Shown here: positions 1 through 64,000 of the stretch, piece by piece | How positions within the stretch are numbered: position 1 is the first letter of the stretch | How the letters are laid out: every line of letters begins with the position of its first letter | NCBI GenBank assembly: GCA_000437215.1 | Contig: FR898645.1 | Span: forward strand, 9,979 to 73,978 | Length of the DNA stretch: 64,000 bases | DNA from: Clostridium sp. CAG:440 | Lineage (GTDB): Bacteria; Bacillota; Clostridia; TANB77; CAG-508 | Direction: 5' to 3' | The notes under the pieces: model-generated | The model's input: the letters and a program-made list of their open reading frames with translations, nothing else | Database searches by the model: none | Told to the model about the DNA's origin: nothing | Translations under genes and position numbers: made by a program

Positions 1-1488
1 CTAATTTAATATATAGAAGAAATGATACATGGAATTTTTTATTTTTTTCACTATTTTGCATTCTAATATATAATCCATATTTAATAACAAATATAGGATT
101 GCAATATTCATATATAGCAACAATTGGCATAATTATATTTAATAAACATATATTAAAAATTTTAAACAAAAGAAGCAATAAACTAAAAAAGATAAAAGAA
201 AGTATATCTGTTTTAATTTCTGCACAAATAGCATTGTTTCCTTTAATTATATTTCATACTAATAAATTTGGAATATATTTTATTATAACAAATTTAATTG
301 TAGGATTTATAATAGGTCCAATAATTATTTTAGGTTTTATATTTTTAATAGTTTCAATATTAAATTTTTATTTTTCAAAATTTTTATCACCAGTTGTAAA
401 TTTTTTAATTAAAACAATATTATTTTTTTCTGGCATAGGTAAATTTCCATTAGCAAAAATATATGTTAAAACCCCTTCTATATGGGAGATAATGATTTAT
501 TATATTTTTGTTTTTATAATAAGTTTTTTATATAAAGTAAAAAATGATAAAACACCCAATAATTCTTTTCTAAGAGTTAGGTGGATTTTAGCTTACATTA
601 AATATAAGTATAAAATAAAAAAAATTTTAACCATTTATTTGATAACAAGTATAGTATTAACTTCTGCATTTGTTTTTGTTAATCCAAGAAAATTAGAAAT
701 AAATATTGTTGATGTATCACAAGGGGATGCTTGTTTTATAATAACTCCGCAAAATAAAACAATACTAATAGATGGTGGAGGAAGTAAAGGGGAAAGCTTT
801 GATGTTGGAAAAAGTACATTGTTACCTTATATATTAGATAAAGGCTATACCAGTATAGACTATATATTTATAAGCCATTTTGATAGTGACCATGTGCGGA
901 GGAATTTTATATATTATGGAAGAAATATTAGTTAAAAATATGGTTATAGGTAAACAGTATGAGATGTGTGAAAACTATAAAAAATTTATCAAAATTAGTA
1001 AAGAAAAAAATATAAATATAAAAGTTGTAGAGAAAGGACAAATGATAAATATAGAAAATAATTTGACCTTTAATATACTTTGGCCGTGTTCACAAAATAT
1101 TGTAAATAAAAACATAATAAACAATAATTCTATGGTATGTAAATTAGTTTATAATAAATTTTCTATGTTGTTTACAGGAGATATAGAAGAGGTAGCAGAA
1201 AATGAAATATTAAGTAAATACAATAATTTTAAATTATTAAAATCTACCATTTTAAAGGTGGCACATCATGGTTCAAAGACATCATCTACACAGAATTTTT
1301 TAAATGCAGTAAAACCCCAATATGCAGTAATAGGTGTGGGAAAGAACAATAAATTTGGACATCCATCAGATATTACAATAAATAATTTAAAACAGAATAA
1401 TATTTCTATTTATAGAACAGACCAAAAAGGTGAAATAACTATAAAAACAGATGGGAAAAATGTTAATATAACATCACAAATAGAATAA
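1..1488 (+). CDS. comEC: ComEC/Rec2 DNA-uptake channel, C-terminal membrane and metallo-beta-lactamase part (5' end outside window). The frame is broken once at in-frame CGG 897-899.
   Basis: Frame 3 is open from base 3 (NDTWNFLFFSLFCILIYNPYL). MBL motifs are VDVSQGDACFIITP..ILIDGGG, ISHFDSDHV then GGILYIMEE, and VAHHGSKTSS. ORFs 99..935 and 880..1488 join if C897 is skipped. Confidence 0.85.
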
Positions 1489-1543
1489 AAACCAAAATTT
1501 AGTAAATAATAATATAAATCTAAGTATTAAATGGAGGTTTTAT

Positions 1544-2156
1544 ATGCATAATTTTAATAAGGTAATAATACGGTTTAGTTTCAATTGCAGTTATAATAGC
1601 TGCTATTTTAACTGCTATAATGGTTAATAAAAAAGATAATAAAGAGGTAAATGAGAAAGTTCAAACTAAAGTTTCAGATGAACAAATTTTAGATGAATGT
1701 ACTGATGAATATGAACAGTTACAAAGTATAGCATCTGTAAAAACAAATGCAAAAGAAGAAAAAATATCACCTAATTGTAGAATAACATTAAAGAAGTATT
1801 ATAAAGGCTGTGAAGATGAAATAAATGAATATATAGAAGTGCCTAAAGAGTTAGTAAATAAGACAAAAGAAGATCTACAAAATTATTATAAAGATTATGA
1901 AATAAAAAGCTTTGATGAAACTCAAATAACTTTATATAAACAGTTAGATGGGGAGTGTGGAAAACATTATTTATTAAAAGATGATAATGGAACTATAACA
2001 ATATACAAAATTCTAGAGGATGGAACACAAGAAGTATATGAAAAAACAGAAATATCAACTACGTATTTGCCACAAACAGATAATATAGGTATAAAACAGG
2101 GAATAAGAGTTAATGGGGATGAGGCATTAAACGAACTTATAGAAAATTTCGAATAA
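1544..2156 (+). CDS. Membrane-anchored sporulation-type protein with a possible BofC-like C-terminal domain. The frame is broken at in-frame CGG 1571-1573.
   Basis: GGAGG lies 8 nt before ATG 1544 (MHNFNKVII). The +1 frame continues GLVSIAVIIAAILTAIMVNKK, a TM anchor, into ORF 1620..2156. The tail ECGKHYLLKDDNGTITIYK..GIRVNGDEALNELIENF resembles BofC_C from memory only. Confidence 0.45.
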
Positions 2157-2164
2157 AAAATAAA

Positions 2165-2195
2165 AGAGGGACATTGTAAAAAAGTCCCTTTTCTT
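2165..2195. terminator. Hairpin between convergent genes
   Basis: AGGGAC (2167-2172) pairs with GTCCCT (2184-2189), followed by a T-rich run. It lies between the BofC-like gene and pgsA. Confidence 0.5.
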
Positions 2196-2207
2196 CATTT
2201 TTATTTA

Positions 2208-2789
2208 TTAATTTTTTTTATCTATTGTTACATCTTTTTTTAAATCTTTTTTATCTATAAATCCTTTATGATATAAAGACCATACATACATTATTAGAGA
2301 AAATACAGTTGCTACTAATGCTAAGCTATATGCAATTAAATCTATATGCTCAAATGCTCCTGTAATATTAAATTGTCTAAGCACTAAAGAAAGAACTATT
2401 GCAAGGTAAAACAATACTGTTGCAAGTTTACCATACCATCTGCTATAAACAACAACATCTTTTCCGTACAAAAATGATGCTCCTACAATCATTATAAATT
2501 CTTTAATTAAAACAATAATTAGAATCCAAATAGGTATTATATGAATAATAGCAAGAGAGGCAAGAGTAGAAATTTGGGTTAATTTATCTGCAAGCGGATC
2601 CATTAATTTTCCAAAATTAGATACAAGATTAAATTTTCTTGCTATAAAGCCATCTGCTATGTCTGTTATTCCTGATATTGTAAATATAATAAATGCTGCA
2701 ATAAAATTTCCATTAAATATACAAGCTACAATAAATGGAATAAGCAAAAATCTAATTATTGTTAGGGTATTTGGTACATGTTTTAACAT
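2208..2789 (-). CDS. pgsA: CDP-diacylglycerol--glycerol-3-phosphate 3-phosphatidyltransferase
   Basis: CDP-alcohol phosphatidyltransferase motif DGFIARKFNLVSNFGKLMDPLADKL. GGAGG precedes ATG 2789 (MLKHVPNTLTIIRF). Confidence 0.85.
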   Translation of the reverse strand: MLKHVPNTLTIIRFLLIPFIVACIFNGNFIAAFIIFTISGITDIADGFIARKFNLVSNFGKLMDPLADKLTQISTLASLAIIHIIPIWILIIVLIKEFIMIVGASFLYGKDVVVYSRWYGKLATVLFYLAIVLSLVLRQFNITGAFEHIDLIAYSLALVATVFSLIMYVWSLYHKGFIDKKDLKKDVTIDKKN

Positions 2790-2799
2790 AATTCCTCCA

Positions 2800-5164
2800 T
2801 TAATTAATATCAAATTTTAGTTCATTATCTACAAAATTAACATTAACATTTTGTCCGTCAATAATTTCACCTTTTAAAATACGTTCAGATATTTCATCTT
2901 CAAGGTATCTTTGTATAGCTCTTCTTAAAGGTCTTGCACCAAATTTGATATTTGTTCCTTTTTCTAGTAAGTATTTTTTTGCATCATTTGAGATATGCAT
3001 TGTAATATCTTTGTCTTTTAGAGCTTTTATTGTATCATTAAGCATTAAGTCAACAATTTGCAATAATTCATTTTGGGTTAATGAGTCAAATACAACAACT
3101 TCATCTACTCTGTTTAAAAATTCTGGTCTAAATACTTCTTTTAAACTATCTTCAATTTTTCCTTTGTCAACTGTTTGTTTTCCAAAACCAATTGAATTAT
3201 TATTTAAATTAGAACCAGCATTTGATGTCATAATAATTATAGTATTTGAGAAACTTACTGTATTTCCTTGAGAGTCTGTAAGTTTTCCGTCATCTAAAAC
3301 TTGAAGTAAAATATTAAATACATCTGGATGTGCTTTTTCAATTTCATCAAAAAGTATAATAGAATAAGGTTTCCTTTTTACTTTATCTGTTAATTGACCA
3401 GCATCATCATAGCCAACATAACCTGGAGGTGCACCTATTAATTTTGATGTAGAGTGGCTTTCCATGTATTCAGACATATCAACTCTAATTATAGAATCTT
3501 CAGAGCCGAACATTTCATATGCTAATGATTTTGCAAGTTCAGTTTTACCAACACCTGTAGGTCCAACAAAAATAAATGATGGTGGCCTTTTGGTACTTTG
3601 AAGTCCTGCACGATTTCTTCTAATTGCACGAGAGACAGCATTTACGGCTTCTTCTTGGCCAATAACTCTTTTATGAAGATTTGTTTCTAAATTTAAAAGT
3701 TTTTGTGTTTCAGCTTCTGTTATTTTTTTAACTGGAATTTTTGTCCAACTTTCAATAACTGAGGCTATATCTTGAACAGTTATACTTTTTAATTTCATTT
3801 TGCTATTCATTTTATCTATTTTTTCTATTAATTGACATTCTTTTGTTTTTAAATCTGCTGCTTTTTGATAATCTTCTGTAGAGTCTGCAGCAATAACTTC
3901 TTCTTTTTGAGCTTGAATATTTTTTAATTCTTGTTTTAATATTTCTAATTTAAATAAATCTTTGTTTTCTAAATTTTTTCTAGAACATGCTTCGTCTAAA
4001 ATATCAATTGCTTTATCTGGTAAGAATCTATCATGAATATATTTTTCTGACATTATAACTGTTTGCTTAATAACATCAGATGAAATTTTTACTTTATGGT
4101 ATTCTTCATAATATTTTTTTATTCCTTCCAAAATTACAATAGAATCTTCTATATTTGGTTCTTCTACTAATACTTGTTGGAAACGTCTTTCTAATGCTGT
4201 ATCTTTTTCAATATATTTTCTGTATTCTTTAAGAGTAGTTGTTCCAATTAACTGTATTTCTCCATTTGAAAGGGAAGGTTTTAAAATATTTGCGGCATTC
4301 ATAGAATGTTCGCCATCTCCAGCACCAATTATATTATGAATTTCATCTATAACTAAAATAATGTTACCATATTCTTTACATTCATCAATAATTCCTTTCA
4401 TTCTTGACTCAAATTGTCCTCTAAATTGTGTTCCAGCAATTACTGCTGTCATATCTAATAAATAAACTTCTTTGTTTAAAAGCTTAGCTGGAACATTTTG
4501 GTTTGCAATTTTAATTGCTAAGCCTTGGGCAATTGCAGTTTTACCAACTCCTGGTTCACCAATTAAACATGGATTATTTTTTGAACGTCTATTTAAAATT
4601 TGTATAATTCTTTGTATTTCTTTATCTCTGCCAATTACAATATCTAATTCGTTGTTTTTGGCTTTTTGAGTTAAGTTAGTGCCATAAGTATCTAAATATT
4701 TTTTCTTTTTTGATTGTTTGTTGTTTTTCTTTTTTTCTACTTTTACTTTTTTTCTGCCAGTGTTATCAGAAGAAGTTTCACTTCCGATTAGATCCAAACA
4801 TATTTGAAAATATTGAACCAAGTGGAATAGCGGCTCCTGCAATTTTTGGAGCATCTTCATCATCACTATCTTCGTCTTGAGTATTAAATGTAATTGCACC
4901 ATCCATATTTTCAATATCTTCTAAATTTATATTTTCTGCTAAATCTTTAAAAACTGTTTCTAATTGTTTTGACATATCATTTAAATTAATTTTATCTTTA
5001 TTTAGTAAATCACTTTGTTTTGATAATACATCTAATGGATTAATGCCTTTTTTCTTAGCACAGTCATAGCATAACCCTTCCATGGTTTCTTTGCCATTTT
5101 CTACTTTATTATAAAAAAGTATAGCTGCATTTTTTTTGCATTCTGAACATAACATACTTTTCAT
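2800..5164 (-). CDS. ClpA/ClpB/ClpC-family double-AAA+ ATPase with an N-terminal CxxC..CxxC zinc ribbon. The frame is broken at in-frame CGG 4786-4784.
   Basis: Two Walker A motifs, GEPGVGKTAIAQGLA and GPTGVGKTELAKSLA, with a coiled-coil middle region. The N-terminus is MKSMLCSECKK..LCYDCAKKKG. ORFs 4778..5164 and 2800..4914 join as ..SNMFGSN then GSETSSDNTGRKK. Confidence 0.85.
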
Positions 5165-5298
5165 TCCTCATTTCTTAAAATATCAATATATATAATAACT
5201 CAAAATTAAGTAATAGTCAATAAATTTAATAAATAACTATTGAAAAAGAATAGGGCAAATGCTATAATAAATATAGTACGAAAGAAAGAGGTAATAAA

Positions 5299-6141
5299 AT
5301 GAATGTAACTTTGCCAGATAATAAATTAGATAAAAAATCTAAAATTGTATATGCATCAATAATTGCCATATGTATAATATCGATAATTATTGTAATATAT
5401 ATACAATTTTTTGATGGAAAAACGGTTACAACTGTTGGTTATTTAAAGGGAAAAAGTGAAATTGACTACGAAAATTTAAAAGCAGAATTTAACAATATAT
5501 ATACAAATTCACTAAAAAATTATAATGATAAATATGATAAATTAAAGTCTGACACAAGTAAAGAACTAGTATATACAGGTTACACAAAAGACGTAACTGA
5601 AAATAATAGTTATAATATAAATGTACAAATACCATATATAAACATAAAAAATTCAACTATAGATGGTTATAATGAAGAAATAAAAAATTTATTTGAAAAA
5701 AAGGCAGAAGATATATTAAAAACTAAAAATAAAAATACAATTTATACAGTAGAATACAATGCATGTGTAGAAGATGGAGTATTATCAATAATAATAAATG
5801 CAAATTTAAAAGAAGGTTCAAGTGCACAAAGGGTAATAATAAAAACATATAACTATGACTTAGATACAAATCAGGAAATTAACTTATCGCAATTATTAAA
5901 GGGTGAAAGTGTAGATACATCTTATGCACAAAGTAAAATAAATGAAGAAATAGAAGTTGAGCAAAAAAAAGCAGAAGATTTAAAAGCATTAGGTCATAGC
6001 ATATTTAGTAGAGATAAAAATGATGATATGTACAAAATAGAAAATGTAGAAGATTTTTATTTCCAAGATGGTGCAATATATGTAATATTTGCTTATGGAA
6101 ATGACAAATATACAAGTGAAGTTGATGTTGCAATTATATAA
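5299..6141 (+). CDS. Membrane-anchored hypothetical protein (single N-terminal TM; possibly a DUF4163/DUF3298-like extracellular domain)
   Basis: 280-aa ORF with RBS AAGAGG, a TM segment IVYASIIAICIISIIIVIYIQFF, and a terminator downstream. The domain guess is weak. Confidence 0.5.
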   Translation: MNVTLPDNKLDKKSKIVYASIIAICIISIIIVIYIQFFDGKTVTTVGYLKGKSEIDYENLKAEFNNIYTNSLKNYNDKYDKLKSDTSKELVYTGYTKDVTENNSYNINVQIPYINIKNSTIDGYNEEIKNLFEKKAEDILKTKNKNTIYTVEYNACVEDGVLSIIINANLKEGSSAQRVIIKTYNYDLDTNQEINLSQLLKGESVDTSYAQSKINEEIEVEQKKAEDLKALGHSIFSRDKNDDMYKIENVEDFYFQDGAIYVIFAYGNDKYTSEVDVAII

Positions 6142-6147
6142 TAAATA

Positions 6148-6182
6148 AAAAAGCTAGTAGATTTTATCTACTAGCTTTTGAA
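6148..6182. terminator. Rho-independent terminator, usable from both strands
   Basis: AAAGCTAGTAG-loop-CTACTAGCTTT with flanking A and T runs. Confidence 0.65.
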
Positions 6183-6283
6183 AATAAAAGGGGATGTTTT
6201 CTTTTTCTAATCAGTTTCTTTCCTGACTATGGTTATATAATACTAATAAATTTTGTCCATTGTGTGAACTAAAAGTGAAAACT

Positions 6284-7540
6284 TTAAGGTTGTTCTCCAA
6301 GAGTAAGTGTTAATTCTTCTGTTTTATTATTTCTGTTAACTTTTATTTTTAATTCATCTCCAATTTTATGAGAATTTTTAATTTCATTTAATTCATTCAT
6401 TGAAGTGATTTTTTTACCATCTGCTTCAACTATTACATCTCCAACCTTAACTCCTGCTTTTTCAGCGGCTGAAAAGTCTTCAATTGATTTTACATATACA
6501 CCAACAACTAAGTTGTATACTTTGGCTGTTTTTTCATCTAAATCAACACCAGAAATACCTATATAAGGTCTTTTTACTTTACTGTATTGAATTAATTGTG
6601 AAGTTATGTCTGTTGTAGAATTTATTGGTATTGCAAATCCCATACCTTCAATTCCTGTACCAGAAAGTTTTAATGTATTTATTCCTATAACTTTACCTTC
6701 ACCATTAACTAAAGCTCCACCGCTATTACCAGAATTTATTGCAGCGTCTGTTTGGATTAATGTGAATTTTTTACCATCTGAATCTGTAACTTCTCTGTTT
6801 ACAGCACTTACAACACCACATGTTATACTACTTTGCATTCCTAAAGGATTTCCAACGGCCATTGCAAATTCACCAACCTTTATTGAGTCAGAATCTGCAA
6901 ATTCTGCTTTTGAAAGACCAGTTTTTTCTATTTTTATAACAGCTAAGTCTGTTTGTTCATCTTTTCCAACTATTTTTGCTTCATATTCTGTATCATCATT
7001 ATATAATGTTACAGTTACTTTGTTTGCATCAGATACTTGGTAATAAGATTCAGAAGATGATGTTGCAACAATGTGATTGTTTGTTAAAATGTAACCATCA
7101 TCACTAATTATTATTCCAGAACCAGATGCTGATGCTTCAGACTTTGCAGTTCCCATACCATATATAGAAAAATTAGAACTTACTGTGTATTCTACTTTAA
7201 TTCCAACAATTGATGGTAATATTTTATTTGCAGTATAAACTGCAGTGTCAGAATAATTTGATAATTTTACTTGAGAAACAGTACCATCTGATGATGTAGA
7301 ATTACTAGGAGCTACACTAAAATTAGAACTATTTGTTCCTATTAATTTATATTTTACATCTGGTATTCCAAAACAAACACCAACTACTGCAGCACATCCT
7401 AATACACCACTTATAAATGGTAATACTACAGTTTTACCAAAACCAGATTTATTTTTTAGATTAGATGTTGTTTTATAATTTTCAGGATTTTGTACTGCTT
7501 TAAAATTTGAATTTTTGTTTTCGTTATTTTTTTCTTCCAT
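6284..7540 (-). CDS. htrA: HtrA/DegP-family serine protease with a PDZ domain
   Basis: Contains GNSGGALVN (catalytic Ser), TNNHIV (His) and DLAVIKI (Asp), plus an N-terminal TM and a C-terminal PDZ-like region. Confidence 0.9.
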   Translation of the reverse strand: MEEKNNENKNSNFKAVQNPENYKTTSNLKNKSGFGKTVVLPFISGVLGCAAVVGVCFGIPDVKYKLIGTNSSNFSVAPSNSTSSDGTVSQVKLSNYSDTAVYTANKILPSIVGIKVEYTVSSNFSIYGMGTAKSEASASGSGIIISDDGYILTNNHIVATSSSESYYQVSDANKVTVTLYNDDTEYEAKIVGKDEQTDLAVIKIEKTGLSKAEFADSDSIKVGEFAMAVGNPLGMQSSITCGVVSAVNREVTDSDGKKFTLIQTDAAINSGNSGGALVNGEGKVIGINTLKLSGTGIEGMGFAIPINSTTDITSQLIQYSKVKRPYIGISGVDLDEKTAKVYNLVVGVYVKSIEDFSAAEKAGVKVGDVIVEADGKKITSMNELNEIKNSHKIGDELKIKVNRNNKTEELTLTLGEQP

Positions 7541-7731
7541 ATTAAACCTCCAAAAAAATTTATATTTTTATTATAATATCACAAATCATAAATAAGATAC
7601 AGCACAATTGTGAAAATTGTGTGAAATATTTATTATTTTTTTGTTACAAATTATTTTTAAAAAATTTATTGAAAATAATTAAATGAAACTATATAATGTA
7701 TATAAATTAAAAAGAAAAGGAAGAGAAAAAA

Positions 7732-8222
7732 TGAAAGTAAAAAACAATAAAGGAATAACATTAATTGCACTAACAATTACAATAATTATATTATTAATTT
7801 TAGCATCAATAACAATATATAGTGGGAAAGAAAGTATAAAAAAAGCTCAGTTAGAAAGCTTAAAAACTAATATGCTTTTAATTAAAGCAAAAGCAAAAGA
7901 ATATGTAGAACAAGCAAGTTTTAAAAATGGAGTAAATAAAAGTGAAATTTCAGAAGAGGCAAAAAATGAGCTAAAAGGTAAAGAAGCAAATGCAAGTGAT
8001 TATTCAAAGCAAAATATTACAATAAATGGAGGAGAAATTTTATATAAACTTACTTCAGATAATCTAAAAGAAATGGGATTAAAAGATGTTAAATTAGGAA
8101 GTAATGAAGAATATTTAGTAAAATATAATATAAAAGATGTGACTGTAGAAGTGTATAATACAAGTGGTTATGAAAATAATGGAACTACAGTTTATTCATT
8201 GTCTGAATTAGAAAAAATATAA
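7732..8222 (+). CDS. Prepilin-like protein (class III signal-like N-terminus, Ala at +5)
   Basis: MKVKNNKG/ITLIALTITIIILLILA has the same N-terminal pattern as the pilin at 53687. RBS is AAAGGAAGAG. Confidence 0.6.
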
Positions 8223-8248
8223 AAATAAAATCAAAAGAAGGAATAAAA

Positions 8249-8878
8249 ATGAAAGAAAAAGAACTAGAAAGATTAACAAAATTAAAAGAAATTGAAAAAG
8301 ACTTACACAAAAAAGGATTTAAATATATATGTGGTATAGATGAAGCAGGAAGAGGACCTTTAGCAGGTCCTGTTGTTGTTGCTGGAGCAATAATGCCAGA
8401 AGATTCAATGATAGAAGGGGTAAATGATTCAAAAAAAGTATCAGAGAAAAAAAGAGAAATACTATATGATAAAATAATAGAAGAAGCAATAAGCTATAGT
8501 GTTGCAATAATAGATGAAAAGATAATTGATGAAATAAACATATTAAATGCAACAAAAAAGGGACTAACCCAAGTAGTAGGTGGGCAAAAAGTAAAACCTG
8601 ACATAATAATAGTAGATGCATTAAATAATATAGACACATTAGGAATACCATATACACCAATAATAAAAGGTGATGCTTTAGCATATTCAATTTCTTGTGC
8701 TTCAATAATTGCTAAAGTAACAAGGGACAGAATAATGAGGCAAATGGACGAAATATACCCTGAATATGGATTTGCAGGACATAAAGGATATGGAACAGCA
8801 AAACATATTGCAGCTATTAAAGAATATGGACTATGTAAAATACATAGAAGAAGCTTTACAAAAAACTTTGTTAAATAG
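8249..8878 (+). CDS. rnhB: Ribonuclease HII
   Basis: Contains GIDEAGRGPLAGPVVVA, DSKKVSEKKRE and IIAKVTRDR. Confidence 0.9.
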   Translation: MKEKELERLTKLKEIEKDLHKKGFKYICGIDEAGRGPLAGPVVVAGAIMPEDSMIEGVNDSKKVSEKKREILYDKIIEEAISYSVAIIDEKIIDEINILNATKKGLTQVVGGQKVKPDIIIVDALNNIDTLGIPYTPIIKGDALAYSISCASIIAKVTRDRIMRQMDEIYPEYGFAGHKGYGTAKHIAAIKEYGLCKIHRRSFTKNFVK

Positions 8879-8888
8879 GAGAAAAGTA

Positions 8889-10193
8889 ATGAATATATTG
8901 GATATAATTTCAAACAAAAGAGATAAAAAAGAGTTAACAAAAGAGGAAATAGAATATTTTGTAAAAGGTTATACAAGTGGTGAAATTGCAGACTACCAAG
9001 CTGCAAGTTTAATTATGGCAATATACCTAAATGGAATGACAAAACAAGAAACAACTAATTTAAGCTTTGCAATGGCACATTCTGGTGAAATATTAAACTT
9101 AAGCAGTCTAGGAAAAATAATAGTAGATAAACATTCAACAGGAGGAGTTGGGGACAAGGTATCTATTATTTTGTTACCACTTGTAGCATCACTTGGAATT
9201 CCTGTTGCAAAAATGTCGGGAAGAGGACTTGGATTTACCGGAGGAACAGTAGATAAGTTAGAGTCAATACCAGGTTATAAGACACAAATAGACATTAAAA
9301 CTTTTATAAAAAATGTAAAAGACATAGGAATAAGTATGATAGCACAAACATTAAATTTAGCACCAGCAGATAAAAAATTATATGCTTTAAGAGATGTTAC
9401 ATCTTGTGTAGAAAGCATACCATTAATAGCATCAAGCATAATGAGTAAAAAAATTGCAAGTGGTGCAGATAAAATAGTGCTAGATGTTACATGTGGCGAG
9501 GGAGCATTTATGAAAACAAAAGAAGATGCAAAAAAACTAGCCAAAGAGATGATAGAAATAGGAAAACTTGCAGGAAAAGAAACAAGATGTGTTATAACAA
9601 AAATGGATGAGCCATTAGGGTATAGTGTAGGAAATACTCTAGAGGTAATAGAAGCAATAAATTGTTTAAAGGCAAATATGCCAGAAGATGTAAAACAAGT
9701 AGTATTGGAACTTGGAAATCAAATGATGATACTTTCAAAAATGGGAACAGATGAAGAAAAGAATAAACAAAGATTACTAGAAAATATAGAAAATGGAAAG
9801 GCATACAATAAATTTTTAGAACTTGTAAAAAATCAAGGCGGAGATATTAGCTATATAGAAGATATAAATAAATTCCCAAAAGCAAAATACCAAAAGAAAG
9901 TTATAGCAAATAAGATGGGCTATGTAAATAGTATAAATGCTTTAGAAATAGGAAAACTTGCTTGCTATTTAGGAGCGGGAAGAATTGAAAAAGAAGATAA
10001 TATAGATCATGAAGTTGGAATAGTACTTAATAAAAAAGTAGGAAATAAAGTAGAAAAAGATGATGTATTAGCATATATTTATGCAAATGATAAAGAAAAA
10101 TTAGAAAATGCACAAGAAAAATTAATTGATATAATAAAGATAAATGATTTTATTCAAGAAAAAACAAAAATTGTAGAAGAGGTATTGATTTAG
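8889..10193 (+). CDS. pdp: Pyrimidine-nucleoside phosphorylase
   Basis: Begins MNILDIISNKRDKKELTKEEIEYFVKGY and contains DKHSTGGVGDK, KMSGRGLGFTGGTVDKLESIPG and SIMSKKIA. AGGAG precedes ATG 8889. Confidence 0.9.
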   Translation: MNILDIISNKRDKKELTKEEIEYFVKGYTSGEIADYQAASLIMAIYLNGMTKQETTNLSFAMAHSGEILNLSSLGKIIVDKHSTGGVGDKVSIILLPLVASLGIPVAKMSGRGLGFTGGTVDKLESIPGYKTQIDIKTFIKNVKDIGISMIAQTLNLAPADKKLYALRDVTSCVESIPLIASSIMSKKIASGADKIVLDVTCGEGAFMKTKEDAKKLAKEMIEIGKLAGKETRCVITKMDEPLGYSVGNTLEVIEAINCLKANMPEDVKQVVLELGNQMMILSKMGTDEEKNKQRLLENIENGKAYNKFLELVKNQGGDISYIEDINKFPKAKYQKKVIANKMGYVNSINALEIGKLACYLGAGRIEKEDNIDHEVGIVLNKKVGNKVEKDDVLAYIYANDKEKLENAQEKLIDIIKINDFIQEKTKIVEEVLI

Positions 10194-10329
10194 AATTAAA
10201 GCTATAATTATAACTAAAAAATTAAAGCAATTAGCAAATTTTTCTTAATAATTATTTGTAAAAAAATATTGAAAAATGTAGTTTATATGCTATAATTATA
10301 TAAGATAACAAACGAAAGGATGAATTTTA

Positions 10330-10479
10330 ATGAAAAAAGAAAAAAAACAAAATCAAGTAAAAAAACATAAAAATATGGACAAAGGAACAGTATTTGTTAG
10401 AATAATGGCAGCAATACTTGCAATACTTATGGTAGGGGGAACATCAATATCATTTATATATGCACTAATAAACGGATAA
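10330..10479 (+). CDS. Small membrane protein (49 aa), not in the supplied ORF track
   Basis: ATG 10330 follows AAAGGA. The product MKKEKKQNQVKKHKNMDKGTVFVRIMAAILAILMVGGTSISFIYALING has a basic N-terminus and one TM. It sits directly upstream of cdaA. Confidence 0.4.
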   Translation: MKKEKKQNQVKKHKNMDKGTVFVRIMAAILAILMVGGTSISFIYALING

Positions 10480-10492
10480 AAAGGAGAAAAAT

Positions 10493-11419
10493 ATGAATAA
10501 TGTAGGAATGTCGTTTGAAACATTTTATAATGAAAACATTTTAGAATATTTCAAAACATTGCAAGAATCACCATTTAAACTAATAAGTTTATTAATAGAT
10601 ATAGGAATAGTTTTATTTTTGCTTTATTATGCAGTAAAAGCAGTAAAAGGATCTAGGGCATGGCATTTATTAAAAGGAATTGCACTATTTATATTAATAA
10701 CAATTTTAAGTGGAGTATTAAATTTAAAAATACTAAATTCAATCTTATCTGGAATAATGAATTGGGGTGTTATAGCAATAATTGTAATATTCCAACCAGA
10801 GCTAAGACGTGCATTAGAACAACTTGGAACAAACAAGTTTACCAAATTTTTTGGAATAGAAAAAGATGTTGCAACAAAAACAAAAGAAGATATATATAAA
10901 ATTGTTATAGCAGCATCAGAACTTTCTAAAACAAAAACCGGAGCATTAATAGTAATAGAAAGAGATATAGAAATAAAAGATATTATATCAACAGGTGTTC
11001 CAATGGAAGCAGAGGTTTCTCCACAATTATTAGTAAATATATTTGTGCCAAAAACTCCACTTCATGATGGGGCAGTTATAATAAGCAATAATAAAATTGC
11101 AGCAGCAGCATGTGTTTTACCACTTGCAGATGATAAAGATATAGCTCAAGAGCTTGGAACACGTCATAGAGCAGCTATTGGGATTTCAAAAGAATCAGAC
11201 AGTATTGTTGTTGTAGTTTCAGAAGAAACAGGAAAAATTTCTGTTGCAAAAGATGGAACACTAATTGCAGATGTAAGAGAAGATGTATTAAAGAAAATAT
11301 TAATTAGTAATGTAGTAACAAAAAGATTTACAACAGAAAAAAAGGAAAGAAAACATAGAATAATTAAACAAAAGGAAAACAAAGAAAAACAACAAGAAAA
11401 TAAAAATGAGGACAAATAA
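10493..11419 (+). CDS. cdaA: Diadenylate cyclase CdaA (c-di-AMP synthase)
   Basis: Three N-terminal TM segments, then FQPELRRALEQLG, GALIVIERD, PLHDGAVII, LGTRHRAAIGISKESD and VVVVSEETGKIS. Confidence 0.9.
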   Translation: MNNVGMSFETFYNENILEYFKTLQESPFKLISLLIDIGIVLFLLYYAVKAVKGSRAWHLLKGIALFILITILSGVLNLKILNSILSGIMNWGVIAIIVIFQPELRRALEQLGTNKFTKFFGIEKDVATKTKEDIYKIVIAASELSKTKTGALIVIERDIEIKDIISTGVPMEAEVSPQLLVNIFVPKTPLHDGAVIISNNKIAAAACVLPLADDKDIAQELGTRHRAAIGISKESDSIVVVVSEETGKISVAKDGTLIADVREDVLKKILISNVVTKRFTTEKKERKHRIIKQKENKEKQQENKNEDK

Positions 11420-11488
11420 AATATGCCATAGTATACATTAAATGTGTATGCTATGGTATAATTGTTTAAATAAAAAGATGGTGAAATT

Positions 11489-12232
11489 ATGAGAAATATA
11501 AAATTAACAATAGAATATGATGGGAAAGAATTTAATGGTTGGCAAAAACAACCTAATAAGTTAAATATTCAAGGAAATATAGAACGTGCAATAGAAACAA
11601 TAACAGGAGAAAAGGTTGACTTAAATGCTTCTGGAAGAACTGATGCAGGTGTACACGCAATAGCTCAAGTTGCAAATTTTAAAACCAATTCTACACTACC
11701 TATAGAAAAATGGCCTTTGGCATTAAATGCAAATTTAAAAAAATCAATAAGAATAAAAGATGCAAAAGAAGTAGATTTAAGGTTCCATAGTAGATTAACA
11801 TGTAAGAAAAAAACATATAGGTATGTAATAAATAATTCTAAATATGGAACTGCAATATATAGAAATTTGGAAACACATATTCCGTATAAATTAGATGTAA
11901 TTAAAATGCAAAATGCTGCAAAATATTTTGAAGGAGAACATGACTTTAAAGCATTTAAAGCAAGTGGAACAAGTAGTAAAAGTAGTGTTAGGACAATATA
12001 TAGTGCAAAAGTAATTGATGCTGGAAATGAAAAAATATACATAGAACTAACCGGAAATGGATTCTTATATAACATGGTAAGAATAATTTCTGGAACATTG
12101 GTTGATGTGGGATGTGGAAAAATTAAGCCTGAAGAAATAAAAAATATAATAGAATCAAGAAACAGAAACTTAGCAGGTAAAACATTACCACCACAAGGAT
12201 TATATTTAGTAAATGTAGAGTATGAAAATTAA
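11489..12232 (+). CDS. truA: tRNA pseudouridine(38-40) synthase
   Basis: Contains YDGKEFNGWQKQPN, ASGRTDAGVHA and FLYNMVRIISGTL. Confidence 0.9.
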   Translation: MRNIKLTIEYDGKEFNGWQKQPNKLNIQGNIERAIETITGEKVDLNASGRTDAGVHAIAQVANFKTNSTLPIEKWPLALNANLKKSIRIKDAKEVDLRFHSRLTCKKKTYRYVINNSKYGTAIYRNLETHIPYKLDVIKMQNAAKYFEGEHDFKAFKASGTSSKSSVRTIYSAKVIDAGNEKIYIELTGNGFLYNMVRIISGTLVDVGCGKIKPEEIKNIIESRNRNLAGKTLPPQGLYLVNVEYEN

Positions 12233-12291
12233 AGAACCAAATTTATAGGGTTTGCATAAAATATAGTAAAAAAGAAAGGAAAGGATTGCCT

Positions 12292-12777
12292 ATGAATAAT
12301 TTACTTATATTTTTTGCTATACCTGTAGCTGTAATTATATTTTCAATAGTATTACAAAAACTTTTAAAATGTCCAATATTAGTAGCAAGCACAATTTTTG
12401 CAATTTTATTGCTTATAGCATTTACTAATTTTACTACTACCTTTTTAGTGGCAGTAATAATCTATACAATTTTATCTTTTATAGTTGCATATTTAACTAT
12501 GATAATTCAAAAAATACTTAGAAATTTGCAAAATCATAATATGTGTGGATGCTGTCAAAGAAATTTAGATAATATGGTTAATAATACAAATAATCAAGAT
12601 GTATTAACAATAAATGCTAATATTGAAACATTAGGAAACAATTCAAATAATGACTCAAATAACGGATGTGGTTGTGATAATGATAATAATGTAATAACAG
12701 CAAGTGCAAATGTTATTCCAAATAGTAGTAATAATGGTAGAACAGGTAGCTTTAATGGTTGCTATAGAAGAAGATAA
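12292..12777 (+). CDS. Membrane protein with a Cys/Asn-rich C-terminal tail
   Basis: Three predicted TM segments, then a tail CGCCQRN..NNGCGCDNDNN..GSFNGCYRRR. Confidence 0.45.
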   Translation: MNNLLIFFAIPVAVIIFSIVLQKLLKCPILVASTIFAILLLIAFTNFTTTFLVAVIIYTILSFIVAYLTMIIQKILRNLQNHNMCGCCQRNLDNMVNNTNNQDVLTINANIETLGNNSNNDSNNGCGCDNDNNVITASANVIPNSSNNGRTGSFNGCYRRR

Positions 12778-12878
12778 AAATAATTAGGTTTGTCAAGTAT
12801 AGATGAACCTATTTTTTATTCTTGAAAAAAATAAAAATATATGTTATTATATATAAACAAAATAAAAGGAGAATGTAT

Positions 12879-13736
12879 ATGTTAGAGGTAATAGAAGAGA
12901 CACTATTAGATAGTATAAAATTAATACCATTTTTGTTTATTGCATATTTAATAATGGAATATATAGAACATAAAACTAGCCAAAAATCTAGAGAAACCAT
13001 AAAAAAATCTGGAAAATTTGGACCATTAATAGGAAGCTTTTTAGGAATATTTCCACAATGTGGTTTTTCAGTAGTTGCAACTAATTTTTATGCTGGACGA
13101 GTTATAACACTTGGAACACTAATTTCAGTATATTTAACAACATCTGATGAAATGATTCCAATAATGATTTCAGAAGCTGTACCATTATGGACAATACTAA
13201 AAATCTTATTTGTAAAATTAGTAATTGGAATTGTAGCAGGATTTGTAATTGATTTTGTATTAAGATTAATTAATAAAAACAAAAAGATAGAAGAAGAAAA
13301 TATTGTTGACTTGTGTGAACATGATCATTGCCATTGTGAAAAGGGGATACTAAAATCTTCTATTCATCATACATTAAGTATTTTTGTATTTATATTAATA
13401 GTTACATTTATAATAAATATTGCAATTTATTTTATAGGGGAAGAAAATATATCAAATATATTATTGAATAAACCAATACTTGGGCCAATTGTATCTAGCC
13501 TAATTGGACTAATTCCAAACTGTGCTTCTTCTGTAATTATAACAAATATGTATTTAAAAAATGTTATAAATGTTGGTACTATGATAGCTGGACTTTTAGT
13601 AAATGCAGGGGTAGGACTTGTTGTGTTGTTTAAGACTAATAAAAAAATAAAAGATAATATTGCAATAATCTGCTTGCTTTATATAGTAGGAGTTATTTCT
13701 GGAATTGTATTAGAATTTTTTAAATTTACAGTATAA
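12879..13736 (+). CDS. Polytopic membrane protein, putative 10-TM heavy-metal exporter (ArsP_2-like)
   Basis: Begins MLEVIEETLLDSIKLIPFLFIAYLIMEYIEHK. A central loop reads CEHDHCHCEKG, and PQCGFS / PNCASS half-repeats are present. AGGAG lies 7 nt before ATG 12879. Confidence 0.5.
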   Translation: MLEVIEETLLDSIKLIPFLFIAYLIMEYIEHKTSQKSRETIKKSGKFGPLIGSFLGIFPQCGFSVVATNFYAGRVITLGTLISVYLTTSDEMIPIMISEAVPLWTILKILFVKLVIGIVAGFVIDFVLRLINKNKKIEEENIVDLCEHDHCHCEKGILKSSIHHTLSIFVFILIVTFIINIAIYFIGEENISNILLNKPILGPIVSSLIGLIPNCASSVIITNMYLKNVINVGTMIAGLLVNAGVGLVVLFKTNKKIKDNIAIICLLYIVGVISGIVLEFFKFTV

Positions 13737-13777
13737 AAAATATCCTCACTTCTGAAATGAAGTGAGGATATTTTTTA
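13736..13777. terminator. Bidirectional rho-independent terminator
   Basis: ATATCCTCACTTC-TGAAATG-AAGTGAGGATAT is flanked by A and T runs, between convergent genes. Confidence 0.75.
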
Positions 13778-16105
13778 TTTTTTATCATTATTTGGATTTC
13801 CTTTTTTTAGGTTTACAATTATTGCATCTTCATTATCAAATAAGTATGATGAATCAGAAGTATCTGTTTGAACAGGGTCAAATTCATTTCTGTCATCTTT
13901 AAAATCCACATGTCTAAAATCAAATTTTTTATTTTGTGTTTCGTCTTCTGAAACACTGTTGTCTGAGTTAGAATATTTATTAAAATCGTATTTTTTAATA
14001 TTTTGTGGTTCTTTATATTTTGAAGATAAATATTTAAATCTTCCAACACCAGCCATTGGCTTTCCATTATCACCTTTTAGTTTATATGCAAAGAAATTTT
14101 TGCCTAATGTTTGTAATTTTCCAGGGGATGCATTAGGAACAAATTTCCATGTTACGCTACCATGTTTTGAATCATATTTCATGGTATTAAAATCAATACT
14201 ATCGCTCATCTTCCATTCTCTGTGCTCTCCAAGTTCTTTTGACCACCATTCTAGTTCATCTATATCTGCATTTCCTGTAAATATTTTATTAGAACAGTTA
14301 GAAAGAATTGTTTGTCTATAATGTTCTTTGACATTAGGAGTATCTAATTGTGATAGATTTTGTGCGGTAATTATAGTTCCTACTTTATATTTTCTATACA
14401 TTGTAAATAATGCTTCTGTAGACTTTCCAAGAAAATCAGGGAATTCATCAATATATAAAAAGTTTGCAATTCTATTATTTTCATTGCCAGGTCTTCTTAA
14501 TACTGCATTTTGCATTGCAAGTAAGAAGAATAAGCCAAATGCTTTATGTGTTGTCATACCTAAATCTCCACGTCTTGTACATACAAAAGTAAGATCTCCA
14601 TTAGATAGCATTTCATCAAAATTAATATTTTCGTGTCTATTACATAAAATTGTTTTTACTCCAGGAAGACGTAACAAACTGTCTAATTGTGTAACTGCAG
14701 AATAAATATATTTTTCAGTTTCATCTCTACCAGAACCAGTTTTGTAGAAATTTTTTCTAAAATAAGCAAGTTGAATACTGTATTTTTTAGCTAAATCTTC
14801 ATTATGTGCAAGTATTTCACACATTTTTTCAACTAAGTCAAAATTTGTAAACATTTTTAGCATATCTTCAAGGTTTGGTAATAAACCATCATTCATTCTT
14901 GGGTACATTTCTTTTAATATAATTGCCATATTTTCAATTGCTTGCAAAGCAACATTTTCTCTGTATGCTTCTTCAATTTCACTATGTTGCGTTGCATACA
15001 TTCCTTTTATTACAGATGAAATTGTAATTGCAATTTTTGTTGGATCATCATAAACAAATGGATTTAATCCTATAGAATCAATATTTTCTGGATCTATTAA
15101 ATTGTATTTAAATCCAAAATTTTTACTTACTTCTACCATATGCTCTATAATTTCACTGTCAGGAGATAGTACTGTAACTCCAACATTTCTGTATATTATA
15201 GAATCAGAAGAATCTAATATCATTTTTTTCATAAAAGCTTTAAAAACAGTATCTTTTCCGTATGCAGGTGAAATCATATTTAAACTAAAGTTTTTGTTTA
15301 AGTAGTCATTGCTATATGGTTTATTTAGGACTGCAATTCTAGTTTTTAATGCAGTAAATCCAAGTTCTTTAGAAGTTTCTCTAAAAAAGTATTTTTTTTC
15401 TATATCTCTTGCAATCATTGGTTCTAATACAGCAGATGTTTTCCCAGTACCAGATCCACCACAAACAAACATTGGTTGAAATCTTGAAACTTCAGGCATT
15501 TTTACATTTTTTCCATTTTCATCATCTGTACATAAGTACATTTCTAAACTATATGGTCCATAGTCTTTTTTGTTTTCAGAAAGTCTAATTCCACCATAAT
15601 CCCATATTGAACGAGTATGTTGAGATGAATCATTAACAGAAAAGTATAAAAATTTAAACATTGGAAATACAGTCATTAATGGTAAGTATAATGATAAACT
15701 TATAAATGCAGGTTTTACCAATTCAGAAAAGTCTGTAATTAAATCAACATAATTTGTTGTTCCTATCAAGAAAAGCCACGCTCCCATGTTAAGCCATTGG
15801 GTAAACATTGATAAAACTATTATGTAAAAGGCTATTGAATAAACATAAAATAATGTAACCTTTTGTTTTTTTGAAGTTGCAAATTCTGATGAGCCAGAAA
15901 ATAAAAATGCAAATAGAGGACATGCCATTGCAAAAGTATATGCAAATGGTCCCCAATAAGAATAAGAAACTCCAGTAAAAATCATAAATAATAGTTCTAC
16001 TAATCTATCTACTACAAGATATATTGTTACTAATGTTAAAATATATGTTGCAAATGTGTTTCGACTTGTATTTAATTTCTTTAAAAATTTATCTATTAAT
16101 TTCAT
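13775..16105 (-). CDS. TraG/TraD/VirD4-like P-loop NTPase with an N-terminal multi-TM domain (type IV coupling-protein-like)
   Basis: Walker A VCGGSGTGKTSAV, Walker B NFLYIDEFPDFLG and TIITAQNLSQL, with about 5 N-terminal TM helices. No other T4SS or relaxase genes are nearby. Confidence 0.6.
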   Translation of the reverse strand: MKLIDKFLKKLNTSRNTFATYILTLVTIYLVVDRLVELLFMIFTGVSYSYWGPFAYTFAMACPLFAFLFSGSSEFATSKKQKVTLFYVYSIAFYIIVLSMFTQWLNMGAWLFLIGTTNYVDLITDFSELVKPAFISLSLYLPLMTVFPMFKFLYFSVNDSSQHTRSIWDYGGIRLSENKKDYGPYSLEMYLCTDDENGKNVKMPEVSRFQPMFVCGGSGTGKTSAVLEPMIARDIEKKYFFRETSKELGFTALKTRIAVLNKPYSNDYLNKNFSLNMISPAYGKDTVFKAFMKKMILDSSDSIIYRNVGVTVLSPDSEIIEHMVEVSKNFGFKYNLIDPENIDSIGLNPFVYDDPTKIAITISSVIKGMYATQHSEIEEAYRENVALQAIENMAIILKEMYPRMNDGLLPNLEDMLKMFTNFDLVEKMCEILAHNEDLAKKYSIQLAYFRKNFYKTGSGRDETEKYIYSAVTQLDSLLRLPGVKTILCNRHENINFDEMLSNGDLTFVCTRRGDLGMTTHKAFGLFFLLAMQNAVLRRPGNENNRIANFLYIDEFPDFLGKSTEALFTMYRKYKVGTIITAQNLSQLDTPNVKEHYRQTILSNCSNKIFTGNADIDELEWWSKELGEHREWKMSDSIDFNTMKYDSKHGSVTWKFVPNASPGKLQTLGKNFFAYKLKGDNGKPMAGVGRFKYLSSKYKEPQNIKKYDFNKYSNSDNSVSEDETQNKKFDFRHVDFKDDRNEFDPVQTDTSDSSYLFDNEDAIIVNLKKGNPNNDKK

Positions 16106-16254
16106 AAAAGTTGTCCTTTCGAAAAATAATTATACATATATATTATCTTATAAAATTGGCAAAAAAACAAGTATTTTAGGCAAAAAAACTAACAAAATTT
16201 TGGAATATTTAAAAAAATTTTACATATAATAGAAAAAATAGGTGGGAGGTAAAA

Positions 16255-16539
16255 ATGCAAGAGGAATTTTTAAAAGAAAATAAAATTATAGAAAAAACAG
16301 AAATAGAAAAGGAAGAGGAATTGATAATTAATATATTGAAAACAAAAAGAGAGCTAAATGTAGCAAGACAAAATTTTGAATATGCACAAGGTGATTTAAT
16401 TGATTATTACTCATATCAAATAAAAGCAAATCAATCAAAATTAGATTATTTAATAAAATTAGCAAAGAAAAAAGGAATTATTGTTGATATAATTTCAGAT
16501 GCAAAATTTAGAATAGAACAAGAAAATAAAGCTGTTTAA
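16255..16539 (+). CDS. YaaL/DUF2508-family protein
   Basis: 94-aa coiled protein (LNVARQNFEYAQGDLIDYYSYQIKANQSKLDYLIKLAKKKG). It lies immediately upstream of bofA, as in the Bacillus yaaL-bofA pair. Confidence 0.6.
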   Translation: MQEEFLKENKIIEKTEIEKEEELIINILKTKRELNVARQNFEYAQGDLIDYYSYQIKANQSKLDYLIKLAKKKGIIVDIISDAKFRIEQENKAV

Positions 16540-16639
16540 TGGAATATTTGTCCATATTTAAACATAAAAATTGTAATAAATAATTAATTAAATATATAAA
16601 ATTTATTATTTTACAAAATTTGTGTTTAAGGAGCGTTTT

Positions 16640-16900
16640 ATGGATTATAATATTTTAACATATTTGGCATGTATTTGTTTTTTATTCTTATTTGGAAGAA
16701 TATTTATAGTTCCTATAAAAAAAGTTTTAAAATTGGTTGTTAATTCTATTTTAGGTGGGGCAATCATTTATATTATAAATCTAATAGGGAATAGTTTTAA
16801 TTTTCATATTGGACTTAATTTTTTTACAAGCATTTTAATTGGAATACTAGGAATTCCAGGTGCAGTAGTACTTGTAATATTAAAACTTTTAATAGGATAG
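16640..16900 (+). CDS. bofA: Pro-sigma-K processing inhibitor BofA
   Basis: Two-TM protein, NSILGGAIIYIINLIG..GLNFFTSILIGILGIPGAVVLVILKL. AAGGAG lies 6 nt before ATG 16640. Confidence 0.75.
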   Translation: MDYNILTYLACICFLFLFGRIFIVPIKKVLKLVVNSILGGAIIYIINLIGNSFNFHIGLNFFTSILIGILGIPGAVVLVILKLLIG

Positions 16901-17229
16901 ACATTGGGACGGGGATTTTGTCTTAAGGTTTGCAGCCTGCTATCACCAACTTAAGGTTAAACGGCAATAAATGGTCTATAGCTAGGGATAGATGGCAATA
17001 ATATATTAATTTTTGTACCTTGGTGTCGCAACCAACAAAATTAAAAAATATGCAGGTTGCTCCAATTCGCACTCGTGCAAGCACTCGTTTGATCGCTTAC
17101 GCGGTACTTCAAATTAATATATTATTACCATCCACCCCCTTAAGCCATTGACCATTTATTGCCGTTTAACCTTAAGTTGGTGATAGCAGGCTGCAAACCT
17201 TAAGACAAAATCCCCGTCCCAATGTCTAT
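16897..17229. repeat. 333-bp palindromic element with perfect 80-bp arms (16897-16976 and 17150-17229) around an asymmetric centre
   Basis: The arms are exact reverse complements on manual check. They include the TAG stops of both convergent genes, bofA and glmS. The outer arm motif GGGACGGGGATTTTGTCTTAAGGTTT is shared with the element at 49065. Confidence 0.9.
17015..17107 (-). other. Conserved GC-rich 93-nt core (copy 1), a candidate structured RNA or recombination site. The strand is given relative to copy 2.
   Basis: It matches the reverse complement of 61449-61545 in three identical blocks (21, 24 and about 30 nt), separated by variable AT-rich loop sequence. Confidence 0.45.
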
Positions 17230-19067
17230 TCTACAGTTACAGATTTTGCAAGGTTTCTTGGTTTATCTACATCAAGACCTTTTTCTTTTGCAATATAATA
17301 TGCAAATAGTTGAAGTGGCACAACAGAAAGTATAGGGGAGATAAAGGTATTTGTTTTAGGTATGCAAATAACCTCATCAAACAATTTTTTATCAATATCT
17401 TGATTTGTAATTACTAATGTTTTAGCGCCACGAGTAATTACTTCTTGTATATTACTTATACTTTTTTCTACTAAGTTTGGATCTGTTAATATGCTAATTA
17501 CAGTAATTCCATTTTCAATTAAGGCGATAGGCCCATGTTTTAATTCTCCTGATGCATAACTTTCAGAATGAATGTAAGAGATTTCTTTTAATTTTAAAGA
17601 TCCTTCCTTGGCAACTGTTTCATCAATACCTCTACCTAAGAAGAAGATATCTTTTTCTTGATATACTTTTTTAGCAAATTCTTTTATATTTGCTGATAAT
17701 TTTAGTGTTTGTTCAATTTTTGCTGGTAATTCTAATATATCTTTTTTAAATGATTCTATAACAGAGTTATCAACATTTTCTAATACTTCTGCAAAGTATA
17801 GTGCAAGTATATTTAATAAAATTACTTGTGAAGTATATGCTTTTGTAGATGCTACTGCGATTTCTGGACCAGCATGTGTATAAATTGAATAATCTGCTTC
17901 TCGTGTAATAGAACTTCCTATAACATTTGATACAGCAATTGTTTTTGCTCCTTTTTCTTTAGAAAGTTTTAATGCTGCAATTGTGTCTGCTGTTTCTCCT
18001 GATTGTGATATAAAAATGCAAAGTGTATTTTTATCTACAAGAGGATCTCTGTATCTAAATTCTGAAGCTATATCTACTTGGGTAGAAATTTTGCATAATT
18101 TTTCTAATATATTTTTTCCTGCAAGTCCTGCATGCATTGCTGTTCCACATGCTACTATATATATTTTATTTATGCTTGATAAATATTTTTTGGTGAATTT
18201 TAATTCATCAAATTCTATTTTTGAATTTTCTGGTAATCTTGAACCAATAGTTTCTCGAATTGCTGTTGGTTGTTCATAAATTTCTTTTAGCATAAAATCT
18301 TCAAAACCATCTTTTTCTGCTGCAGAAGCATTCCATTCTATTGTTTTTATTTCTTTTTTAAATTCTTTTAAATTTTTATCAAAGAATTTAACATCATTTT
18401 TTGATAGTAAAACAAATTCTAAATCGTTTAAAAGATAGAAGTTACGTGTAAAAGAAAGTATTGCAGGAATGTCTGATGAAATATAGTTTTCATCTTGGCA
18501 TGTTCCAATAACCAATGGGCTATCTTTTCTAACTACAATCATATTTTCTGGGTAATATTTAGAAATTACTTCAATTGCAAAGCTTCCTTTTAAATCTAAA
18601 CATGTATTTTTTACAGCTCTTAAAAGTTTTTGCTCATCATTATTTGTATCTTTTGAATAATAATAATGAATTAAATTAGGTATAACTTCTGTGTCTGTGT
18701 CAGAATAGAATTTATAATTTTTATCATTTAAAAATTTTCTAAGTTCATTATAGTTTTCAATTATTCCATTATGAACAACACTAAATGATTTAGAATTGTC
18801 CATATGTGGATGAGAATTTTCTTTAGATGGTTTTCCATGTGTAGCCCATCTTGTATGAGCAATACCAATAGTACCTTCTAATTTATCAATTCCATTTATT
18901 TCATTTAAATTTTTGACTCTTCCTTTATCTTTCATAACAGATAAGCCTTCTTTTTCTATTGTTGAAATACCAGCAGAGTCATAACCTCTGTATTCCAATC
19001 TTAAAAGTCCATTAATTAAAATAGGTGTTGCTTTTTTATTACCTATATAACCTACAATTCCACACAT
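17226..19067 (-). CDS. glmS: Glutamine--fructose-6-phosphate aminotransferase
   Basis: Begins MCGIVGYIG and contains two SIS domains; ends KSVTVE. Confidence 0.95.
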   Translation of the reverse strand: MCGIVGYIGNKKATPILINGLLRLEYRGYDSAGISTIEKEGLSVMKDKGRVKNLNEINGIDKLEGTIGIAHTRWATHGKPSKENSHPHMDNSKSFSVVHNGIIENYNELRKFLNDKNYKFYSDTDTEVIPNLIHYYYSKDTNNDEQKLLRAVKNTCLDLKGSFAIEVISKYYPENMIVVRKDSPLVIGTCQDENYISSDIPAILSFTRNFYLLNDLEFVLLSKNDVKFFDKNLKEFKKEIKTIEWNASAAEKDGFEDFMLKEIYEQPTAIRETIGSRLPENSKIEFDELKFTKKYLSSINKIYIVACGTAMHAGLAGKNILEKLCKISTQVDIASEFRYRDPLVDKNTLCIFISQSGETADTIAALKLSKEKGAKTIAVSNVIGSSITREADYSIYTHAGPEIAVASTKAYTSQVILLNILALYFAEVLENVDNSVIESFKKDILELPAKIEQTLKLSANIKEFAKKVYQEKDIFFLGRGIDETVAKEGSLKLKEISYIHSESYASGELKHGPIALIENGITVISILTDPNLVEKSISNIQEVITRGAKTLVITNQDIDKKLFDEVICIPKTNTFISPILSVVPLQLFAYYIAKEKGLDVDKPRNLAKSVTVE

Positions 19068-19089
19068 ATTAAATCCTCCTTAATGCCAA

Positions 19090-19292
19090 AACGTGCGATA
19101 AATTTGGCAAATGTTATATTTTGGGAATTGAAAGCATGTAAATAAAAGCTATATACTAATTTTTGTTGCAATATTACTATTGTTTTTTAATTAGTACTAT
19201 GGTTTAGCCAAAACCACTAGAGCATCCGCCGAATATTTCGATAACTCTAGACCTCGTCAACACTATTTTTATAAGTGTCCAGGCGCTTAATA
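19090..19292 (-). ncRNA. glmS_ribozyme: glmS ribozyme/riboswitch in the glmS 5' leader
   Basis: The minus strand reads AAGCGCCTGGAC..GTTGACGAGGTCTAGAGTTATCGAAATATTCGGCGGATGCTCTAGTGG. This matches the conserved AGCGCC cleavage region, GACGAGG and CGGCGGAUGC core. The 3' limit is approximate. Confidence 0.85.
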
Positions 19293-19344
19293 AATAAAAC
19301 TCCTTTCTTTTATTTTTTTATTTACCTTTCTTTCAATTTATGGT

Positions 19345-19376
19345 ATTATATTACATTAAATTAGATAAGGTGTCAA
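19345..19376 (-). promoter_or_regulatory. Candidate sigma-A promoter of the glmS leader
   Basis: The minus strand reads TTGACA, a 17-nt spacer, then TAATAT. Confidence 0.4.
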
Positions 19377-19440
19377 CAGATAGATAAAATAAAAGCAAAG
19401 ATCAAAATTAAATTTGATCTTTGCTAAGTTAAATCTGAAA

Positions 19441-28801: not shown

Positions 28802-29602
28802 ATGAAAAATATAAAAACAAAAATAAGAATGGCTGGATTATCAGTGATAGTTATACTTATTTTTTCATTAAGTGTTGTAAATATAAATACTGTAGCAACA
28901 AATTCTGAAATGTTAAGCAATAAAAAAATTGGATGGGGAATAAAAAGAAATGATAATCATGAGCAACCAGATTTGGGAAAAACAAACCAAACTTTATTAG
29001 AGGAAAATAAAGGAATATGTCTTGGAAGCAATGAAAAGAAAAATATTTATTTAACATTTGATGAGGGGTATGAAGCAGGATATACACCTAAAATTTTAGA
29101 TGTGTTAAAACAAAACAATGTAAAAGCTACTTTTTTTATAACAGCACATTACTTAAATACACAAAGCGATTTAGTTAAACAAATGATAGACGAGGGACAC
29201 ATTGTGGGAAACCATACTGTTAATCATAAAAGTATGCCAAGTTTAACACAAGAGCAAATAAATAGTGAAGTTATGGATTTGCATAAAGCAATATATTCTA
29301 AATTTGAATATGAAATGAAATATTTAAGACCACCAATGGGAGAGTATAGTCAAAAAACATTAGCAGTAACTAATTCATTGGGGTATACAACAGTAATGTG
29401 GTCTTTTGCGTATGAAGACTGGAACGAAAAATCACAACCTGATGAAGAAAAATCTAAACAAAAAATTTTAAACAATGTTCATAATGGAGAAATTATGTTA
29501 TTACATGGAAACTCTAAAACAAATACAAATATATTAGATAGCATAATTAAACAAATAAAACAAATGGGCTATGAATTTAAAAGTTTGGATGAATTTGAGT
29601 AA
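28802..29602 (+). CDS. pdaA: Polysaccharide deacetylase, PdaA-like spore-cortex delta-lactam enzyme
   Basis: Signal/TM segment, then IYLTFDEGYEAGYTPKILDVLK..ATFFITAHY..GHIVGNHTVNH. Confidence 0.65.
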   Translation: MKNIKTKIRMAGLSVIVILIFSLSVVNINTVATNSEMLSNKKIGWGIKRNDNHEQPDLGKTNQTLLEENKGICLGSNEKKNIYLTFDEGYEAGYTPKILDVLKQNNVKATFFITAHYLNTQSDLVKQMIDEGHIVGNHTVNHKSMPSLTQEQINSEVMDLHKAIYSKFEYEMKYLRPPMGEYSQKTLAVTNSLGYTTVMWSFAYEDWNEKSQPDEEKSKQKILNNVHNGEIMLLHGNSKTNTNILDSIIKQIKQMGYEFKSLDEFE

Positions 29603-29620
29603 AAGAAAGGTTTTAAAAAT

Positions 29621-29899
29621 ATGAAAAAACAAAGAAAAAAAAGAATGGATAAAATGTTAGAAATTCCAAAAGAAGTATATTCTAATATTCCAAAGCTTAG
29701 TGTAACTGGTTTTGAAGAAATGGTAATAGAAAATTATAAAGGAATATTAGAATATGAAGAATTTTTTGTAAGAATAAGTACACATATAGGAATTATAAAT
29801 ATAAATGGCTACAATTTAAATTTAGAAACAATGACAAATGATGACATAAAAGTTACTGGGAAAATTGAAAGTATAGAAATCGAAAGATTAGTAGAATAA
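29621..29899 (+). CDS. yqfC: Sporulation protein YqfC
   Basis: Contains LEIPKEV..PKLSVTGFEEMVIENYKGILEYEEFFVRIST. Positioned upstream of yqfD. Confidence 0.8.
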   Translation: MKKQRKKRMDKMLEIPKEVYSNIPKLSVTGFEEMVIENYKGILEYEEFFVRISTHIGIININGYNLNLETMTNDDIKVTGKIESIEIERLVE

Positions 29900-29910
29900 A
29901 GGAGTGTAAA

Positions 29911-31096
29911 ATGCTAATAAAAGTAATTTTAAGTTATATTTTAGGTTATGTAAAAATAGCAGTAGAGGGCTATTATTTGGAAAGATTTATTAATATTTGT
30001 AATAGTAAAAAAATTACAATATGGAATTTAAAAAAAGATAAAAATGTTAAATTATATTTAAATGTTAGAATTCAAGATTTTAAAACAATAACTAAAATTG
30101 CTAAAAAAACAGGGTGTAAAGTAAAAATAAGTAAAAAGTGTGGTTTACCATTTTTTATGAATAGATACAAAAAAAGAAAAATATTTGCATTTTTTTTAGG
30201 TATAATTATAGTACTTACTATAGTTAGTTCTAACTTCATATGGAATGTAGAAATTAGAGAAGAAGATGGAAAAAATATAGAAAATTTAGAGCAGGATTTA
30301 GAAGAAAATGGACTAAAGGTTGGAGAATTAAAATCAAAAGTAGACACAAAAGGAATAATAAATAAAATACGATTAAAAAGAGCAGACATAGCATGGATGG
30401 GAATAGAGCTAAAAGGAACAAACGCAATAGTAAAAGTAATAAAGGCAGATGAAAAACCAGAAATTATAAATGAAGAAAATTATTGTAATATAGTTTCTAA
30501 TAAAGTTGGAGTAATAACAAAAATAAATGCTCAAAATGGAACTGCAAATGTAAAAGTAGGAGACACTGTAAATGTTGGAACAACTTTAATTAATCGGGTG
30601 GATGGAAGGAAAATACACAGGAATTAGGTATGTACATGCAAAAGGAGAAATAGAGGCAAAAGTATGGTATACCAAAAACCAAAAAGTGTACTTTAAACAA
30701 ATAAAAAAAGAAGAAACAGGAGAGCAAGAAAATAAGTATGGAATAAAAATAAATAATTTTGAAATAAATTTTAATAAAAAGCTTTCAAAATTTAAAATTT
30801 ATGATACAATAAACGCAGAAAAAAAGTTTAAAATATTTTCAGATTTTTATTTACCAATTTCAATTACAAAAACAACGTATAAAGAGCAAAAAAATGTAGA
30901 AAAGACGTATCAAGTAGAAGAAGCAAAAGAACAAGGAATAAAAGAATTGGAAGAAAGTATAGAAAAAGAAATTGGAAATAAACAAAACATTTTAAACAAA
31001 AATGTAAATGTCTATCAAAATGAGGACAGTATAGATGTTTATGTTACATATGAAGTACTTGAAAATATAGGCACTAAGGAAAAAATTGTATTTTAG
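29911..31096 (+). CDS. yqfD: Sporulation protein YqfD. The frame is broken at in-frame CGG 30595-30597.
   Basis: Begins MLIKVILSYILGYVKIAVEGYYLERFINIC. ORFs 29911..30627 and 30602..31096 join as ..VGTTLIN then GWMEGKYTGIRYVHAKGEIEAKVWY. Confidence 0.85.
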
Positions 31097-31101
31097 GAAG
31101 G

Positions 31102-32334
31102 ATGATGCAAATGGAAGAAAGAAGCCTTAGAATAACAGGAGCAGATAGAAATTTTTTTAATAAAATATCAACAACATTAACAAAATTATTAATACCTACA
31201 AAAATAGGAATTAATGGAATGTTAATTTCAATGAAAAGAAATAATTTATTAAAAGCATTTGAAAACTACACAAAAGAAGATAAATCAAATTATGATGAAG
31301 AAGAATTAGAAAAAAAATATGAAACAACATATACTGCTTATTTAGAATCATTAGATAAGTATGTAATGGATTCAATATATAAAAAAGTAAAAAATAATAC
31401 AGCAAGTGAGTTTGAAAAAAATGCATTATCTAAATATTATGAAGTAACAAGTTTAAAAGAAAGTGAATATATGGAATACAAATATAGAAAACAAAAATAT
31501 TTACTAGAATTAGACTATGAAGGAATTGTAACAGGTGGAAAAGAAAAGTTAATTGAACGTTATAAAAAATTTTATATAAACAAAATGGATTCTATATATA
31601 AATCTATACTAAAAAATTATTCTATAAAACTTGCAGATTCTACAAATGTGTATGATGCGACAAAAGAATGGATATATACAAAAATATTTTACACATTAGA
31701 AGAATATATACAAAATATATTGGCATTAAAATTAAAAAATAAAACAGAAGAAAAATTTGAAGAAATAAAAGAAGATTATGAAAAATATGAAAAATACACA
31801 GTAGGTAAACTAGATACAAAAGATAATATAGAAAAAAATACAATATTATTAGGAATAAGTAGAAGACTATTTACACATAGTTTACCACTAGTTGTTGCAG
31901 AACAATGTTATGAAAAATTATTAAAAGACGCAAGATCACTAGTACAAGATACAAAAATTGCAACCAAAAGAGAAAAAGCATATAACATGTTAATAAATTT
32001 AATAGAAGATTACAATATAAAATTGCTATCTAGTAAAGTATATTGGGAAAATGCAAACAAAAGAGAAGAATATAAAAAATTCTATGAAAAATATAAAACA
32101 ATTAGTAATTTAAAAGAAACAGACTTTGAAGAATACATTAAACAAAAAGAAATATTATTTATAAAAAAAGATTTAAAAAGCCTTAGCGGTGAAAAAATAG
32201 ATTACTCAAAACTTGAAAAATATTATAAAAGAAAACTAGTAGATTATGGAGCAATAAGAGAAATAAAGAATTCTTATAAATCTGAAGGAAAATACATAAA
32301 AGTTGAAGGGAAGCATTGTACATGTATGAAATAA
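31102..32334 (+). CDS. Lys/Glu/Tyr-rich hypothetical protein (410 aa)
   Basis: Long uninterrupted ORF in operon position between yqfD and ybeY. No motif recognised. Confidence 0.5.
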   Translation: MMQMEERSLRITGADRNFFNKISTTLTKLLIPTKIGINGMLISMKRNNLLKAFENYTKEDKSNYDEEELEKKYETTYTAYLESLDKYVMDSIYKKVKNNTASEFEKNALSKYYEVTSLKESEYMEYKYRKQKYLLELDYEGIVTGGKEKLIERYKKFYINKMDSIYKSILKNYSIKLADSTNVYDATKEWIYTKIFYTLEEYIQNILALKLKNKTEEKFEEIKEDYEKYEKYTVGKLDTKDNIEKNTILLGISRRLFTHSLPLVVAEQCYEKLLKDARSLVQDTKIATKREKAYNMLINLIEDYNIKLLSSKVYWENANKREEYKKFYEKYKTISNLKETDFEEYIKQKEILFIKKDLKSLSGEKIDYSKLEKYYKRKLVDYGAIREIKNSYKSEGKYIKVEGKHCTCMK

Positions 32335-32795
32335 CATATTTAGATATAGAAGAAAATCCAGAATATGAACAAATAATAAAAGATGTTATAAAAGAATGTT
32401 ATAAAGAAGAACACTTAGAAAATTCAAAATTAACAGTTCAAATAACACTAACAAACCCAGAAAACATAAGAAAATATAACAAAGAATATAGAAAACTTGA
32501 CAAAGAAACAGATGTACTTTCATTTCCTATGTTTGAAAGGGACGAGTTAGCAAAAAAAATTAAAAATCAAGATTTTAAATATGAAGATATTTTAGGAGAT
32601 ATGGTTATTTCTATTGAAAGAGTTAAAGAGCAAGCAATAGAATATGGACACAGTTTTAAAAGAGAATTAAGCTACATGGTAGTACATAGTTTTTATCATT
32701 TGATGGGGTATGACCATATAGAAGAAAAAGATAAATTAGAAATGAGACCCAAAGAAGAAAAAATATTAGAAATACTTGATATAAAAAGGAGTTAA
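32322..32795 (+). CDS. ybeY: rRNA maturation endoribonuclease YbeY
   Basis: Contains HSFYHLMGYDH (HxxxHxxGxxH zinc motif) and DVLSFPM. Confidence 0.9.
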   Translation: MYEITYLDIEENPEYEQIIKDVIKECYKEEHLENSKLTVQITLTNPENIRKYNKEYRKLDKETDVLSFPMFERDELAKKIKNQDFKYEDILGDMVISIERVKEQAIEYGHSFKRELSYMVVHSFYHLMGYDHIEEKDKLEMRPKEEKILEILDIKRS

Positions 32796-32797
32796 GT

Positions 32798-33847
32798 ATG
32801 AGAAAAAAGAAAAAAAGTGGGACAAGAGTTTTAATTACTTTTTTAATAATTTTAATTATTGTGTCAGGAGCATATTTGGCATGGAAAATAGTTAATGATA
32901 AAAAAGAAGCGGGAGTAGAAAGCTTTAATGAAGAAGCACAAGAACAAGGACAAGTTGTAGAAGAAAACAAGGTTAAAATTTATTCCGGAAAAGATAGGCC
33001 AATTGCAGTTATGATTGATAATCATAACTTAGCATGGCCACAAGCGGGACTAAATGATGCATATATGGTTTATGAAATAGTAGTAGAGGGTGGAGAAACA
33101 AGGTTAATGGCTTTATTTAAAGGAAAAAATATAGAAAAAATTGGACCAGTTAGAAGCTCAAGACATTATTTCTTAGACTATGCTATGGAAAATGATGCAA
33201 TATATGTTCATTTTGGTTGGAGCCCACAAGCGCAAAGTGACATTTCTAAATATAAAATTAACAATATAAATGGAATATCAGAAGATGGAACAACATTTTG
33301 GAGAGTTAAAGATAAGTCAGCACCACATAATGCTGTAACAAGCACAAAAAAAATAATGGAAAGTGCTAAATCAAAGAAATATAGAACAACAAGTACAAGT
33401 AGTAGTGTATTAAATTATGTAACAGATGAAATATTACTAGAAGATGGAATAGAGGCAAATGAAGTTACAATACCACATTCACAACTTCAAACTGTAAAAT
33501 ATGAGTATGATAGTGAGCAAAAAGTATATGAAAGATATGCAAGAAATAAAGAACAAAAAGATTGGACAACAGGTAATATGGTAACTACAAAAAATATTAT
33601 AATTACATTTTGTGATAATTATGAACTAACAGATTCAGAAAATAAAGGAAGACAAGGATTAAAAAATACAGGAACATTTGATGGCTATTATATAACAAAT
33701 GGTAAAGCTATAAAGATAAAATGTATAAAAGAATCAAGAAATGAAAAAACTAAATATGAAGATTTGGAAGGAAATGAAATAAAAGTAAATGACGGAAATA
33801 CTTTTGTAAACATTTGCCCTAAAAATGCTGATGTTACAATTGAATAG
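32798..33847 (+). CDS. DUF3048-family (YerB-like) secreted or membrane-anchored protein
   Basis: N-terminal TM, then RPIAVMIDNHNLAWPQAGLNDAYMVYEIVVEGGETRLMALF. Confidence 0.65.
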   Translation: MRKKKKSGTRVLITFLIILIIVSGAYLAWKIVNDKKEAGVESFNEEAQEQGQVVEENKVKIYSGKDRPIAVMIDNHNLAWPQAGLNDAYMVYEIVVEGGETRLMALFKGKNIEKIGPVRSSRHYFLDYAMENDAIYVHFGWSPQAQSDISKYKINNINGISEDGTTFWRVKDKSAPHNAVTSTKKIMESAKSKKYRTTSTSSSVLNYVTDEILLEDGIEANEVTIPHSQLQTVKYEYDSEQKVYERYARNKEQKDWTTGNMVTTKNIIITFCDNYELTDSENKGRQGLKNTGTFDGYYITNGKAIKIKCIKESRNEKTKYEDLEGNEIKVNDGNTFVNICPKNADVTIE

Positions 33848-33856
33848 GAGGAAAAA

Positions 33857-34192
33857 ATGAACGTTTATGATACAGCAAATAGATTGGCCAGTGAAATAAA
33901 ATCATCAGAGGAATATGTGAATTATAAAATGGCTAAACAAGCAATTTCTTTAAAACAAGAATTAAAAAATGAAATAGAAGAGTTTGAAAAATTAAGATAT
34001 CAAACTCAAATACATGTAATGCAAACTGGAAAAAATGACGAAGAAATGCTAAAAAAAATGCAACAAATGTATGCTAAATTAATAGAACAGCAAGAAGCAA
34101 AAAAATATTTTGATGCAGAAAACAAGTTTAATATATTAATTGCAGATGTAAATAAAATAATAGGAGAAAGCGTAAAAGATTTGCTACAATAA
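33857..34192 (+). CDS. YlbF/YmcA-family regulatory protein
   Basis: 111-aa helical protein, MNVYDTANRLASEIKSSEEYVNYKMAKQAI. Confidence 0.65.
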   Translation: MNVYDTANRLASEIKSSEEYVNYKMAKQAISLKQELKNEIEEFEKLRYQTQIHVMQTGKNDEEMLKKMQQMYAKLIEQQEAKKYFDAENKFNILIADVNKIIGESVKDLLQ

Positions 34193-34243
34193 AAAAGTTT
34201 GAATTGTTAAATTTAAAAAATAAATTTAACAGGAGTGATTTTT

Positions 34244-34934
34244 ATGGAATATTTAATCTTAGCAATAGTTATTATAGTATTGGTATTAATGTTAAAGTTT
34301 ATTTTTAAATTTAACATTAAAGAAATAAAAGAAATAGGAGTTAATAAGAAACTAGATGAATTAACTAAAAAATTTCCTGAAAACACTGAAATTTGTAAAT
34401 GGTATTTAAAAAAATTAAATAATACTACAACAAAAATACAAGAAAATTTAGAAAGCAAAAATTCAATGTATATTGCAATTACAGACAAAATTATAATTGC
34501 AAATATAAAAGAAAGTTATACAAGAATACAAACAATTGCACATGAATGTTTACATTCTGTACAAGATAAAAAATTACTATATTTTAATTTTATTTATACA
34601 AATATATATTTAATATATTTTATAACAATAACGATACTTGCATTATTTAAAATACTACCATATAAAATGATGTTTTTAACATTATTGGTATTTATTCGGA
34701 TTAGTATATTTTTTAGTTAGAGCATATTTAGAAAATGATGCAATGATAAAAGCAAAATATTTAGCCAAAGAATATATGGAAGAACAGAAAATATTAGAAC
34801 AAAATGAAATACAAGAAATTGTAAATGAATTTGAAAAATTAAATAATGTTGGTATAAAAAGTACAAATTATTCGCTATTTTTAGGCATTTGCATAAAAAT
34901 TATAATTTTTTTATGTATATGTTTTATAATATAG
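34244..34934 (+). CDS. Membrane protein with an HExxH motif (putative zinc metallopeptidase). The frame is broken at in-frame CGG 34697-34699.
   Basis: Contains IAHECLHSVQD. ORFs 34235..34720 and 34743..34934 join as ..LTLLVFI then GLVYFLVRAYLENDAMIKAKYLAKEY, with no stop in between. Confidence 0.55.
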
Positions 34935-35000
34935 TTGCAATTTAAAAATTTTTATGTTAAAATAATCAAGTAAAAAAGGAAACCGTGGGGAGGAAAACAA

Positions 35001-35249
35001 ATGGCAGTAGTAAGAACAATATTAACAGTATTATTTTTTGTAATAGGAGCAATAATAGTAATATTAGCATTTATGCAAACAAAAGAAGATGAGGGATTAT
35101 CTTCTACAATAACAGGTTCATCAACAAACAATTTTTATGAGAAAAATAAAGCACGTACAAAAGAAGGAAAACAAAAAAGATGGACAAAAATATTATCAAT
35201 TGTATTTGCAATAATAACAATAGTACTAGGAATATTATATATGGCATAA
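35001..35249 (+). CDS. secG: Preprotein translocase subunit SecG
   Basis: 82 aa, two TM segments, with GLSSTITGS in the loop. Positioned upstream of rnr. Confidence 0.8.
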   Translation: MAVVRTILTVLFFVIGAIIVILAFMQTKEDEGLSSTITGSSTNNFYEKNKARTKEGKQKRWTKILSIVFAIITIVLGILYMA

Positions 35250-35306
35250 ATTAAAAGGGCGGTTTTTATAAACGTCCTTTTTTTAACTAAAAATTAAGGA
35301 GAAATT

Positions 35307-37247
35307 ATGAAAAAAAATAATTATTTAGAAGGAATATATAGAAGAAATGCTAAAGGGTTTGGATTTGTAAAGGTAGAGAATATGGAAGATGAAATATATA
35401 TATCAAAAGACAAATCTAAAAATGCATTAAATGAAGACAAGGTATTAGTAGAAATAATAGAAGAAAAAAGCGAAAATAAAAAGGCAGAAGGAAGAATTGT
35501 AGAAATACTAGGAAGGCAGAAAGATACAATAGTTGGAATTTTTCAAAAAAGTAAAAACTTTGGCTTTGTTGTGCCAGACAATAAAAATTTTGGTACAGAC
35601 ATATTTATTTCAAAAAAAGATTGTGGAAAAGCAAGAAATAACCACAAGGTTTTAGTAAAAATAACTAAATACCCAAAAAAAGGTAAAAATGCAGAAGGAA
35701 AAATAATAGAAATACTTGGAGGAGTTAATGAAGCAGGAGTTGATATGCTTTCTTTAATAAAAGAATATGATCTTCCATATGTTTTTCCAAAAGCAGTTGT
35801 AAATGAGGCTAAAAGTAAGGGAAATAAAATAAATGAAAAAGATATAAAAAATAGAAAAGACTTAAGAAATGATATAGTTTTTACAATAGATGGTCAAGAT
35901 GCTAAAGACTTAGATGATGCAGTAAGTGTAAAAAAACTAGAAAATGGAAATTATAAATTAGATGTTCATATTGCAGATGTTAGTTATTATGTAAGAGAGA
36001 ATAGTTTACTAGATAAAGAAGCACAAATAAGAGGGACAAGTATATATATGCTAGGAAGAGTTATACCAATGCTTCCAAGAGAACTTTCTAATGGTATTTG
36101 TAGTTTAAATGAAGGAGAAGATAGATATACGCTTTCTTGCACAATGGAAATTAATAGCAAAGGAAACGTGGTTTCATCTGATGTTTATAAAGCAGTAATA
36201 AATGTTACAAAAAGAATGAATTATCATGATGTTCAAGCAATTTTGGATGATTCTAATAAAGAGATAACAAAAAAATATAAAGATTATATTAGCAATTTTA
36301 AACTAATGGAAGAATTAGCAAAAATATTAAAAAATAAAAGAGCAGAGCAAGGCTACTTAAATTTAGACATTCCAGAAAGTAAAATAGATTTAGATATAAA
36401 TGGAAGAGTAACTAATATTTCTAAGTATGAAACAAGTTTTGCAAATGAAATAATAGAACAATTTATGTTAAAAGCAAATGAAACAATTGCAGAAAAATTT
36501 TTCTGGCTTGATGCACCATTTATATATAGGGTACATGAAGAACCAGATATAGACAAAGTAAAAGAATTAAATAAATTTTTATATAATTTTGGTTTAAAAG
36601 TAAAAATAGTAAATGAAAAAGTTTACCCAACAGAATTTGCAAAAATATTAGAAGAAGTAAAGCAAAAAGATGAAGAAAAAGTTGTTTCTAATTTAATATT
36701 AAGAACATTAAAAGTTGCAAGATATGAATCAGAAAATCAAGGACATTTTGGAATAGCAAGCAAATATTATTGCCACTTTACTTCACCAATTAGAAGATAT
36801 CCAGACTTATTTATACACAGAATAATTTCAAATTATTTGGAAAATAAATATAATGTAAGTGATGAATTTAAAAATGAATATAAGGCAAAAGCTGAGCAAA
36901 GAGCAACAAGTTCTTCAGATAGAGAAAAAATAGCAACAAAAGTTGAAAGAGAAAGTGAAGATATAAAAAAGGCTGAATACATGGAAAATAAAGTTGGTGA
37001 AGAATATGAAGGAATTGTTTCATCAATTACTCAATTTGGAATGTTTGTAGAATTAGACAATACAGTAGAAGGCTTAATTAGATTTGAACATTTAGGAAAT
37101 GAATATTTTATATATGATGAAAATAGAAAAATCTTAATAGGAGAAAAATCTAAAAAAACATATAAAATAGGAGATAAGGTAAAAATAAGAGTAATAAGTG
37201 CAAGTAAATTATTAAGGCAAATTGATTTTGAAATTATAGAAAAATAA
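35307..37247 (+). CDS. rnr: Ribonuclease R
   Basis: Cold-shock-like N-terminus (GFGFV), an RNB domain (TIDGQDAKDLDDAV, HFGIASKYYCHFTSPIRRYPD) and a C-terminal S1 domain (GIVSSITQFGMFVEL). Confidence 0.9.
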   Translation: MKKNNYLEGIYRRNAKGFGFVKVENMEDEIYISKDKSKNALNEDKVLVEIIEEKSENKKAEGRIVEILGRQKDTIVGIFQKSKNFGFVVPDNKNFGTDIFISKKDCGKARNNHKVLVKITKYPKKGKNAEGKIIEILGGVNEAGVDMLSLIKEYDLPYVFPKAVVNEAKSKGNKINEKDIKNRKDLRNDIVFTIDGQDAKDLDDAVSVKKLENGNYKLDVHIADVSYYVRENSLLDKEAQIRGTSIYMLGRVIPMLPRELSNGICSLNEGEDRYTLSCTMEINSKGNVVSSDVYKAVINVTKRMNYHDVQAILDDSNKEITKKYKDYISNFKLMEELAKILKNKRAEQGYLNLDIPESKIDLDINGRVTNISKYETSFANEIIEQFMLKANETIAEKFFWLDAPFIYRVHEEPDIDKVKELNKFLYNFGLKVKIVNEKVYPTEFAKILEEVKQKDEEKVVSNLILRTLKVARYESENQGHFGIASKYYCHFTSPIRRYPDLFIHRIISNYLENKYNVSDEFKNEYKAKAEQRATSSSDREKIATKVERESEDIKKAEYMENKVGEEYEGIVSSITQFGMFVELDNTVEGLIRFEHLGNEYFIYDENRKILIGEKSKKTYKIGDKVKIRVISASKLLRQIDFEIIEK

Positions 37248-37256
37248 GATATTAAT

Positions 37257-37292
37257 AAAAAACTGGGATTGTAAGAAAATCCCAGTTTTTTT
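37257..37292. terminator. Bidirectional rho-independent terminator
   Basis: AAAAACTGGGATT-GTAAGAAA-AATCCCAGTTTTT. Confidence 0.75.
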
Positions 37293-37479
37293 ATCTTGTT
37301 AAAACCATAATGTTAGCCAAAAGCACAACTAAAGAGGAAAAAATTATAACACAAATTCCACCACTTTTATTATTTTCATTATTTATTTCATATATAGCAT
37401 AAAAAATAGATTTAACTAAAATAATTATACTTATTATAAAAAAGATTATATTAAAAATAATATGAAACATAAAAAACAC
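37291..37479 (-). CDS. Small two-TM hypothetical protein
   Basis: 62-aa hydrophobic ORF downstream of the ger operon. Weak support. Confidence 0.3.
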   Translation of the reverse strand: MFFMFHIIFNIIFFIISIIILVKSIFYAIYEINNENNKSGGICVIIFSSLVVLLANIMVLTR

Positions 37480-37496
37480 CTTCCAAATAAATTATT

Positions 37497-38720
37497 TTAA
37501 GTTTCTGTAATTAACAGGCTTGATTGTATAGAAGTATTTACATCAACATCAAAAAAAGAGTTTTTAAAATTTTCATGCCAATTGTAATTAGAAAAATCTT
37601 TATTTGTCAAAAAATTAGATAATGCATATTTTCCAAGTCCACTAATATCTGACTTAAAATCTTTAGCTGTTTTATATAAATAATCAGAAAAAACAGACTC
37701 TATATAACTATTACAAGATTTAGAAATTGCATTTAAAGTATTTTCATTTAAATAGTTAGAATTACTAGTTAAAGAGTGTATTCTTCCAGAATAATCTGCT
37801 TTAATTTTAATGTATGGGGAACCATTTACAATTTTTACACTAACATCAATATCTTTATTTGGGGTTATATAAATATCAATATTTTCATTAGAGTTTTCAG
37901 GTGATGGAACTGTTACATAAAACCCTTTAACTTCATTTTTTATATTTAAAAATGCAAGACATTCTGAAGCATTTAGCTCACCAATTAATTTATCAGATTT
38001 AAATACAGCAAGACCAATATTTTCGATGGCACGTTTACCAGAAACTGTAGATTCATTTGATTTTTGGCTAGAATCTTTTTTAGAATTTATAGAAGATGTG
38101 TTATCAGAATGTTCTGTATTTAACCCACCAAGTATAGCTGTTGGTTCACAAAGCTCACATTCTAAGGCATTAAAAAAATCGCCAATTGTAGTATCTGCAG
38201 TATAACCTGTATAATCACTAGAACTTGGAAAAACCTCATAGTATTTAGTTATTAAATTCTCAAATATGGGTTTAGAGTTTTCTATATAATATTGAGCACT
38301 ACATTTGCTAACAATTATATTGGCAGATGGCCTAATTTGGGTATCATTAATTAATGAATATATTTGGCTAGCTATTCCATTATTTGCAATTTCTTCAGAA
38401 AATACAATTACTTTACAATGTGATAAATTAAGTTTTTTTCCAATATAAGTGTTCATTAAATTTATAGCATTATTTAAAGAAGAAGCTTCTACAGTATTTA
38501 TTATTGTTGGGGTTTGTTCAGTTTTTCCAGATTCAGAAACACTTGAAACTTTTGCAAATTGAAAGCTTATATGATAATTATTATTGGTAGATGTATCAAA
38601 ACCAATAGCTACAACATAATCTAGATTTGCAATATTAAGAAAACTATATGAAGAAGAAAAGGCAATTAATAATAAAATTATTACAATAACAGATAAAATT
38701 CTTATAATTATATTTTTCAT
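37497..38720 (-). CDS. Ger(x)C-family spore germination protein
   Basis: Third gene of a gerA-type operon, with the right size and an N-terminal anchor. The start overlaps the preceding gene's stop. Confidence 0.75.
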   Translation of the reverse strand: MKNIIIRILSVIVIILLLIAFSSSYSFLNIANLDYVVAIGFDTSTNNNYHISFQFAKVSSVSESGKTEQTPTIINTVEASSLNNAINLMNTYIGKKLNLSHCKVIVFSEEIANNGIASQIYSLINDTQIRPSANIIVSKCSAQYYIENSKPIFENLITKYYEVFPSSSDYTGYTADTTIGDFFNALECELCEPTAILGGLNTEHSDNTSSINSKKDSSQKSNESTVSGKRAIENIGLAVFKSDKLIGELNASECLAFLNIKNEVKGFYVTVPSPENSNENIDIYITPNKDIDVSVKIVNGSPYIKIKADYSGRIHSLTSNSNYLNENTLNAISKSCNSYIESVFSDYLYKTAKDFKSDISGLGKYALSNFLTNKDFSNYNWHENFKNSFFDVDVNTSIQSSLLITET

Positions 38721-39821
38721 TTTGAATTACCTACTTTCAATTTTTTTCTTTCTTTTAAATTCGCAATAATTAGAATTGATAAACCTAAAATAAATACTAT
38801 TCCTATTACAAAACTGCCATAAAAATTACTTGCAATTAGTTCACATATTGCCATATTGTTTGGAAGTAAGGAAACACCTAAAATTAATAATACAAATATA
38901 TTTGCAATAGGTTTTATATCTTTTATATTAGTTAATTTTTTAAAAATTCCAATAGAAATAGTAGTACAAGTACCTAGATAACTTGCAAATGCTAAAATCC
39001 AAATAAGTAAAGATAAGGATTCAAGCCTTTGAAAAAATGTTCCAAAATCAATATGTCTTGCTGCAAAATATAAAGGCATAATTTCATTTGCAGAAACAAG
39101 AGATGTAAATATAAAAAGAATAATTGAAACACATAAAATTAAATAAATACCTATTACACATACAGAAATAATAGAAATTTGCTTTAGTTTTTTAGGGTCT
39201 TTTAGCAATGGTGGTAAAAAGTATATATACGCAATTCCTCCAAAAGCACTTAAGTTAGTAAGTCCTAAAACAAATGTTGAAAAGAATCCATTGCCTAAAA
39301 TGGGAAACATTCTTTGTGGTACAAAGTTTTCTAAATTAAATACAAATAAGGCAACAATACTAACTAGTGTAAGTGGAATTATAATTAGATTTGTTTTGTA
39401 TACAGAACTTGGACCAAGTCTTATACTTATACACACTGCAATTACAAACAGCAAAATTATAAATAAAATATCTGTAAGAGGGAAGTATAGAATTTTTAAT
39501 CCTTCACAAAAGTTTCTTAATAATAAACTAGAGCTTGTAATAAAGTGAAAAATAAATACAGCCCCAACAATATTTTTAAAAACTTTACCACCTAAATTTT
39601 CAGATATATCAACAATATCTAACCCAGGAAATTTTTTTAATAAAAAGTAAATAAGGTAGGCCAAAGCCATTGCAATAATAGTTAAATAAATTAAATTCAA
39701 AATTGTAGATGAATTAGTATTAAAAATTAAAATTCTTGGAAGTGATAAAATTGTATGAGCAACAACAATTGTTAAAATACTCATTATTGCTTCTACAGTT
39801 CCAATTTTATTATTTCCCATT
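38717..39821 (-). CDS. Ger(x)B-family spore germination permease
   Basis: About 10 TM helices. GGAGGTGATAAAA precedes ATG 39821 (MGNNKIGTVEAIMSIL). Confidence 0.8.
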
Positions 39822-49212: not shown

Positions 49213-50553
49213 ATGATAGATATTGCAAGAAATATAGCTTTAGAGGTTTTATATAAAATGGATGAAAGTGGAGCTTATTCTAATATTGCTTTAGATGATA
49301 TGCTAAAAAATAATAGAAAGGCACTTTCTGATAGGGATGTTTCATTAATTTCACAAATTGTTTATGGAGTTACAACATGGAAGCTTACTTTAGATGAAAT
49401 TATAAAGAAATATTCTTCTATTAAATTAAAAAAGATTTCTATTTGGATTATTAATATTTTAAGAATGGGAATTTATCAAATTATTTTTTTGGATAAAATT
49501 CCTAAATCTGCTGCTGTTAACGAATGCGTTAATTTGGCAAAAAGATATGGGCATAAGGCAAGTTCTGGATTTGTTAATGCTATTTTAAGAAAAGTAAGCC
49601 CAGATGATTATTTACAGTTATTTGATGTTAAGTTACCAAAAGCAGAAATGATTTCAAAAACACAAAGTATGCCTTTATGGATTATAGAGGAGCTTTTAGA
49701 AAATAATACAATAGAAGAAGTAGAAGAGATTTGTAAAAATTTAAATTTAACTCCATGTGTTTCTATAAGAGTAAATAATGTAAAGACTACAAAAAAAGAA
49801 TTGGAAGAAATTTTTAATAAAAATTCAATTCAGTATGAAGAAGGAGAATTAGATGATTTCTTGATTTTGAATAAGGCAAAAAGTATTGAAAATATTGAAG
49901 GATTTAAAGAAGGACTATTTACGGTGCAAGATGAATCAGCAGGACTTACATGTTTAGTCTTAAATCCTAAAGAAGGACAAATGGTTTTAGATGCATGTAG
50001 TGCTCCTGGAGGAAAAACAACATATATGGCAGAAATTATGAAAAATACAGGAAATATAAAGGCATGGGATGTATATGAACATAGAATAAATTTGATAAAT
50101 GAAAATGCAAATAGATTAGGATTAAAAAATATTAATACAAGTATAAATGATGCAAGCATATATAATGAAGCTTATAAAGAAAAATTCGATAAAATTTTGT
50201 TAGATGTACCTTGCTTAGGAATTGGAGTAATAAGAAGAAAGCCAGATATAAAATGGCAAAGAAAACAAGAAGACGTTTATGAAATTTCTAAATTACAATA
50301 TAAAATATTAGAAACATGTTCTAAATATTTAAAACCTGGAGGTGAGTTGGTATATTCTACATGTAGTATATTAAAAAAGGAAAATGAAGGTGTTATTTTA
50401 AAATTTTTGGAAAACAATAAAGATTTTGAAATAAAAAAATTAGATAGCAATAAATGGAATGAGTATATAAAAGAAGAAAAATATTTTTCAATAAAGCCAG
50501 ATAAAAAACATGATGGATTTTTTATTTGCAAGCTACATAAAAACAACATTTAA
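49213..50553 (+). CDS. rsmB: 16S rRNA (cytosine967-C5)-methyltransferase
   Basis: NusB-like N-domain, then DACSAPGGKTT, LDVPCLGIGVIRRKPDIKW and YSTCS. Confidence 0.9.
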   Translation: MIDIARNIALEVLYKMDESGAYSNIALDDMLKNNRKALSDRDVSLISQIVYGVTTWKLTLDEIIKKYSSIKLKKISIWIINILRMGIYQIIFLDKIPKSAAVNECVNLAKRYGHKASSGFVNAILRKVSPDDYLQLFDVKLPKAEMISKTQSMPLWIIEELLENNTIEEVEEICKNLNLTPCVSIRVNNVKTTKKELEEIFNKNSIQYEEGELDDFLILNKAKSIENIEGFKEGLFTVQDESAGLTCLVLNPKEGQMVLDACSAPGGKTTYMAEIMKNTGNIKAWDVYEHRINLINENANRLGLKNINTSINDASIYNEAYKEKFDKILLDVPCLGIGVIRRKPDIKWQRKQEDVYEISKLQYKILETCSKYLKPGGELVYSTCSILKKENEGVILKFLENNKDFEIKKLDSNKWNEYIKEEKYFSIKPDKKHDGFFICKLHKNNI

Positions 50554-50601
50554 ATATTATTACAGAAGTGTTACATTTAGATTACATTTAGATTAAATAT
50601 A

Positions 50602-50629
50602 TTGACTTTTAAGTATATAGAGGTAAAAT
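50602..50629 (+). promoter_or_regulatory. Candidate sigma-A promoter of the pilus cluster
   Basis: TTGACT (50602-50607), a 16-nt spacer, then TAAAAT (50624-50629). It is preceded by a tandem 11-nt repeat. Confidence 0.45.
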
Positions 50630-50745
50630 ATATACGTAAAAAAACTACAAAAAATAGCAAAAAAAGACAAAAAATAAATAAAATTCAAGTATGAAAATTA
50701 ACAAATATAGAAAAAATATATATAAAATAAAAAAGGAGAAAAGTA

Positions 50746-52371
50746 ATGCCTAGTTGCCTTGGAATGTATGTGCAAGATAATTTAATTAAATATGCAAAAG
50801 TTTCAAAAGACCATGACAAAATAAAAGTAGATTCTTTCGGTGTTAAATTTTATGAAAATATAAATGAAGCAATTAAACAAGTGGTTGAGGAAACTTATAG
50901 CTATAAGACACCAATTAGTATAAATTTGGAACAAGAAATATACAATTATTTTGATATGTTTGCTTTATTGAATAAAACAGATTTACAAAAAGCAATAAAA
51001 ACAGAATTTGATGCATTTTGCCAAGATAAAGGCTACAACCCAAATGCTTTTGAAAAAAGATCAGCGGTTGTTCCAAATATAGATGATAAACAAAAATTAA
51101 AGGTAATTCATGTTAGCGAAAATAAAATAGAATTTAACAAAATGTTACAACTATTTTCAGGCTATAAGCTAGCTGCTGTTTCTCCAATATCAATGACAAT
51201 ATCTAATTTAAAAGAATTTGAACCAAAACAAAATTATTTAATTGTAAATATTGAAGACCAAACAACAGTTACAACAATAATAGATCAACAAATATATAAT
51301 ATAGAAACAATCCCACAGGGAAGCAAAGAATTTTTAGAAAAATTAAATATGATAGAAAATTCTTATTCTAAAGCATATGAAACTTGTAAGAACACTACAA
51401 TATATACTTCAGAAGGAAGAGAATTACAAGATATAGAAAATAGTCATTTGGAAGAAATAATGCCAACATTATATTCTATAGTAAGCCAAATACAAAAAAT
51501 AATTAATACAAACACAGCAAAAATTGAAAAAGTATATATAACTGGTACAGCAGCATTAATAAACAATATAGAATTGTATTTTCAAGAATATTTGGAAGAT
51601 ACAAAATGTGAAATACTAAAACCATCATTTATTACAAACACAAAAGATATAAACATAAAAGATTATATTGAAGTAAACTCTGCAATTTCACTTGCATTGT
51701 TAGGACTTGGACAAGGTTTAACTTCAATGAACTTTAAAGGTGCAACATTTGCAGATAAATTACCAGATTGGCTAAAAATAGATGTTGGGGGATCAAATAA
51801 GACAAAGGAAAAAGACAAAAATAAACAAAAAGGATTATTTACATTTGATTTAGGACAAAAGCTAGACACAGTAGAAAGAAATTTACTAAGATCAGCAGGG
51901 GGCTTATTTATTTTGCTTGCAGTATATTCTGGTTTTTCATGTGTACTAAATAATCAGCTAAACAGTAAACAAGAAGAAGCAGCAGCAAGAACATCACAAA
52001 TAAACTCACAAATTGCACTTGCAAAATCAGATGATTCAAAAATCAAGAACAAAACAAGTGAATATACTACTATGATTAAAAATTTGCAAGATATAAATGA
52101 TAAAATAAATAATGCACTAAAAACAAAAAATGCAATACCAAACTTATTAAATCAAATAATGTTTATAATACCAGAAAATGTTCAAATAACATCAATACAA
52201 AATACAACAGACAAACATATAGAAATAAATGCACAATCAAATAAGTATGAACAATTAGGATATTTAAAAGCCAAAATTAAAGCTGACAATATTTTAACAA
52301 ATGTAATTTCTACTGCAGGACAAAAAGAAAATAATGTAGTTACAGTAAAAATAGAAGGAGACTTGCCATGA
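50746..52371 (+). CDS. pilM: Type IV pilus assembly protein, PilM-like actin-fold N-half fused to a TM plus PilN-like coiled C-half
   Basis: 541 aa. The first ~330 aa are PilM-like, followed by a TM (LLRSAGGLFILLAVYSGF), then a coiled coil and a beta domain. First gene of the pil cluster. Confidence 0.65.
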   Translation: MPSCLGMYVQDNLIKYAKVSKDHDKIKVDSFGVKFYENINEAIKQVVEETYSYKTPISINLEQEIYNYFDMFALLNKTDLQKAIKTEFDAFCQDKGYNPNAFEKRSAVVPNIDDKQKLKVIHVSENKIEFNKMLQLFSGYKLAAVSPISMTISNLKEFEPKQNYLIVNIEDQTTVTTIIDQQIYNIETIPQGSKEFLEKLNMIENSYSKAYETCKNTTIYTSEGRELQDIENSHLEEIMPTLYSIVSQIQKIINTNTAKIEKVYITGTAALINNIELYFQEYLEDTKCEILKPSFITNTKDINIKDYIEVNSAISLALLGLGQGLTSMNFKGATFADKLPDWLKIDVGGSNKTKEKDKNKQKGLFTFDLGQKLDTVERNLLRSAGGLFILLAVYSGFSCVLNNQLNSKQEEAAARTSQINSQIALAKSDDSKIKNKTSEYTTMIKNLQDINDKINNALKTKNAIPNLLNQIMFIIPENVQITSIQNTTDKHIEINAQSNKYEQLGYLKAKIKADNILTNVISTAGQKENNVVTVKIEGDLP

Positions 52372-53117
52372 AAAAATTATTAATATCAATACTTATAATT
52401 TTGCTATTAGTATTATGCGGCTTTGCAGTAACTAAAGGCTATAATATAGGAGATTTTACAGTTTTAGGAGTAGAAACTATAAAAGAAAAAAATGAACAAT
52501 TAGATGAAACTATAGGACAAGCAACAAAGCTTGCAAGCACAGATTATCCCAAAGCTATATCAGATACAGAAGCAGACCTTAAGAAATTAACACAGGAAAA
52601 GAAAAATTATGAAGATATGGTTACAATTAGTACTGGGGACGAAGTAAAACAAGCAACACAATTTCAAAAATATGAAATCGAATCTTTATGGGTAAAAATT
52701 GGAAATCATGCAAAAAGTGAAGGTGTTGTTATGAAAATGGATTTATTAAGAGGTACAGGAGACGATAACTATAATTTAAACTTTACTGTAAATGGTTCAT
52801 ATATTGGAATTACAAATTTTATATCTAATATAGAAAATGATTCGCAATTAGGCTTTAAAATAGAAAATTTTTCAATGGTACCAAGTAGTAGTACAACAGA
52901 TTTACAAGCAACATTTACATGTAAAGATATAACAATAAAAGGAATATCAAATAGTTCAAGTACTATAAACCAATCAACTAATAATCAAACCAATAATACT
53001 ACAACAAACACAAACAATACAACAAGTTCAAATTCAACAAATACTGCAAATAGTACAAACAATAGTACAAACACAAATACAGCTAACAATACAAACACAA
53101 CAAATACTTTAAGATAA
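52368..53117 (+). CDS. PilO-like bitopic pilus assembly protein with an Asn/Thr-rich tail
   Basis: N-terminal TM, a coiled segment, and a C-terminal low-complexity run of about 55 aa (NNQTNNTTTNTNNTT...). Its start overlaps the pilM stop. Confidence 0.45.
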   Translation: MKKLLISILIILLLVLCGFAVTKGYNIGDFTVLGVETIKEKNEQLDETIGQATKLASTDYPKAISDTEADLKKLTQEKKNYEDMVTISTGDEVKQATQFQKYEIESLWVKIGNHAKSEGVVMKMDLLRGTGDDNYNLNFTVNGSYIGITNFISNIENDSQLGFKIENFSMVPSSSTTDLQATFTCKDITIKGISNSSSTINQSTNNQTNNTTTNTNNTTSSNSTNTANSTNNSTNTNTANNTNTTNTLR

Positions 53118-53137
53118 TAAAAAAGGAGTATAGGTTA

Positions 53138-53596
53138 ATGGCTAAAAATATTATTAAAGAAATAATTATTATGCTACTTTTATGTTTAGCAATAATTTTA
53201 ATATTAGGAGTTATACTATATGAATATGTACCATCAAATAAAATCTTGCCAGAAGAAGTTTCATATGTTACTCCACAAAATATAAAAGAAGAATTAAAAA
53301 ATTCTGATAGCATAGAAGAAGATAAAGTTATTCTGACATATGAAATAGATGAATCAGATTTAACTAATTATCAAAAAATAAAAGACTATAAACCAGGAAA
53401 AGTAAACCCATTTTCCACATATGAGGAAAAAACAGAGGAAAACCAAAGCCAAAACGGGCAAAATACAACAAATAATAATTCTGGTTCAACAAATAGTGAT
53501 AATAGTTCTTCAACTGGAGGAAATACACAAAATTCTGTACAAAATTCAAACACAAGCTCAGAAGGTACTTATTTTCCAGACAAAGGAACAAAATAA
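53138..53596 (+). CDS. Bitopic membrane protein with an Asn/Ser-rich tail (pilus cluster, unknown role)
   Basis: 152-aa ORF with a good RBS (AAAAGGAG), one TM and a low-complexity C-terminus. Confidence 0.4.
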   Translation: MAKNIIKEIIIMLLLCLAIILILGVILYEYVPSNKILPEEVSYVTPQNIKEELKNSDSIEEDKVILTYEIDESDLTNYQKIKDYKPGKVNPFSTYEEKTEENQSQNGQNTTNNNSGSTNSDNSSSTGGNTQNSVQNSNTSSEGTYFPDKGTK

Positions 53597-53686
53597 TTTA
53601 AGTTTTTAACATTATATTTATAAAATGCACTTATAAATATATGAAAAATAAATTTTAAAAATTCAAAAGAAAAGGAGGAAATTTTT

Positions 53687-54121
53687 ATGTTCAAAGAACA
53701 AAAAGGTGTTACACTAATTGCATTAGTTATCACAATCATCGTATTATTAATTTTAGCAGGGGTATCAATTGCAATGCTAACAGGTGACAATGGTATATTA
53801 ACAAAAGCATCAAGCTCAAATGAAACAAATTCTATAGCACAAATTAAAGAAGACGTTTCTTTAGCTGTATCTGAAATAATGGCTAATAAAGCAGATCCAA
53901 CATATAATGGTAATGAATCTACTTTAAGTATAAAAAATATTGCAACAATAGCTGCAAAAAATGATGCATCATTAACAATTTCAACAACTGGTCTTGCTGA
54001 AACAGAAATAACTGAAGCTGCAACATTTGATGTTACTGTTAACAAAATAACTTATACAGTAACTTATACACCAAAAACAGCAAGTACTGCTTCAAAAATT
54101 GATGTAGTAAAAAAATCATAA
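53687..54121 (+). CDS. pilA: Type IV (pre)pilin, probable major subunit, Ala at position +5
   Basis: MFKEQKG/VTLIALVITIIVLLILAGVSIAMLTG, with a strong RBS AAAGGAGG. A stable hairpin follows at 54137-54168. Confidence 0.7.
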   Translation: MFKEQKGVTLIALVITIIVLLILAGVSIAMLTGDNGILTKASSSNETNSIAQIKEDVSLAVSEIMANKADPTYNGNESTLSIKNIATIAAKNDASLTISTTGLAETEITEAATFDVTVNKITYTVTYTPKTASTASKIDVVKKS

Positions 54122-54187
54122 TTAGTAAAAAAGCAAAAGCCATACGCACACTAAGTGTGTATGGCTTAACTTATAAAAAGGAGAAAC

Positions 54188-55003
54188 ATGGAAACAATAA
54201 TATATATAATAATATTTTTAATAGGAGCAATGTTTGGAAGTTTTTTTACACTTGCCGTATATAGAATTCCAAGAAGAGAAGACATAACACACACAAGATC
54301 ATACTGTCCTAAATGTAATCACAAATTAGGATTTTTTGACATGTTTCCAATTTTAAGCTATATAATTTTAGGTGGTAAATGTAGATATTGTAAAGAAAAG
54401 ATAAGACCTAGGTATTTAATATTAGAAATACTATCTGGGTTAATTTTTGTATCTATATTTTACTTAATGAAAATTGATATATATAACATAAAAATAGAAC
54501 AGGTAGCAGAATATTGCTTTATGGTACTATATTTATCATTTTTGTTTATAATTGCAGGAATAGATAAAGAACAAAGAAAAATAGAAAAACCAGTACTTAC
54601 ATATGGAATAATTATATCAATTATATATATAGCATATCTATGCATAGTAGAAAAAGCTAATATATATAGATATGTTATATATCTTGTTTTTTACGTATTA
54701 ATATTAATTTTAGATACAATATCACTAAAAAAATATGCAAAAAGCAAATATATAAATGGAATATTATTAATGATAATTGTAATTGCAATTTTTACAGGAG
54801 AATATGTAACAATAAATACAATAGCATTTACATCACTTACAGTTGCAATATATATATTGTTAAATAAATTAAAACAAAGAAGAAATAAAAGCTTAAAAAC
54901 AGACAAACAAATTTGGAAAGATTTAAAAATAGGATTTTACTTAAGTATTACAAATGTATTAACAATACTATATGTATTATTATATAACAATTTTATAGTA
55001 TAG
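54188..55003 (+). CDS. pilD: Prepilin peptidase (A24 family)
   Basis: Contains FGSFFTLAVYRIP, CPKCNHKL..CRYCKEKI and IAGIDKEQRKI. Polytopic. Confidence 0.85.
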   Translation: METIIYIIIFLIGAMFGSFFTLAVYRIPRREDITHTRSYCPKCNHKLGFFDMFPILSYIILGGKCRYCKEKIRPRYLILEILSGLIFVSIFYLMKIDIYNIKIEQVAEYCFMVLYLSFLFIIAGIDKEQRKIEKPVLTYGIIISIIYIAYLCIVEKANIYRYVIYLVFYVLILILDTISLKKYAKSKYINGILLMIIVIAIFTGEYVTINTIAFTSLTVAIYILLNKLKQRRNKSLKTDKQIWKDLKIGFYLSITNVLTILYVLLYNNFIV

Positions 55004-55015
55004 AAAGGGAAAAAA

Positions 55016-55471
55016 ATGAATGTAAAAAGTCAAAAAGGTTTTACAGGAATAGACATAACAATTGCAATAATTGTAATTACATTATTTGTATCAATAATAT
55101 CAGTTGTTTTTTACAACATCACTATATCATCTAAAAAGGTAGAAAGAAAAACAGAAGCAACATATATAGCACAAGATGTTATAGAAAAGATAAAAGCATT
55201 AGACTATGATGAGGCAATAGAAACCCAAGGAGAAGATGCAGTTGATATTGGTTCATATAAAAATAATAATAAATTAATTATAGACAATAAAGAATATGAC
55301 TCAGCTTATACTATAGAAATAAAAGTAAAAAAATATGTTCCAAATTCTAATGGACAAGAAAACAATGATTCAAACGATTTAGTAAAAATAGTAAATGTAA
55401 ATGTTTTATATAAAATAGGAAAAGAAGTAGAAAACGTGGAGTTAACAACGACAATAGTTAGAAATAGGTAG
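55016..55471 (+). CDS. Minor pilin-like protein
   Basis: MNVKSQKG/FTGIDITIAIIVITLF (Asp at +5). Confidence 0.5.
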   Translation: MNVKSQKGFTGIDITIAIIVITLFVSIISVVFYNITISSKKVERKTEATYIAQDVIEKIKALDYDEAIETQGEDAVDIGSYKNNNKLIIDNKEYDSAYTIEIKVKKYVPNSNGQENNDSNDLVKIVNVNVLYKIGKEVENVELTTTIVRNR

Positions 55472-55486
55472 AAAGGACGTTTTAAT

Positions 55487-55942
55487 ATGAGGTCAGAAAA
55501 AGGTGTAACATTAACATCATTAATTATATATGTGATTGCGATGTTAATAGCTATTACAATCATTTCAATAATGACAGGGTATTTTTATAAAAATATAGAC
55601 GTATCAACAGAAAAATATTCTTATTTAGGGGAATACACAAGATTTAATAGTTATTTTTCTGAAGAAGTTAACAAAGAAGGCAATAAAATCTTAGAAGTAG
55701 TAAGCTTTACAAATGCAAATGAACAAGACAAGAACAAACAAAGATATGTTGCATTTTCTAGTAAAAATCAATACACATATATTCCAGAAAATAAAGCAAT
55801 TTATCAAAATAATGTAAAAATTGCAAGTGGAGTTGACAATTGTGAATTTACAGAAAAAATAGAAAATGGAAAAGAAGCAATTGAAGTAAAATTAAAAATT
55901 GGCGATTTAGAAAAAAAAGTTACCTATATTTTAAAAAAATAG
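55487..55942 (+). CDS. Minor pilin-like protein
   Basis: MRSEKG/VTLTSLIIYVIAMLIA (Ser at +5). Confidence 0.5.
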   Translation: MRSEKGVTLTSLIIYVIAMLIAITIISIMTGYFYKNIDVSTEKYSYLGEYTRFNSYFSEEVNKEGNKILEVVSFTNANEQDKNKQRYVAFSSKNQYTYIPENKAIYQNNVKIASGVDNCEFTEKIENGKEAIEVKLKIGDLEKKVTYILKK

Positions 55943-56032
55943 TAAATAAAGGTAATTTATAAAAGTTTAACAAAAATATCTAGAAATATTGTATAATAAT
56001 ATAGAGCACGTAAGAAAAAAGGAGGAAACAAA

Positions 56033-57673
56033 ATGGATGTAAGAAGAAGACAACCAATGGGGGTTGAATTAGTAAAAAGAGGAATTGTAAATGAAGAAGC
56101 AATAGAAGAGGCTTTAACATACCAAAGAGAACATCCAAACCAAAAAATTGGAGATATATTATATATATTAGGATTAGCAGAGCCTAAAACATTAATAGAG
56201 GCAATAGGTGAAATATTGGGAACAAAAGGTATATTATTAAATTCTGAAAGCATAAAAATAAATTTAACAGATTATATTTCATTAGATATTGCTCAAAAAA
56301 ATAAAGCAGTACCATTTGAGGTTTCTTCAGGAAAAATTAAAGTTTGCTTTGCAAATACAGTTAATAATAGAGCAATGGAAACAATAAGAATGTTATTTTT
56401 AAATAAAGGGCTTGTTATGGAAAGTTATGTTACATTTGAAAATGACATAGAAAAATACTTGCGTTCATTGGAAGGTGAGGCAGGTAAGGCCGGAATAGAG
56501 GTTGCAGACCAAGGAGGAACAATTACATCACTTGTTGATAGCATAATAAAAACTGGAATGGTAAAAAGAGCAAGTGATATACACATAGAACCATTAGAAA
56601 ATGAAGTAAGAGTAAGATACAGAATAGATGGTGAACTTGTAACAGCAGCTACAATAGATAAAGAAAAACAAACACAAATAATAGGAAGATTAAAAGCAAT
56701 ATCTAATATGCATCAAGAAAAACAAGAATCACAAGATGGAAGAATTTTATTATATGATGATTATAATATTCGTGTTTCTTCACAACCAAATGTATATGGT
56801 GAAAAATTTGTTTTAAGGTTATTAAAGAAAAATGCAGATATTAAACAAATATTTGATTTAGGATTTCCAGGAGATGAAAAAACATTAAACAAAAGTGTAA
56901 ATAAAAGAAATAGTATAACAATAATAGCAGCACCAACAGGTGAAGGAAAAACAACTACACTATATAGTATAATAGACTATTTAAATAGACCAGAAATAAA
57001 CATAACAACAATAGAAGATCCAGTAGAAATACGTATACCAGGACTTAACCAAATAGAAATAGACAAAAAATCAACATTTTCAAGTGCATTAAGAACAGTT
57101 TTAAGACAAGACCCAGATGTAATACTTGTAGGAGAAATAAGAGATAGAGAAACAGCAGAAATAGCAATACAAGCAGGACAAACAGGACACTATGTTTTAT
57201 CAACAATACATACAATAGACAGTATAGAAGTAATAAATAGACTAAGAAAAATAGGAGTATCAGATTATGACATAGCCAGTACATTAGCAACATCAATATC
57301 ACAAAGACTTGTTAGGAGATTATGTCATGAATGTAGAAGAGAAAGAGAATTTACAGAAGAAGAAAAACAAATAATAACAAATATTTCTAATAAATATGGT
57401 ATGAATGTTGATTTAAGCAATATAAAAACATATGATGCAATTGGATGTAAACACTGCAATAATACAGGCTATTATGACAGAATAGGTGTATTTGAAGTAT
57501 TGGATTTAGATGATGAAATAAAAGAATTAATAGTAAAAGGTGCTTCTAGTATAGAAATAAGAAATAAAGCATTAGAAAAAAATTATAGACCACTTGCAGT
57601 AGATGGAATTAAAAAAGTGTTAATGGGAATAACAACACTTGAAGAATTAAACAATAAGTTATTGATATTCTAA
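56033..57673 (+). CDS. pilB: Type IV pilus assembly ATPase PilB (GspE family)
   Basis: Contains APTGEGKTTT, VGEIRD and a tetracysteine CHECRRE..CKHCNNTGY. Confidence 0.9.
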   Translation: MDVRRRQPMGVELVKRGIVNEEAIEEALTYQREHPNQKIGDILYILGLAEPKTLIEAIGEILGTKGILLNSESIKINLTDYISLDIAQKNKAVPFEVSSGKIKVCFANTVNNRAMETIRMLFLNKGLVMESYVTFENDIEKYLRSLEGEAGKAGIEVADQGGTITSLVDSIIKTGMVKRASDIHIEPLENEVRVRYRIDGELVTAATIDKEKQTQIIGRLKAISNMHQEKQESQDGRILLYDDYNIRVSSQPNVYGEKFVLRLLKKNADIKQIFDLGFPGDEKTLNKSVNKRNSITIIAAPTGEGKTTTLYSIIDYLNRPEINITTIEDPVEIRIPGLNQIEIDKKSTFSSALRTVLRQDPDVILVGEIRDRETAEIAIQAGQTGHYVLSTIHTIDSIEVINRLRKIGVSDYDIASTLATSISQRLVRRLCHECRREREFTEEEKQIITNISNKYGMNVDLSNIKTYDAIGCKHCNNTGYYDRIGVFEVLDLDDEIKELIVKGASSIEIRNKALEKNYRPLAVDGIKKVLMGITTLEELNNKLLIF

Positions 57674-57693
57674 ACAAAAGAGGAGGAAAATAT

Positions 57694-58794
57694 ATGGACA
57701 TGAATAAAATATTGGATATTGCGTTTGAAAAAGACGCATCTGATATACACCTAATATGTAATAATAAACCAATACTAAGAATTGCAAGAACATTAGTACC
57801 AATAGAAGAAATGGATGTATTAACACCAGACGATATGAATGAAATGTATGATTATTTAGTAATGGGAAACGTAGAAAAAGATGAAGTATTTAATACAACA
57901 AGGAAACTAGATACATCATATGAGTATAAGGGAGTTCGTTTAAGGGTAAATATATCACTTTCAGATGATGTGCCTTTATGTACATTAAGAATTATAAAAA
58001 ATGAATTACCATCATATGAATCACTTGGAGTTCCAGATGTTGTAAGAAGGATGACATATCAACCACAAGGGGTAATGTTAGTTACAGGAAAAACAAACTC
58101 AGGAAAAACAACAACACTAAATGCTTTAATAAATGATATAAATGAGAATCAAAATAGAAAAATATTAACACTAGAAAACCCAGTAGAATATAAGCATCAT
58201 TCTAAAAAATCTTTAATAGTTCAAAAAGAAGTAGGAAAAGGACAAGATGTTTTAACATTTAGCCAAGGAGTTAAAAACTCACTAAGAGAAGACTGTGATA
58301 TACTAGTAATAGGGGAGATTAGAGACAAAGAAACAATGGAAGCTGCTATAGAAATGGCAGAATCTGGACACTTGGTAATAGGAACACTACATACAAAATC
58401 TTGTGCGGAAACAATAGACAGAATGATAAACTTCTATGAAGTAAGAGACCAAGCACAAATAAAATACTTATTATCTTCATTATTAAAACTTGTTGTTTCA
58501 CAAAGATTGTTAAAAGGAACTAATGGAAAACTAGTATTGGTTCCAGAGGTTATGGTTGTTGATAATATAGTTTCTGGAGTAATTAGAAAGGACAAGTTAA
58601 GCGTTTCAGAAATAGAAGATGCAATACAAAGTAACCAAGAAAAGGGAAGTATAGGATTAATAAATTCACTTGCCAAACTATTTGTTGAAGATAAAATTAC
58701 TTTAGCACAGGCTAAAGAACAAATAGAAGAAAAAAATATAGAAACATTAAATAGGACAATTATGCAATTAAAAATAAAAAGAGACATGCATTAA
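57694..58794 (+). CDS. pilT: Type IV pilus retraction ATPase PilT
   Basis: Contains ASDIHL, GKTNSGKTTT, IGEIRD and AESGHLVIGTLHT. Confidence 0.9.
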   Translation: MDMNKILDIAFEKDASDIHLICNNKPILRIARTLVPIEEMDVLTPDDMNEMYDYLVMGNVEKDEVFNTTRKLDTSYEYKGVRLRVNISLSDDVPLCTLRIIKNELPSYESLGVPDVVRRMTYQPQGVMLVTGKTNSGKTTTLNALINDINENQNRKILTLENPVEYKHHSKKSLIVQKEVGKGQDVLTFSQGVKNSLREDCDILVIGEIRDKETMEAAIEMAESGHLVIGTLHTKSCAETIDRMINFYEVRDQAQIKYLLSSLLKLVVSQRLLKGTNGKLVLVPEVMVVDNIVSGVIRKDKLSVSEIEDAIQSNQEKGSIGLINSLAKLFVEDKITLAQAKEQIEEKNIETLNRTIMQLKIKRDMH

Positions 58795-58807
58795 AAGGAG
58801 GTAAAAG

Positions 58808-64000: not shown

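Follow-up and report, generated by a model that had tools for sequence, protein, structure and literature searches.

A long palindrome between bofA and glmS in a gut Clostridium, a probable composite of nested mobile repeats around a conserved structured core

In the genome of Clostridium sp. CAG:440, the spacer between the convergent genes bofA and glmS is filled by a long palindrome (hereafter palindrome or element A), which we analysed within a 64,000-nt stretch of contig FR898645.1 (the window). We consider it likely that palindrome A is a composite of nested mobile repeats whose arms have been homogenised by arm-to-arm copying, with a probable role at the 3' ends of the flanking genes. 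Elements of this kind are known; what is new is the conserved structured centre, the occurrence of one core within unrelated termini, the concerted evolution of arms of 80-140 nt, and the documented growth of palindromes.

Layered anatomy of palindrome A

The preliminary description of this locus was accurate in its main geometry. The left and right arms (16897-16976 and 17150-17229, 80 nt each) are reverse-complementary without exception and are bounded by a mismatch immediately outside and another immediately inside, and the TAG stop codons of both genes do lie within them, the overlaps with the two stops reading AGGATAG and AGAATAG. The nesting it reported is likewise present: when mismatches are tolerated, the inverted repeat extends to 16893-16983 and 17143-17233 (91 nt, 97%) and encloses a second, inner one, I2, at 16985-17012 and 17111-17138 (28 nt, 89%). 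The centre is indeed asymmetric and GC-rich, at 45% G+C vs 26% in the window, but it spans 98 nt (17013-17110) and not 93. Folded as RNA, the region 16890-17236 reaches -209.9 kcal/mol (z = -24). The features of the window on which the argument rests are as follows.

16640-16900, plus strand: bofA, 86 aa, with its TAG stop codon (16898-16900) in the left arm; assigned from the translation and from PF07441 on the identical protein
16897-16976, no strand: left perfect arm, 80 nt, pairing without mismatch with 17150-17229
16897-16931, plus strand: left outer REP-like unit, 35 nt and GC-rich (ATAGACATTGGGACGGGGATTTTGTCTTAAGGTTT), with a possible small hairpin of its own (AGACA...TGTCT)
16932-16958, mirrored at 17168-17194, no strand: locus-specific inner stem of the REPIN-like hairpin, perfectly paired within A
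16959-17012, plus strand: left arm of the nested MITE-like element, with GGCAAT-containing repeats; the mirror, 17111-17167, is imperfect and has indels
17005-17118, plus strand: conserved structured core, co-oriented with bofA; covariance-model match of 104 bits (this copy was in the seed alignment)
17150-17229, no strand: right perfect arm, 80 nt, exact reverse complement of 16897-16976
17195-17229, minus strand: right, inverted copy of the outer REP-like unit, containing the glmS stop codon
17226-19067, minus strand: glmS, 613 aa ending in NLAKSVTVE, with GATase and SIS domains and its TAG stop codon (17228-17226) in the right arm
19143-19298, minus strand: glmS ribozyme, 5' of glmS, given as context (Rfam RF00234, 89.9 bits)
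49066-49177, no strand: core-less REPIN-like hairpin just 5' of rsmB (49213), with the outer unit at 49066-49098 and 49144-49177
61314-61680, minus strand: sister element B, with 140-nt arms that are 98% complementary and the core at 61438-61556 (minus strand)

Palindrome A consists of three layers, namely, an outer REP-like pair, middle MITE-like arms and a central core. The window contains four occurrences of the outer motif GGGACGGGGATTTTGTCTTAAGGTTT, at 16906, 17195, 49073 and 49144, with none expected in shuffles, and the outer unit is present at three loci of the species: A, 49066-49177 and a further locus, D. The second occurrence that had been placed at 49065 is genuine, although the unit starts at 49066 and the motif at 49073. 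The resemblance of this layer to REP/BIME repeats also holds, the 35-nt GC-rich unit forming inverted pairs here and tandem arrays in relatives (L056, L067 and L023). The stem at 16932-16958, on the other hand, is dissimilar to its counterparts at locus D and at 49099-49111. Further inward, the arm at 16959-17012 is homologous to the arms of element B and to those of locus C in the same species, which are 62 nt long (AATGGCAATAAATTGTCAATAGTTCCGGGTTTGGATGGCAATAATATATT); the whole MITE-like middle element of A measures about 210 bp.

Locus D, found in two assemblies (L314 and L329), repeats the three-layer plan of A: its outer unit, TAGACAACGGGACGGGGTTTTTGTCTTAGGCTTT, is about 90% like that of A and its inner arm and core are the same, whereas the middle stretch is unlike that of A. 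In this arrangement, the MITE-like element of about 210 bp would sit at the apex of a REPIN-like outer hairpin. Since A shows no direct target duplication, insertion of the nested element into the outer hairpin is deduced from the layering.

A conserved core within unrelated termini

The conservation and structure of the family centre on its core, a point that the preliminary description had missed. The arm and core sequences proved to be dispersed, with at least six core-bearing loci in the source species (two in the window and at least four more) and more than 180 loci in relatives. A scan of species genomes with a pattern from the 3' part of the core returned at least 119 stretches, nearly all from the same Clostridia clade and, among the matches listed, often with several copies per MAG. 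An independent scan with a 5' pattern added at least 70 new loci in which the 3' block GTTTGGTCGCTTACGC is still conserved, and nhmmer recovered at least 187 core copies at E <= 1e-6 from the loci of both scans. An exact 21-mer scan of the species genomes gave only two unrelated short matches, in Lachnospiraceae.

The 5' half of the consensus consists of a T-rich arm, ATACC (closing helix P1b), TTG(T)GTGTC, GCAACC...GGTTGC (P2, with an AT-rich variable loop) and TCC(A)AATCGCA; the 3' half continues with CTCRC...GYTCG (P3, with a conserved TC/CT internal mismatch), TTTRRTCGCTTACGC, GGTAT (P1b) and an A-rich arm. This structure is supported by covariation: across 60 sequences, 94% of cells are paired, compared with 21-42% when the partners are slid, and 87 changes affect both sides of a pair vs 21.9 +/- 7.9 in shuffled alignments, none of 500 shuffles reaching 87. 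In the same 60 sequences, the pair at P2 column 31/67 is CG 29 times and UA 29 times, and that at P3 column 84/103 is CG 44 times and UA 14 times. In the independent 5'-pattern loci, P1b appears as ACC/GGT, ACT/AGT, AAT/ATT, GCC/GGC, ATC/GAT, GTC/GAC and TAC/GTA, which places the G after TTACGC in P1b rather than in a P4 stem. The sequence of the unpaired segments, including those outside both search patterns, is almost invariant.

The family has no conserved ORF. A small peptide encoded by the core was considered and rejected, because the frame-preserving ORF of A and B (ATG...) is unconserved and the consensus reads ATG TAG. A phage origin was set aside with no match to the core pattern in viral contigs, as was similarity to plasmids or single-strand origins, since blastn against PLSDB plasmids with the core and with the "type-2" cargo of a related element found nothing. 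Rfam 15, searched with the whole window, gave the glmS ribozyme as the sole match at the gathering score; with element A at E <= 10 it returned just spurious long-hairpin miRNA matches far below threshold, and a second repeat family was likewise unmatched under either cut-off. The conserved core string was not found in a relevant context in the literature, and a full-text query on MITEs and Clostridia was equally empty.

Among the matches listed, no core copy lies inside an ORF, and the copies are usually near the 3' end of a gene; those between co-directional genes are in sense orientation in 41 cases and antisense in 17. In 129 of 174 loci, G and A are enriched on the sense strand, a bias confounded with gene orientation, and GC skew as a means of separating transcription from replication bias was confounded in the same way. 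Because the strand bias is inseparable from gene orientation, RNA and lagging-strand single-stranded DNA are both possible. The core of A, which is in sense with bofA, probably folds and is read in its sense-strand form, be it RNA or single-stranded DNA, and would have a sequence-specific role on one strand.

A bolder proposal, which we put forward tentatively, is that the core represents an undescribed class of structured nucleic acid (RNA or lagging-strand single-stranded DNA), an active module that settles at the apex of existing hairpins, be they REP-like doublets, MITEs or terminators, and either directs its own spread or serves as a portable 3'-end or regulatory device, while the palindromes grow by template switching up to coding sequence. 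Alternatively, the core could be a non-coding or cis-regulatory RNA of the host, with arms that serve its expression or processing and with mobility being secondary. The strong covariation, the invariant unpaired bases, the 41:17 sense bias, the position just past stop codons and the lack of an Rfam match are all compatible with such an RNA. However, many copies per genome lie beside unrelated genes, about 30% of the copies in co-directional contexts are antisense, and the core is enclosed by termini of several unrelated kinds, among them transposon ends that carry target duplications. Moreover, at element B in L222 the core has been lost between ATTGCCA direct repeats, leaving a bare hairpin, with no obvious consequence. 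We therefore regard a host RNA as unlikely.

The termini are modular. All core copies share the core and about 15-20 nt of AT-rich inner arm, and across the family the inverted arms extend over 20-140 nt. In the GTTAC subfamilies the termini are GTTACWRGTCAGCC or GTTACAATTCACAG, and these are accompanied by perfect 8-bp direct target duplications in 14 of 30 pairs, with 7 of 8 positions matching in five more. The perfect duplications imply that elements of this kind transpose, and the related GTTAC subfamilies are, judging from these sequence marks, evidently mobile. Termini of the GTTAC type also enclose other cargo or nearly nothing (L085, L202, L022 and L061); no full-length IS with such termini was present among the loci collected. 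The type-2 cargo of L085 includes the RSB-like GCCGAGAAATTT and TAGCGA, which resemble ssoA (PMC4598088) but stand in reversed order.

In a single case, L156, the core lies inside an element with the IS231-like end CAATGCTGTCAACTTAAGG, which fits the IS231 end consensus CAT-------AA--TAA (PMC2266710) and is flanked by a 9/10 duplication. Elsewhere the core is found inside self-hairpin termini, GGGACATGGGGACGTAGATAATGTCCC (L096, L099, L111, L116 and L136), inside arrays of the 22-nt GGGGTCGGTCCC, and, in further copies, inside short locus-specific palindromes. Hybrid copies suggest that the repeats recombine with one another. We infer from these contexts that the unit of core and inner arm tends to arrive at the apex of existing hairpins. 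A target duplication is not visible at A, B or the T3-type copies; homogenisation of the arms would erase any such direct duplication.

An alternative reading takes the entire palindrome with its core for a REPIN that owes its spread to a RAYT (Y1 HUH) transposase gene elsewhere in the genome. In favour of this reading, the outer unit combines small size and high GC content with dispersal and hairpin formation, and is seen in inverted pairs and tandem arrays; REP-like GC motifs, in inverted orientation, flank 14 of 172 core copies on both sides against a background of 0.083 per kb; and GTAG, the type of tetranucleotide conserved beside REP hairpins, is found in the T3-type termini and at locus D (at A, the bofA-side unit opens with ATAGACA and the glmS-side unit comes after GTAGAATAG). 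Most core copies nevertheless have no REP-like flanks, and the 8-bp duplications of the other subfamilies are not made by RAYT or IS200-type transposition of single-stranded DNA. Nor did a Pfam scan of 50 ORFs in the window detect a transposase, a RAYT (Y1) or a recombinase/invertase domain, in agreement with the earlier statement that the window has no transposase or RAYT gene. A pure REPIN-RAYT origin is, accordingly, quite improbable in our view.

Arm perfection and palindrome growth

In a public collection, 4044 blocks, largely from human gut metagenomes, are indexed for the exact BofA protein. The palindrome was present in all 10 of the contigs read around this protein, and a metagenome scan yielded eight further copies of the locus. 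In 18 other complete assemblies element A spans 333-339 bp, and the orientation of its core is identical in all 19. The longest perfect run of the arms varies among strains from 40 to 87 nt, so that the 80-nt perfection in the window is the state of one strain. Two paired positions of the arms occur as haplotypes with full compensation (C,C/G,G in the window and A,T/A,T in L008) and also as half-compensated intermediates.

About a third of the arm positions differ between A and locus D, yet the 120-nt arms of D are 98-99% complementary in the two assemblies, and other loci of the species depart from A by 20-40% in the arms while their own arms stay matched. Divergence between A and D combined with near-perfection within each points to concerted evolution of each palindrome, and this within-palindrome process, not youth, is evidently what lies behind the matched arms of both, as judged by sequence comparison. 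Arm-to-arm homogenisation, partly demonstrated and partly inferred, best explains the 80-bp perfection. Selection acting on RNA to keep the arms matched is disfavoured, given that the arm mismatches across the family have no G-T excess (79 G-T vs 76 A-C). An attempt to read the strand of function from wobble pairs was abandoned, the arms being without bias and the core helices having a weak excess of G-U over A-C.

The preliminary description had taken the long perfect stem to imply recent formation or active maintenance. Maintenance accords with arms that evolve in concert at each locus while the loci diverge, whereas recent formation is hard to reconcile with an element that is fixed and has accumulated polymorphism. 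The same evidence bears on the possibility that A is a young insertion, a MITE copy that recently transposed from a master with perfect long terminal repeats and would need no homogenisation. The apparent transposition of the related subfamilies and the perfect runs of 83-87 nt in some other strains would be in line with such an event. Against it are the presence of A in all 18 other assemblies with its polymorphism, the species loci that each have their own matched arms despite their distance from A, and the lack of a visible target duplication, and we judge a young insertion to be very improbable.

Template switching between the arms of inverted repeats homogenises the arms, inverts the spacer and expands the arms (PMC8604942, PMC13100816, PMC5941160). 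At A, repeated copying from arm to arm at the DNA level, probably by polymerase template switching or by gene conversion between the inverted arms, would re-homogenise the arms and could lengthen them. Outward growth would be limited by coding sequence and retained only where harmless, which would explain why A ends at, and slightly overlaps, two stop codons.

Element B appears to record such an event. In 12 complete assemblies, including a 1.72-Mb NCBI contig (GCA_025992245.1) and a long-read-style contig, B consists of the 3' end of a ROK-kinase gene, a 64-nt arm, the core (sense), an imperfect arm and a flank with the promoter-like TTGACA-17-TAAAAT. In the window, the ROK 3' end and the arm are followed by an inverted core, a perfect arm, an inverted repetition of the terminal 50 nt of the ROK gene with a further 18 nt, and the distal flank, and the promoter-like 33 nt are missing; the arms of B thus include a copy of coding sequence, and the extended-arm junction reads TTGCAA|ATATTACC. 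Schematically, the window has F-X-rc(C)-X'-rc(F end)-R distal vs F-X-C-X'~-R in the 12 complete assemblies. L219 independently carries an inverted B core on a contig that ends before the junction, and the extended and inverted variant is complete in the window only. A single template switch within the arms would account for the window's B, inverting the core, perfecting the arms and extending them by 68 nt: a nascent strand would have switched to the complementary template within an arm and then returned, giving F-X-rc(F end-X-C).

These changes resemble the correction of quasipalindromes (PMC8604942, PMC13100816, PMC5941160, PMC7202029), in that homogenisation, spacer inversion and arm expansion together distinguish the window's B from the common allele and homogenisation fits the contrast between A and D. 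Known cases, however, mostly involve about 10-30 nt, whereas here the arms reach 80-140 nt, belong to mobile repeats and have been extended into a copy of coding sequence. The inverted core of B in the window and L219, compared with the 12 complete assemblies, could also suggest an inverton, that is, a programmed switch flipped by a site-specific invertase. Yet the core of A is flipped in none of the 18 other strains, the 50 ORFs scanned contain no invertase domain, and the flip at B is accompanied by perfected arms and by the inverted duplication of 68 nt of flank, which a recombinase would not generate; an inverton is highly improbable.

Known systems and the 3' ends of bofA and glmS

MITEs with long structured hairpins include Correia/CREE in Neisseria, RUP and BOX in Streptococcus pneumoniae, and bcr1 and MIC231 in the Bacillus cereus group. 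Element A is similarly short, non-coding, intergenic and multi-copy, with terminal inverted repeats and with target duplications in related subfamilies, and such elements are often located at the 3' ends of genes and can fold as RNA. It differs in that the conserved part is the asymmetric centre and not the termini, that one core is found within unrelated kinds of termini, and that the arms are much longer and evolve in concert. With REPs, REPINs and BIMEs, A shares an outer layer made of an approximately 35-nt GC-rich hairpin unit, which is intergenic and forms inverted doublets as well as tandem arrays. Nesting of mobile elements in REP repeats is known, IS1397 and ISKpn1 targeting REPs, but in the present case the host is an AT-rich member of Clostridia and the doublet both hosts a nested element and has perfect arms of 80-120 nt.

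The derivation from IS200/IS605 elements (PATEs) that had been suggested earlier fares poorly. Element A is palindrome-rich, non-coding and intergenic, and its core contains an invariant TTAC, which we take to resemble the target site of IS608. The ends of PATEs and of IS200/IS605, however, have neither terminal inverted repeats nor target duplications and bear different subterminal hairpins on the left and right, whereas this family has long inverted termini and its relatives have 8-bp duplications, the mark of DDE-type cut-and-paste transposition; the Rfam models IS605-orfB and HEARO gave no match. There is scarcely any likelihood that A is a PATE. Element A works like a MITE nested in a REPIN-like doublet, and it falls outside the definitions of both a PATE and an intrinsic terminator.

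An assembly artefact, in the form of a fold-back unique to this locus, can be dismissed as practically negligible: long palindromes do break short-read assemblies and most contigs end inside element B, but A is the same in MEGAHIT, SPAdes-type and long-read-style assemblies from 18 other samples, on contigs of up to 1.7 Mb, and the core family is dispersed.

The source species is absent from the species-genome representatives, the top GlmS identity being 82%; the nearest species genomes (GlmS <=82% identical) are those of uncultured gut Clostridia, e.g. Clostridium sp. CAG:389. The convergent order of glmS and bofA is kept in these nearest relatives, and in many of them the spacer is 36-120 nt long and holds a simple hairpin alone. 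In L024, a 42-nt hairpin of the form A5-stem-T5 fits the gap exactly, and in L022, L023 and L056 GGGACGGRG hairpins or arrays lie directly 3' of glmS. In L017, this spacer holds a homologous core that points the other way, with an arm that overlaps the 3' end of bofA; the BofA of L017 is alignable over residues 1-62 only. The ancestral state of the spacer was thus presumably a plain bidirectional terminator hairpin, as in the relatives.

Element A occupies the position of that hairpin, in the 3' region of both genes, and the plain terminator of the relatives at the same site suggests that A now most likely supplies the 3'-end hairpin of both convergent mRNAs. In place, it is comparable to a bidirectional intrinsic terminator, but its stem is about ten times longer, has no U tract after it and bears a structured insert at its apex. 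Terminator prediction over 16400-17700 gave no canonical site with the GC-rich stem of 5-20 bp and the U tract that define an intrinsic terminator. The giant hairpin probably forms the 3'-end structure of both transcripts and might be a substrate for a double-strand-specific RNase.

These repeats belong to an abundant, uncultured lineage of human-gut Clostridia. Supported by covariation, absent from Rfam and present at more than 180 loci, the core motif is a candidate for structure-function work on RNA or single-stranded DNA. The strain series at A, B and D constitutes a natural record of palindromes being perfected, lengthened, flipped and deleted in a bacterial genome, including, at B, an inverted copy that overwrote a promoter-like flank. 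Since such repeats break short-read assemblies, they matter for the quality of MAGs and for strain-level structural variation. At the locus itself, element A replaces the terminator shared by glmS and bofA and may thereby alter the formation of the 3' ends of both mRNAs.

Strain variation of the core-bearing palindrome beside the ROK-kinase gene

The window holds a second palindrome with the structured core of the bofA-glmS element, located beside a ROK-kinase gene:

61314-61680, core at 61438-61556 on the minus strand: element B, the second palindrome to carry the core; its 140-nt arms show 98% complementarity

The window allele of element B differs from the allele in 12 other complete assemblies: its core is inverted, its arms have been made perfect, the final 50 nt of the ROK-kinase gene have been added in inverted orientation, and a promoter-like flank (TTGACA-17-TAAAAT), located upstream of a gene encoding a 178-aa protein (61713-62249), has been lost by deletion. 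The majority of short-read contigs break at this element. In one strain (L222, on the same contig as L003), the interval from the ROK gene to the next gene has lost the core of element B by deletion between two ATTGCCA direct repeats, leaving only an arm hairpin. This deletion indicates a route by which core-less palindromes, such as the hairpin of REP-like units at 49066-49177, can arise.

Other repeats and genes of the window

Two copies of another small repeat family, 97% identical and in opposite orientation, lie at 41574-41678 and 60286-60390. Each consists of AT-rich terminal inverted repeats (AATTATATATTCT...) enclosing a GC-rich asymmetric centre (GTGAAGGGCAAGTGGGGAC...GGGGAGCCCTGG), and neither matched an Rfam family. 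The arms of the bofA-glmS palindrome contain several copies of the palindromic hexamer CTTAAG (16925-16930, 16950-16955, 17140-17145 and the mirror positions), which is also found in L022, L156 and the plain terminator hairpin of the relative L024.

Termini of the GTTACAATTCACAG type, together with 8-bp target duplications, also enclose other palindromic cargo, at these loci:

L085:6477-6720
L202:4425-4671
L022:5647-6116
L061:5607-5692

In one such cargo, the "type-2" centre includes two motifs, GCCGAGAAATTT and TAGCGA, similar to the RSB and CS-6 boxes of ssoA single-strand origins (PMC4598088), but in reversed order.

Among the genes of the window, yqfD, a sporulation gene (PF06898), is divided between two overlapping ORFs (29911-30627 and 30602-31096) covering profile positions 2-223 and 228-379, respectively; the split is a frameshift, pseudogene or sequencing error. 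An agr-like quorum-sensing cluster spans 23804-26753:

23804-24415: AgrB
24707-26056: GHKL histidine kinase
26043-26753: LytTR response regulator

The type IV pilus cluster (54188-60155) encodes an A24 prepilin peptidase, two T2SSE ATPases and T2SSF, and a prepilin-like N-terminal coding segment is present in three diverged copies (7740-7816, 53693-53769, 55025-55101).

Apparent rearrangements at related loci

In a relative with 82% identical GlmS, an element in the bofA-glmS spacer (L017:4840-5121) extends into the 3' end of the bofA ORF. The BofA alignment is confined to residues 1-62 of 86, so the C-terminus seems to have been replaced by the palindrome.

At the sister core-bearing locus D, for which L308, L312, L318, L322 and L330 were compared with L314 and L329, the element is a hybrid in some assemblies, its left arm being of the C/B type and its right arm of the D type. 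In these assemblies, one flank differs and the core is oppositely oriented relative to the shared gene. The hybrid looks as if two core copies had recombined, which would make it a chromosomal rearrangement polymorphic among strains.
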